Shown here piece after piece: positions 1 through 64,000 of a stretch of DNA of 64,000 bases. The notes below the pieces were generated by a model. The model did not search any database. It saw only the letters and a list, made by a program, of their open reading frames with translations, and was not told where the DNA came from. The DNA is from an uncultured bacterium (lineage in GTDB: Bacteria; Patescibacteriota; Minisyncoccia; Phycocordibacterales; PALSA-1337), in NCBI GenBank assembly GCA_963701025.1, contig OY969557.1, forward strand, positions 170,405 to 234,404. Reading direction: 5' to 3'. Both the position numbers and the translations under genes were made by a program. Within the stretch, counting starts at the first letter, position 1, and every line of letters starts with the position of its first letter.

Positions 1-357
1 GTTCTTGAACACTATGGCCTACTCGACAAATTCAAGCGGGGCAGCGACAGCCTGAGCGGCCCGTGTCCGATCCACAAAGGCAGCAACCCGACGCAGTTCC
101 GGGTGAGCATCAGCAAAAACATCTGGAACTGTTTCAGCGAGTGCAAGCACGGTGGCAACGTCCGGGCCATTAAAGAACAGGGACCGCTCGTCATCGTAGA
201 AGGATTCTTCGATTGCATGAAGCTCCACCAGCACGGCTGGCGCAGGGTCGTTGCCTTGATGGGCAGTAAGTGGAGCGTGTCAAAGGTCGGAAAAGATGGC
301 AGTGTTATGCTCAAACAAACACGCGGTTTATTCGGCTCTGACAAGGGAAACATATAA
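1..357 (+). CDS. 5'-truncated DNA primase-like fragment: CHC2 zinc finger fused almost directly to a TOPRIM motif
   Basis: Frame 1 is open from nt 1. 'CPIHKGSNPTQFRVSISKNIWNCFSECKHGGNV' matches the primase CHC2 zinc finger. 'LVIVEGFFDCMKLHQHGWRRVVALMGS' matches TOPRIM (EGxxD...G) only ~15 aa later, so the RNA-polymerase core is missing. GC-rich. Confidence 0.45.
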   Translation, partial: VLEHYGLLDKFKRGSDSLSGPCPIHKGSNPTQFRVSISKNIWNCFSECKHGGNVRAIKEQGPLVIVEGFFDCMKLHQHGWRRVVALMGSKWSVSKVGKDGSVMLKQTRGLFGSDKGNI

Positions 358-658
358 ACAGTTTCGGATATTCGAAGTATATGAGGTTGCCGCACACAAC
401 CAGGAGAGTCTCACATTTTTTAGTAACTTAATCAGGTTAAGCCAGTCCCATAAGGATTTGCTTCTGGCAGACTCTCATGAGCTGAGATCGGGCCGAAGCA
501 ACGATGGGCGCTCCTTTATTGGGCACTACGCTGCGTATCTTTTGGGGCCAAAGAGCATTCGTCCAGATGCGCCCCCCTTTGCAGGAATTTCACCATGAGC
601 CTGAGGATGAGCTGGTATCGATTTAGGCCGGTCAGAACCAGGCTGGTATAAAAATGCC

Positions 659-961
659 TCACTCAAATGAATCGAGAGAGGCAAAAGTTTTGAGGATTTG
701 TTGTTCTGTAAGGGTCCAATGTTTGTGGGGTAGTTTTGCAACGACTGCCCGGTTGAAATCTTGATGGTGTCGAAGTGCTAGGTTATCACCGACGCAATCA
801 GCAAGAATTGCCAACGCGAGCTGTGCCGGGCCAATCCCTCCATAGCCCCATTCGAATCCAGTCGGACTGTGGTTACGCAGGTCAAACCTGGGATTTAACG
901 GCTGGCCATTAACGGTAACCAGCAGTGTGCCATAAGAGCGCCGTCCTTCATACAGCTTCAT
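659..961 (-). CDS. DUF6166-like hypothetical protein
   Basis: 100 aa with 'RHSPTGFEWGYGGIGPAQLALAILAD', recalled as the DUF6166 family signature. GC-rich like the neighbouring primase fragment. Confidence 0.45.
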   Translation of the reverse strand: MKLYEGRRSYGTLLVTVNGQPLNPRFDLRNHSPTGFEWGYGGIGPAQLALAILADCVGDNLALRHHQDFNRAVVAKLPHKHWTLTEQQILKTFASLDSFE

Positions 962-1814
962 AACGTCCCTCCATTTTGTGAGTTTTCGCCCCGGCGCTAC
1001 TGCAACAAGCTATAGCATTCTACCGAGACGATCGTTTCACTTCCGAAGCCGTTCATGGTTTCAGGAGCAAAACGACCGGCTCGATTGAAGAGCAGAGGAG
1101 TTGAATGATTGGAGGAAAAGGGCGGACGCGGTAGGTGCTACACTGAAGCGAATACTACTAAAGGTATTCCTTCTTGTCAATGTGAGCCCCAACAATGAAG
1201 TTAAATCGGTAAAGTCTGCCACAAACGGCGAATCAGCCGTTCTCCATCACACAATTGGTGTTCCCAAATGCGTAGGACGCGCCAAGAGCCTGCGCGCAGC
1301 GTGCGGTTCACAAGCTTATCGCGTTTTTTGTTCCGTCGCCGATCAGTTCGTCTTTGGAGACGTCAAAACCGATGATATGCATGGAAATGGCTTAATTACG
1401 TCGATTAAAAAGAAAGAAGAGAAAGAGAAGAAAGAACGTAGGTTGCCTTCATCAAACACTCGGAGGTATCATGATGCCATGGGCTTGTTAGTTATTTGAG
1501 GCAATGCTGTTCATTCCTCAACCTGCAATTGATGGCCTCAACACTGATGCCGGAGTGTCACACGCTAGAACAGTGGACTTCGCCCAGAGCGAATCCAAAC
1601 ATCGTCCAGGTGGCCCTCCGGTATCAGTGTACCAATACCCCTGGAGAGAATGATACAAACATCGTCTAAGTCTCCCAGCAAATTATTAATTTCACCTGTT
1701 TAAAGCTGTTAATGGAAATGAGCGGGCACCTGGTCTTACGGACTGAGTCTTTTTTGTTGTATTACTAGTATGATTGACAGCCACGCAGAAATAGTATAGA
1801 AACACATAAGCTGT

Positions 1815-2153
1815 ATGAACAAAACAAATGGACTTATAGCGGAATTGCTTGGAGGGAAGTGTCGATATTGCGAAAAACCCGTCACCAAATCCGACGATGC
1901 CGCGATAACATATTCTTATTGGCAAGGCATGCCTTTTATTTGCCATCGGCTTTGCAAAGAAGCTGGGATAAGGCAAGAGGCCTATGATTGCCAGATGATA
2001 GACGCCGATTGCAATGATTGCAGACACTTTCAACGCGGCCAGCTCACTGGGAAAGAGGTGTGGTCCGGCCATTGTCTCAAATTCAACCGTGAGACAAAAG
2101 CCTACCCAAAAAAATGGACCGGTATGAAGTGTTTCGAACATCGCAGATCTTGA
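1815..2153 (+). CDS. Cys-rich hypothetical protein (several CxxC-like pairs)
   Basis: 112-aa ORF with 'CRYCEKP', 'CHRLCKEAG', 'CQMIDADCNDCRHF'. A larger antisense ORF (1692-2141) is judged spurious. Confidence 0.3.
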   Translation: MNKTNGLIAELLGGKCRYCEKPVTKSDDAAITYSYWQGMPFICHRLCKEAGIRQEAYDCQMIDADCNDCRHFQRGQLTGKEVWSGHCLKFNRETKAYPKKWTGMKCFEHRRS

Positions 2154-2156
2154 TTA

Positions 2157-2190
2157 CCGCCGACGCGTGGCATGCGACGGTAGTTTTTTT
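2157..2190 (+). terminator. Weak hairpin followed by a T7 run after the Cys-rich ORF
   Basis: 'ccgccgacgcgtggcatgcgacgg' is an imperfect stem, followed by 'tagttttttt'. Confidence 0.3.
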
Positions 2191-2367
2191 ATTCGGCGAC
2201 CTTATCAGTAGTGCCAAAAGGATGAACTGAAGATTTATACCTAATAGATGGAGCGTATAAAGCCGTACTGTAAGCAAACACGCACCATTTCGTCTCTATC
2301 AGCAGTACTCGTGATATAATGCCCTCGCATTATCAGGAGTTATTAGTAATCCAATAACATAATTTTT

Positions 2368-2676
2368 ATGTCAACTTCCGCAAAGACGATCACGGCTCTG
2401 GTAGTCTTGATCATCATAGTTATCATCGGTTGGTTGTGGTATAGCGCCTCACAAAGCTCGCAGACGCCTTCCGCGCCGTCCTCTCAAGTCCCGGCTGATC
2501 AGAGCGCTTCGGCTTCGAATGCCTCCGCTTTCGCTGACACCGGCCTTTCGACCTCGCCGTCAGATTCGTCGAATGCCGCGCTCCAGAGCGACGCGTCGTC
2601 GATCGGTTCGCAGATGAACGGATTGAGCTCCGATTCCGCCAATGTCAACCAGAGCGTCAATTCTTCGGGCCAGTGA
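2368..2676 (+). CDS. Signal-anchored Ser/Ala-rich low-complexity protein
   Basis: N-terminal TM 'ITALVVLIIIVIIGWLWY', then an S/A/Q-rich tail. Confidence 0.45.
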   Translation: MSTSAKTITALVVLIIIVIIGWLWYSASQSSQTPSAPSSQVPADQSASASNASAFADTGLSTSPSDSSNAALQSDASSIGSQMNGLSSDSANVNQSVNSSGQ

Positions 2677-2718
2677 TTACGAGTTCAATTTATTATTACA
2701 CATTATTATTTCACATCC

Positions 2719-3582
2719 ATGAAAACCACTAGATTCTTAACCACTTCTATCATCGCGGCCGCCGCGCTCATGGCCGCTCTGCCGGCTTTCGCTCAAGTTG
2801 ACCAGACTGCCGCGGTCAATGTGGGAGTTAACGCCGATGTCAACGCCTCCGCCCGTGGAATACGCGCGGGAATGTATGCTTCAACGACCATGATGGGCTC
2901 GACCACACATCCTTTCATGAAGGGCGAGGGCCGCACCGGTAGCACCACGCAAGAGCGCATGCAGAACGGGCAGGATCGGGGCGATACGATGATCATTAGC
3001 CGCATCAATAGCCTCGGTCAGCTTCTTTCCAGAATCCAAGGCATGGTCAAGCTTTCCGATTCAGACAAATCCTCCTTCCAGAGTTCGATACAAACAGAGA
3101 TCGCCACCCTCACCAATCTGAAGGCCAGAGTCGACAGCGACAATTCCACGACCAGCCTCAAGGATGATCTCCAGTCCATAACCAAGTCATATCGTGTATA
3201 CATGCTCGTCGAGCCGCAGGCCCAGATAGCGGCCGCGTCCGATCGTATCCTCAATATCGTCGGCATGTTCGGCACCGTCGTGACGAAGATACAAGCCCGC
3301 CTTTCAGCCGGCGCCGCGGCGAGCTCGAGCGTTACGATACAAGCGGACCTTGCGGATATTACGGCGAAGACCGCCGATGCCACCACGCAGGCCAATGCGG
3401 CCGTGACCGAAACCGCCTCTCTTCAACCGGATAACGGCAACACGACCGTCGCCGCTTCGAATACCGCGGCGCTGAAGGATGCCCGCACCAAGATCCAAGC
3501 CGCCCAGAAAGATCTACAGGCGGCGCAGAAGGACGTTCAGGCCATCATCAAGGTATTGATCCAGGACATCAGGTCTATCTGA
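2719..3582 (+). CDS. Secreted hypothetical protein (signal peptide, coiled-coil-like repeats)
   Basis: Signal peptide 'MKTTRFLTTSIIAAAALMAALPAFAQV'. Repeated 'IQAAQKDLQAAQKDVQA'. Confidence 0.55.
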   Translation: MKTTRFLTTSIIAAAALMAALPAFAQVDQTAAVNVGVNADVNASARGIRAGMYASTTMMGSTTHPFMKGEGRTGSTTQERMQNGQDRGDTMIISRINSLGQLLSRIQGMVKLSDSDKSSFQSSIQTEIATLTNLKARVDSDNSTTSLKDDLQSITKSYRVYMLVEPQAQIAAASDRILNIVGMFGTVVTKIQARLSAGAAASSSVTIQADLADITAKTADATTQANAAVTETASLQPDNGNTTVAASNTAALKDARTKIQAAQKDLQAAQKDVQAIIKVLIQDIRSI

Positions 3583-4264
3583 ATATATGCTTGAAGAAAT
3601 GGAACCAATATATGGCTGTGATCTTAAAGAATCCCTCTGATTTGAAGCGATTGGCCGATGTCTTCATGGCCATCTTCGAGCTGAAGACTATCCTGCCGTG
3701 CTTGGATACGCGCCTTGCCGTTTCGGTATCTTCACCATAGAAGACGAGATCCGTATTATATCCGCCCATCTTATCGAGGACTTCCGCTCGGATGAAATTA
3801 TTGCCGCCGATAAGGACAGCGCCCCTTCTGACGGATGGCATTTGCAGGATAAGGCTTATGGGATGATATATATATCTTTGCATGGCCAATGATGAATGCC
3901 TGAAAATGGGATGCCCATCGTGATAGTCATAAGGCCCGGTGACGGCCGCTATGTCCTTGCTCCTGAAATGGGATAGGCCGCGAGATATCCAATCCGGTTC
4001 CGGCCGGCAATCGGCGTCCATGTTGGCGATGATGTCGCCGTCCGCTTCCGCGCGGCCCCGTTCGCGGGCCCACAGGAGGCCCTTGCGCGGCTCGTATACG
4101 ATGGTCACGGGGAATTTGCTGGCCACTTCCGTAGTCCGGTCGGTGGAAGCGTTGTCGACCACGATGATCTCATACCAGTGATAATTCTGCTTCAACAGCG
4201 CCTCTATGGCGCCGGCGATGCGCTTCTCTTCGTTATGAGCCGGTATGACGACGGAGACTTTCAT
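3575..4264 (-). CDS. Family 2 glycosyltransferase
   Basis: 'KVSVVIPAHNEEKRI...EIIVVDNASTDRT...DADC' is the GT2 (GT-A) signature. Confidence 0.8.
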   Translation of the reverse strand: MKVSVVIPAHNEEKRIAGAIEALLKQNYHWYEIIVVDNASTDRTTEVASKFPVTIVYEPRKGLLWARERGRAEADGDIIANMDADCRPEPDWISRGLSHFRSKDIAAVTGPYDYHDGHPIFRHSSLAMQRYIYHPISLILQMPSVRRGAVLIGGNNFIRAEVLDKMGGYNTDLVFYGEDTETARRVSKHGRIVFSSKMAMKTSANRFKSEGFFKITAIYWFHFFKHIFR

Positions 4265-4291
4265 GATGTATGTGGAAATATAAGCATTAAT

Positions 4292-5044
4292 CTATGCCTT
4301 CGGCGCATTTCGCGCCCGCGCGTCCTTTTCCCACCAACGCTCCCAATTCTTCGACCTGGTCGTGCCGAAAGCGGCCACCCAGAACGTCTCTACCATCCAT
4401 ATGGTGAGGAGCCGGGGCCAGCCGATGGCGTGAGCTCTTCGGCCGCTGTGGAACACCTGAAGCTTCGGATCATATAATGTCCTGCCGATCTTGGAGAGCC
4501 TGGCGAACATATCGCCGTCCTCGCGTGTGACGAGATCCTCGCGGAATCCATTGACTTTCTCGAATGCGCTCCTTCGCATCATCTGGAATCGTCCAGGAGC
4601 TTCGCCCATGTGGAGGACATTGTTCTTTATATGGTGGACTATGTTGAAAACGGCATAAACCAGCTTATCGCCGAATGTCTCGAATTCAGGCAGGACATTG
4701 AGCTTGCCGGTCAAAGCCACCAGGCGCGGATCGTCCTCGAAATGTTTCAATGCGCGCGTGAAAAAGGCTTCCGGCTCATTGATCCTTGTATCCGCGTCGA
4801 TGAAAACAAGCATGTCCCCGTGAGAATGCCGAACGCCGTCGTTTCTATTGGCCGATATTGAAATATGTTTCGATTCCGGAATCAGTACAATATCCGTGTA
4901 TTTTTTCGCTATTTCAACCGTATTATCTGTACTCTTATCATCCGTGACGATAATTTCATGCGGCAATGTCAAGGGCTTGAATTGAACCAAAGCGCCTTCG
5001 ATGGCGTCTTTTTCGTTATAAGTTGGTATGACGATGGAAATCAT
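4292..5044 (-). CDS. Family 2 glycosyltransferase
   Basis: 'ISIVIPTYNEKDAI...EIIVTDDKSTDNT...FIDADT' is the GT2 signature. Confidence 0.8.
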   Translation of the reverse strand: MISIVIPTYNEKDAIEGALVQFKPLTLPHEIIVTDDKSTDNTVEIAKKYTDIVLIPESKHISISANRNDGVRHSHGDMLVFIDADTRINEPEAFFTRALKHFEDDPRLVALTGKLNVLPEFETFGDKLVYAVFNIVHHIKNNVLHMGEAPGRFQMMRRSAFEKVNGFREDLVTREDGDMFARLSKIGRTLYDPKLQVFHSGRRAHAIGWPRLLTIWMVETFWVAAFGTTRSKNWERWWEKDARARNAPKA

Positions 5045-5637
5045 GGCATATGTTCGAGCTTATTTTTCAGATAATTGCTATATCCCCAGAAGGCCAGGAT
5101 CAGCAGTATGAAGACAGCCACAATGGCCATTCGACTAAGCATGTCGTTAAACTCTACGTACAAATGCTCGAAGAAATATCCTGAAGAAAGAAGCAGGCCA
5201 GACCATATAAATTGTCCTGCCAAATTGACCGCCATATATCTATAGAAAGGTATGCGCACCAAGCCAGCCGTCATGAGTACCGCTATGGATAGGCCGAAGC
5301 CGTTGGATATCTTTGACAGGAACAGGATTGAGTACTTATAGCGGTGATATATTTCACCGACCTTGGCCGTACTCACTTCGGTAACGCTGAAGAATTTGCC
5401 GAAGCGCCTGACGAATCTCATGCCATATTGTCGACCTATTCGATACCAGATGGCATCTCCGACAAGGTCGCTCATCATGAACACTATATAGGCATAAAAT
5501 ATATTTATGTATCCCAATCGCGCCAATGCTCCACAGATCATGGCTAGCCAAGGGCCTATGGCGTAATTGAAGACGAATATGACCGCATACACGAGAATAT
5601 CATGTGTCGTAGCCACGTCTATGATCCATTGAGGCAT
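5041..5637 (-). CDS. DedA/VTT-family membrane protein
   Basis: Multi-TM protein with 'SDLVGDAIWYRIGRQYGMRFVRRFG', DedA-like. Its stop overlaps the GT2 start (operon). Confidence 0.65.
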   Translation of the reverse strand: MPQWIIDVATTHDILVYAVIFVFNYAIGPWLAMICGALARLGYINIFYAYIVFMMSDLVGDAIWYRIGRQYGMRFVRRFGKFFSVTEVSTAKVGEIYHRYKYSILFLSKISNGFGLSIAVLMTAGLVRIPFYRYMAVNLAGQFIWSGLLLSSGYFFEHLYVEFNDMLSRMAIVAVFILLILAFWGYSNYLKNKLEHMP

Positions 5638-5724
5638 TATCCGTCAATTATAACCGTGTTTTCGTATTTATGCGATAAAAAAGCGCGACCGGGATGGACG
5701 CGCGAGAGCGGGTATAACAATTGA

Positions 5725-6192
5725 TCAATAGTGGGCACAGGACGTGGTGAATGTTTGGCGTCCAACTTGAGCGCGCTTGAGATGCGCGATATGGATACGC
5801 TTGTCGTGTTTGCGACGATCCGCGTTGAAGAACGACTTGATACAGTCAACCACTTTGTGGATGATCGATTCCATCCGTTGCTTGGCATAAACGAAGACGA
5901 CACGATCGAATCTGCCTTCCTCTTTGCTCTTGCGGATGATGGCACGCTGGACACTGTCTTTGAAACGGGTGATGCATTCCTTAACCAAGAAACGGAGCTT
6001 CCTGCCCCCCTCGAACAAAATCTGGAAACCGTCTTCAATCATCTCAAAGCGGATGATCTTATGCGTCAGTCCATAAGCAGGCTTGCGTTTATCCGCCTTC
6101 GCCTCGATCTTGGTAGCGATGGTCTCGATGGCTTCGTTGACAAGGCTGGTTGAGGTGGGGATTCTGGTGTACGTCAATACATTGGTGTTCAT
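5725..6192 (-). CDS. Hypothetical protein
   Basis: 155-aa basic ORF. It is divergent from gap, and an acidic antisense ORF (5731-6153) is less protein-like. Weak call. Confidence 0.3.
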   Translation of the reverse strand: MNTNVLTYTRIPTSTSLVNEAIETIATKIEAKADKRKPAYGLTHKIIRFEMIEDGFQILFEGGRKLRFLVKECITRFKDSVQRAIIRKSKEEGRFDRVVFVYAKQRMESIIHKVVDCIKSFFNADRRKHDKRIHIAHLKRAQVGRQTFTTSCAHY

Positions 6193-6307
6193 ATATGCAG
6201 TTTTCGTGGGCGTATTGCGCCCGATTGTTCAGATTGCAGTATACACACTATGCTATAATATTTCCACACCATTAATCCACAGCCAAGAGCGTTAATAATC
6301 TCTCATC

Positions 6308-7340
6308 ATGAAAAAAATCCGCGTCGCCATCAACGGTTTCGGCAGGATCGGCCGGGCCTTCGCCAAGATCGCCAAAGACCGTCCGGAGATCGAGCTCGTC
6401 GCCGTGAACGACCTCGGCAGCCTGGAGAATTTCGCCTACTTATTGAAATACGACACCGCTTACGGCGTCAGCCCATTCGAAGTCAGCTGTGACGAAGAAA
6501 AAATGTACTCATCATAGATGGCCAAGAAGTCCAATTCATCACCGAAAAGGATCCGACGTATCTGCCTTGGAAATCCATGGGCATAGATGTCGTCGTCGAG
6601 TCGACCGGCCTTTTTACCACTTCAGAAAAAGCCCAGGCGCATATCGCCGCCGGCGCCAAGCGCGTAGTCGTGACCGCTCCTATCAAAGACGATCCTGATT
6701 CGCCGTCACAAGGCGCGACCGTTCTCATGGCTATGAATGAGGACAAGCTCGAGACCTGCCGCGATATCTTCCAATGCTTCCTGCACGACCAATGCCGGTT
6801 CGCCCTTGATCGCCATTCTCGATGAATCCCTCGGCATCGAAAAGGCGCTCTTGAATACCGTTCATGCCTACACGGCTTCGCAGTCTCTCGTCGATGGTCC
6901 GTCGCAAGAAAGACCTCCGCGAAGGCCGCGCTGCGGCCCAGAACATCGTGCCGTCTTCGACAGGCGCCGCCATCGCCGTCACCCAGGTCGCCACTCAATT
7001 GAAAGGAAAGTTCGATGGAATTTCTATCCGTGTGCCGGTCGTGACCGGTTCTATCGTCGATGTCACCTTCATCTCCAAGAGGGACACCACTGCTGAAGAA
7101 GTCAATTCCATCCTGAAGAAAGCCGCCGCAAGCCCTCGCTGGAACGGCATATTCACGGTCACCGAAGAAGATCTCGTCTCGCACGACATCATCGGCAATC
7201 GTCACGCCTCCATCGCCGATCTCGCTTTCACTCGCGTTGTTGGGGGAAATCTCGTCAAAGTGCTGGCGTGGTATGACAATGAGATGGGGTATACGTATAC
7301 GCTGGTGGATCATGTGGTGAAGGCAGGGAGGTTGGTTTAA
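6308..7340 (+). pseudogene. gap: Glyceraldehyde-3-phosphate dehydrogenase, interrupted by three frame changes
   Basis: GAPDH segments occur in four successive frames: 'MKKIRVAINGFGRIGR' (6308-6517), 'LIIDGQEVQFITEKDP...VVVTAP' (to 6825), '[10 protein letters not shown]...[16 protein letters not shown]' (to 7096), and '[22 protein letters not shown]...WYDNEMGY' (to 7340). The shifts lie near 6505 (A6 run), 6779 and 6900. Confidence 0.8.
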
Positions 7341-7352
7341 TAATTCAATAAT

Positions 7353-7997
7353 ATGAAAAAAATCATACCTGTAGTCATAGTTATTCTCGTAGCAGGATAT
7401 TTTGCATATGGTTTTTGGTTGAATACGACACTACAGGCTTCTGACACCAGGCCGGATGGAACATTCATCATTAACATCGCGAAGATCGGTACTGCAAACA
7501 GTGATCGATTTTCTACTTGCAATCAGCTTCTGACGGTTTATCCGTGGCAGTCAGCCTATTTCAGCAAAGGCTCAGTAAGTAACACTGATTGTGCGGTACA
7601 AGATGGTAGTAGGGCGCCTTTCGATTTTGGATATGCTAAGACATTTCCTAGTGAGAAGACGATCTTTAATTTCGCATTTCATCCATTCTTCATTGTCAAC
7701 AAACTATTCTTTAGTAAACCCTTATCGGTATGCCTCAATGGAGTGACTACGCCGTTACCTCTTGAATCGAAGCCTTACTTGACAGCTTGGAACTCTGGTC
7801 TTCGAGGCTTCACATATGATATTAAACTCACTGATCAGTCTAAAGCGGAATGGAAGAGCCTTCTGGACGGTTTTACGCAAAAAAATTCTTTTCCAGATAC
7901 TGCTAACTTGATAGCTGGTTCAGATTGTTCAAGTTACAACAGTAATGACATACTTGAAACATATAAAGTTGTGCATACGACGAACTATACGTTATAA
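7353..7997 (+). CDS. Membrane-anchored hypothetical protein
   Basis: N-terminal TM 'IIPVVIVILVAGYFAYGFW' and an extracellular domain with Cys residues. Confidence 0.5.
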   Translation: MKKIIPVVIVILVAGYFAYGFWLNTTLQASDTRPDGTFIINIAKIGTANSDRFSTCNQLLTVYPWQSAYFSKGSVSNTDCAVQDGSRAPFDFGYAKTFPSEKTIFNFAFHPFFIVNKLFFSKPLSVCLNGVTTPLPLESKPYLTAWNSGLRGFTYDIKLTDQSKAEWKSLLDGFTQKNSFPDTANLIAGSDCSSYNSNDILETYKVVHTTNYTL

Positions 7998-8105
7998 TTG
8001 CCATTATCAGACCTAAACGGCATCTTATACGGGTGCCGTTTGTTTTTCTGCCACAATCCGCCGTAACCGGGAGTAGGAATATCTTCCCAGACACCCCCAT
8101 TCTGG

Positions 8106-8197
8106 AATCTTGCTGTGACAAGATTTCGGTGCTCGTGTGTACGAAATAAAGCCATTTTTGGGTGAAGTTTGGATAAAAATCTTGCTGTGACAAGATT
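8106..8197. promoter_or_regulatory. Two identical 20-bp inverted-repeat boxes AATCTTGCTGTGACAAGATT (8106-8125, 8178-8197) upstream of rpiB
   Basis: Exact 20-mer duplicated 72 bp apart. The outer 7 bp form a perfect inverted repeat (AATCTTG/CAAGATT). A TGaTATAAT -10 box ends 6 nt before the rpiB ATG. Confidence 0.45.
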
Positions 8198-8297
8198 CTA
8201 AAATAGGGTTATCCATGGAGATGAGTCCTCCTCCCGCCGCAAATTTGCCGCAAGTCTACAGGTGCTCACAGCCACATTTCAATGATATAATAGCGTC

Positions 8298-8777
8298 ATG
8301 AATACTCGCGCGGCCGCCAACAAAAACCCCATCATCCTCGCCTCCGACCACGCAGGCTTCAAGCTGAAAGAGGCTATCAAATCATTCCTCCATGAAAAAG
8401 GCTATGCCATAGACGATATCGGCGCGCATGCGTACGTCGAAGACGATGATTATCCGGCATTCATGTCGCAGGCGGCCTTGAAGATCGCCGAGGACATGAA
8501 AGGCCACAGCCGAGCGGTCATTTTCGGCAAATCAGGCCAAGGCGAAGCGATCGTTGCCAACAGATATCCCGGTGTTCGCGCGGCCGTGTGGTACGGTGGC
8601 GATCATGAGATATTGAGATTATCTCGCCAGCATAACGACGCTAATATACTTTCCATAGGCGCCGGATTTGTGAATGAAGAGCAGGCGAAAGAAGCGATCG
8701 TCCAATGGCTGGAAACGCCTTTTAGCGGCGAGGAAAGGCACAAGAGACGCATTGAGGAGATTGACTCGATCGAATAG
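8298..8777 (+). CDS. rpiB: Ribose-5-phosphate isomerase B (RpiB/LacAB family)
   Basis: 'IILASDHAGFKLKEAI...RAVIFGKSGQGEAIVANRYPGVRAA' is the RpiB signature. Confidence 0.85.
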   Translation: MNTRAAANKNPIILASDHAGFKLKEAIKSFLHEKGYAIDDIGAHAYVEDDDYPAFMSQAALKIAEDMKGHSRAVIFGKSGQGEAIVANRYPGVRAAVWYGGDHEILRLSRQHNDANILSIGAGFVNEEQAKEAIVQWLETPFSGEERHKRRIEEIDSIE

Positions 8778-8789
8778 CATCCGAATAAT

Positions 8790-9455
8790 ATGACCGAAAT
8801 CATCCCCGCCATCCTGCCGCAGGATTTCGCCGAGATCGAAGACAAGATCGGCCTGATCAAAGCCGCGACGAAGATCGTGCAGGTGGACATCTGCGATGGA
8901 CACTTCGTGCCGAATTTCACCTGGCCGTACAAAAAGAAAGACAATACCTTCGAGCAGATCATCCGCGAAGACGAAGGACTGCCGGGTTGGGAACAACTCG
9001 ACTATGAATTCGACTTGATGGTGGACAATCCTGAAAAAGTCGTCGATGACTGGGTATCGGTCGGGGCCACGAGGATCATCATCCATGTCGAGGCAAAAGG
9101 GAATGTGGCGGAAGCCGTTGAAAAATTAGTCGGCCGCATTGATATCGGGTTGGCTTTGAATATAGATACGCCGATCGATGCTCTGAAGCCTTTTGCCGAT
9201 AGGATCCAATTCGTCCAATGTATGGGTATAGATCATGTCGGCTTCCAAGGCCAGGAATTTGACGAAAAAGTAGTCAAAAAAGTCAGGGCAGTGAAAGAAA
9301 CGTTCCCAGATCTCCTCGTTTCCGTTGATGGTGGTGTATCGCTCGATAATGCCGGCCAATTAATAGAAGCCGGAGCCGACCGGCTCGTCATCGGTTCGGC
9401 TATTTTCGCCGCGGAAAATCCACTTTCGGCTATAGCAGAATTCCAGGCACTTTAG
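8790..9455 (+). CDS. rpe: Ribulose-phosphate 3-epimerase
   Basis: 'IIPAILPQDF...VDICDGHFVPN...VDGGV' is Rpe TIM-barrel. Confidence 0.85.
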   Translation: MTEIIPAILPQDFAEIEDKIGLIKAATKIVQVDICDGHFVPNFTWPYKKKDNTFEQIIREDEGLPGWEQLDYEFDLMVDNPEKVVDDWVSVGATRIIIHVEAKGNVAEAVEKLVGRIDIGLALNIDTPIDALKPFADRIQFVQCMGIDHVGFQGQEFDEKVVKKVRAVKETFPDLLVSVDGGVSLDNAGQLIEAGADRLVIGSAIFAAENPLSAIAEFQAL

Positions 9456-9467
9456 TCAACTAAAGTG
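9448..9467. repeat. 20-bp perfect palindrome CACTTTAGTCAACTAAAGTG overlapping the rpe stop and abutting a TATAAT box
   Basis: The same palindrome in reverse-complement form recurs at 23024-23043 after rplI. Confidence 0.5.
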
Positions 9468-9514
9468 CTATAATTTGAACATTAGATCAATTAGGTCAAT
9501 TAGAAATTCTTTTC

Positions 9515-10405
9515 ATGCCCACCACTCCTCTCACCGACGAAAAAGTCGCGCTTCTGACGAAAAAAGCGCTCGATATCCGACGCTCCATCATAGAGTCTCT
9601 GATCACGGCGAAGTCCGGTCACACTGCCGGACCGCTCGATATGGCGGACATATTCACATACCTTTACTTTCACGCCCTGAAGCACGATCCGAAGAAGCCT
9701 GATTGGGAATATCGCGACCGGCTCGTCCTTTCCAATGGCCACATCTGCCCGGTCCTCTATGCCACTATGGCGCACGCGGGATATTTTCCAGTCTCCGAAT
9801 TGAAGACACTCCGCCAATTCGGCAGCCGCCTACAAGGCCATCCGCACCGCGAATGGCTGCCCATGCTCGAGACTTCGTCCGGCCCTCTCGGCGAAGGATT
9901 GTCGCAAGCCGTTGGAATGGCTATCGCCGATAGGATAGATAACGGCCGAAGCTCCGGCAAGCGATTTTATTGTTTGATGAGCGACGGCGAGCTGGACGCG
10001 GGCAATAGCTGGGAAGGAGCGATGCTTGCCGGCAAGGAGAGATTGCAGAACTTAACCGCGATCGTCGACCGCAATAATATTCAGATAGACGGCTTCACCG
10101 AAGACATCATGCCTCTCAATCCGCTCATCGATAAATGGCGATCGTGGAATTGGCATGTCATCGAAATAGACGGCCATAATTTTCGTGACATAGACCGCGC
10201 TATCGGAGAGGCTCATGCCGTGTTCGACAAGCCGTCGGTTATCATAGCCAACACCATACCGTCCAAGGGCATCCCTGAATTCGAGCGCAAATTCGAATGG
10301 CACGGCAAGCCGCCGACTACTCCCGAGGAGATCGAGACCGCACGGAAGGCGTTGGGGGAGATCCGCACATTGGGCGGTCGGATAGACGCGCCGCATCATT
10401 CTTAA
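9515..10405 (+). CDS. tktA: Transketolase, N-terminal (TPP-binding) subunit
   Basis: 'GHTAGPLDMADIF...LSNGH...GPLGEGLSQAVGMA' is the split-transketolase N half. Confidence 0.9.
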   Translation: MPTTPLTDEKVALLTKKALDIRRSIIESLITAKSGHTAGPLDMADIFTYLYFHALKHDPKKPDWEYRDRLVLSNGHICPVLYATMAHAGYFPVSELKTLRQFGSRLQGHPHREWLPMLETSSGPLGEGLSQAVGMAIADRIDNGRSSGKRFYCLMSDGELDAGNSWEGAMLAGKERLQNLTAIVDRNNIQIDGFTEDIMPLNPLIDKWRSWNWHVIEIDGHNFRDIDRAIGEAHAVFDKPSVIIANTIPSKGIPEFERKFEWHGKPPTTPEEIETARKALGEIRTLGGRIDAPHHS

Positions 10406-10424
10406 TAATATGGCTATCAGATAG

Positions 10425-11468
10425 ATGCTTAATCCCGATTTAAAATCAAACCCCAAGCTCTTCGACGCCGATGTCGACCAACAGCCTATCCGCGCAGGCT
10501 TCGGCGAGGGATTGCTTAAGGCCGCTGAATTGGACAAGCGCGTTGTCGGCCTGTGTGCTGACCTGACGGAATCGACGCATATGCTGGCATTCAAGCAGAA
10601 ATTCCCGGACAGATTCATCGAGATAGGCGTGGCGGAGCAGAATCTGGCGAGTGTTGCCTCGGGCGTGGCGGCTATGGGCAAGATCCCATTCATAAGCTCG
10701 TACGCGGTCTTCAGCCCCGGCAGGAATTGGGAACAGATCCGCACGACCATCGCCTACAATAATAGACCGGTGAAGATCGCCGGTTCGCACGCGGGCGTGT
10801 CGGTGGGACCGGACGGCGGTAGCCATCAGGCGCTAGAAGATATCGCTCTCATGCGCGTCCTGCCGCGGATGGTGGTGATATCGCCGTGCGATGTCATAGA
10901 GGCTCGCAAAGCCACTATAGCGGCGGCAAAGACTGATTTTCCGACCTATATCAGACTGGCACGCGAGAAGACACCAATAATGACTACCGACGAAACACCA
11001 TTTGAAATAGGAAAAGCGAGTATAGTATTTAGGAGCAAAGAGAAGGGGGGAGTAAGCAGAGAAAAAGAAGTGGGAAGAAAAGAGGGCGGAAAACTAGATG
11101 TGGGTATCATCGCTACGGGCGCATTGCTGTACAAGGCATTGAAAGCCGCCAAACAGCTGGATGAAGTTGGCAAGAAAGTAGCGGTGATGAATCTCGCCAC
11201 TATCAAGCCTTTGGACGAAGACGCCATCATCCGTCTGGCGCATGAAGCCGGCGCCATCGTCACCGTCGAGGAGCATCAGATCATAGGAGGCATGGGCTCG
11301 GCCGTGGCGGAATGTCTCGCCGGGCATTTTCCTGTGCCCGTTGAGTTTGTCGGCATAAAAGACCGATTCGGCCAGTCGGGCAAACCTGATGAGCTCATCG
11401 AATATTACGGCATGGGGGAGAAGAGTATCCTAGAAGCTGTACAGAAAGCTATATTGAGGAAAAAATAA
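10425..11468 (+). CDS. tktB: Transketolase, C-terminal subunit, with a purine-rich K/G/E low-complexity insert
   Basis: 'GVAEQNLASVASGVAAMGKIPFISSYAVF' is the Pyr/C-terminal half. An insert 'FRSKEKGGVSREKEVGRKEGGKLD' is encoded at 11030-11095. Confidence 0.9.
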   Translation: MLNPDLKSNPKLFDADVDQQPIRAGFGEGLLKAAELDKRVVGLCADLTESTHMLAFKQKFPDRFIEIGVAEQNLASVASGVAAMGKIPFISSYAVFSPGRNWEQIRTTIAYNNRPVKIAGSHAGVSVGPDGGSHQALEDIALMRVLPRMVVISPCDVIEARKATIAAAKTDFPTYIRLAREKTPIMTTDETPFEIGKASIVFRSKEKGGVSREKEVGRKEGGKLDVGIIATGALLYKALKAAKQLDEVGKKVAVMNLATIKPLDEDAIIRLAHEAGAIVTVEEHQIIGGMGSAVAECLAGHFPVPVEFVGIKDRFGQSGKPDELIEYYGMGEKSILEAVQKAILRKK

Positions 11469-11470
11469 AA

Positions 11471-11502
11471 ATAGCCTGGCTTTTAATGAGAAGCCGGCTA
11501 TA
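11471..11502. terminator. Hairpin between convergent tktB and the 11498-11851 ORF
   Basis: 'atagcctggc...gccggctat' forms a 9-bp stem with one bulge. No clean U-run follows. Confidence 0.35.
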
Positions 11503-11851
11503 GTTGCTCTGTGATTTGATACGTAGGGTTGGTGTCAAATTGTGAAAGTTTGCCCGCGAGCAATTGGCTCTGACCGATGGGGATGTCTCCGATGTACACA
11601 TCGAGATATGTATCTCCCCTGAACGGCGTGAACAAATTGCAGTTCAGGCGTGGCGAACCGCCGCATAACCTTCCGAATTGTCGGATCCATGCCTTGAAAT
11701 CCTCCAAATCGCTGGTCTTGTGGTTTTTCACGATTATGTGCACGTCTTCCCCGCGTAGGATCTTTTCGATTATGTCTTTTTCGACCATACGTCGGCACTC
11801 CTTTTTGCCGTCGCGATTGTAGCACTTATACTTTTGATTGTCTAGAGGCAT
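11498..11851 (-). CDS. Hypothetical protein
   Basis: 117-aa ORF, convergent with tktB. No recognisable motif. Confidence 0.4.
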   Translation of the reverse strand: MPLDNQKYKCYNRDGKKECRRMVEKDIIEKILRGEDVHIIVKNHKTSDLEDFKAWIRQFGRLCGGSPRLNCNLFTPFRGDTYLDVYIGDIPIGQSQLLAGKLSQFDTNPTYQITEQL

Positions 11852-12028
11852 TGTATGTTTCTATTAAAAAGGCCGCGAATTGGTCGTGGCCTAGATTCAT
11901 GCTTCAGCCGAGGTTTTTTCAAACCAGCTCCGGCTGATTCCGATCATTCAAAGGCAGGCCGATTTGTTTCGGCGGCGGTGCGAATCACCCGGAGTGTCAT
12001 TTTTCATAGAATCTGCTATAAATCTAGC

Positions 12029-14365
<2,337 letters not shown>

Positions 14366-14390
14366 AATTTTGATATTGTATAATTAATCT

Positions 14391-15011
14391 ATGGAAACGT
14401 TGGTTACATTAATTACTCTGCCGATAGGATTTCTTAATTTTGGAGGGGGAATTGTCGCAGGAATATGGTTAATAATAGTTGGGAAGTGGATGCTTGTCGT
14501 TGGAGCACTCATTTCAACAGTTATCTCGACTTGGATATTAGGTCTTCTTATGATGCCAACATTGCTTTTGGCCGCACCCATAGCATCGGAGCGAGTACAA
14601 AAAAGTAAATTGCTTGTCTTTATTCTGGGTGGTCTTTCAAATCTGTGGACTTACTTATTAATGTTGCTCTACGGTGTAGGGAGCTTCATGTTTATCTTAG
14701 GGAACTATGATGGTGGAATGATATTACCTTATCTTCTTTTGGCATACTCTGTTGCTACTAGCCCGTGGACATACATGGCTCAGGGAGAATCACAAGCTAA
14801 TAATGGAAATACAGGAATGGGTACACTCATGCCGGTGTTTGGTATATGTGTAGCCTCAATCGTCATGATGATTAAAGTATTTTTGTACGGAAATATTGAT
14901 TTTACATCGCTGGCAGTCGTATGTGTAATTCCGCTAGCGCTCGCATACATTGTACACATGGTCATTATATTTTTGATGTTGAAAGAGAGTGGTAAGGAAC
15001 AAATTAACTAG
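14391..15011 (+). CDS. Polytopic membrane protein, hypothetical (low GC)
   Basis: Five to six predicted TM helices. An extended -10 'TGTATAAT' ends 6 nt before the ATG. Confidence 0.5.
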   Translation: METLVTLITLPIGFLNFGGGIVAGIWLIIVGKWMLVVGALISTVISTWILGLLMMPTLLLAAPIASERVQKSKLLVFILGGLSNLWTYLLMLLYGVGSFMFILGNYDGGMILPYLLLAYSVATSPWTYMAQGESQANNGNTGMGTLMPVFGICVASIVMMIKVFLYGNIDFTSLAVVCVIPLALAYIVHMVIIFLMLKESGKEQIN

Positions 15012-15017
15012 AAAATT

Positions 15018-15494
15018 ATGTCCTTTCAACCATTGTTCCAAAGTGACGAAGCAGGAAAAACCATTTTAGACTTAGCGCATAAGAAATTATTACCCGCCAT
15101 TAGTAGTTTTGAACGACTTGCTGTCGATGTTTCAGATTACCGTCTTACTTTCTGGAGTAGTGTCTATAGACGAAAGTTTAAAAAACTTGAAAGTGATTTT
15201 GCCAAACAAAATAAGGATTTTCTATCTCTCTATCATCTATACAGCACTCCGGACGATTTGTTTGCCACATATTTTGATGCTACCGAAAAAGACCCAGGTC
15301 TTTCAGGAAGAATGGTTGCGGATTATTTTTCTAGTCGGCCAATGATTGAAAAAACATTTTCAGAAGGATTTAAACTTACAGAAATTATCGACAGGCAATT
15401 AGTAAGATACTCACAATCAGCAGACCAACGAGTTGCAACTGTTCTTGCGATTCTTGCGATCACTATTTCGTTGATTTCTCTTTTTTATAAGTAA
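15018..15494 (+). CDS. Hypothetical protein with C-terminal TM anchor (low GC)
   Basis: 158 aa ending 'VATVLAILAITISLISLFYK'. Confidence 0.45.
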   Translation: MSFQPLFQSDEAGKTILDLAHKKLLPAISSFERLAVDVSDYRLTFWSSVYRRKFKKLESDFAKQNKDFLSLYHLYSTPDDLFATYFDATEKDPGLSGRMVADYFSSRPMIEKTFSEGFKLTEIIDRQLVRYSQSADQRVATVLAILAITISLISLFYK

Positions 15495-15529
15495 CATGCC
15501 CTCCTTCACCCCCAAACCGACAAAGCAAG

Positions 15530-15790
15530 TCCTTATGCTCGCGACCGCCCTCGAGAAGCGGGGCGTGGCATAGAGTGGAGCATTAGGATGGCCACAAGCA
15601 TATCGACATCTACATCCCCAAGGACTGTCTCTATATCGAAGTGGACGGATTGCCGCATTACCATTAGCGCTACTTCACCAAGCGCATCGCCAATGAGACG
15701 ATCGAGAGTCATGTCGAGGAGATTGCTGATGCCATCGCCACGGTCGCCGAGAACGCCCCGAATCGGCTGGGGGAGAGGGTGCTCAAAAGT
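15530..15790 (+). pseudogene. Degraded DUF559-type (Vsr-like) endonuclease remnant
   Basis: 'HIDIYIPKDCLYIEVDGLPHYH' followed by a stop is the DUF559 core motif. Flanking pieces lie in other frames ('LMLATALEKRGVA*', 'TKRIANETIESHVEEIADAI'). Confidence 0.45.
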
Positions 15791-16294
15791 TAAATTTTAC
15801 TTACAACACAAAAATCTGTTTGACGGAACTTGCACGCCGAAGAATTTTTGTTAAACTTATTTCATTACAGACGGTAAGTTGATTCTCGGGATGAAAGGCG
15901 ATACGAAAAACTGAATAATTCACTGGTTCATTCAGGAAGTGACCGAACAACTTCTCTATGAACAAGGAAGTAAGGCATGCCACGAAAGGCAAAAGGGCCG
16001 AGTAGGGCAGTCGCGAGGCAATATAACTGATATTGTTCTAAAGTGGGTGCAGATAAACTGAATCACCCCATATTCACCTACATGTGAGGCGTTGGTCTGC
16101 AGACCGGTATCTCTCATGGAATATGTCGGACAAGTGGCGTCGGTTGGTCGCCAGTCCATGAGATTCCGGGTAGGCTCGGAAGATCATCAAAAATAAAAGC
16201 TGAAGCAACCCCTCGCCTGCGAGTAAAATCTAATCTCGCCTTCCTGAATGAGTCAGGGAATTTTAGTACATTAATAGCTTAATAATTTAAATAT

Positions 16295-16807
16295 ATGATC
16301 AGAGAAAACAAGAATAATATTGTGATTTATGAAGACAAGAATGGTAATGTCGAGCTACGAGCGGATATCGAAAAAGATACTTTATGGACGACACAGAAGA
16401 TGATGGCTACGCTTTTCGATTGTTCTCCTGATAATGTGTCTCTGCATTTAAAAAACATTTTTAATGATGGAGAGCTTGATGAGAGTTCAGTTACCGAGGA
16501 ATTCTCGGTAACTGCAAGCGATGGCAAGAAATACAAGGTTATTCACTATAACCTCGATGCCATAATCGCAATCGGCTACCGCGTCAACTCAAAAAAGGCT
16601 ACGCAATTTCGTATCTGGGCAACAGGCGTATTGCGAAAGTATCTGACCAGTGGCTATTCGCTCAATCAGTACAAACTTGAGAAATCACCGAAGGCCTTAC
16701 TCGACCTCTATAATGCCATGGCACTCATAGATTCCAAAGGACCCGGCGGCAAATTCAAAGGCAAAATTACGATCAAACTGACCGAGGACTTTGACCCTCG
16801 CAAATAG
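16295..16807 (+). CDS. RhuM-family (virulence-protein RhuM-like) protein, short form
   Basis: 'DGKKYKVIHYNLDAIIAIGYRVNSKKATQFRIWAT' is the RhuM signature. It is 170 aa against ~330 typical, so possibly truncated. Confidence 0.55.
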   Translation: MIRENKNNIVIYEDKNGNVELRADIEKDTLWTTQKMMATLFDCSPDNVSLHLKNIFNDGELDESSVTEEFSVTASDGKKYKVIHYNLDAIIAIGYRVNSKKATQFRIWATGVLRKYLTSGYSLNQYKLEKSPKALLDLYNAMALIDSKGPGGKFKGKITIKLTEDFDPRK

Positions 16808-16831
16808 ACGAAAAAGCGCTATACTACCCTC

Positions 16832-17605
16832 ATGCTATACACCATCATCATAGTCGTCGTCATACTCCTTGCCTTATCACTAAAAGTTGTTAAGGAATAT
16901 GACCGCGGCGTTATCTTCTTCCTGGGCAAGTGCACAGGCGTCAGAGGTCCGGGATTGATCATCCTCATCCCTATATTGGAGTGCATGACCAAGGTGACCC
17001 TGCGCACCATTACCATGAATATCCCATCGCAGAAGATCATAACCAAGGATAACGTCTCCATAGATATAGCCGCGGTGGCCTATTATCACATCGTCGATCC
17101 CATGAAATCGGTCGTAGCCATAGAGAACGTCTATGACGCGGTCAATCAGATCAGCCAGACCACCGTCAGGAATATCGTGGGCAAGTTCTCGTTGGATCAG
17201 TTGCTATCACAGACGGGGGATATCAATGTCCAGATCAAGGATGTCATCGATGCCCACACGGAGCCGTGGGGCGCACAAGTGACGGCGGTGGAGATCAAGG
17301 ACATCGTCCTGCCGGACAATATGCAGAGAGCCATGGCCAAAGAAGCCGAAGCCGAGCGCGAGCGCCGGGCCAAGATCGTAGCCGCCCAGGGCGAATTCCA
17401 GGCCGCCGTCAAGCTCGGTGAGGCCGCGGATATCATCGCTATGCACCCGGTGGCTCTCCAGCTCCGCACCCTCCAGACCATGTCGGAGATAGCCACGGAA
17501 AAGAATTCCACCATCATATTCCCGGCCCAATTCATGACCACGGTGCAGGAGGCCATTGCGACGATAAAAGGCGACTCGGCAAAAGGCGATTCGAAGAACA
17601 AATAA
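16832..17605 (+). CDS. SPFH/Band-7 (stomatin/prohibitin-like) membrane protein
   Basis: N-terminal TM plus '[18 protein letters not shown]...[16 protein letters not shown]...[17 protein letters not shown]'. TATACT lies 6 nt upstream of the ATG. Confidence 0.8.
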
Positions 17606-17659
17606 CGGATAGTTTATACCCTTCATACTCCATACCGTATACGTTATACTTATACTGTC

Positions 17660-18457
17660 ATGCCCGGCCAAGCGACACCCAAGAAAGAGAAGATCCTCAT
17701 CATAGAAAGCGATGGCGCTTTGGGCGAACGGATCGCCGACGCCTTGCGCCGTGAAGGATATACAGTCTTCCTCGTGAAGGATGGTCTCGAAGGAATGAAA
17801 AGCATATTGGATATCCTGCCTCACCTCGTCCTCATGGACGTGGTCCTCTCCGGAACGGACGCATACGACATCTTGGAGAAGAAGCAGGCAGAACCGATGC
17901 TGGCCAAAATACCCGTCTTCCTCCTCTCCACCCAAGGAGTGCCCATAAACATGCGCCGAGTGCCAGAAGGCAGCGCGGTGGAATTCATGATGGCCATCAA
18001 TATCGATCCGGCCGACGTCATTGATAAGGTTAACCGCCAGTTCGGCCACGAGATATCGAGCGCCCCCGTTTCATCTGGTAGCGCGACTCCAAAAAAGAAA
18101 GTCCTCTGGGTGGAGGACGATAAGCTCATAGGCACTATCCTCGCCAAGAAGCTGGTCTCGTCCGGCATCGATCTCTTTCATGCCAAGAACGGGGAAGAGG
18201 CCTTGGAAGCGCTGAAAGTAAGCATTCCGGACGTCATCGTCTTGGACCTCATCCTTCCCGGCATGAGCGGCTTTGATATCCTCCAAAAGATCAGAATGGA
18301 CGAGCGGCTGAAGAAGATACCCGTGATGATCCTGTCCAATTTGAGCAAGCAGAGCGACATCGAGCGGGCCAAGTTGCTCGGCGCGCAGAAATTCATGGTC
18401 AAGGCCGCCTCTTCGCTCGATCAGATAGCTTCCGAAGTTTATGGTTTATCGGCTTGA
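17660..18457 (+). CDS. Orphan response regulator with two tandem receiver (REC) domains and no output domain
   Basis: The second REC is canonical ('VLWVEDD...VIVLDLILPGMSGFDIL...IPVMILSNL'). The first REC is degenerate ('ILIIESDG...LVLMDVVLSGTD'). Confidence 0.7.
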   Translation: MPGQATPKKEKILIIESDGALGERIADALRREGYTVFLVKDGLEGMKSILDILPHLVLMDVVLSGTDAYDILEKKQAEPMLAKIPVFLLSTQGVPINMRRVPEGSAVEFMMAINIDPADVIDKVNRQFGHEISSAPVSSGSATPKKKVLWVEDDKLIGTILAKKLVSSGIDLFHAKNGEEALEALKVSIPDVIVLDLILPGMSGFDILQKIRMDERLKKIPVMILSNLSKQSDIERAKLLGAQKFMVKAASSLDQIASEVYGLSA

Positions 18458-18575
18458 TCGTCCGAAATCTTAGGCGAAAATTTATCGGATCTTCATCGTT
18501 TCTTGAGCGATTCTTGAGCGTTTCTTTATCGTCTTGGGTGTACAGTGCTGGATTATCAGCTCAAATAATACCAGC

Positions 18576-18824
18576 ATGTCATTAGAACAAAAGGATCTGG
18601 AGCTCATCGAACGCATCATTTACAAGAACGGCGACGATATCGCCGTGTCCATAGGCCGCTCTTTCGAGCGGCTCGAGGAACGCATAGACGCGGCCGAATC
18701 GAGGACATATTCCCGGCTAGCCGAAGTGGAAGATAAGATCGAAGCAGGCCGACAAGATACGACCGATTCGCTCGGAGATATCCGAGAAGAGGTCAGGGAA
18801 CTGCGTAAAATCGACGTTGAATGA
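18576..18824 (+). CDS. Small coiled-coil hypothetical protein
   Basis: Starts at 'MSLEQKDLELIERI'. AATAAT lies 6 nt upstream. Confidence 0.35.
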   Translation: MSLEQKDLELIERIIYKNGDDIAVSIGRSFERLEERIDAAESRTYSRLAEVEDKIEAGRQDTTDSLGDIREEVRELRKIDVE

Positions 18825-18870
18825 GGACTATTTCGGATAAGACCCATTCCCAGTAGGCTTATTCTGGGTT

Positions 18871-20343
18871 CTATTTTTTGGCGATCCGATAACCTCTGCT
18901 GGAATCGATGACTTCGAAACCGCGCGCCTCTATCTCGAGCCGGAAGCCGTCGGCTTTAGCCCAGTCTTTCTCGGCGCGGGCTTGCTCGCGGGCTTCGGCC
19001 AGGGCTTTGACGTCGGTGGGGATGTCTTCTTCGGCAGTTTCATCCATCTTTGGCACGGAGGCGATCTTGAGCCCAAGGACTCGATCGAAATCGAGGATAG
19101 TCGCGCGCTTATCGGCGGCAGACGGCGCGGTATCTTTGATGAGGTCCCAAATGAGGGCTATGGCCTGCGGCGTATCAATATCATCCCCGATAAAGGCCCC
19201 GAATCGCTCTTTATACGCGGGAATGACCTTCCCGCCTTCCGGATAGCCGGAAACGGCCGCCATGAGCCGTATAAGGCCATTCTGGGCGGCTCCGACGGCC
19301 TCATAGGTGAAGTTGACCGGCGAACGGTAGTGGGCGGTCAAGAGCCAATAACGGTAGGCGAGGGGAGAGACCGATTTTTCCTGCAAATCCTGTAGAGTGA
19401 TGAAGCCCCCATCTGATTTTGCCATCTTGGATTCACGCAGGGTGACAAAAGCATTATGCAGCCAGTAGTTCGCCAGCGGCACGCCGTAGGCCGCTTCGGA
19501 CTGGGCGATCTCATTGTTATGGTGAACCGGTATATGGTCGACGCCGCCGGTGTGGATGTCGAACGGCTGACCTAGGTATTTCCTGGACATAGCCGAACAC
19601 TCGACGTGCCAGCCCGGAAATCCTTTGCCCCACGGGCTATCCCAGCCGATGTCAGTGCCGTCAGATCCGCGATTCAATTTCCAGACGACGAAGTCAGCCT
19701 GATGTTTCTTGTCGGCACTGATGCCCACGCGCGGATTTTCCTCGAGGCTCCTTTTGAGGTCTTTGGCGCCCCCCCCGTCATTCTTTTCTGTCTTTCCCTT
19801 TCCTGCTTTTCCCAGCTTGCCGTATCCTTTGAATTTTTCCGTGTCGAAATAGACTCCGTCGGCAAGGGCATAGACGAAACCTTTGTTTTCGAGCTCTTTG
19901 ACGAGCTCAATATCCTCGGCGATGTGTTCGCTAGCGCGCGGAAATTCCGCGGGCAGTTCGATGTTCAATTCTTTCAGATCTTCGATGAACAAGTTGAAAT
20001 ATTTCTCGCCGACCTCTTTCATGGCCGCCAAGGTGAGAGGCATGTTCTCGCGGACGAGGGCCTTGGTCATCTTGTCTTCTCCGGAATCAGCGTCGCTCGA
20101 GAGATGCCCGACATCGGTGACATTGATGATCTGCTTGACCGAAAGACCGGCGTATTCGAGCGTGCGCCGGAGGGTGTCGGCGAAGACATAGGCGCGCAGA
20201 TTGCCTATGTGGGCGCGATCGTAGACCGTCGGCCCGCAGTTGTACATCGACACTTCGCCTTCCTTGAGCGGCTTAAAGACCTCTTTCTTTCCGGACAGAG
20301 TGTTGTGCAATTCAATCTTGATTTTTACCTTTTCACTTTTCAC
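18871..20343 (-). CDS. cysS: Cysteine--tRNA ligase
   Basis: 'MYNCGPTVYDRAHIGNLRAYVFADTL' (HIGH) and 'KMAKSDG' (KMSKS). Carries a K/G-rich insert 'KLGKAGKGKTEKNDGGGAKDLKRS'. Confidence 0.9.
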   Translation of the reverse strand: MKSEKVKIKIELHNTLSGKKEVFKPLKEGEVSMYNCGPTVYDRAHIGNLRAYVFADTLRRTLEYAGLSVKQIINVTDVGHLSSDADSGEDKMTKALVRENMPLTLAAMKEVGEKYFNLFIEDLKELNIELPAEFPRASEHIAEDIELVKELENKGFVYALADGVYFDTEKFKGYGKLGKAGKGKTEKNDGGGAKDLKRSLEENPRVGISADKKHQADFVVWKLNRGSDGTDIGWDSPWGKGFPGWHVECSAMSRKYLGQPFDIHTGGVDHIPVHHNNEIAQSEAAYGVPLANYWLHNAFVTLRESKMAKSDGGFITLQDLQEKSVSPLAYRYWLLTAHYRSPVNFTYEAVGAAQNGLIRLMAAVSGYPEGGKVIPAYKERFGAFIGDDIDTPQAIALIWDLIKDTAPSAADKRATILDFDRVLGLKIASVPKMDETAEEDIPTDVKALAEAREQARAEKDWAKADGFRLEIEARGFEVIDSSRGYRIAKK

Positions 20344-20355
20344 GTTTACCTTTTT

Positions 20356-21279
20356 TCATACCCACCGTTTCCGCTTGAAATACAGCCAGATGCCTACGGT
20401 GATGACGGCCATGCTGGCCATTATGAGTAACCAGCCGTATGGCTTATCGATGAGGGGCACTCCAGCCGACGGTATGGTGAATATAGAAGCGATGAATGTC
20501 AACGGGTAGAAGATAAAGGCGACAAGGGTCAGGACCTTGATGATCTCGTTCTGGTGGGTATTGAGCAGGGAATCGTTGGTCTCTCGCAAGTCGGTCAGGA
20601 GCTCACGGGCGTTGACGATGAGTTCGTGTATATGGGTAAAATCATCTTTGATGTTTTCTACGTATACTTCGAAATCGGCCCCAAACATGGTCTTTTCGGA
20701 GCGTTGGCGGAGCTCTTCCCAGATGTCATTGTGGATACGGGCGGTCTGCTTGAAATCGATGAGCTCGCGGTTCAGATTTGAGAGAGTCTCTACCATGTTG
20801 CGCTCGTCGCCTTTGAAGATGCGGGCTTCGGCCAATATGATGGCATCTCGTATATTCTCCAGATCCTGGCGCATGCCGGCATAGAGCCTCTTGACCATGT
20901 AGTAGAAGATATGACCCGCGTGGGATATCTTCTCTTCTTTGCCGAGGATCTCGTTGGCCTCGAATATCTTGCCGAAATATTCCAGCTGTTCGATAGCCTC
21001 ATAGCGCGAGGTTATGAGGAAATTCCTGCCGATGACGAAGTCCACTTCGCGGTCGACGACGACATACGAGCCGTCCCGACGAGCCCGGACCGGCAGGGTA
21101 AGGACGATGAGAGTGTAATCCTTGTAAAAGTCTATCTTTGCCAGCGAAGGAGAGCTCCGGAGCTCTTCGCCGACGAGCGGATGTAGATCGTACCGTTTGA
21201 CCAGGCTAGCGATCTCATTGTCGTCAGGCGATTCCATGTCTATCCAGACGATGCCGCGGTAGGTGTGAGTAGTAGTCAT
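20356..21279 (-). CDS. CorA-like divalent-cation transporter (GMN motif not conserved)
   Basis: Two C-terminal TM helices with 'FYPLTFIASIF' aligning to the CorA 'PLTFITGIYGMNF' region. The start is taken at 'MTTTHTYRGIVWID'. Confidence 0.65.
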   Translation of the reverse strand: MTTTHTYRGIVWIDMESPDDNEIASLVKRYDLHPLVGEELRSSPSLAKIDFYKDYTLIVLTLPVRARRDGSYVVVDREVDFVIGRNFLITSRYEAIEQLEYFGKIFEANEILGKEEKISHAGHIFYYMVKRLYAGMRQDLENIRDAIILAEARIFKGDERNMVETLSNLNRELIDFKQTARIHNDIWEELRQRSEKTMFGADFEVYVENIKDDFTHIHELIVNARELLTDLRETNDSLLNTHQNEIIKVLTLVAFIFYPLTFIASIFTIPSAGVPLIDKPYGWLLIMASMAVITVGIWLYFKRKRWV

Positions 21280-21331
21280 GGCCCTATTATAACGGATTGT
21301 TTTATGCAATAATAGGGTACTTTCGAATACC

Positions 21332-22546
21332 ATGCGGGCTGATTTCAACTTCAAGAATAAATACGTGCCGACCGTCATTGTCGCTGTCATCCTCATCGCG
21401 GCGGCTTTTTGGATCGGTCTTTCCGTCGGGGAAGGGAAGTCTCCAGCGCCTCATTCCGATCTGACCGACACGGACGTGGTCACCCAGGACCAATTCGCCC
21501 CCTTCTGGAAAGCCTGGCAGGTTCTGAATGAAAAAGACCTGACTGCGGCTTCAACCAGCGTGCAGGATAGGATATGGGGCTCTATCCAAGGTCTGGCGGC
21601 CTCATATAACGATCCGTACACGGTCTTCTTCCCGCCGACCGAGGCGAAGATGTTCAACGACGACATAGCCGGAGACTTTGAAGGCGTCGGCATGGAGATC
21701 GGCATCAAGAACAATCAGCTCGTGGTGGTGGCTCCGCTCAAGGGCAGTCCGGCGGAGGCGGCTGGGGTGAAAAGCGGCGATGCTATCTTGAAGATAGATG
21801 CCACCTCTACTGACGGTATGAGCGCCGACCAAGCTGTTCAGTTCATCAGAGGACCGAAGGGAAGCACGGTCACTATCACTTTCCTGCCCGTCGGAGCCCA
21901 GACGCCGGTCGTCCGGAAGATCGTTCGCGATATCATCAATATACCGACCCTCGATACGGATGTGACTCATCCGGGCGTGTTCGTCATCAAGCTCTACAGC
22001 TTCACTGCTTCTTCCCCAGATCTTTTCCGGGAAGCTCTTCGTCAGTTCGTGCTCTCCGGCGACCATAAGTTGATTCTCGACTTGCGCGGTGATCCCGGCG
22101 GCTATCTCGACGCGGCCTGGGATATGGCCTCGTGGTTCTTGCCGGCGGGAAAAGTCATCGTCACCGAGGATTTCGGGCCTAACGAAGCTCCGAACGTCTA
22201 CCGGAGCAAAGGATATAACGTCTTTAACAGCAGTCTAGACATGTTCATCCTCGTCGATAATGGTTCGGCTTCAGCCTCCGAGATATTGGCTGGTGCCCTC
22301 CAAGAACAAGGCGTAGCCAAACTCGTAGGTACGAAGACTTTCGGCAAAGGCGTGGTCCAGGAGCTCGTGCCTATCACCGCCGATACCTCGCTCAAAGTCA
22401 CCATCGCCCGATGGCTCACGCCGCTCGGCCACAATCTCTCCCATGACGGTCTTGATCCGGATTATCCGGTAACGGCCACGTCATCGAATCCGACGGTCGA
22501 CCCGATCATGAATAAAGCTCTCCAGCTCTTATCAGCTAAACCGTAA
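21332..22546 (+). CDS. ctpA: C-terminal processing peptidase (S41) with PDZ domain
   Basis: PDZ 'GVKSGDAILKIDATSTDGMS', then 'LDLRGDPGGYLDAA...GSASASEILAGALQ...GTKTFGKG'. Confidence 0.85.
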   Translation: MRADFNFKNKYVPTVIVAVILIAAAFWIGLSVGEGKSPAPHSDLTDTDVVTQDQFAPFWKAWQVLNEKDLTAASTSVQDRIWGSIQGLAASYNDPYTVFFPPTEAKMFNDDIAGDFEGVGMEIGIKNNQLVVVAPLKGSPAEAAGVKSGDAILKIDATSTDGMSADQAVQFIRGPKGSTVTITFLPVGAQTPVVRKIVRDIINIPTLDTDVTHPGVFVIKLYSFTASSPDLFREALRQFVLSGDHKLILDLRGDPGGYLDAAWDMASWFLPAGKVIVTEDFGPNEAPNVYRSKGYNVFNSSLDMFILVDNGSASASEILAGALQEQGVAKLVGTKTFGKGVVQELVPITADTSLKVTIARWLTPLGHNLSHDGLDPDYPVTATSSNPTVDPIMNKALQLLSAKP

Positions 22547-22555
22547 TAAGCTAAC

Positions 22556-22999
22556 ATGAAAGTCATACTCATTAACGACGTGCCGAAGCTCGGCAAGAAA
22601 CACGACGTGAAAGACGTGAGCAATGGCCACGCCCTCAATCTGCTCCTGCCGCAAGGTTTGGCCATAGCCGCCACGCCCCAGGCGCTCAAACGCGCCATCG
22701 TAGAGAAAGCAAAAACCGAAGGGGAGAGGAAAGTCCATGAAGAGCTCCTGATGCAGAATCTGAAGTCCTTGGAAGATGTCAGCATAACCATTTCAGGCAA
22801 AGCCAATGAAAAAGGCCATCTCTTCGCCGGCCTCCATCGCGAGGCCATAGCCAAGGAATTGGCTGCCCAAGCGCATGTTCAGATAGATCCGTCCTTTATA
22901 CAGCTGGATGAGCCCATCAAGACCGTCGGTGAGCATGAGATAGAGATAAAAGTGGCAGGGAATTCAGCAAAGTTTAAAGTGGTTATTCAAGCGGTCTAG
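22556..22999 (+). CDS. rplI: 50S ribosomal protein L9
   Basis: 'MKVILINDVPKLGKKHDVKDVSNGHALNLLLPQGLA'. Confidence 0.85.
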   Translation: MKVILINDVPKLGKKHDVKDVSNGHALNLLLPQGLAIAATPQALKRAIVEKAKTEGERKVHEELLMQNLKSLEDVSITISGKANEKGHLFAGLHREAIAKELAAQAHVQIDPSFIQLDEPIKTVGEHEIEIKVAGNSAKFKVVIQAV

Positions 23000-23023
23000 C
23001 TTGCCTAGGTATTAAGATCAATC

Positions 23024-23043
23024 CACTTTAGTTGACTAAAGTG
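23024..23043. repeat. Second copy of the 20-bp palindrome (CACTTTAGTTGACTAAAGTG), reverse complement of the 9448 copy
   Basis: Exact match to the reverse complement of 9448-9467, 25 nt after the rplI stop. Confidence 0.5.
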
Positions 23044-23054
23044 GTTAAGAAAAA

Positions 23055-23079
23055 GGCTCCACTACCAGGAGTCTTTTTC
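23055..23079 (+). terminator. Rho-independent terminator of rplI
   Basis: GGCTCC-actacca-GGAGTC stem (one G.U pair) followed by TTTTT. Confidence 0.5.
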
Positions 23080-23100
23080 GAAAATTTCACTTATTTGAAA

Positions 23101-23376
23101 CTACCCATTCACATGCACGATGCCTTTTCTGACGATGTCGTTGTTAAAACCGGTCTTGCGCTTGGTTGAGAATTCTACGAGGCCTTCTTTCATGGCGAAT
23201 AGAGTATGATCCTTGCCCATGCCGACGTTCTTGCCGGGCATGACGGTCGTGCCGCGCTGGCGGACGATGATCTGGCCAGGCATGGCTTTTTGGCCATGGT
23301 TCAGCTTGACCCCGAGGTATTGCGGGTTTGAATCGCGTCCGTTCTTGGATGAGCCTGCGGCTTTTTTGTGTGCCAT
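23101..23376 (-). CDS. rpmA: 50S ribosomal protein L27
   Basis: '[24 protein letters not shown]...[10 protein letters not shown]'. Confidence 0.9.
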
Positions 23377-23533
23377 ATAATGAGATTAACATATAAGTGT
23401 TTTTGGCGCAATGTGGCTCAATATCAAGGCGCTAAATCCGCTATGAGGACGAAAAGCCGTGAAGTGGCTCTAAATAAGGGTATTTATACATAAAAATATG
23501 GCCTAGTTGAGCCATATTATGTCTGTGAGGGCA

Positions 23534-23562
23534 TTGACATTGGACTTGCAATCTGCTAGACT
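23534..23562 (+). promoter_or_regulatory. Sigma70-like promoter (TTGACA-17-TAGACT)
   Basis: TTGACA at 23534-23539, a 17-nt spacer, then TAGACT at 23557-23562, ~55 nt upstream of the 23619 ORF. Confidence 0.5.
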
Positions 23563-23618
23563 GTACCGCAAATGAGCTAGTGAGCGTCATGCTTGCGTAG
23601 CTCGTTTTTAATTTACCT

Positions 23619-24080
23619 ATGATTGAATTAACTACCGGTATCGCATTCCTCGTGTCATCCCTCTACGGTGCCGGCCAAGCCCAAGCGGCTTCGGTCCCCG
23701 TTATAGCGATGGCGTCGACGACAAAAGAGCAGTCAAGCACGACGGAGGCCCGTTTCATCGATTCCAAAGTCCTTGAATCCTACGTCAAAGAGCAGTACGC
23801 GAACGAGCCAGTTCTCGTCGATATCGCCCGTTGCGAATCGACGTTCAGGCAGTTCGACCAGAACGGCAATATCATCCGCGGCAAGGTCAACCAGGCCGAC
23901 GTGGGCGTCATGCAGATCAATGAGAAGTATCACGCCGACGAGGCGGCCAAGCTGGGGTTCAACATCTATACCGTCGAAGGGAACGTGGCTTTCGCCAAGT
24001 ATCTCTACGACAAATCCGGCTCGGATCCGTGGTCGTCGTCTTCCAAGTGCTGGTCTGACGCCGAGCTCGCTAGACTCTAA
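23619..24080 (+). CDS. Secreted lysozyme-like / lytic-transglycosylase-like protein
   Basis: Signal peptide, then 'IARCESTFRQF...GVMQIN' resembling the SLT catalytic Glu and GLMQ region. Confidence 0.4.
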   Translation: MIELTTGIAFLVSSLYGAGQAQAASVPVIAMASTTKEQSSTTEARFIDSKVLESYVKEQYANEPVLVDIARCESTFRQFDQNGNIIRGKVNQADVGVMQINEKYHADEAAKLGFNIYTVEGNVAFAKYLYDKSGSDPWSSSSKCWSDAELARL

Positions 24081-24090
24081 GCTTGTCTGA

Positions 24091-24996
24091 CTAAAAGAAA
24101 TTCAGAAACTTCATCGGATCTATGGATACGCCATCGATCCTGACAGTCAAATGCAAATGCGGCCCGACGGCATAGCCCGTTTGGCCGCTTTTGCCTATGA
24201 CCTCTCCGCGAGCGACCATTTGGCCATCCTTCACCCCAATGAGCGAAAGATGCATGTAGAATGACATGATGCCGAAGCCATGATCTACGACGATGGTATT
24301 GCCATATGTGTCGAGATCCCGGGCAAGGGTCACGACCCCTCCGTTTATGGCCATGACCGGCGTGCCAGTGGCCGCTTTGAAATCAGTCCCTTTGTGGGCT
24401 ATGGAATACGGGCCGGTTTTCCGTATATATCCGTATGGATTGGTTACGATCGGATCCGCCACGGGAAATCGGAACGCATCGGTCCAGTATGATTTCGCCG
24501 CGCTCGGTAGTGCAGCCAGTATCGCGTTATCGCTCGAAAGGTTGGTCACGAGGCTCTGTTCGCTTATAGGCGTGTTGCCGCCTAGACCTTCTGGGATACC
24601 CAGGGACATTTCGATCTTTTTGCGAGGTGCGACGATAATATTCTCTGGGAGGATCTGACCGTTCGAAAGGGTAGCCTCTATCTGATAGATCGCCGGCTTT
24701 TCATTGAGGCCGATGCCGACGAATGCGACCGGCTTTGAGTCGTATGTGAAGATGTGGAGCGGTTTGCCGTCAAAGACGATGCTTTGCACGGTCGATGAAG
24801 TAGCCACGAGACCATTTACCGTTATCATGACCGGATCGCCTTGGACAATGGTAGTGGGTTGGATGGATATCAAAGGCGCGGCTATTGGTGGCGTTGATGT
24901 TGAAGAAATAACGAGCGGGATAGTACTCGTCGCCAGATTATTTGTGAGACTATGACCCGACAGGAGAGCGAGCAATGCCAGGAAGAATGCTTTCAT
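24091..24996 (-). CDS. M23 family metallopeptidase (LytM/NlpD-like)
   Basis: 'HKGTDFKAATGTPVMAINGGVV...GNTIVVDHGFGIMSFYMHL...GYAVGPHLHLTVRIDG'. Confidence 0.85.
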   Translation of the reverse strand: MKAFFLALLALLSGHSLTNNLATSTIPLVISSTSTPPIAAPLISIQPTTIVQGDPVMITVNGLVATSSTVQSIVFDGKPLHIFTYDSKPVAFVGIGLNEKPAIYQIEATLSNGQILPENIIVAPRKKIEMSLGIPEGLGGNTPISEQSLVTNLSSDNAILAALPSAAKSYWTDAFRFPVADPIVTNPYGYIRKTGPYSIAHKGTDFKAATGTPVMAINGGVVTLARDLDTYGNTIVVDHGFGIMSFYMHLSLIGVKDGQMVARGEVIGKSGQTGYAVGPHLHLTVRIDGVSIDPMKFLNFF

Positions 24997-25121
24997 GCAT
25001 CAAGTATGGCATACAATAGGAGGGAATGGGTTTAAGCGTCCATTTGTCCAAAGGATACCATGTCGCACAATAGAAACTTATGCGTCATTACTCTCCTTTT
25101 ACGATGTTAAATATGAAAATA

Positions 25122-25388
25122 TCAGTTACCAGAATTTAATGAAAAATCTATCAATGAGAGCTGAATTTTATCGTCAAATATGGCGATCTTAAACGATCCG
25201 ACGCCAGGAGTATTGACGATGTTCTTCAGTTCCTCATATTGCCGCTCAGTTACTTTAACCGGATAGGCCTCGCCATCAATGGCTATCTTGAGCTTGAGGG
25301 ATACGCCCTTTTTTCCAGTTTCCTTGAACTCATACGAGTAAGGTGCTTGAGCAAGCAAAAATACACACGGTGTATTTTCAACTTTCAT
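25122..25388 (-). CDS. Small hypothetical protein downstream of the 512-aa nuclease-motif gene
   Basis: 88-aa ORF on the same strand, 178 nt after the stop of the 25567-27105 gene. Confidence 0.3.
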   Translation of the reverse strand: MKVENTPCVFLLAQAPYSYEFKETGKKGVSLKLKIAIDGEAYPVKVTERQYEELKNIVNTPGVGSFKIAIFDDKIQLSLIDFSLNSGN

Positions 25389-25566
25389 GAACGTGATTTA
25401 AAAGAACTTACGTTGCTTATAATTCGACCTACCGGCTCGGAGAACGACTCACGGGCTGATATGTGTAAAGTTTAACAGGAGCGGACAGAAGCACAACTTT
25501 ATTTTCTTGAAACTGTGGATAACTGAAAACCAGCCTGTACACTGAAATTTTGTCAGTACATATGTA

Positions 25567-27105
25567 TTAACCAGCCTTTGATGCTGTTGGTTTATTATCC
25601 TTCCTTGCGTCGATAAGGATGATGTTTTCTTTGCCATTTAGCTTTAATTCTTCCAGAATAACTTTAGCTCTCTCGTGTTCCTCTGAAGTGAAATAAACAA
25701 TCACCCAAATTGATTTCTCTGTACTATTTACTTTCTTATATATCTCCAACTGATTTTGTAGATTCTTTTTGAGCTGTGAACTTTTTGCTAATTTAAATTC
25801 TATTAGTGTCTTATCCTTGTTTCCTCTAGATACGGAATAATCTACGGCACCTCTTCCGTTAGCTGATTCCCGATTTACATCCGAGACGGTACCGTACCAG
25901 ACTAGATAAAAGAGCCGCTGAACATCATCTTCTGTTCGAGGGCATCCATCTTTATCGTATAAATCTTTGTATATATCATTGTTCTCGATACATTTTTTGA
26001 ATGAAATTACTCTTGATAAACTTTCTTCATATGTATCATTTTTTTGATTGTAAAAACCGTTTTCTATTAACCTAGTAATGATATTCTTAAACTTATCGAT
26101 GTAATATTCCTGTAAATCCTCGGTTTTCTTTAGGCTCAATTCAACAGCAATATCACCTTTATCTTCCTTTTGCTTTACATAGTAATCAATAAGAACAGGA
26201 AACTCCTTAATTGTTTGAAAAGCAGCTTTATCTTTTTCAGCCCGAGTAGGCTCTTCTTTTGCAAATTTTCCGTTTTTATCTTTGCGTCTGGCTTGTACGA
26301 GAAGCTTTTGAAAATAATTATTGATCTGTGCTCTCAATTCAGAGTTAGTGATTGCTGTAGGTATTTTTTCAAATTCATCAAATAAATCTTTTCTATTAAT
26401 CCATATATCATTCTTGGTTAATAAATCGATTGGAGTTAATAGAACATAGTCATCAACGTAATGTGGCAACGTATATTCCATACTCATCCAGGTCTCCGTA
26501 TCATAATTAAATTTTGCTTTTTTAACTTTTACTATTTTTGTTAATGATGGGTCGATATTTTTATGCGTAAATGCTTGAGTATATTCAAGTAGAAATCCTT
26601 TAATTAAATTGGTAGTGAAATCACTTATATTATCCTTTCCAACACCGTCATGGACAAGAGTGATCTTTTCAAGATGTATACCTTCAGTTATTTTCTCATT
26701 ACCAAAATTATTAAGGACCTTGCCAAAACTTTCATTTAAGGAAATTGCAAATTTCTTTCCCAGCCCCCTTCCTTTGTTTCCCAGAACAGAATAACCAAAC
26801 CAGTTCTGTTCAACTTCAGGAAATCTGTATAGATTATCTATGAGACCCTGAGGCAAATTACCATCAAGACTATCTGTTTTATTTTTTAAAAATACCAGAT
26901 ACTTAATAATTTCAGCATGCAATATTTTGTACTGTTCTTTTTCACTGTTAAAAAGTAAAAATGGATCAACAAATAATGGAACATCAGATACTAGCGATGT
27001 GTTGAATGCACCATATTTTTTTAGTGCTGTGGCTGATACTTTAAAAAAATCAGCGAAAGATAGATTATTTGGAGTATTCATTATTATTTGTCGATACTCT
27101 AACAC
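25567..27105 (-). CDS. Large hypothetical protein with C-terminal PD-(D/E)xK nuclease-like motif
   Basis: 'GRGAVDYSVSRGNKDKTLIEFKLAKSS' fits D...E-x-K (Mrr-cat-like). The ~400-aa N-terminal region is unrecognised. The likely start is 'MNTPNNLSF' at 27081. Confidence 0.5.
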   Translation of the reverse strand: MLEYRQIIMNTPNNLSFADFFKVSATALKKYGAFNTSLVSDVPLFVDPFLLFNSEKEQYKILHAEIIKYLVFLKNKTDSLDGNLPQGLIDNLYRFPEVEQNWFGYSVLGNKGRGLGKKFAISLNESFGKVLNNFGNEKITEGIHLEKITLVHDGVGKDNISDFTTNLIKGFLLEYTQAFTHKNIDPSLTKIVKVKKAKFNYDTETWMSMEYTLPHYVDDYVLLTPIDLLTKNDIWINRKDLFDEFEKIPTAITNSELRAQINNYFQKLLVQARRKDKNGKFAKEEPTRAEKDKAAFQTIKEFPVLIDYYVKQKEDKGDIAVELSLKKTEDLQEYYIDKFKNIITRLIENGFYNQKNDTYEESLSRVISFKKCIENNDIYKDLYDKDGCPRTEDDVQRLFYLVWYGTVSDVNRESANGRGAVDYSVSRGNKDKTLIEFKLAKSSQLKKNLQNQLEIYKKVNSTEKSIWVIVYFTSEEHERAKVILEELKLNGKENIILIDARKDNKPTASKAG

Positions 27106-27200
27106 TTTTCCGATACTAAGTAAATATCACTTTTTCAGATTATCAAAATCCTTTCTATTTGAAGATAAATGTTGTATAGTAGGAAATACGATATAAATTT

Positions 27201-28661
27201 ATGGAAACCTTTCGATTGGAATTTTGGGCAGACAGCTTTCACGAAGGAAACTGGGCATGCGAAGAATTATCTAAATTTTTTAAATTAAAGGATGTGCACT
27301 ACGAACAGGGATTCATACCTGTTTTCTTATTCGAGATAGCTTATAAAAATAGTCTGATCTCTGTTCTTGGTTCATATAAAAACTGGTCTCCATTACCTAA
27401 GCCCATCGCAAATCTTCTTGAATGGGGTAAACCATCTAATAGTATTTAATCCTGAAAAGCAGAAAATAATTTTAGCTGTAGAAGAAACGGCGGCTGTTCC
27501 AACCGGAAATCAAGCTCTACAACGTTGCGAAAGAATTTACGGAAGTCTTAGAATGAACATACCTTTTTGGTATTTGTTAGGGGAATTCGGTCTACATGTT
27601 GACGGCGGAATTAGAAGAGATTCAATTTGGCCAACAGTTTTAGGAATCAAATTAAGCTGTATAAAGAGAACACCGTGTATAGTACTACACTATTCTGATC
27701 AAAGTCATCCCGAAGATTATTCAATAGGCGGGGGTGTTAGTTCACTATATGCAGCATTATCAGTTAAGATTGGAATACATTTTGGCACGAAAACTTTATC
27801 TGACATAATGCCAATACTTACAGAACAATATGCGTACATGATTAAATTTATTGAGAGTCAAGGTGCAAATGTTGTAAATTTTATTCCAAATAAAGAACAG
27901 CTATACGAAAAAAATATTCCAAAGAAATCAGTAAGCTAGTAACCTCAGATATACCTATAAACCTCACTTCATTAGACTTTTTCAATTGGGGAACAACCGA
28001 TGAATTACCAGTAGAAATTTATGAGAAGATTAAGCCAGGAGGAATAATAAAGCATGATGCCTTTATCAGTGAACTCGAAGAGATAGTCAAGAAAAGGCAT
28101 GCTTACACACTATCCGGCAACGCCGGGTCACGACCTCAAAATAAGGAAGACGTAGAAATCTGGATAAGAGAGCAACGGGACTTATTTTCAACAAATATAA
28201 TTTCTGATGTAAAATTCAGTCTTAATATTAATGATTTTCCTGAGAGTATTTCTGGGCGGTTACATGTAACGACAGCGAAAAATGTTTTCTACCTTGTAGA
28301 TTCCTGGACTCACATCAAAGATGCTCTTAAGAAAGCGTTTCCACGCCTCCAAAAAATACAACTCGAATATCGGATGCCAGCTTTTGTATATATTTCTAAT
28401 AGTCTTAAGCCGGGTAGAATATTTGGTGATCCGTTTACAGGACAGCTTTCTGCTTTCGCTAATATTTTCACAAAAAATGTTGAGGGAAAGAAGACGAGAA
28501 TTTCCATAGCTTACTACCCACATCAAGTTCATACGCAACTTTTTGATAGTGACCTAAAATTTCGTAGGAATAAGGGGATCATACTTATGAGAGAATTACT
28601 AGATTACGCGATGTTTCAGGGAGGAGTAATTATTAATATGCAGACCGGACAAATTATATGA
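27201..28661 (+). pseudogene. Unknown gene(s) read in alternating frames (frame 0 to +1 near 27400, back near 27910 at an A7 run)
   Basis: Three long stop-free segments in AT-rich DNA overlap end to end (27201-27449, 27367-27939, 27894-28661). One has 'HVDGGIRRD', a weak DGQHR/ParB-like resemblance. Confidence 0.3.
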
Positions 28662-28698
28662 TCAAATACTCATTTAACATTAACGGGGAAATTGCTCG

Positions 28699-29240
28699 AT
28701 GGGTCACAGAAGTATATATAAGAAACGAGCAAAAAACGGTTGGTGGGTAGCGTTCACTAACCCAATCGCGGGTCCTTGGAAAAAGATAACGGCGTTAGAT
28801 GGTACTGGTCTTCCGGTTGAAATCTACCGGTTTGAGAGAGAAGGGGAACGTCCGGATCTAATTTTAGTAAATGATATCTTCAAGCTGGTAATGATAGTGA
28901 AGCAAAAGATTATTATCATAAACTACTCGTGCCTACACAGATGACAAAATCTGTAAGAGTCATTGAGGATATTTCAACAATCTTGACTAAGTGCCCCAAT
29001 AAGAATTGGGAAAATAGAATCAACTATAAAATTCTCGCATCATTTCTTTGGTATTCTGAAAATCAACAGAAATTATTATCAGAAAATCTTTTGGTTAGAG
29101 AAGCCTTCAAAAAGTACTCAAAAAAAGATGCTGACGAATTACTCAATATTGTTATTTCAAAAGACAAATCGGGAAATCTTAGCAATAATTTTATCTATAA
29201 ACATACTATAAGTCAGGATTTGGCATTACTTTCTAAATAA
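28699..29240 (+). CDS. Two overlapping small ORFs (81 and 103 aa), possibly one frameshifted gene
   Basis: 28699-28944 and 28929-29240 overlap by 16 nt in different frames. Confidence 0.2.
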
Positions 29241-29831
29241 CGTCTTAGTTTCATTTAGCACCTGTAAAAAACAGAAATTCTTATCAAATAAGACCTTTCC
29301 ATTGAGTATCGATTTAACTTCAGATAATAATGGTGAGCCAATATTATCAGTTCCTTCTAGGACTTTTTCATAAAAGTTCTGAATAGTTTTTTTCCCGTCG
29401 CTTAACTCTGTCTCAGCTATATGTGTTATTACCTTATCAATACTGTGTTCATGTAAGATATTTTCATCATGTAGTTCTGGACGCAGATAATAATACTCAC
29501 GATCCTCAGTCGCAATAGGTTTAATTATTTCCTCAAACTTTTCTAGAAGCTGCAAATCCATATTCTCATTTAATATTGAAAGAATGATGATTCTCTGAAT
29601 TAGATTCTTTGGAGCCTTACCATTCCTACTAAACAACACGTCTTTTACCTTTTTAGTTAGAAAAAATTGATTATGTTTAGACTTTTTAATATTTTTTGTC
29701 TTCTTGAAAACACAATAATAATCACCAACATAACTAGTATTTGATGCCATTTGTGATTTTGATGATACAACTGCAGGAATTTGATATTTCGCTTCAATAC
29801 ACAGGAATGAAGATTCCTCAAATGATCCCAA
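29226..29831 (-). CDS. Candidate restriction endonuclease partner of the methyltransferases
   Basis: Last gene of the minus-strand M-M-R operon. N-terminal 'FEESSFLCIEAKYQ' looks like the E...ExK PD-(D/E)xK core. Confidence 0.3.
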   Translation of the reverse strand: MGSFEESSFLCIEAKYQIPAVVSSKSQMASNTSYVGDYYCVFKKTKNIKKSKHNQFFLTKKVKDVLFSRNGKAPKNLIQRIIILSILNENMDLQLLEKFEEIIKPIATEDREYYYLRPELHDENILHEHSIDKVITHIAETELSDGKKTIQNFYEKVLEGTDNIGSPLLSEVKSILNGKVLFDKNFCFLQVLNETKTLFRK

Positions 29832-29847
29832 GACAATTCTCCAAGCT

Positions 29848-31105
29848 CTAGGAATAGAGGTTGTTAAATGTCATGATAAGTTTACCGCCATTCTTTAACT
29901 TCTTTTGAAATAATAAGATGACCGATTTTATGTCTTTTTGATATTTATCCCACGAGCTCACATGTTCTTTTCTATCTGACACTATAATTTCATCCTTATA
30001 ATTAATTTCTTGCCTCAGGAATCCATTCCATATTGCAGAAAATTCAACATACGGCACGTTATCACCATATGGAGGGTCAAAAAATATCCCATCAACACTA
30101 TTATCATCAATCTTATCTAATCCTGCATGAGCCGCGATATTTTCAATTTTAGTTGAAGAAGAAATATTCTTATACTGTCGATGCAAAGATTCAAGACCTT
30201 TCAAAAATTTCTTGTGTCTAGCTTCAAGATGGATAATCGGATTAGTCTCCAGATGAAGGGGAGCAATCCAAAAACCTGGAACTGTCCAAGCGGGTCCACC
30301 CGTACTTAAGTTATTTCTATAGGGGATTAGCCTTGATGATTGTGCTACTGAAGAAGTTAGCATCAAGAGCAGGGCATTTCTAATAGATTTATTTTGTATT
30401 TTATTTACCTCATTAAATAACTCAACAAATATATAGAAAGTACGTGTTGTAAACAAATCTGATAATTTCATACCAGGAAAAGCAAGAATTCGTCTGTTCG
30501 GGATCAAATTTTTATCAAATTTAGGAACAGTAATCTCACTAAGAAGTTTTTCTTGTTGGCCTAGCCATTTTTTGTCAGTATATTCGAGATTATCTCTATC
30601 ATAAATCTTTACAACTCGAGTGCCACTGAATTTCTCAAAGTTAAACGAAAGTCTATTGTTACAATTCCGACAATGATATCTATTTCCTATTTTTGTAGAT
30701 CTGCTTATCGAACCATCAGCCCCGCATTCTGAACATTTAGATCCATTTCATGAACTAAGTATCGAATTTCCTTGTTATCAACAGTGAACAGATTTCTATA
30801 AGAATCAGCAAGTCGAAGTATTTTCTTGGCTTCTTTAGAAAAAACCTCAAACTGAGGCGGATTAGTTGTGACTTCTGATAGAAGTGCTGCTATAGGATTT
30901 ATATCATAACCAATTCCATCTATGTTATTCTTTTTTGCTTCTGCCAGAAAGACCCCACTACCACAAAACGGGTCAACCAACAATGAGTCTTATTAAAATA
31001 TGATCTTATATATTGCTGCAAAATATTTGACGGTTTTCTTGCCCAATACTTGTGAATTAAGTACTCATTCGGATGCGTCTGTGCCATTAGTGCTTTTGAT
31101 TTCAT
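29848..31105 (-). pseudogene. Dam-like (alpha-class) N6-adenine DNA methyltransferase, frameshifted
   Basis: 'HKYWARKPSNI' matches Dam 'LKWAGGK', 'LVDPFCGSGVF' is motif I, 'DGIGYDINP', and 'FFDPPY' is motif IV. The pieces lie in three frames (30920-31105, 30705-30983, 29848-30720), with a C-x2-C...C-x2-C ribbon between. Confidence 0.65.
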
Positions 31106-39467: not shown

Positions 39468-39800
39468 TTAATTCGGTATAGGCGCTATTGGCGGCAAGAT
39501 GGGCGAAGAGCTGGCTATGTTGGTCGGCTCGCCATTCTTCATTGCAGTCAAGTTCTCTATGGCTGGATTCCAGATCAAGCTGATGAAGACATCGTTCCAG
39601 AGATAAGTGGCCGGCTGTTCCAAGTACGTATCCCAAAAGCTCACGGTCGTGGTAGCTACATAGCCGAAGTTGTCCTGTGTGACCGGGGCTTGGACCAGGT
39701 TACGTAAGCTGAAGCCGTAATAGCTCAAAATAAGAAGGATAACGACGAAGATGACGATCCACCCGATGAGTCCCCTATCCCGTGGAATGTGAGAGTTCAT
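39468..39800 (-). CDS. Small membrane protein, hypothetical
   Basis: N-terminal TM 'LIGWIVIFVVILLILSYYGF'. Host-like GC. Confidence 0.45.
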   Translation of the reverse strand: MNSHIPRDRGLIGWIVIFVVILLILSYYGFSLRNLVQAPVTQDNFGYVATTTVSFWDTYLEQPATYLWNDVFISLIWNPAIENLTAMKNGEPTNIASSSPILPPIAPIPN

Positions 39801-39834
39801 GATGTTTGATGTTATGTCAAATATTATAGCATAC

Positions 39835-41181
39835 TCATTCCGCCAGCATAGAGATAGCGATATCCACGCGCTTCAAGGATTCTTTCTTGCCGAGGATGCA
39901 GGCGCTCATGAACGGATCTGGCGACTTCTCGAGTCCGGTCAAGGCCGCGCGCAATGGCCATAGGACATCTCCGCGGCCATTGGCTTCGGCATACGGCCAG
40001 ATGGCATCTTTGATCGCCTCGGCGCTGAAACCGGTGTTAGGTATAGCCGCTAACGATTCTTTGCACTTGGCAAGATGCGCTCGCGCCTTGGCCGGATCGG
40101 GATCTTTCTTCCATAAAAGAAGCGTGGCAGGGTAGTCCGATATGGCATAAACGAAGCCGAGCTCCCCTTCCCTGCCGAGCAGTCCCGCGATCTCTCCAAA
40201 AGCCGATATCTTTTCTCGCAGGAGCGGCAGGAGCCGCTTGAACACCGGGCTGGAAGTGGCGAGCCATTCCGGCAGAAAGACTTTGGCGCGATCGATGAAA
40301 TCGGCGTCGGAGAGCTTTGCGAGGTACTGTCGGTTGATCCAGTCAAGCTTTTTGACGTTAAAGACGGCCCCGCTCTTCTGGACCTTAGCCATGTCGAAGC
40401 TCTTGATCAATTCGTCCATACTGAATATCTCTTGGTCGGTGCCTGGATTCCAGCCGAGCAAAGCAAGAAAATTTATGACTGCTTCGGGAATATAGCCTTT
40501 TTCGCGATAGTAATTTACCGAAACGGTTTCACCATGCTTGCGTTTGGACAGTTTGGACTTGTCTGCGGCCAATATGATCGGCAGATGCGCGTATATCGGC
40601 CGAGGAGCCCCGATGGCTTCTTGTATGAGGATCTGCCTGGGCGTATTGGAGATATGGTCTTCGCCGCGCACGACGTAAGTGACGCCCATATCGAAATCGT
40701 CCACGACGACAGCGAGGTGATAAAGCGGCTCTTCCATGCTCTTGGCGATGACGAAGTCTTTGAGCTCCGTCGTGTCGAACGAGATATCGCCGCGGATAAG
40801 ATCGGTAAATGCTATCTTCTTGTTCGGATTCTTGAAGCGGATGACTTCAGTCCGGTCTCCAGGCTCTATCGGCGTCTCTTTGGAAACATATGCCTTGCCT
40901 TCGTCGACAAGCTTTTTCAAGTATCTTTTGTACACCTCTTCCCTGCCGGATTGTTTGACGGTCTCGTCGAATTTGAGATCAAGCCACTCGAGGCTTTCGG
41001 TGATGCTCGCTTCATATTCCTTAGTCGATCGGAGCTTGTCCGTGTCCTCTATGCGCAGGATGATCTTACCGCCGCGCTGTCTGGTGAAGAGATGATTGAA
41101 AAGGGCCGTCCTAGCCCCGCCCATGTGTAAATATCCCGTCGGAGACGGGGCGAAACGGGTGACGATGGGGGTCGAGCTCAT
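39835..41181 (-). CDS. gltX: Glutamate--tRNA ligase
   Basis: 'RFAPSPTGYLHMGGARTALFNHLF' and 'KLSKRKHG'. Confidence 0.9.
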   Translation of the reverse strand: MSSTPIVTRFAPSPTGYLHMGGARTALFNHLFTRQRGGKIILRIEDTDKLRSTKEYEASITESLEWLDLKFDETVKQSGREEVYKRYLKKLVDEGKAYVSKETPIEPGDRTEVIRFKNPNKKIAFTDLIRGDISFDTTELKDFVIAKSMEEPLYHLAVVVDDFDMGVTYVVRGEDHISNTPRQILIQEAIGAPRPIYAHLPIILAADKSKLSKRKHGETVSVNYYREKGYIPEAVINFLALLGWNPGTDQEIFSMDELIKSFDMAKVQKSGAVFNVKKLDWINRQYLAKLSDADFIDRAKVFLPEWLATSSPVFKRLLPLLREKISAFGEIAGLLGREGELGFVYAISDYPATLLLWKKDPDPAKARAHLAKCKESLAAIPNTGFSAEAIKDAIWPYAEANGRGDVLWPLRAALTGLEKSPDPFMSACILGKKESLKRVDIAISMLAE

Positions 41182-41188
41182 CTCTTAA

Positions 41189-41698
41189 CTACCCTTTGGT
41201 CTGCGAGCTGACCGAAGCCGAACCGTGGAAGACTTTCAATATGATATTGCCGTTAGCGTCGGTGAGAGGCTTGTCTGCGGAAGCGTTCCAGGTCTGGGTG
41301 CCGTCTGTATCGTCATAGAGGACGGCGTAGTATGTGCCGCCGTCGACCATGGGCTGTGACAGAGTGACCTTGGCCGGATTGATGCCGGAGCCGAGATAGG
41401 TCTCGCCGAGGATGGCTCCCGGCTGTCCGGCATTGTCAGCCTGTATGACGACCCAGCCTGGGTTGGCGAGCTGAACCGACGAGAGATAAGCCACATTGCC
41501 CGGATACTGGTCCGACATGACGATGCGGTTGATCGCGCCGGCTATTGGCGTCGCGGGATTATTCGTGGCGACGCTGTTATCGACGGTGGCCGGTGCGCCC
41601 TTGCCGCCAAAGACCCAGATGCCGATGATGATCAAAATAATGATGACGATGACGGTAGTGACCCACTGCCATGTCTTGATTCCGCTTTGAGGTTGCAT
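41189..41698 (-). CDS. Membrane-anchored secreted hypothetical protein
   Basis: N-terminal TM 'WQWVTTVIVIIILIIIGIWVFGG'. Confidence 0.5.
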   Translation of the reverse strand: MQPQSGIKTWQWVTTVIVIIILIIIGIWVFGGKGAPATVDNSVATNNPATPIAGAINRIVMSDQYPGNVAYLSSVQLANPGWVVIQADNAGQPGAILGETYLGSGINPAKVTLSQPMVDGGTYYAVLYDDTDGTQTWNASADKPLTDANGNIILKVFHGSASVSSQTKG

Positions 41699-41796
41699 AT
41701 GATTTTTATAAAAATTATTAACGCTTGTAAATCGACGTTGTCAGGCGGTTATTATAGCATATATACATGTGCCATTTCCACAAGGGTGCGCGGCCA

Positions 41797-42936
41797 TTAC
41801 TTCTCGTGTTCCAGAGCTATATTCAAGACCGCTTCGGCGATGACGGCCGCGCTGTCGAGGCGGGCAAAGGCCTTTGCCCGGTCGCGCATCGTGCCGCTGA
41901 TGGCCGGAGAGCCGGTGATACGCCTTATCTCCTCGATGAGGACGTGGGAGGTCAGATTGTTCTCCTCTATGATGGAAGCGGCTCCGGTCTCGGCATAGGC
42001 GAAGGCGTTGGCGGTCTGGTCATGGCTTATGGAATGCGGCAGAGGGATGATGATGGACGGCACGCCCCAGGCGGCTATCTCGAATATGGTCGATCCTGCA
42101 CGGGAGACGATGACCGTGGACGCGCCAGCCGACATACGCAAGGCTAATTCATCGAGATAATCAAAAGGATGGTAGCGATATCCGTACGGGTGGTCTTTGA
42201 GCATGACCGAGGTCGTGGCTTTGATCTCTTCGAGATTCGCCCGGCCTGTCTGGTGGATGATCTGATAGCTGTTGAGCAATTCCGGCAGGGCTTGGACGAT
42301 GACGTCGTTGATGGACTGGGCTCCCTGCGATCCTCCGAGAACGAGGACGACCGGCGTACCGGCTTCCAATTTGAGAAATTCAAAAGCCCCGTTGGTGAGC
42401 GGCGTGGCGATCTCGCCGCGGATGGGGTTGCCGGTATAGGCGATCTTTTCGGCCGCGCCTTTGACCTTGAAATACTTCACCGCGCTCGGATATGAAAGAG
42501 CTATCCTCCGGGCGAACTTCCCTGCCCAGGCATTGACCCGGCCGGGATGGCTGTCAGACTCGTGTATGACCACGGGGATGCCGAGGAGACGGGCGGCCAC
42601 AAGCGGCGGGAAGCTCGTGTAGCCGCCTTTACTGAATATGACGTCCGGGTATATCGAATACATCTTTATGATAGCCGTGAGACAGCCGAATATGGTCTTG
42701 AAGATGTCGGTGAAATTGAGCAGAGAGAAATAGCGCCGCATCTTGCCAGCCGGCACATAGACGAATTCTATCTCCGCGTCGAACAGGGCGCGCGGATTGT
42801 ACTTCGCCGGGGCCATGAAATAGAGCTTCGGCGGAAGGATCTTGCGCTCCCTGGCCCGAGCCTGCACGGCCTGCGCCACCGCGATGATCGGATAGAAATG
42901 CCCGCCCGTGCCGCCGCCGACGAAGAGGATTTTCAT
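41797..42936 (-). CDS. murG: UDP-GlcNAc:undecaprenyl-PP-MurNAc-pentapeptide GlcNAc transferase
   Basis: 'MKILFVGGGTGGHFYPIIAVAQAV' and the C-terminal GT-B 'LVLGGSQG'. Confidence 0.9.
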   Translation of the reverse strand: MKILFVGGGTGGHFYPIIAVAQAVQARARERKILPPKLYFMAPAKYNPRALFDAEIEFVYVPAGKMRRYFSLLNFTDIFKTIFGCLTAIIKMYSIYPDVIFSKGGYTSFPPLVAARLLGIPVVIHESDSHPGRVNAWAGKFARRIALSYPSAVKYFKVKGAAEKIAYTGNPIRGEIATPLTNGAFEFLKLEAGTPVVLVLGGSQGAQSINDVIVQALPELLNSYQIIHQTGRANLEEIKATTSVMLKDHPYGYRYHPFDYLDELALRMSAGASTVIVSRAGSTIFEIAAWGVPSIIIPLPHSISHDQTANAFAYAETGAASIIEENNLTSHVLIEEIRRITGSPAISGTMRDRAKAFARLDSAAVIAEAVLNIALEHEK

Positions 42937-43200
42937 ATAGGCCTTATTTTACCTTGAATAGTGGTGCGGCGCAAAAACCTTCATTTGAGCCGCAAGGAAG
43001 TTGTTCATTAAAATTGTAAGAGGGGGCTGGGTATTCCTACGATATCCCAGGGTGACGAAAAATCTTCGTCAACGGCTCAAAATAAGGTTTGACGATAAAA
43101 GTTCGTCACCCCCAGTTAGAGGTACATATGTCTGTTGCCTCATTTGCCACCGTGAGTAACAGAAATAATACGAGAGACATTTTTTTCCTTTCTTGTATGC

Positions 43201-44298
43201 TTACTTTGAATACTTAGATATGTTAGCGACGATCCCGGCAGCGGCTAATATTATTATGAGGGCCGTTCCCCCATGGGAGACGAAGAGAAGCGGTACGCCG
43301 GAGAGTGGCACCAAGCCGAGCATGGCGGCCATGTTGAGGAACGATTCGGTCACGATGAGCATGGCGATACCGATGGCCGTCATGCCGCCGAAAAGATCGG
43401 GCGCGCGCGAGCCGATCCGAAAGGCGCCGGCGGCCACGAGGAGATAGAGGACAACGAGCAAGGTCGACCCGACGAAGCCGAACTCCTCCCCCGCCACGGC
43501 GAAGATGGAGTCGTCGGTCGGCTGAGGCAGATAGCCGAATTTCTGTATGCTCTGGCCGAAACCGCGGCCGGTCAGGCCGCCGGAGCCGATGGCGATGAGC
43601 GACTGGTTGATCTGATAGCCGGCGCCTTGGGCGTCTCCGGAGCCCTGTAGGAAGACTTTGACTCGTTCATACGCGTAAGGGCGTACTGCGATGACGCCGA
43701 CGATGGCTATGGCCAGAATGCCTGCGGCCAGAGCCACATGCCGGATCGGCATGCCGGCGACGATGAGCATGATGATGCCGCTAAAGGCGATGATGGCGAA
43801 TGTGTCGGTGTCCGATTGGGCGAGGAGGAGCGCGCCGAGGATGGCCGTTATGATGACATACGGAAGCAGGCCGTATCGAAGCGATCTGATGCGATCTTTG
43901 GCGTATTGTATCCACGCCGCGAAATAGATGATGAAGGCGATCTTCAGGAATTCCGAAGGCTGGAACGAGAGCGGCCCGACATTGATCCACCGGGACGCGC
44001 CGCCGTGATAGAGCGACAGGCCGGGAATGAAGAGGAGCAGATTCAGGCCGATGGCCCCGAGGAATATGAACAAGGCCATATTCTTTAGGAATGTGTATTT
44101 GAGCTTGGAAAAGGCGTAAAAAGCTCCCGCTCCGATGATCAGGCTCGCCGTCTGCTTCAAGGCCACCGTGCCGAAGTTCGCGCCGTTCTGGGTCAGAAGA
44201 CCGAGCGAGGCGGACAGGAATATGACGAAACCGGCCAGCGTGAGCACGCCGATGGAGACGAGCAGGAAACGGTCTATATGGAGCTTGCGCGCGGCCAT
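43201..44298 (-). CDS. ftsW: SEDS-family peptidoglycan glycosyltransferase (FtsW/RodA)
   Basis: Ten TM helices. 'GFVGSTLLVVLYLLV' and 'GVPLLFVSHGGTALI'. Confidence 0.85.
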   Translation of the reverse strand: MAARKLHIDRFLLVSIGVLTLAGFVIFLSASLGLLTQNGANFGTVALKQTASLIIGAGAFYAFSKLKYTFLKNMALFIFLGAIGLNLLLFIPGLSLYHGGASRWINVGPLSFQPSEFLKIAFIIYFAAWIQYAKDRIRSLRYGLLPYVIITAILGALLLAQSDTDTFAIIAFSGIIMLIVAGMPIRHVALAAGILAIAIVGVIAVRPYAYERVKVFLQGSGDAQGAGYQINQSLIAIGSGGLTGRGFGQSIQKFGYLPQPTDDSIFAVAGEEFGFVGSTLLVVLYLLVAAGAFRIGSRAPDLFGGMTAIGIAMLIVTESFLNMAAMLGLVPLSGVPLLFVSHGGTALIIILAAAGIVANISKYSK

Positions 44299-44930
44299 TA
44301 CGCTTCTATTGTAGCATTCGCCGTGTCATCCGCGTGAGAGTCTGATTCGGCGGATCGCTTGAAGGCGGCGATGTCGGAGCGGACCGCGTCATATTCCGGA
44401 AGTTCGACGATCTTCGATATGCCTAGATGAGATAAAAGATCGATGGTCGGCTTGTAGAGATAGCTTCTGGCGTCTTTCGGGTTGTCTATTCTTTCCACCA
44501 GCCCGCGGATGAGGAGCGCGCGCAAGATGAATTGCGAATTGACGCCGCGTATATAGTCTATATCGGAGCGTGAAATAGGTCCTTGATACAGGACGATGGA
44601 AAGAGTCTCGAGACCGGCTTTGCCGAGGTCGTGGGTTAATTCGTCTTTGGTGAGTTTCTCGATCAAAGGAGAAAGCTCTTTGGCCGTGCCAAGCATGACG
44701 TCTTCATCTGTTTGTACGAGCGTCACTCCCCTGCCCCGCAGAGCCGTTTCAAGCTCAACCAAGCCAGCTTTGACTCCTTCGACTTTTTCATCCAAAAGAG
44801 AAGCGAGCTTTTTGACGCTGACAGGTTCAGCTTTCCAAAAGAGGATAGCTTCGATTTTGGCGGACAAATTCATGAGTTTATTATATGTTAATTCGTAATA
44901 TTCGCATACATTCGTGGATTCGGATTTCAA
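44298..44930 (-). CDS. scpB: Segregation and condensation protein B
   Basis: 'IEAILFWKAEPVSVKKLA...LYQGPISRSDIDYIRGVNSQFILRALLIRGLV'. Confidence 0.85.
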   Translation of the reverse strand: MKSESTNVCEYYELTYNKLMNLSAKIEAILFWKAEPVSVKKLASLLDEKVEGVKAGLVELETALRGRGVTLVQTDEDVMLGTAKELSPLIEKLTKDELTHDLGKAGLETLSIVLYQGPISRSDIDYIRGVNSQFILRALLIRGLVERIDNPKDARSYLYKPTIDLLSHLGISKIVELPEYDAVRSDIAAFKRSAESDSHADDTANATIEA

Positions 44931-45646
44931 TACTTCGGCACGCCGACCTCTTTCGTCTCCATCTGTATATCGCCAAAGCTCGCTTCCTGCGTAACATTGA
45001 CTATTCCCTGCTTGACTAGCTCGAGCATGGCCAGAAAGCTGACGATGAAATTGACTTTGTCGCCTTTGTGCTCGTCTGCGAAATCTTTGAAGCTCATTTT
45101 GAGCTGCGTCTGTATGCGCGCGGTCAGATTGCCGATCATGTCCTCGAGGCTGATGACTTTCTCCACGACATGCTTCGGTAGAACTTCCTTTTTCGGCAAT
45201 CGTTTGATGAGGTCTTGCAAAGACAGCAAGGCTTTTTCCAAGGTGAATTCAGGAGAAGGAACGAATACAGGCTCAATGGCTCTGGCTTGCTGTGGAAATA
45301 TCACGTCGCCGCCGAATAATTCTTGGACATACTTGCTCGCTTCTTTTATACGCTTGTAGATTTTGAGTCGCGTCTCGAGATCGCGGATGTCGCCTTGTTC
45401 CTCGTCGGTCAGATTAAGTTCCGGCAAGAGCGACTTTGACTTGATGAGGAGCAGGGTCGAAGCGACCAGAATGAAGTGGGCTGATTCGCCGATCGGCATA
45501 TTCCCGGATCCTTTTACATGTTCGATGAAATCGTCGGTGACTTTGGCTAGGGACACGTCGCCTATGAATAGCTTGCGCTTCTCGATGAGGTCAAGAAGAA
45601 GGTCGAGGGGGCCTTCGAAGGCTGTGGTTTTGACGGTGAAAGGCAC
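44927..45646 (-). CDS. scpA: Segregation and condensation protein A
   Basis: 'FEGPLDLLLDLIEKRKLFIGDVSLAKVTDDF'. Confidence 0.8.
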   Translation of the reverse strand: MPFTVKTTAFEGPLDLLLDLIEKRKLFIGDVSLAKVTDDFIEHVKGSGNMPIGESAHFILVASTLLLIKSKSLLPELNLTDEEQGDIRDLETRLKIYKRIKEASKYVQELFGGDVIFPQQARAIEPVFVPSPEFTLEKALLSLQDLIKRLPKKEVLPKHVVEKVISLEDMIGNLTARIQTQLKMSFKDFADEHKGDKVNFIVSFLAMLELVKQGIVNVTQEASFGDIQMETKEVGVPKY

Positions 45647-45681
45647 GAGAAAATTCCTAATTAATCTAATTGACCTAATTC

Positions 45682-46689
45682 CTAAATAACACCTATAGCT
45701 TTCTTGACTGCCAAAAGCTTCTTGGAGGCCTTATCATTGGCCCTTCGCGCTCCTTCAGCTAGGATATCCATGACTGCTTGCTCATCCAAAGCGAGCTTGG
45801 CCCGGCGTTCGCGCATGGGCTTGATGAAGGCGTCAATGTCCTCGATCAAGGCTTCTTTGAGCGCCTTATATTTGCCCTTATTGGCTTCGTAGAGATCTTT
45901 GAGATCCGATTCCGGCCGGAAGAGCTTGTGGATGTTGTAGACATTCACAGGAATGCCTGTCTGGCCGGCAGACAGACTGCCGGCTTCTGGGCCGTTCGAA
46001 TCGGTGACTATGCCCATGACGGCTTTTTGAATTTCTTCGCGTGAAGCAAAAAGCGGGATTGTGTTGTTGTAGCTTTTCGACATTTTCTGGCCATCCGTGC
46101 CGGGCACGACAGCCACCTCTTTCAAAATGATCGGCTCGGGCAGTTTGAAAACCCCTGCCTGATCGGCAGGTAGGTCACTCTTGAATATGTGATTGAATTT
46201 TAGGGCGATGTCGCGGGCGTATTCGACATGCTGTTTTTGGTCAGCGCCGACAGGCACGACGTCGGTGTCATAGAGCAGAATGTCCGCGGCCATGAGCACT
46301 GGATAATTGAAGGTGCCTACGCTGATCTCCTTGTTTTTGGCTTCAGCGTCTTTAAAGGCATGGGCGCGCATGAGGTACGGCATGGTGACGATGGTGTCAA
46401 AAATCCACGCAAGCTCGGTATGAGCCGAGACGTCGCTCTGCTTGAAAATGATCGATTTCTTCGGGTCGAGACCGATGGCGAGATAGTCGAGAGCCAGTTC
46501 CAGAGTCAGCTTGCGCATCTCGTCCCTGTCCTGGATGAGGTTGAGGCCGTGATAATCGGCGATCATGAAGAAATAGTCGAATTGGCCTAGAGTCTGCGCG
46601 TCCACGAATTGTTTCATAGCCCCGAAATAGTTGCCGATATGGGCCGTGCCCGTCGGTTTGACGCCGGAAAGTAGGATTTTCTTGGACAT
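45682..46689 (-). CDS. trpS: Tryptophan--tRNA ligase
   Basis: 'SGVKPTGTAHIGNYFGA' and 'KMSKS'. Confidence 0.9.
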   Translation of the reverse strand: MSKKILLSGVKPTGTAHIGNYFGAMKQFVDAQTLGQFDYFFMIADYHGLNLIQDRDEMRKLTLELALDYLAIGLDPKKSIIFKQSDVSAHTELAWIFDTIVTMPYLMRAHAFKDAEAKNKEISVGTFNYPVLMAADILLYDTDVVPVGADQKQHVEYARDIALKFNHIFKSDLPADQAGVFKLPEPIILKEVAVVPGTDGQKMSKSYNNTIPLFASREEIQKAVMGIVTDSNGPEAGSLSAGQTGIPVNVYNIHKLFRPESDLKDLYEANKGKYKALKEALIEDIDAFIKPMRERRAKLALDEQAVMDILAEGARRANDKASKKLLAVKKAIGVI

Positions 46690-46719
46690 GGGTAAATGAT
46701 AACAGAAAATGGGAAAATC

Positions 46720-47691
46720 TTATATCCCCTCCCCCTTCAATTCATCAACCAGCCTCTGGGCATTCTTGCTCAACTTTTTCGGCATTTGGACATGTGTGAC
46801 GACAAGCAGATCTCCTCGCTTTTGATGCGACGAGCCAGTGAAAGCGCCACGGGTTTCGTAAGGCACGCCTTTGCCTTTGATGCGAAGGATTTCGCCATGC
46901 GAAGTGCCAACAGGAATCTTAAGTTCGATCGTACCATCTACTTCAGGATTCAATGCCTTGATATCCACAGTTCCACCGGTCAGGGCCGTAGTGAGCTTGA
47001 CGGGCAGGTCCATGACGAGATTGAAACCTTCTTTACGGAAGCTCGGGTGCTCTTCGACCCAGACGCGGACGATAAGATCGCCCGGATTCCCACCTTCTGA
47101 CGCAGATGGCTCGCCTTTTCCTGCCACGCGCAAGCCTTGGCCGCTCTCGATGCCCGGCGGGATCTTGACCACCAGCTTTTCCTTGCGGCCGCCGATAGAA
47201 AGTTCTTTCTCAACGCCGAAAATCGAATCCTTAAAGGAAATCTGGATATCGACAGTCACATTCATGCCCTTTCTTACGCGCCGTCTGCCGCCTCCGCCAC
47301 CAAAGAAATCGCCGAACAGGTCGCCGAGGTCGAATTCGAATGATTGGCCGTCGCCGCCGAAGCCCTGGCCTTGGGTGAATTGTGAAAAGTCGAAGCCGCC
47401 AAACCCTTGACCGCCATTGAATCCTCCGAAGCCTCCCTGGAATCCCCCTGTGCCCGCATTGAAACCTGCGCCACCTGGCCCTGCCGAACCGAACCTGTCA
47501 TATTGCGCGCGCTTGGTGTCGTCAGAAAGCACCGCGTAGGCCTCGCTGGCTTCTTTGAACTTCTTTGAAGCCTCGTCATTGCCCTTGTTCTTGTCAGGGT
47601 GATACCGGTGGGCGAGCTTGTAGAAGGCCTTTTTCAGGTCTTCTTTCGAGGCGGTTTTCTCGACGCCGAGGGTTTTGTAATAGTCTTTCAT
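46720..47691 (-). CDS. dnaJ: DnaJ-family chaperone lacking the zinc-finger domain
   Basis: J domain 'DYYKTLGV...HPDKN', a G/F-rich linker and C-terminal substrate-binding domains. There is no CxxCxGxG repeat. Confidence 0.8.
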   Translation of the reverse strand: MKDYYKTLGVEKTASKEDLKKAFYKLAHRYHPDKNKGNDEASKKFKEASEAYAVLSDDTKRAQYDRFGSAGPGGAGFNAGTGGFQGGFGGFNGGQGFGGFDFSQFTQGQGFGGDGQSFEFDLGDLFGDFFGGGGGRRRVRKGMNVTVDIQISFKDSIFGVEKELSIGGRKEKLVVKIPPGIESGQGLRVAGKGEPSASEGGNPGDLIVRVWVEEHPSFRKEGFNLVMDLPVKLTTALTGGTVDIKALNPEVDGTIELKIPVGTSHGEILRIKGKGVPYETRGAFTGSSHQKRGDLLVVTHVQMPKKLSKNAQRLVDELKGEGI

Positions 47692-47758
47692 TGTCTTAAT
47701 CTCAAGGCTTTGTCTATAGTCGCCAAATAGATTATGTAATCACTTTTCTTTTAAAATC

Positions 47759-48085
47759 TTATACACCGAACAGCTTCTTCAACTTTACATCCACTTCGGT
47801 AAGCAATGGCGACTCCAACATGCCGAGCTCGCCCATTACGATCTTTTTCTGCAGGGTGGCAATCTTGTCGACTTTTATAAGTGAATCCCCCTTCAAGCCG
47901 TTTTCCGGCGAATGGACTGCTTTAATTTCAAATCTACCCGTTTTTTCAGCGACTCGCGATGATATGAAGCTTACAATGCAATCTTCGCCGCCTTTGTTAT
48001 CATATAGGACCAAGGCTGGCCTGACTTTCTGTCCCGACAAGTCAGTGAATGGAAAAGGTATAAGCACTATGGTTCCTTTATGCAT
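47759..48085 (-). CDS. MazF/PemK-family toxin
   Basis: 'KGTIVLIPFPFTDLSGQKVRPALVL' is the MazF/PemK N-terminus. Confidence 0.65.
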   Translation of the reverse strand: MHKGTIVLIPFPFTDLSGQKVRPALVLYDNKGGEDCIVSFISSRVAEKTGRFEIKAVHSPENGLKGDSLIKVDKIATLQKKIVMGELGMLESPLLTEVDVKLKKLFGV

Positions 48086-48347
48086 ATCGTTTCTTGAGGT
48101 CTTTTAGCGAATAAATATCTGGTTCTTTGGATAAGAAATCGAAGCTGGCGGAATTGGCGTTCACGTTGGTCATCTCATCTAACCCGTCGTTTTCGGCGTT
48201 TGGAAATCTCATTAAGATGGCATCTATGGAATTGCGCCTGCCGATGCCGAAGACTTCCCCGCCGTATTTGACGCGATTGACGAGACGGCTCATATTCTTG
48301 CGTGCGTTGGTTGTGGTGATGATTTTCATAGTGTACATAGTGTACAT
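48078..48347 (-). CDS. Antitoxin (Phd/YefM-like) paired with the MazF/PemK toxin
   Basis: 'MKIITTTNARKNMSRLVNRVKYGGEVFGIGRRN'. Its stop overlaps the toxin start. Confidence 0.45.
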   Translation of the reverse strand: MYTMYTMKIITTTNARKNMSRLVNRVKYGGEVFGIGRRNSIDAILMRFPNAENDGLDEMTNVNANSASFDFLSKEPDIYSLKDLKKRYA

Positions 48348-48515
48348 AATAGCTATTTTAATTGCAACTTGACACTATTTCCCATCCATGCCATCCTTTA
48401 TTTCAGACGGTAACTCGCAGATCGCTTTGTTAATGCGGCGCATCGTGCGCGGCATGGGCGAGGTGCGAGAAGTTGGAAACAATTGACAATTGGCTCTTGA
48501 AAGGAAGCCACGATT

Positions 48516-48815
48516 ATGATTGGTGGACTTACAGAAACACAAATGGCAGAGCTAAACGACCTTAACAGCCAAGTCTCAAAAGAAATCCATGATTTTGAGG
48601 AACTGGCTGACAAGATCGCAACGCTCCAATCGAAGATTGCTAATCTTACTCATCCGCTGTCCATTGAAGGACGTGTAGCCAGAGTCGGAGCAGTTCGAAT
48701 GGCCCTCAACGCTCGAGATGAATCACGAGCCACGCGCCTCGTTGAGAAATTCTGTCTTGAGGAAGACTCGGACGAGGTCGTCTGGAAAGAACTAAATGGC
48801 TTATTGGGCAGATGA
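48516..48815 (+). CDS. Hypothetical protein
   Basis: 99-aa ORF followed by a terminator. Confidence 0.35.
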   Translation: MIGGLTETQMAELNDLNSQVSKEIHDFEELADKIATLQSKIANLTHPLSIEGRVARVGAVRMALNARDESRATRLVEKFCLEEDSDEVVWKELNGLLGR

Positions 48816-48830
48816 GAATCTCACAAAGTT

Positions 48831-48898
48831 CCCTCGTTGACTCCCCCGATCACGCCGTTTTGGCGAAAAATCGGGAGAGCTGACGAGGGTCTTTTTTT
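48831..48898 (+). terminator. Rho-independent terminator
   Basis: ~20-bp imperfect stem (CCCTCGTTGACTCCCCCGAT ... ATCGGGAGAGCTGACGAGGG) followed by TCTTTTTTT. Confidence 0.6.
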
Positions 48899-49070
48899 GT
48901 CCCTATGCGAAAATGACATTTTTGGTGACAGATTCGTGGCTCTATTCAAGTCTGGTTCCGTACCTATACTGAGCGACAAAAGTGTCAGGTAAAGTGTCAT
49001 TATTGCATAGTGGTCGGAAATCAATGTGCTGGCCGTGCTAGCCATGCGCGTCGCTCGCGCCGCAACTTAC

Positions 49071-50972
49071 CTATTTCTTTTCCTTAAACTCCGCATCCTT
49101 CACATTATCCGCGCCATCATCTTTTGGAGGAGTCTGGCCGGCTTGAGCCCCACCTTGCGGCGCTTCCTGCTTCATATACTGCCCAATCTTCTGAATCTCA
49201 TCAGACAAAGCAGTCGTAGCCGCCTTTATAGCCGCCAAATCTGGTGTAGCGGAATCCTTGACGCGCTTGAGGTCGGCTATCTTGTCTTCGATAGACTTTC
49301 GCAGGTCAGACGGTACTTTATCCCCTGCTTCTTTCAAAGCCTTTTCGGCGGTGTAGGCAAGCTGCTCGGCTATATTCTTTGCCTCTATAGCTTCCTTCTT
49401 TGCCGCATCGGCAGAAGCATTAAGTTCCGCGTCTTTCTTCATCTTCTCAACCTCTTCCTTGGACAAGCCTGACGAAGCGGTTATCTTTATCGAATTAGAC
49501 TTGCCCGTCGACTTATCTTTAGCTGACACATTAAGAATACCGTTAGCATCAATGTCGAATGTGACCTCTATCTGCGGCATGCCACGAGGGGCTGGAGAAA
49601 TGCCACCGAGATTGAACTGACCGAGAGACTTGTTGTCAGAAGCGAGAGGTCGTTCGCCTTGGGTGATGTGAATGGTCACTTCGGTCTGATTGTCAGCGGC
49701 CGTAGAAAACACCTGCGAGCGCTGTGTTGGAACGGTCGTATTCTTTTCTATAAGCTTCGTGGCAACACCTCCCATGGTCTCTATTCCAAGAGACAGCGGA
49801 ATGACATCGAGCAAGAGCACATCGTGTACATCTCCGCCGAGAATGCCTCCTTGGATAGCCGCACCGACTGCCACCACTTCATCAGGGATTGACGCTCATA
49901 TTCGGCTCCTTGCCGAAGTATGCTTTGACCGCGGCCTGAATAGCCGGCATGCGGGTCTGACCACCGACCAGGATGACTTCGTTGCAAGCTGACCGGTCTT
50001 GAATGGCGAAGCATCCATGGCGCGTTTCGTTATCATCATGGCGCGATCTATGAATCTCGGTGCAGAATTTTCGAGCTGTGCACTGGTGAAAGTGACGAGG
50101 AGGTGCTTCGGTCCGTCAGCACCGCTTGTTATAAACGGGATGTTGATCTCCGTCTGCATGGCCGTAGACAATTCAATCTTTGCCTTTTCGGCGGCTTCGT
50201 CGAGGCGCTGTAAAGCAAGAGCATCTTTTTTGAGATCTACACCATTCTCTTTCTGGAATGTGTCAGCCAGCCAATTGACTATCTTTGCGTCAATGTCGCG
50301 TCCGCCGAGGTGGCTGTCGCCGTCGGTAGACTTCACTTCTATAGTGTCAGCACCGACTTCAAGAACGCTGATGTCGAATGTTCCGCCACCGAAGTCGAAG
50401 ACCGCTATCTTCTCGTCCTTTTTCTTATTGAAGCCGTAGGCCAATGCCGCCGCCGTTGGCTCATTGATGATGCGTTTGACGTCGAGACCTGCGATCTGAC
50501 CGGCGTCTTTGGTAGCCTGGCGTTGGGAGTCGTTAAAGTAAGCCGGAACGGTTATGACCGCCTCTGTTATCTTTTCGCCCAGACGTGTTTCGGCATCTGT
50601 TTTTAATTTTTGAAGTATCATGGCCGAGATTTCTTCCGGTCGCATCCATTTGCCTGCCATGTTCACCTCGATGCCGCCCGAGGCCGATTTGCGTGTCTCG
50701 AATGGCACGTTCTTTATATCTTTCTGCACTCCCGGATCATCATAGGTGTGGCCCATGAAGCGCTTGATCTGGAAGATGGTGTTTTTCGGGTTCGTCACCG
50801 CCTGCCTCTTTGCAAGCAAGCCGACGAGCCTCTCGCCCGTCTTCGATTGGGCGACGATGGAAGGAGTGGTTCTCGCTCCCTCCGCGTTCTCGAGGACCTT
50901 CGGTGTGCCCGCTTCCATGACGGCAACTGCCGAGAAAGTCGTTCCGAGGTCTATTCCGATGATTTTGGACAT
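49071..50972 (-). pseudogene. dnaK: Chaperone DnaK (Hsp70), interrupted by a -1/+1 indel pair ~100 nt apart
   Basis: The N-terminal ATPase ORF (49896-50972) and C-terminal ORF (49071-49877) are in the same frame. The intervening '[33 protein letters not shown]' is in another frame, and the original frame hits a stop. Shift sites are near 49980 and 49886 (C3 run). Confidence 0.85.
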
Positions 50973-51028
50973 ATTTTTAAGTTAATTTAATGTTGATTTA
51001 TAAGGGTATTTTGAGTATCTGATTTTGC

Positions 51029-51057
51029 TTGACAATATACTTGAGTGGTGCTATAAT
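51029..51057 (+). promoter_or_regulatory. Perfect-consensus sigma70 promoter TTGACA-17-TATAAT
   Basis: TTGACA at 51029-51034, a 17-nt spacer, then TATAAT at 51052-51057. The 5' UTR contains GGTTTAAGCTAGC...GCTAGTTTAAACC inverted arms. Confidence 0.55.
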
Positions 51058-51167
51058 ACTGGCAGTTAGGGTTCTTTGAGAATGGTTTAAGCTAGCTTTG
51101 AGGAAGTAGAAATCTTGCTTTTTCGGAGCTAGTTTAAACCACAACAATCTACGAAAGGAAATAAATT

Positions 51168-51449
51168 ATGAACACTGGTAAACAACACAGGACAATCCGT
51201 AACGGAATGTGGCGGGATCCAGAAGGTTCAGTCATCGAAATTACGACTGAGCCCCAAGAACCAATGCCGACCATGCAAGAAATTGATGAGCTTATCTCAA
51301 ACAATTTCCCGGATATTCCACGAGACAAAATCAGAATTAGTTGGGATGTCCGTTGCAGTGGTGCTGGTGCCGGTTTCGTTAATCGCGAAAACCCCCAAAT
51401 CTCTCTCGTCCTTGTTGTCCCTAAGGAATTGGACAAACAAGTCAAATAA
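51168..51449 (+). CDS. Small hypothetical protein downstream of the consensus promoter
   Basis: 93-aa ORF with an RBS-like 'aaaggaaataaattATG'. Confidence 0.45.
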   Translation: MNTGKQHRTIRNGMWRDPEGSVIEITTEPQEPMPTMQEIDELISNNFPDIPRDKIRISWDVRCSGAGAGFVNRENPQISLVLVVPKELDKQVK

Positions 51450-51536
51450 TCTGCAGTTATGAATTGCCGCTACAGGACTTAATTCTGGGCGGCTCTTCTT
51501 TTACCTCATTTTCATTTCACACCTAATTTTAATGAA

Positions 51537-51749
51537 CTACCTCACCTCCACTATCTTCGCCGGGCTTTGGTGGCCTTTGACCAATTTGACGGATTTTCCG
51601 GGAAACAATTCTCTCATGATCCGGAGGACTCGCCTGTTAGCCATATTACGCTCGGCTTTTTCACGCACTGACACGAAATAACTATCGTCACTTTTCCTGA
51701 CGACTTTTTCCGCGCGCGCATCTGTAGTGACTCGCACTTTGATGAGCAC
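51537..51749 (-). CDS. DUF167/YggU-family small protein
   Basis: 'MANRRVLRIMRELFPGKSVKLVKGHQSPAKIV' matches the DUF167 C-terminal signature. Confidence 0.5.
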   Translation of the reverse strand: MLIKVRVTTDARAEKVVRKSDDSYFVSVREKAERNMANRRVLRIMRELFPGKSVKLVKGHQSPAKIVEVR

Positions 51750-51754
51750 GGGAA

Positions 51755-52117
51755 TTATTTAGAGGAAGGAGCCCTAGTAGGTTGGCTCATAAAGAAATCG
51801 AGCGTTGTATAAGGAGAAACCAGAGAATTGAAAATTGAAAATTGAAAATTGAAAATTGGCTCATAATCATTACCCTTAGAAGGCAGGTAAAGAATCGTGG
51901 CTTTATTTTTCAATCTTGAGTCTTCAATCTTCAATCTGTCCTCGATCGGCTCCATGGAAATGATGCGGCCACGCAAAGCGCCGTTCACCTCAACAACAGC
52001 GAATTGGACGCGCACGAGCCTGCCATCCGGCGCGCGGAGGACTTTTTCATATATGCCTTTGTAGGATGAAGGGATGAGCATGTTGATTCGGCTATTATAA
52101 CCTCGACTGGTGGACAA
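51755..52117 (-). CDS. Hypothetical protein whose C-terminal half is encoded by heptanucleotide tandem repeats
   Basis: The N-terminal ~60 aa look protein-like. 'IFNFQFSIFNS' and 'RLKIEDSRLK' are translated from the (AATTTTC)n and (AGATTGA)n repeats. The coding status of the 3' half is doubtful. Confidence 0.3.
   Translation of the reverse strand: MSTSRGYNSRINMLIPSSYKGIYEKVLRAPDGRLVRVQFAVVEVNGALRGRIISMEPIEDRLKIEDSRLKNKATILYLPSKGNDYEPIFNFQFSIFNSLVSPYTTLDFFMSQPTRAPSSK
51826..51939. repeat. Simple-sequence repeats: (GAAAATT)x4 at 51826-51856 and (TCAATCT)-like x3 at 51911-51939
   Basis: Direct reading of 'gaaaattgaaaattgaaaattgaaaattgg' and 'tcaatcttgagtcttcaatcttcaatctg'. Confidence 0.7.
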
Positions 52118-52129
52118 GGGACATTATTC

Positions 52130-52678
52130 TTATTTCTTAAACTCCCCCACTCTCACTTTAGCCGGCCTCATTGGTCGACCATTCAGGTTATAGCCTTTCT
52201 GCAAGACGCCGATGATCATGTGATTCTTATCTTCAGAATCAACAGGCACATATTCGGCCGCTTCGTCTCGTATCGGATCGAATTTTTGATCGATAGGATT
52301 GACCTCTTCGAGGCCGGAATCATTCAAAGCTTTCTTGAGCTGGCTAGCGATGGATTCCACCCCTACGCGCCAATTTTTCTCGGCTTTTTCCCAAGCTTCC
52401 TTATTTCCCATAGCCAACTCGAAACTATCGAGTACGGGAATGAGACCGTCTATCAGTCGTTCATTGGCGAATTTGACGAACTCGGCCCGGTCGGCTTCGT
52501 CGCGCTTGCGGGCATTGATGAGGTCGGCTTTGGCCCTCTGCCAGCCGGTCAGATATTCCTGTTTCTCTTCCAAAGCTTTCTTGAGCTTATCGCGGAGATT
52601 CTTTATCGTTTCGGCGGCATTCTCCTCGGCGACGACGGAATCGTCTAGGTATTCATTGTCATCGTGTTTTTTGGTCAT
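52130..52678 (-). CDS. grpE: Nucleotide exchange factor GrpE
   Basis: 'KDKLKKALEEKQEYL...QRAKADLINARKR...LIDGLIPVLDSFELA...GVLQKGYNLNGRPMRPAKVRV'. Confidence 0.85.
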   Translation of the reverse strand: MTKKHDDNEYLDDSVVAEENAAETIKNLRDKLKKALEEKQEYLTGWQRAKADLINARKRDEADRAEFVKFANERLIDGLIPVLDSFELAMGNKEAWEKAEKNWRVGVESIASQLKKALNDSGLEEVNPIDQKFDPIRDEAAEYVPVDSEDKNHMIIGVLQKGYNLNGRPMRPAKVRVGEFKK

Positions 52679-52774
52679 ATATCTTTAAATGAGGTGCTAA
52701 TAGCATAGCGGAAAATGAAGGATCACGCAATAAAAAACCACCGGAGAACCGGTGGACGTGCATGATTGACGGGT

Positions 52775-53128
52775 TTAATGGATGATGACAGGGATTTTCG
52801 TCTTGCTTCGACCGCGAGCCACCGCTCCCATCAAAGCCGAATATCGTTCGTGCCGATGAAGCGATTTGCCGATTTCCACGAAGAGATTATCCATGTCTCC
52901 ATTGAAACCAGCCTTGCGGAGAGAGATCATGTAATGCTTGCAGTAATGTTTGATCTCCCTGCCGATCTTCATGGCACGCTCGCACCCATGCGGATCACGG
53001 ACTATCACAATGAGCTCTCGGATATCGCGTATCTTGTGGCGGCGTATTCGCCAACAAAAGATGCGGACGATTACCATCCGGTATATAGCGTAAAACAGGT
53101 CGCGCATATGAAGTTTTCCTGGGTTCAA
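52775..53128 (-). CDS. Hypothetical basic protein (strand ambiguous)
   Basis: 117 aa, between rpsI and grpE in the same orientation. A 124-aa antisense ORF (52766-53140) cannot be excluded. Confidence 0.25.
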   Translation of the reverse strand: MNPGKLHMRDLFYAIYRMVIVRIFCWRIRRHKIRDIRELIVIVRDPHGCERAMKIGREIKHYCKHYMISLRKAGFNGDMDNLFVEIGKSLHRHERYSALMGAVARGRSKTKIPVIIH

Positions 53129-53210
53129 AGTTTAGGCTGATTCTGGCACGAAAAAAGAGGCCTTGCAACCTCCTCTTTCTCCAAATTTCCAGTTCCTAAC
53201 TTCTAACTCC

Positions 53211-53618
53211 TTACCTTTTCGCCCACTGCGGGGACTTGCGCGCCTTCTTCAAGCCGAACTTGCGGCGCTCCTTGGCTCTAGGATCACGCTTGAGAAAACC
53301 GAGCTTTTTCACCGTGCCGCGAAGGGTGATGTCATATTCTAGGAGTGCCCGGGCTATGCCGTGGCGGACGGCTTCGGCTTGGGCGGCTATGCCTCCGCCC
53401 TTGAGCTTGACCGACACGAAGAATTTCTCCGCAGGCTTGCCTTTGCCGATGGCTTCAGCGACGACATTTTGTAATTCTTTTACGGGGAAATATGCCTCCA
53501 AGCTTTTCTCATTTATGTTATAGCTGGTCTTCGAGTCCGCAAAAAGTCGTACGCGGGCGATGGCGGTCTTCCTGCGGCCGACGGCTTCGAAGTATTTTCC
53601 TGTTGGTTTGGTAGGCAT
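53211..53618 (-). CDS. rpsI: 30S ribosomal protein S9
   Basis: 'GGGIAAQAEAVRHGIARALL' and the C-terminal 'KARKSPQWAKR'. Confidence 0.9.
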   Translation of the reverse strand: MPTKPTGKYFEAVGRRKTAIARVRLFADSKTSYNINEKSLEAYFPVKELQNVVAEAIGKGKPAEKFFVSVKLKGGGIAAQAEAVRHGIARALLEYDITLRGTVKKLGFLKRDPRAKERRKFGLKKARKSPQWAKR

Positions 53619-53659
53619 TTGTGTATTCGTGGTATTCGTATACTATTCGTTGATTCGGA

Positions 53660-54013
53660 TTACTTCTTGATTGTGAGATTCTTCATCCGCAAGTCGCGAA
53701 GCTTGTTCTTCGGCAACATATTGTAAACGGCCAAGGTGAAGACCTGTTTCATGCCCCGGCGGGCGATGAGCTCGCCCAAAGTCTCGCTCTTCAGGCCGCC
53801 GCGGTGACCGGTGTAGCGGACATAATCGTCTCCGGCGCCGCCCTGTTTCTTTTTAGCGGTCACGTAGGCCCGGCTAGCGTTGACGATCTCCACTTCCGCT
53901 TCGGCCACGGTGTTTTTGGCGAAAGAGACGGTCTTTTTGCCCATGAGGCAGGAAGCCGCTTCGCTGGCGATACGCCCGATCTTCTTGTCTGCCGCGTCAA
54001 TGGTGTACTTCAT
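53660..54013 (-). CDS. rplM: 50S ribosomal protein L13
   Basis: 'TGHRGGLKSETLGELIARRGMKQVFTLAVYNMLPKN'. Confidence 0.85.
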   Translation of the reverse strand: MKYTIDAADKKIGRIASEAASCLMGKKTVSFAKNTVAEAEVEIVNASRAYVTAKKKQGGAGDDYVRYTGHRGGLKSETLGELIARRGMKQVFTLAVYNMLPKNKLRDLRMKNLTIKK

Positions 54014-54040
54014 GTTGGTATATAATGCGAATGATACGAA

Positions 54041-54391
54041 TTACACAAATTCAATGAGCGCCATGGGGGCGCCGTCGAGATCCCTGTTCGGCATTTTGAC
54101 GATCCGGGTATAGCCGCCGGCGCGATTCTTGTACTTGGGCGCCACTGTATCAAAAAGCTTCTTGACCTCGCTAGCTCCTTGGATGCGAGAGGCGGCCAAG
54201 CGGCGCGAGGCCACGGAGCCGTTCTTAGCTCGGGTCACCAGCTTCTCCACGAACGGCCGGAGCTCTTTGGCCTTGGCCAAAGTGGTCCGTATGCGGGAGT
54301 CGCGTATGAGATTGCGCGCCAAAGAACGCATCAGAGCGTGCCTCTGGGTCTTTTCTCGGCCGAATTTCCTGATGTTTGAATGGTGGCGCAT
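54041..54391 (-). CDS. rplQ: 50S ribosomal protein L17
   Basis: 'MRHHSNIRKFGREKTQRHALMRSLARNLI...AGGYTRIVKM'. Confidence 0.9.
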   Translation of the reverse strand: MRHHSNIRKFGREKTQRHALMRSLARNLIRDSRIRTTLAKAKELRPFVEKLVTRAKNGSVASRRLAASRIQGASEVKKLFDTVAPKYKNRAGGYTRIVKMPNRDLDGAPMALIEFV

Positions 54392-54392
54392 G

Positions 54393-55367
54393 TTACTGTT
54401 TCATCGTGATGCCGTGCTGTGCCAGCAATTTCTTGATCTCCTGGATGCCCTTGGCGCCGAGACCGTCTATATCCATGATATCCGACTCTTTCTTGCGGGC
54501 AAGGCCGCCCAAGGTGCGGACATTGGCCGCGGCCAGAGCTTTGGTCGTCCGTCCGGAAAGGCCGATGGCGTCGATGCGGGTCTTCATGAGCTCGCCGTCC
54601 ATTTCCGCCCTGCTCTTCTTGACGGCGCCTTCGGAAGCTTCTGCGGCTTCATCCGCCGGAGTCTCCACAATCTCCTCCTCTTTGAAGCCGACGATGGCCT
54701 TGAGCTGGTGGATCATGAGGGTGATGGACTTCTCCAGGGCTTCGCGAGGCGTGATAGTGCCGTCGGTCTCGATGGAGAGGCGCAGGCGGTTGAAGTCGGT
54801 GCGATCGCCAACGCGCATGTTCTCGACCTCGTAGTTGGCTTTGCGGATAGGAGTGAAAGCGGCATCGAGAGTGATGGCGCCGATCTCTACGCGCTCTCTC
54901 TGCAGTGTCTCTTTTGAGACATAGCCGAGGCCCTTCTCCACGGTCATCTCTATGTCGATGGCGGAAGACTTCTCGGTGAGCGAGGCTATATGGAGATCAG
55001 GATTGAGGATCTCGGCTTGGCCGGGAACGTCTATATCCTTGCCGGAAACATCCTTAACGCCTTTGGCCTTTAGAGCGAGAACGACCGGCTCGTCGCCGGA
55101 AAGGCGTATACGGAGCTTCTTCAGATTGAGCAGAATGGCGATGACGTCTTCCTTGACGCCGTCGATAGCCGAAAATTCGTGTTCGATGCCCGCGATCTTG
55201 ACTCGGGTCACGGCCGCGCCAGGCAATGAAGACAGGATGATGCGGCGGAGGGAGTTGCCGAGGGTGTGGCCGTAGCCTGGATAGAGGCCGTCGATCTCAT
55301 AAGTGCCCGAAACGCCCTCTTCGCGGATGACCTTGGGTTTTGATGGCACGATGACGTCGTATGACAT
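54393..55367 (-). CDS. rpoA: DNA-directed RNA polymerase subunit alpha
   Basis: 'GYGHTLGNSLRRIILSSLPGAAVT' in the N-terminal domain and a C-terminal alphaCTD HhH. Confidence 0.9.
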   Translation of the reverse strand: MSYDVIVPSKPKVIREEGVSGTYEIDGLYPGYGHTLGNSLRRIILSSLPGAAVTRVKIAGIEHEFSAIDGVKEDVIAILLNLKKLRIRLSGDEPVVLALKAKGVKDVSGKDIDVPGQAEILNPDLHIASLTEKSSAIDIEMTVEKGLGYVSKETLQRERVEIGAITLDAAFTPIRKANYEVENMRVGDRTDFNRLRLSIETDGTITPREALEKSITLMIHQLKAIVGFKEEEIVETPADEAAEASEGAVKKSRAEMDGELMKTRIDAIGLSGRTTKALAAANVRTLGGLARKKESDIMDIDGLGAKGIQEIKKLLAQHGITMKQ

Positions 55368-55422
55368 GGTTTTTATATGAAAATAAACAGACGATTAATT
55401 ATACACTAAAAAAAGCGGATGT

Positions 55423-56031
55423 CTAGCGAGTGTAGAACTCGAGCACTGACCCGACGTCGAACAGAAGCTCGGCGACTTCGGTCGCCGGTTCGCCTTCGAT
55501 GCGGATCTCCTTGGTCTCCGGATCGACCTTGAGCCACCCCGGGACCTTTACGTTCTTCAACTCCTCATCAAGCTTGGCGAAAATGACCTTCTTCTTGCTG
55601 CCTTCGCGGATGGCGAGAACGTCGCCTACCGAGACTTCGTACGAAGGAACGGTGACCCTCTTGCCGTTCACCGTGATATGTCCGTGAGAGACCATTTGGC
55701 GTGCCGCCGAATGGCTCGGGGCGAAACCGGCCCGCAGGACGACATTGTCCAGGCGGCCTTCGAGGATGCGCAAGAGGTTCTTGGCATTGTCCCCGGTCGT
55801 CTGGAGGGCCTGCTTGACGTATTTGCTGAACTGGCCGCTCGCCACGCCGTAGCTGTATCTGGCCTTCTGCTTCTCCAGCATTTGGCGGCCGTATTCGCTC
55901 TTGCCGCCGCGGCGCTTGCCTTTGGTCTTGACCTTGGCCTGCGAGCGCATGGCGTACTTCTGCGTCTGTGTCTTTCTGAAGACGGGGGCGCCGAGATAGC
56001 GAGCTTTTTTGTAACGGGGGCCGATGTGCAT
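55423..56031 (-). CDS. rpsD: 30S ribosomal protein S4
   Basis: 'MHIGPRYKKARYLGAPVF...LDNVVLRAGFAPSHSAARQMVSHGHITVNGKRV'. Confidence 0.9.
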   Translation of the reverse strand: MHIGPRYKKARYLGAPVFRKTQTQKYAMRSQAKVKTKGKRRGGKSEYGRQMLEKQKARYSYGVASGQFSKYVKQALQTTGDNAKNLLRILEGRLDNVVLRAGFAPSHSAARQMVSHGHITVNGKRVTVPSYEVSVGDVLAIREGSKKKVIFAKLDEELKNVKVPGWLKVDPETKEIRIEGEPATEVAELLFDVGSVLEFYTR

Positions 56032-56074
56032 GGTAAGTATTGAAGATTAAAGATTGATTATTGAAATATTCTAA

Positions 56075-56506
56075 TTAAACTCTACGGGGCTTCTTTGGTT
56101 GCGGGCCGTTGAAAGGTATCGGCGTACGATCCTTGATGGAAGTGATGAGTATTCCCTTGGAAACGAAACCGCGAATGGCGGACTCGCGGCCCGAACCGAC
56201 ACCCTTGACCACCACCGATACTTCTTTGAGGCCGAGGTTCGACGCGCGAAGGGCCAACGTCTCGCCGACCTTGGCGGCCGCGAACGGCGTGCCTTTTTTG
56301 GCGCCGCGGAAACCGGCGCCGCCGCTCGAACCCCACATGAGGGCATTGCCATTCTTGTCGGTCAGCATGACCTTGGTGTTGTTGTAGGTCGACTGGACAT
56401 GCAGGATGCCGGATTCGACGCGCTTTTTGGCGCTCGGCCCGGCCGCCTTCGGCTGCCCTTCGGCTTTTTCGGCCCCTTCAGTTGTGACAATCCGCTTTTT
56501 TCCCAT
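56075..56506 (-). CDS. rpsK: 30S ribosomal protein S11
   Basis: 'GILHVQSTYNNTKVMLTDKNGNALMWGSSGGAGFRGAKKGTPFAA'. Confidence 0.9.
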   Translation of the reverse strand: MGKKRIVTTEGAEKAEGQPKAAGPSAKKRVESGILHVQSTYNNTKVMLTDKNGNALMWGSSGGAGFRGAKKGTPFAAAKVGETLALRASNLGLKEVSVVVKGVGSGRESAIRGFVSKGILITSIKDRTPIPFNGPQPKKPRRV

Positions 56507-56535
56507 GATTTTATGTTTTTTTGTTTATGCGTTTT

Positions 56536-56999
56536 TGTTTCTCCTTTCTACCTGCTACTTTCTACTTTTTCTACGTCTTCTCCTCCTTCCTGCGGCCGGA
56601 TCCCATGGTCTTCCTGACGTTGCCGCGGACGGTGCGCGAATTGGTCTTGGTCCGCTGTCCGCGCGCGGGCAGATGGCGAGCGTGGCGACTGCCGCGGTAC
56701 GACTTGATGTCTTTCAAGCGCTTGATGTTGCCGGCTACTTCGCGTTTGAGGTCTCCTTCTATCTTGAATGACTCGATCTGCTTGCGGATGGAGTTCTCCT
56801 GGTCCACCGAGAGCTCCTTCGGTTTCATGCCGGCGCCGACCTTGGTGGCCTCCAGTATCTTCAATGCCCGCGGCCGGCCTATGCCGTAGATCGCCGTCAG
56901 GGCGAATTCCATTCGTTTATTTTCCGGAAGTGTTATGCCGAGGATGCGCATGATTGTGTTTGTTTTGTGTTTCTCCTTTCTACCTGCTACCTTCTACTT
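56536..56999 (-). promoter_or_regulatory. Two copies of a 32-nt leader element (31/32 identical) upstream of rpsK (56536-56567) and rpsM (56968-56999)
   Basis: The mRNA sense reads AAGUAGAARGUAGCAGGUAGAAAGGAGAAACA. It has a GUAG(A/C)AG triplet repeat and an AAAGGAG core 25-32 nt upstream of each AUG. Confidence 0.45.
56571..56951 (-). CDS. rpsM: 30S ribosomal protein S13
   Basis: 'MRILGITLPENKRMEFALTAIYGIGRPRALKILEA'. Confidence 0.9.
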   Translation of the reverse strand: MRILGITLPENKRMEFALTAIYGIGRPRALKILEATKVGAGMKPKELSVDQENSIRKQIESFKIEGDLKREVAGNIKRLKDIKSYRGSRHARHLPARGQRTKTNSRTVRGNVRKTMGSGRRKEEKT

Positions 57000-57004
57000 G
57001 CTTC

Positions 57005-57121
57005 TTATCCCTGTCTCTGTTTATGTCTCGGATTGGCCTTGCACGTCACATACACATATCGTCCCCTTCGGACGATATTGCATTTGGCACAGATCTTTTT
57101 GACTGAAGCTTTGACTCGCAT
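57005..57121 (-). CDS. rpmJ: 50S ribosomal protein L36
   Basis: Not in the ORF track (38 aa). The minus strand reads '[38 protein letters not shown]' with a CxxC...C...H zinc ribbon. Confidence 0.8.
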
Positions 57122-57134
57122 ATTCTTTCATATT

Positions 57135-57356
57135 CTACAGTCTCCTGGTGATGCGGCATTTGCCTCCGTACTGGTCTTGTTCCAGTTCCACCTTGTCGCC
57201 GACCAAGACGCGGATGCGGTTCATGCGCATCTTCCCAGCCAGATACGCAAGCACGATCTCCTTGCTTTCTTCCAGTTCCACCCGGAAGAGCGTGTCCGGC
57301 AATGCCTCGACGACGACGCCTTTAAGGATTTTTTTCGCTTGCGGCGCGGTATTCAT
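57135..57356 (-). CDS. infA: Translation initiation factor IF-1
   Basis: '[45 protein letters not shown]'. Confidence 0.9.
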
Positions 57357-57402
57357 GCGTATAAACGCGAAAAACCATAGTAGCAGATATGACTGATGGA
57401 AG

Positions 57403-58767
57403 TCAAGGCTTTTGGACGTTTACGGTTATACGGGAAGGGTCCGACGGCACCGTGCTAACCCACGGCGGAGCTATCTCCCCGAAACTGTCGTTGATATCTA
57501 TAGCCGAAGCGTATTTCTTGATGATAGCGTCTGTTTCCGCCAAAGAGACCCCTGCAAAGGCCTTTTTCAGCGTGTCGACAGGTATGGAGCCTACCAGTTT
57601 GAAGGAACCGGAGATCTTGGCCACCAGAGAGCTTCCTTTAGCTGGGGAGAAATCGACGGGGTTCAGGATGGAAAAAGACAGCGAACCGAGACCGGGCGCG
57701 TCATAGGCTGAAGATCCGAATGTCGAGGTGGAAGACGCTCCAGCGAGCATGGCGGCCAGGTCTGATGTCTTAAGGATGATGCCGTAGACAGTACCCGTGA
57801 CCGTCACCAATGCGGAGTTCGTACCGGTTGACACGATTGACGGAGCGGCGAACGATTGCGCGTAAGCCTGCGGGTACGTGATATATCCGTTCGGCACGGA
57901 TCGGCCAGCCTTGGAGCTCAAACTCGCGGCCAGACTGGCTTGGAGATCGGCGGTCGTCGAAGCGAGCAATCCCGCCGCCACTGTCGTCCTCAATCCGGAG
58001 AATCCGTCGGTGACGTCCGATGACAGCCGGGCGTAGAAGGACGAATATTTCGGCGTCCCTTTATAGGCGACTATCTTGAAGTCGCTCAAGGGATCGGATC
58101 GGGAGATATTATAATCCGCGCCAGGCTGGTCGGCGACGATGGTGGCGGAGACGGTGCCCGGTATGATCCCGCCGCCGGAGGACGTATATCCCGGGATCAC
58201 TATCGAGCTAGTCAGGCGGTATATGAGACCGGAATCGTCCGCCAGGCGGGTGCCGGCGACCAAGCGCTGGGACTGCGGGCTGTAGGCGTTATAGACGGTC
58301 ACCGTTCCCTGGGCTTTTGTGGCGACGGGAGAACCGAGAGCGGCCGGAACGCTCGTCGAAGCGCTTCCGGTCTCTGTCACCGTCGAATAAGCGTATGGCA
58401 TGGATGCCGTCGCCACGGCAGGGATGACATACGTGCCGTTCACTTGTACGAGGACGGATTTTGGGACGATGGTGAACGTGGCCCGGGCAAAATGACCGGA
58501 CAGAGCGAAAGCCACGCCGGCGAGAATGATGACGATGCCTATCACGCCGGCGATCCAGGGAAAACGTTTTTGGTTGCGCCGTACCGGCGGCGGGGTGATC
58601 GGCATGCGACGAATTGCAATTGGCCGGTCATCTCTATGAATCTTGACCGGCTCGGACTTTTCCGGAGCTTTTTTCTCGTTCTTTTCGGCTTTATCGACCT
58701 TTTCTACGGGGATGTCCCGTATGGTCCGGCGATTACCGGGAACTATGTCTTGTACGCGGCGTGGCAT
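57403..58767 (-). CDS. Bitopic membrane protein: basic cytoplasmic N-terminus, one TM, large S/T/A-rich extracytoplasmic domain (PilN-like topology?)
   Basis: The start is taken at 'MPRRVQDIV'. The TM is '[19 protein letters not shown]'. Confidence 0.45.
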
Positions 58768-58805
58768 TGGATGTGTTCCTTTGATTATAACATATTCGCC
58801 GGCCT

Positions 58806-59978
58806 TTAGAGCGTCTCCAGACTGGTAATGGCGATGGCGTTCAGGATCGTCAGGCGGAGCCGTTCCGCGTGCGGATCGAAGGAGACTTTCGGCTCGAATT
58901 CGTCGGCTGACATAGTAATCACGCGCATGCCGCCAGACGTCTCTCTCATTGCCTTCACGAAGAAGCCTTCGTGCGTGCGGGCTAGCATGATCGACGTGTC
59001 CGGCAAATGTCCGGCCGGCACTAGGGCGAGCAATTTGGCGCATTCATTCTTCCATCCGCTGGCGACGTCGGCGAGGACTTTTTCCGCGCGACGGTCGTTG
59101 GATAAGTCGAGCTTTCCGTCTTCATGGAGAGTGATCAGCGAATCAGCAGTCGGCTCAGAGATCTTCAAGGCGTGGGCGACTTTGCGTATGATGGTGTTGA
59201 TGCCTATCGGGTGCGAACCGAAGAAGATACAAGAACGCCCGTCTGTGACGACCAGATCGGTCAATTCGCCGTGGATATGGACGAGGACATACGGGCCCGA
59301 GACCGACATGCCTGGCCGGCGTGCAGGCAAAGCTAGGCCTATGCCAGTGTACTGAAGCAAAAGCGACGAATGAAAGCGGATCTCTTCTCGCGGAGCGGCG
59401 CGCTTGGCCGCTTCCTTGAAACGCTCGATCATCCGGACTCCCGCGATGCTTATGGCGAAGGACACTTCCAAGTTTTTGGCCGAGACGCCTTCCCATACGG
59501 ATACGGAATAGCCGTTCAGCCGGACGTCGAATATCTTCTCTTCCATGCTGATCAGACCTTTCTCGCCCTCGCCGGATAGCTCACGGCGTTCGGTCTTTAT
59601 GATGTCGCCGAGCCGTGCCTTGGTTATAACGGTCTCTTTCGGGAATGTCTGCGAGACGGTGCGGGCGCGCGATACGATCCACGGCGACGAAAGGACGCAG
59701 TGCACGGCATCTATCCGGTCAGGCAGAGGTTCCTTGCCGTGAGTGTCACGGATATAGGCATGGGCCGCCGTAGCAGTCTCTTCGACGGCACGAACTCCCA
59801 TCTTTATGATGTAGGCACTGCCGCCTTGCGCCCGATATGGTATGTCTGTGCTCATCGTCCAAATGATACGCGGCGGTGATCCCGGTCGTACCAGCATGAG
59901 AGCGCCGCGGACGACCGAACTTTGGATATCCAGAATGAGGTCGAGGCGGTCTTTTGTTTTCTTGGAGGAGAAGAACAT
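58806..59978 (-). CDS. Hypothetical protein, possibly actin-like ATPase fold (FtsA/PilM-like)
   Basis: 390 aa with weak 'LDLILDIQSSVVRGALM' and 'LVHIHGELTDLVVTDG' resemblance to ASKHA phosphate motifs. TGGTATAAT lies 7 nt before the ATG. Confidence 0.35.
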   Translation of the reverse strand: MFFSSKKTKDRLDLILDIQSSVVRGALMLVRPGSPPRIIWTMSTDIPYRAQGGSAYIIKMGVRAVEETATAAHAYIRDTHGKEPLPDRIDAVHCVLSSPWIVSRARTVSQTFPKETVITKARLGDIIKTERRELSGEGEKGLISMEEKIFDVRLNGYSVSVWEGVSAKNLEVSFAISIAGVRMIERFKEAAKRAAPREEIRFHSSLLLQYTGIGLALPARRPGMSVSGPYVLVHIHGELTDLVVTDGRSCIFFGSHPIGINTIIRKVAHALKISEPTADSLITLHEDGKLDLSNDRRAEKVLADVASGWKNECAKLLALVPAGHLPDTSIMLARTHEGFFVKAMRETSGGMRVITMSADEFEPKVSFDPHAERLRLTILNAIAITSLETL

Positions 59979-60027
59979 CGTGGAAATTATACCACAAGAG
60001 AATTAATCTAATTTCTAATTGATCTAA

Positions 60028-61923
60028 TTAACCTAATATCGCCTTTATCCTTCTCACGCCTTGCGAGCTTGCTTCTTCCTTTTGGATCTTGAACTTCCAC
60101 TTCCCTTCCGGCCCGGCTAATTCATACGTGTTTTTCACATGTGGCCCGCCGCAGAATTCTTTCGAGTAAGCGCCTTTAAGGTCGCCAGCCGTCGGCGGAT
60201 TTGAAGTTGGGCCGATGAAATATATCGATATCTCATCCCCGTACTTTTCTCCGAAGAAATGCCTTGCGCCGGTCTTTTCCGCCTCGGCCAGAGGCAAAAT
60301 GATTTGATTCACCGGCAATTTGGCGGCGATCTTTTCATTCACGATGTCTTCCACTTTTTTCTTTTGCTCATCAGTCAGTTTGACGCCGGTAAAGTCATAT
60401 CGAAGCCGCTCGGCGGTGATGTTGGAACCTTTTTGGTTGCCAGCCTCTTCGCCCAACACGTCGTGAAGAGCCTGCTGAAGCAAGTGGGTTGCGGTGTGAT
60501 ATCTGACGATCATTGGATCATTCTCGTCAGCAAGTCCGCCTTTGAATTTTTGCGAGGCGCCGGTGCGGGACAATTCCTGGTGTTTCTTGAATTCTTCATT
60601 GAAACCTTCCTTGTCAACTTCAATCTGTTTTGCTTCAGCAAATTCGACTATTAATTCAAGGGGGAGCCCGTAACTTGAGAAAAGGTTGAATGCATCATGT
60701 CCAGAAATCATGCCGTTCTTTGTCACACGAATGAATTCTCTGGTTCCATTGGCAAGAGCTTCGGCGAACTTGACTGACTCTTCTTTTAGAATATTTTTGA
60801 TCAAGTGCGACTTTGTCGCAACTTCTGGATATGTATCTTTGTAGACACTGACGAGCGCATCGATGAACTCTGAAATCCTAGCTTCATCAAGCTTTTTATC
60901 TGTCGCATTCATGACAGCACGGCGAATAAGACGACGTAGGACATAACCACGATCAGTATTAGACGGCATTACGCCATCAGCAATCAAAAATATCGCCGAG
61001 CGCAGGTGGTCGGCCATGACTTTTTGGCTCATCTCTGGAAGTGACAACTTTTTTGACACTTTCATAATGTCAGAAAACAGATCCGTATCATAAATATTAT
61101 CCACACCCTGCATCGTCATCGCCAAGCGCTCGAGACCCGCGCCAGTATCAACTGATGGCTTTGGTAAGTTGGCAATAATCTTGCCGTCTTTTTTCTCATA
61201 CTGCATGAAGACGTCGTTCCAGACCTCGACGACTTGGCGCGCCTCATCAGCCTGAATAAATTGCTCGCGCGTCATGCCCTTGCCACCAAAGAACGACTGC
61301 CCTGTTTTTGGATCGCCGACGTCGTAATACATCTCCGTATCCGGCCCGCAAGGACCGTTATCGCCGGCTTCCCACCAATTGGTCGAGGCGGGCATGAAAA
61401 AGATGCGCTCGCCCTCGACTTTATTCTTCTTGAAAATGTCGCGCCAGATGCCAGCCGCTTCATCGTCACGCGGAGCATTGGCGTCGCCCTCGAATACGGT
61501 TATGTAAAGTCGTTTCGGATCAAGACCAAGCCCGCGATCGCCTTCAGGAGCATCGACAGGATTGGTCAAAAATTCATAGCTCCACTCGATGGCTTCTTTT
61601 TTAAAGTAATCGCCCAGAGACCAGTTGCCTAGCATCTCGAAAAAAGTAGCGTGGACTTTGTCGCCGATATCGTCTATGTCGACTGTGCGCAGGCATTTTT
61701 GTACGTCAACCAGCCGCGTTGTCTCCTTACCGTCTATAACATACGGTTTGCCGAGCAGATACGGAATCAAGGGCTGCATGCCGGCCGTATTGAAGAGGGT
61801 CGCGTTCGTCACGCCTTTTTCGTCCGGCGTCACGAGCGAAGCCGACGGGATGACGGTGTGACCGCGTTTCTTGAAAAATTCTAGGAATCGCGAGCGGATT
61901 TCTGATGACTGCATGGAGACCAT
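60028..61923 (-). CDS. alaS: Alanine--tRNA ligase (short form lacking C-Ala domain)
   Basis: 'RSRFLEFFKKRGHTVIPSASLV' at the N-terminus and an editing domain 'HTATHLLQQALHDVLG...CGGPHV'. It is 631 aa. Confidence 0.9.
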   Translation of the reverse strand: MVSMQSSEIRSRFLEFFKKRGHTVIPSASLVTPDEKGVTNATLFNTAGMQPLIPYLLGKPYVIDGKETTRLVDVQKCLRTVDIDDIGDKVHATFFEMLGNWSLGDYFKKEAIEWSYEFLTNPVDAPEGDRGLGLDPKRLYITVFEGDANAPRDDEAAGIWRDIFKKNKVEGERIFFMPASTNWWEAGDNGPCGPDTEMYYDVGDPKTGQSFFGGKGMTREQFIQADEARQVVEVWNDVFMQYEKKDGKIIANLPKPSVDTGAGLERLAMTMQGVDNIYDTDLFSDIMKVSKKLSLPEMSQKVMADHLRSAIFLIADGVMPSNTDRGYVLRRLIRRAVMNATDKKLDEARISEFIDALVSVYKDTYPEVATKSHLIKNILKEESVKFAEALANGTREFIRVTKNGMISGHDAFNLFSSYGLPLELIVEFAEAKQIEVDKEGFNEEFKKHQELSRTGASQKFKGGLADENDPMIVRYHTATHLLQQALHDVLGEEAGNQKGSNITAERLRYDFTGVKLTDEQKKKVEDIVNEKIAAKLPVNQIILPLAEAEKTGARHFFGEKYGDEISIYFIGPTSNPPTAGDLKGAYSKEFCGGPHVKNTYELAGPEGKWKFKIQKEEASSQGVRRIKAILG

Positions 61924-61927
61924 GCTA

Positions 61928-63724
61928 TCATTTTTTCGTCAGTTTTTCGAGCCTAGCGAGCCTAGCGATGTCATCCTCGATCTCCTTTAATCCTTCTTTC
62001 CAAAAGCTCGGCCTTGAGACGTCGATGCCGATCTCTTTCAATATGTTCTCCGGAGAATCCTTGCCGCCGGCGGACAAGAACTGCTCTATCTTTTTCCAAA
62101 AGGATCTGTTTTTGCGATAGCGGCGAAGAAGGGCCTTTGACACAAGCATGCCGTATGCATAGGAGTAGACATAGAAAAATCGGCGAATATGAATCCAAGC
62201 AACGAAGAAATATCCATCATCAGGTATGAGCTCGAAGGCATCACCGAGATAGGCTTGCATATTCTTGTTGTGCAATGCGGCTATACGCTCTTTCGGGACA
62301 AAGCCTGTCTTACGGATCTCCGCATGAAGGTCAGATTCGAAATTAAAGCAGGCGATCGAACGGAAGATCGTGCTAATCTCGCTGTTGATCTTGTTAGCAA
62401 GCGCGATGATCTGTCGTGCGGGAGACAATCCCTCCATCTCTGCTTCCTGCGCCATGCCCTCAAAGAGGGTGCTGGCGGTTTCTGCTAAAGACGTCGAGTA
62501 GTCACAATACATAGGACCTTGGCTCCTAGAAAGCTCGCTGTGGAATGCGTGCCCCATTTCATGCGCCAGTGTATGCATCGAATCAGCATTGTCGACATGG
62601 TTTAGGAGAATAAATGTCGGGGCATCATAACTGCTCGAACAATAGCCGCCGCCAGCCTTGCCGGCCCGTGGGAACACGTCGATCTGTCCATTCTTGATAA
62701 ACGAACCGAGGAAATCAGCATATTTCACATCAATCTTACCAAAAGTATTTTTGACCAGCGATACGGTCTTATCAAAAGGATAGGTAGCCGCACTGTCGTC
62801 GATGCTTAGACGATTATCATAATAACGAAGTTTTTTCTGGCCCAGCAACAGCGCCTTGATCCTGTTGAAACGATGTGCGATCGGGAAAGCTTGGGTCACC
62901 GTTTTTACCAAGTTATCGACGACTTTCGGGTCATTCCGATATCCGAGAACGGTCTCAGCGTAGGGAATGGCGAATCCGCGCAATGAATCGTCGATCTTCT
63001 TGTTAGTATAGACGGCGTTTATCTCAGCCTCAGAGAATGGTGCCACATCTTTCAGACTGGCATTAATTGCCGATGTAAGCTTCGCGCGATCAGACGCGAG
63101 CCGTGTGGAACGGATTACATTGATCGCTTGAGAGATCGGTATCGTCTTCCCTTTCCACTGGAGCGTTTTTGCATTCAACAGACGATCATGCGCCTGGTTC
63201 CAAAGCTCCCGACCCGGCAGGCTCTTGAGAGAAAGTATCTTCTCCTCGGGGATGCTCAAGCGGTGCTTTGCATCTTCGAACATACAGGATAAATAAAATC
63301 TGAAATGCTCCAGTCTGGAGTCTTTCAAAAATGCCTTCTGCCGAGCAGAATCGATCTGGCCGATAGACACACGGAAGAATATCAGTTTGTTGAAAGCAAT
63401 TGTGACACGGTTGCTGATGAGGTTAAGCTTTGCGGCCGCGGTAGTATTAGAACTCTCGATGTCTGTCAGGTAGAAGAAATATAAAAGTGGCTTTGGCGAA
63501 CCGATAGCGAGAAGTTTCTCATATGCCGTCAAGGCTTTCTTAAGTGTTGTGGCTTTTGTTAAGTACCCTTTGTCGGATATATCATATCTCTTCGCAAAAT
63601 CATCGATCTTTTTCTCAATAGATTTCAAATCCGACTCAATCCTTGGATCGTGCTCTGACGAGTATAATAGTTTCAAGTTCCACTGGTATTTTTTGGTCTC
63701 TTTCATATGTCGTCCATTATACAA
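61928..63724 (-). CDS. pepF: Oligoendopeptidase F (M3B family)
   Basis: 'HTLAHEMGHAFHSELS' is the HExxH zinc motif, with typical PepF length. Confidence 0.85.
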   Translation of the reverse strand: MYNGRHMKETKKYQWNLKLLYSSEHDPRIESDLKSIEKKIDDFAKRYDISDKGYLTKATTLKKALTAYEKLLAIGSPKPLLYFFYLTDIESSNTTAAAKLNLISNRVTIAFNKLIFFRVSIGQIDSARQKAFLKDSRLEHFRFYLSCMFEDAKHRLSIPEEKILSLKSLPGRELWNQAHDRLLNAKTLQWKGKTIPISQAINVIRSTRLASDRAKLTSAINASLKDVAPFSEAEINAVYTNKKIDDSLRGFAIPYAETVLGYRNDPKVVDNLVKTVTQAFPIAHRFNRIKALLLGQKKLRYYDNRLSIDDSAATYPFDKTVSLVKNTFGKIDVKYADFLGSFIKNGQIDVFPRAGKAGGGYCSSSYDAPTFILLNHVDNADSMHTLAHEMGHAFHSELSRSQGPMYCDYSTSLAETASTLFEGMAQEAEMEGLSPARQIIALANKINSEISTIFRSIACFNFESDLHAEIRKTGFVPKERIAALHNKNMQAYLGDAFELIPDDGYFFVAWIHIRRFFYVYSYAYGMLVSKALLRRYRKNRSFWKKIEQFLSAGGKDSPENILKEIGIDVSRPSFWKEGLKEIEDDIARLARLEKLTKK

Positions 63725-64000
63725 ACTTCTTCAAAATCTCAAAGTCTTTTTTGTGGGTGTCGCGCATGCCGCCGTTGTAAAGGGCGCTCGCCGGGTGATA
63801 TAGAGTGACGATGGTGAGAGGGCTCGTCCGGCCGTCGCCGGTCTTGAGCTCGGTCTCGAACGCGCGTCCATGGATGCGGCTTATCGGTTCAAGCTCCAAG
63901 TCGAAGCCGAAATGCTTCATGACGTACGCCATGCTGTATCTGCCGAGGGTGGCGATGACCCGGGGACGGATGATGTCTATCTGGCGGTCGAGGAACGGGC
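63717..64000 (-). CDS. Uracil-DNA glycosylase family 4-like protein, 3' part (gene continues beyond the window)
   Basis: 'RPRVIATLGRYSMAYVMKHFG...TLYHPASALYNGGMR'. The frame is open to the window edge. Confidence 0.5.
   Translation of the reverse strand, partial: PFLDRQIDIIRPRVIATLGRYSMAYVMKHFGFDLELEPISRIHGRAFETELKTGDGRTSPLTIVTLYHPASALYNGGMRDTHKKDFEILKKFV

Follow-up and report, generated by a model that had tools for sequence, protein, structure and literature searches.

Shedu (SduA, DUF4263 nuclease) is a single-protein defence system with a C-terminal PD-(D/E)xK nuclease that is thought to be gated by the N-terminal domain; across Shedu proteins it is the nuclease that stays constant, while the N-terminal domains vary. 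The family described here shares the single-protein layout and the C-terminal PD-(D/E)xK domain, but keeps its N-terminal module and varies its C-terminal effector, and PADLOC models of Shedu do not match its member in the DNA analysed here. CARF/SAVED fusions (Can2, Cap4, TIR-SAVED, SAVED-CHAT) resemble it in joining a constant sensing module to interchangeable nuclease, TIR and protease effectors; they differ in that the sensor of the present family has a dissimilar fold (TM 0.14 against Can2), that no cyclase is linked to it and that the E. coli orthologue is on record as defensive as a single gene. Avs and NLR-like STAND proteins are likewise single-protein sensors with swappable nuclease, TIR, SIR2 and caspase-like effectors, whereas the present family lacks a P-loop NTPase or repeat sensor domain in Pfam scans, is far smaller (about 490 aa) and carries its effector at the C terminus. 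With Mrr and other type IV enzymes it has in common a PD-(D/E)xK catalytic domain and the lack of a cognate methyltransferase, but it has neither a Mrr_cat match nor the Mrr_N winged helix, and a QxxxY motif follows its ExK. Finally, PDC-M36, an untested 'guilt-by-embedding' candidate of PADLOC (Payne et al., bioRxiv 10.1101/2024.01.29.577857), has an A component that shares an N-terminal module of ~250 residues with our protein (E=6e-22), but PDC-M36 is a three-gene cassette (FAM_01399>>FAM_00303>>FAM_00303).

The E. coli orthologue of the gene studied here, WP_032291790.1 (working id PDX1), is DS-20 of DeWeirdt, Mahoney & Laub (Science 2026; PMC13092281, Tables S6-S8). According to these tables, DS-20 is a single-gene unit that was carried on a plasmid in MG1655 and was scored as defensive (defensive=TRUE) and replicated; the screen rows give log10 PFU reductions of 1.15-1.70 for phages Bas1, Bas3, Bas11, Bas19, T3, T7 and SECphi27. 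The HHpred entry in the tables assigns PDDEXK at residues 333-474 only (probability 0.97), and the tables give no mechanism. In all three of the E. coli loci inspected (3/3), no gene other than this orthologue occupies the psu-int hotspot of P4-like satellites, a defence hotspot described in PMC9122126, whose Table S1 contains WP_032291790.1 18 times. Other systems of the P4 hotspot (Crouga, Bandua, Aernus, Toga, Reve and Hailong; PMC13586616) were rejected as matches, their architecture being different as judged by their descriptions. Searches of the main texts of the literature found no mention of PDC-M36, PF28130/PF28123, DUF8370/8371 or three RefSeq accessions.

The corresponding gene lies in a 64,000-nucleotide stretch of DNA from an uncultured Patescibacteriota bacterium, referred to here as the window (Table 1). 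Its minus-strand ORF (25567-27105) reaches back to an alternative GTG start at 27105, which would give 512 aa. Judging by the N-termini of homologues we favour the ATG at 27081 as the probable start; a database copy of 504 aa (P0001), 100% identical, also begins there, and residues are numbered throughout in the 504-aa form. The ORF is real and no chance reading frame, because it has >5,000 homologues at E<=1e-3 in a word-indexed search and because the same translation occurs in a second, independent assembly (contig L008/L009); an exhaustive search at the same threshold returned 2,086 representative clusters. The 512-aa frame reported in an earlier note on this DNA is present, and intact in two independent assemblies. 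A scan for promoters and terminators yielded no more sites than shuffled sequence.

Table 1. Features of the locus, in positions of the window.
Feature	Coordinates	Strand	Basis
DS-20-family gene, 504 aa from ATG at 27081; stop codon 25567-25569	25567..27081	-	ORF
N-terminal core module (residues 1-265; DUF8370 / N-half of PDC-M36A)	26287..27081	-	PADLOC, conservation; codon coordinates checked
Helical linker (residues 266-380)	25942..26286	-	AF2 secondary structure
Predicted C-terminal PD-(D/E)xK nuclease domain (residues 381-504; DUF8371 region)	25570..25941	-	Invariant columns, DSSP, Foldseek
Catalytic codons D414 (25840-25842), E428 (25798-25800), K430 (25792-25794)	25792..25842	-	Coordinates verified
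88-aa downstream ORF, neighbour but no partner	25122..25388	-	ORF; cluster and neighbourhood comparison
14.3-kb low-GC integrative element	25059..39412		Direct repeat, separate contig, GC
Type II R-M cassette, adjacent, independent	27201..32067 (about)		PADLOC, Pfam

The E. coli orthologue was located by DNA similarity, and its identity with DS-20 was then taken from the supplementary tables. The two proteins align over 496 residues at 48% identity (BLASTP, E=4e-159), and the E. coli protein retains D, ExK and Q...Y. They are full-length orthologues that share their two-part architecture, the invariant N-module residues and the D/ExK/QxxxY motifs of the nuclease, and each is encoded by a single gene borne on a mobile genetic element; on the other hand, their sequences are unlike at 52% of positions, and the carrier is a P4-like satellite for DS-20 versus a low-GC integrative element for the window gene. 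By homology, architecture and single-gene status, the window gene thus qualifies as a member of the DS-20 family, for which phage resistance is predicted from that shown for the E. coli orthologue. That DS-20 is flagged as defensive and replicated also supports the earlier note's proposal of a single-gene anti-phage nuclease. We conclude that the product of the gene is probably an anti-phage immune nuclease of the DS-20 family that works as a single protein; the gene is carried as cargo of the 14.3-kb element beside an unrelated R-M system.

The gene is cargo of this integrative element and sits at its left end. A number of observations define the element: firstly, its borders are formed by the direct repeat ATGTCGCACAATA (repeat family D6) at 25059-25072 and 39399-39412; secondly, a 14,348-bp contig from another sample maps to 25070-39403 of the window and ends within both copies of the repeat; thirdly, GC content is 37.8% in the island as compared to 51-52% in the flanks. 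What had earlier been called a prophage corresponds to a block of integrase, rolling-circle Rep and Zot-like genes at 33057-37508, and no tRNA was found in the window as an integration target. The R-M cassette previously noted next door is likewise present. Its plus-strand genes are a nicking-endonuclease homologue of 488 aa and an ORF of 194 aa; on the minus strand lie two MTases of 413 and 626 aa (Pfam N6_N4_Mtase). The genes of the cassette are fragmented by frameshifts in the window (14 indels relative to L009) and intact in other assemblies; those of L009 match the PADLOC models REase_II (E=5e-135) and MTase_II (E=4e-104 and 8e-135).

With only ~100 bp separating it from the divergently oriented REase gene, and on an element bearing an integrase and a rolling-circle Rep, the DS-20-family gene could be imagined as a restriction subunit of the cassette, or as a nuclease of the element's own replication or recombination. 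We consider this very improbable: the cassette is already supplied with a REase homologue (E=5e-135) and with two MTases, the family is spread over hundreds of species, among unrelated neighbours, and it is found on plasmids, in transposon-rich regions and on P4 satellites without these element genes. A role as the REase of the adjacent MTases was rejected on similar grounds, since the cassette has a REase homologue of its own and most of 80 family loci compared lack any MTase neighbour.

These 80 loci are each from a different species. At most 8 of the 80 share any one neighbour family, and 621 of the 663 neighbour clusters were seen at a single locus; type I/III R-M genes are neighbours in 14/80 loci and recombinases in 13/80. 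The comparison shows a gene that stands alone and needs no conserved partner gene. Genome searches suggest that the family is not typically phage-borne: tblastn against 50,697 isolate phage genomes gave no match, and in IMG/VR only 11 contigs carry it.

The small downstream ORF, which the earlier note had also pointed out, is present on the same strand and encodes 88 aa; it matches nothing in Pfam, PADLOC, NCBIfam or PHROGs. Its co-orientation with the DS-20-family gene at a distance of 178 bp, and the presence of both genes in the second assembly of the element, would fit a two-gene system or a toxin-antitoxin pair in which it served as regulator or antitoxin. This alternative, raised in the same note, is close to refuted and has hardly any likelihood left: the 88-aa family is rare, with four clusters among 5.8 billion proteins; a homologue of the ORF adjoins a T4SS coupling protein, in a neighbourhood that lacks DUF8370 genes; the closest homologue of the DS-20-family protein has no such ORF downstream; no neighbour is conserved across the 80 loci; and E. 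coli DS-20 is listed as a system of one gene.

At the C terminus, the D...ExK core that had been recognised in the peptide GRGAVDYSVSRGNKDKTLIEFKLAKSS (window 25777-25857) was recovered at D414, E428 and K430, which are invariant in 56 aligned homologues and in 65/65 canonical representatives; the catalytic residues are thus kept throughout these homologues. Q444-x3-Y448 (QxxxY), downstream of ExK, is also invariant, the domain further contains E384 and E405, and its conserved tail reads IDARxDNKPSAS. DSSP assignment on the AF2 model gives a core topology of alpha-beta-beta-beta-alpha-beta (H384-395, E401-407, E412-418, E424-431, H437-451, E456-463), with D414 on strand 412-418, E428-x-K430 on strand 424-431, and flanking helices at 384-395 and 437-451. 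The best Foldseek matches in the PDB are the PD-(D/E)xK nucleases Can2, NucS/EndoMS, PspGI and PaqCI, at weak E-values of 0.2-0.5; matches in BFVD comprise Mrr/REase domains with probability up to 1.0 and an E-value of 4e-3, one of them annotated as an Mrr domain (E=0.038). On these models, the C terminus shows a PD-(D/E)xK nuclease fold with every catalytic residue in place, and DNA-cleaving activity is predicted for it. The narrower label 'Mrr-cat-type' given to it earlier is not specifically supported: Pfam found neither Mrr_cat (PF04471) nor Mrr_N in the target, neither is among the families found for 56 members (Mrr_cat 0/56), and QxxxY follows ExK. The Pfam match of the target itself is to DpnII-MboI, and weak (E=0.005), and the weak matches that recur in the family are to DpnII-MboI (8/56 members) and PDDEXK_9 (5/56).

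The first ~380 residues matched no solved structure and no characterised family. Searched alone against the PDB with Foldseek, the N-module had no fold match (best E=1.4); against PDB sequences, a single-sequence search of the protein returned only chance matches to eIF2B at E~1, and a profile search returned none. Scans of Pfam, NCBIfam and PHROGs likewise gave no characterised family, the matched PHROG 30194 being of unknown function. By contrast, the newer Pfam entries PF28123 and PF28130 (DUF8370 and DUF8371) have precomputed matches on P0001 and on 120/120 of the homologues listed. A PADLOC scan matched the candidate defence model PDC-M36A (E=6e-22), but only over residues 19-264 of the 512-aa form and positions 10-246 of the 457 in the profile; full PDC-M36A membership was rejected because the match is confined to the N-terminal half of the profile, and scans of five neighbours, namely the 88-aa ORF, the 488-aa and 194-aa proteins and the two MTases, found no other PDC-M36 component. 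Thus, the earlier description of this region as unrecognised holds with regard to fold but not to cataloguing, as it is filed under DUF8370 and the N-half of PDC-M36A; neither family nor fold searches placed it in a restriction-enzyme or housekeeping family.

The N-module carries nine near-invariant polar residues: D33, D39, H55, E89, N102, H136, E138, D150 and D154. In the three main architecture classes these are identical at 576/585, 132/132 and 206/211 positions, respectively. A Gly-rich loop of low model confidence spans residues 91-104. The linker that follows contains a 32-residue helix (309-340) in the AF2 model and is the most variable part of the protein, with a mean pairwise identity of 0.48 versus 0.62 for the flanking domains. 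The full-length model has a pTM of 0.80, so the relative arrangement of the domains is predicted with confidence. HD, HEPN and second-nuclease readings of the N-module were unsupported by Pfam or Foldseek.

Relatives carry the same N-module fused to other effectors. These include TIR/SEFIR, CHAT and caspase(+EAD7) domains, with additional TIR and CHAT tails, a SIR2-like domain (FAM118B, 3e-20; ThsA, 1e-3) and a PNP/MTA-SAH nucleosidase domain (7e-11). The nuclease triad is lost in 15/16 long effector-fusion forms, and in those 15 triad-less proteins the nine N-module residues are identical at 132/132 positions. That the triad decays in the fusions while the N-module residues persist suggests, from comparison of the sequences, that the family combines a constant sensor or regulator module with an exchangeable effector. 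Short decayed forms were also seen: at one locus a PNP_UDP_1 gene lies 53 bp downstream, whereas another has just a housekeeping ribonucleotide reductase upstream; the case for a partner gene of such forms is anecdotal.

A protein built in this way would work as a constant N-terminal sensor/regulatory module coupled to a C-terminal effector. Its N-module ligand is probably an invariant one, for example a metal together with a nucleic-acid or nucleotide feature derived from infection, and the module may itself be catalytic; recognition of a variable phage protein seems unlikely. Ligand binding would lift autoinhibition or drive oligomerisation via the long helical linker, and the nuclease, once switched on, would cut DNA, be it that of the phage specifically (direct restriction) or all DNA (abortive infection).

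A variant of this explanation, differing in target and outcome, is direct, non-abortive restriction with type IV-like logic: the N-module would read a feature of phage DNA (for instance base modification, unusual structure or free ends) and the nuclease would cut the invader only. The family has no cognate methyltransferase of its own, is often located inside type I/III R-M loci or next to them (HsdS is directly adjacent in 4/5 cases and Res in 4/4), and DS-20 is modestly protective against phages of several families, all of which is consistent with such a role. In the model, moreover, helix 139-143, a G-V-G hairpin and helix 149-159 are reminiscent of a helix-hairpin-helix (HhH) motif. This likeness is no more than a lead; a helix-hairpin-helix reading of residues 139-159 found no support in Pfam or Foldseek, the 56 members have no Pfam match to HhH or any reader domain, and Foldseek returned no DNA-binding folds. 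Relatives, furthermore, replace the nuclease with TIR, SIR2, PNP, caspase or CHAT, and abortive signalling fits better because these swapped effectors act on NAD+, nucleotides and proteins and not on invader DNA. We therefore regard direct restriction as possible but rather unlikely.

The same repertoire of fused effectors (nuclease, TIR, CHAT/caspase, PNP) mirrors that of CARF/SAVED proteins, and would suggest a receptor for a diffusible second messenger, with the protein acting as effector for a signal whose synthase would be encoded at another site. Can2, which joins CARF to PD-(D/E)xK, is the nominal top PDB match, and both the polar pocket, which is invariant, and the Gly-rich loop would be suited to binding a nucleotide. 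However, the Can2 alignment is of limited quality (TM 0.14, rmsd 16.7 A), the N-module alone finds no CARF or SAVED fold (best E=1.4), the 80 loci hold no cyclase or other conserved partner, and the E. coli gene is flagged as defensive when alone on a plasmid in MG1655. These data make a second-messenger receptor distinctly improbable.

The preferred reading remains that of a single-protein immune nuclease of the DS-20 family, and as such the window gene adds one more copy to a defence system that was validated in 2026, so that its existence is no surprise. What the window adds is a view of the system in transit: it is carried, together with an R-M cassette, by a small integrative element with borders definable to single-base precision. 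The value of the gene lies in the comparison across the family, since the published record on DS-20 consulted here is silent on modularity: the predicted nuclease appears as one of at least six interchangeable effectors on a constant N-module. Nine invariant acidic, His and Asn residues and the lack of a solved structural relative make the N-module the part to study, being new either as a sensor fold or as an enzyme. We suggest tentatively, stopping just short of calling it probable, that DUF8370 has a fold not described before, that it senses infection as a metal-dependent module with a catalytic or a ligand-binding role, and that it defines a modular immune family, large and spread across phyla, in which one conserved trigger module deploys a nuclease, TIR/SEFIR, SIR2, CHAT, caspase or PNP effector. 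Direct tests of the module are possible because there is an E. coli orthologue for which a phage panel is known. If the proposal is true, DUF8370 would represent a new class of bacterial pattern-recognition domain, of which DS-20 is the sole tested member.

The earlier note had read a 512-aa protein with a D...ExK peptide on the minus strand. That ORF is present, with the quoted peptide at 25777-25857 inside it, and it is not a chance frame, since more than 5,000 homologues were found at E≤1e-3 and an independent assembly yields an identical translation; an exhaustive search returned 2,086 representative clusters, of which 243 reach E≤1e-30. The database copy of the protein in NCBI/ENA (P0001) has 504 aa and an ATG start at 27081, which we favour because homologues start a few residues ahead of a conserved 'FSDFF'. 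Residues are numbered here from this ATG (add 8 for the 512-aa form). GC content is 32% in the gene, 37.8% in the surrounding island and 51-52% in the flanks.

Within an integrative element bounded by a direct repeat, ATGTCGCACAATA, the gene is the cargo furthest to the left. In another sample, a 14,348-bp contig maps onto window positions 25070-39403 with both ends within the repeat copies; because the element assembled there as its own contig ending within the repeats, occupied and empty or circular forms are suggested to coexist in that sample. The integrase, Rep, Zot-like and 468-aa genes form an inovirus- or plasmid-like module, and the phased repeat array looks like a putative iteron-type origin or binding array. 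ARAGORN found no tRNA genes in the whole 64-kb window, which comes from an 876-kb contig.

Features of the element and of the E. coli orthologue (window coordinates unless a locus is named)
Feature	Position	Strand	Remarks
Low-GC integrative element	25059-39412		14.3 kb; direct repeats at 25059-25072 and 39399-39412
DS-20-family ORF	25567-27105	-	512 aa from GTG
Type II R-M cassette	27201-32067 (7066-12217 in L009)		488-aa nicking-endonuclease homologue, 194-aa ORF, two MTases
Tyrosine integrase	33057-33923		element gene
Phased 11-bp repeat array, TGATAAAnnnn	33987-34085		about 9 units, between integrase and Rep genes
Rolling-circle Rep (ORF2/G2P)	34344-35045		element gene
Zot-like ATPase	35293-35811		element gene
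468-aa ORF	36102-37508		element gene
DS-20 gene, E. coli RM9387	7006-8469 in L110; also in L111, L112		only gene between int and psu

The defence context described in the earlier note holds: an R-M cassette adjoins the gene, and the integrase/Rep block lies on the same element. The cassette is a complete type II set: its genes (nicking-endonuclease homologue, 488 aa, E=5e-135; MTases, 413 and 626 aa) are unbroken in two other assemblies, but in the window they are split by 14 single-base indels, of which 13 are deletions. This breakage may be an assembly error or real decay. Across the element, the window differs from L009, an independent contig with the same element, by 44 indels, only 4 of them in homopolymers, which cluster in the cassette and in 36553-39252; none falls within 25070-27349 or 32878-36552, and the target gene has 0, where the rate over the whole element predicts about 7.

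When a Pseudomonas homologue was used as a DNA query, 17 of 5,426 complete E. coli genomes proved to carry a relative. All three E. coli loci inspected share the layout tRNA-Leu, integrase, WP_032291790.1 and psu of a P4-like satellite, so that WP_032291790.1 is the sole psu-int gene. This interval is a reservoir of anti-phage systems (Rousset et al. 2022, PMC9122126); WP_032291790.1 has 18 entries, as 'hypothetical', in Table S1 of that study and was not among its tested set. Under the working id PDX1, the same protein is DS-20 of DeWeirdt, Mahoney & Laub (Science 2026, PMC13092281), a single gene scored defensive=TRUE, with the category 'Predicted novel defense gene' (Table S6), and replicated=TRUE. 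The parts of that study drawn on here give log10(EV PFU/system PFU) values of 1.70 for Bas3, 1.54 for SECphi27, 1.52 for T3, 1.48 for Bas1, 1.34 for Bas19, 1.26 for T7 and 1.15 for Bas11; Bas67, Candy, lambda and Bas25 have values ≤1.0 with a 'Y' flag, and the Fig. 3 legend speaks of plaque-size differences. They also list LmuA_effector_PDDEXK as the best known-defence match (with the values 0.17 and 95.6). HHpred in the same study annotated nothing beyond PDDEXK (DpnII-MboI), at residues 333-474 with probability 0.97, and its main text holds nothing specific on DS-20 and no DS-20 mutants. The window protein is 48% identical to DS-20 over 496 residues (E=4e-159) and keeps every motif. By homology, the window gene is thus a further member of a family with anti-phage function shown in E. 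coli and not a new kind of system; the single-gene anti-phage reading proposed earlier is borne out by an orthologue that alone protects against several phages (PMC13092281).

Relatives occur in at least 559 species genomes, among the matches listed in Bacillota, Actinomycetota, Acidobacteriota, Pseudomonadota, Chloroflexota, Verrucomicrobiota, Nitrospirota, Myxococcota and several Patescibacteria, the last the source of several close homologues. Clustering of ORFs within ±5 kb at 80 loci, all 46-53% identical to the query, revealed no conserved partner gene: the commonest neighbour family appears in at most 8 loci, and of 663 neighbour clusters 621 belong to a single locus each. Recurrent neighbours were serine recombinases (8 loci), HsdM (7), tyrosine integrases (6), HsdR (6), HsdS (5), type III Res (4), AAA_13 (4) and type III Mod (3), with a type I/III R-M neighbour in 14/80 and a recombinase in 13/80. 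Plasmid-borne copies are a lone 'hypothetical protein' amid transposases, toxin-antitoxin modules and integrases. Of the 'single-gene or two-gene' system initially proposed, the first half therefore stands and the second, pairing the gene with the downstream 88-aa ORF, is rejected: the family of that ORF amounts to just four clusters across the entire protein collection, a homologue of it adjoins a T4SS coupling protein, and it was not found downstream of the nearest target homologue.

The C-terminal domain (residues 381-504) is a predicted PD-(D/E)xK nuclease with a canonical core. Firstly, E384, E405, D414, E428, K430, Q444 and Y448 are invariant in 56 homologues; secondly, in an AlphaFold2 model (mean pLDDT 83, pTM 0.80) D414 falls on strand 412-418 and E428-x-K430 on the strand at 424-431, with helices 384-395 and 437-451 either side; thirdly, Foldseek matched Mrr/REase domains in BFVD (probability up to 1.0) and, in PDB, best matched Can2, NucS/EndoMS, PspGI and PaqCI (E 0.2-0.5, ~100 residues). 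Pfam matches were weak (DpnII-MboI in 8/56 members, PDDEXK_9 in 5/56; best E=8e-5), and Mrr_cat matched neither the window protein nor the 56 members. From this pattern, the 'D...ExK core' recognised earlier is right, but its 'Mrr-cat type' label lacks specific support. In RecB/Cas4-like members a QxxxY comes after ExK, which offers a lead here. Canonical nuclease forms share an invariant C-terminal tail, IDARxDNKPSAS (D491, R493, K497, S501; residues 491-504, window 25570-25611), which effector-swapped forms have lost.

The N-terminal ~380 residues matched no characterised family in Pfam, NCBIfam or PHROGs and no PDB sequence, profile search included. Residues 1-378, modelled on their own (pLDDT 82, pTM 0.81) and run through Foldseek as the earlier note had advised, gave no meaningful PDB fold match (best E=1.4, probability 0.03, TM about 0.1). 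'Unrecognised' is accurate in that sense, but the region is catalogued: precomputed matches to PF28123 (DUF8370) and PF28130 (DUF8371) cover P0001 and every listed homologue, and within the 512-aa form residues 19-264 match the PADLOC profile PDC-M36A (E=6e-22). PDC-M36 is a three-gene 'guilt-by-embedding' candidate, a prediction only (10.1101/2024.01.29.577857), and we rejected the locus as such a system because only profile positions 10-246 of 457 are covered and its other genes are absent among the five neighbour proteins scanned.

We aligned 105 full-length representatives and split them by length and D-E-K triad state. Nine N-module (residues 1-265) positions, D33, D39, H55, E89, N102, H136, E138, D150 and D154, show next to no variation in any class: 576/585 residues identical in 65 canonical proteins (≤560 aa, triad intact), 132/132 in 15 long ones (>560 aa, triad lost), 9/9 in the long P0168 (triad kept, Q444/Y448 lost) and 206/211 in 24 short ones (446-559 aa, triad lost). 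Mean pairwise identity is 0.62 in both the N-module core and the nuclease and 0.48 in the helical linker. The long forms add C-terminal TIR or TIR/SEFIR (n=8), CHAT (n=3), caspase (n=2, one with EAD7), SIR2-like (n=1; FAM118B 3e-20, ThsA 1e-3) or PNP/MTA-SAH nucleosidase domains (n=1; 7e-11), and one more tail has no assignment; by sequence, the assigned domains are all classic immune effectors. This is consistent with a constant N-module whose output can be exchanged, the nuclease decaying once another effector takes over, so that the nuclease would be the effector in canonical forms, the window protein included.

A defence islet (L094, 3320-7956) encodes, in order, a Shedu protein (SduA_C), a 453-aa DUF8370-only protein, which is a short form with a decayed triad, and a 513-aa PNP_UDP_1 protein, co-oriented 53 bp downstream. 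Because the same PNP domain is fused straight onto the N-module in the relative P0234, this arrangement suggests an effector supplied in trans. At another locus (L003, 6001-10859), a canonical member is closely followed downstream by a DUF900 hydrolase and a caspase (Peptidase_C14); two relatives (P0139, P0145) carry a caspase domain within the family protein itself, one of them with the EAD7 adaptor domain. Together these cases hint that caspase-type effectors are occasionally coupled to the family.

Single-gene protection is shown for DS-20, and the complete PD-(D/E)xK catalytic set for the window protein. From the architecture, sensing or regulation would fall to the constant N-module and the effector role to the C-terminal domain. 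Since the N-module is conserved like the nuclease across phyla and its invariant acidic/His/Asn cluster lies beside a flexible Gly-rich loop (residues 91-104, pLDDT <50 in the AlphaFold2 model), binding of something invariant (a small ligand, a metal or a feature of nucleic-acid chemistry), or catalysis of its own, seems more likely than recognition of variable phage proteins. Activation might, speculatively, proceed by relief of autoinhibition or by oligomerisation via the long helices of the linker; assembly is the usual means of activating TIR, SIR2, caspase and CHAT effectors. By analogy, we lean towards abortive infection over direct restriction, because relatives carry non-DNA effectors. 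As an instance of a defence gene the window gene is ordinary; the mechanism of the DS-20 family is a worthwhile and tractable question that centres on the N-module, which lacks a solved structural relative, carries an invariant polar site and is found joined to six or more alternative effectors.
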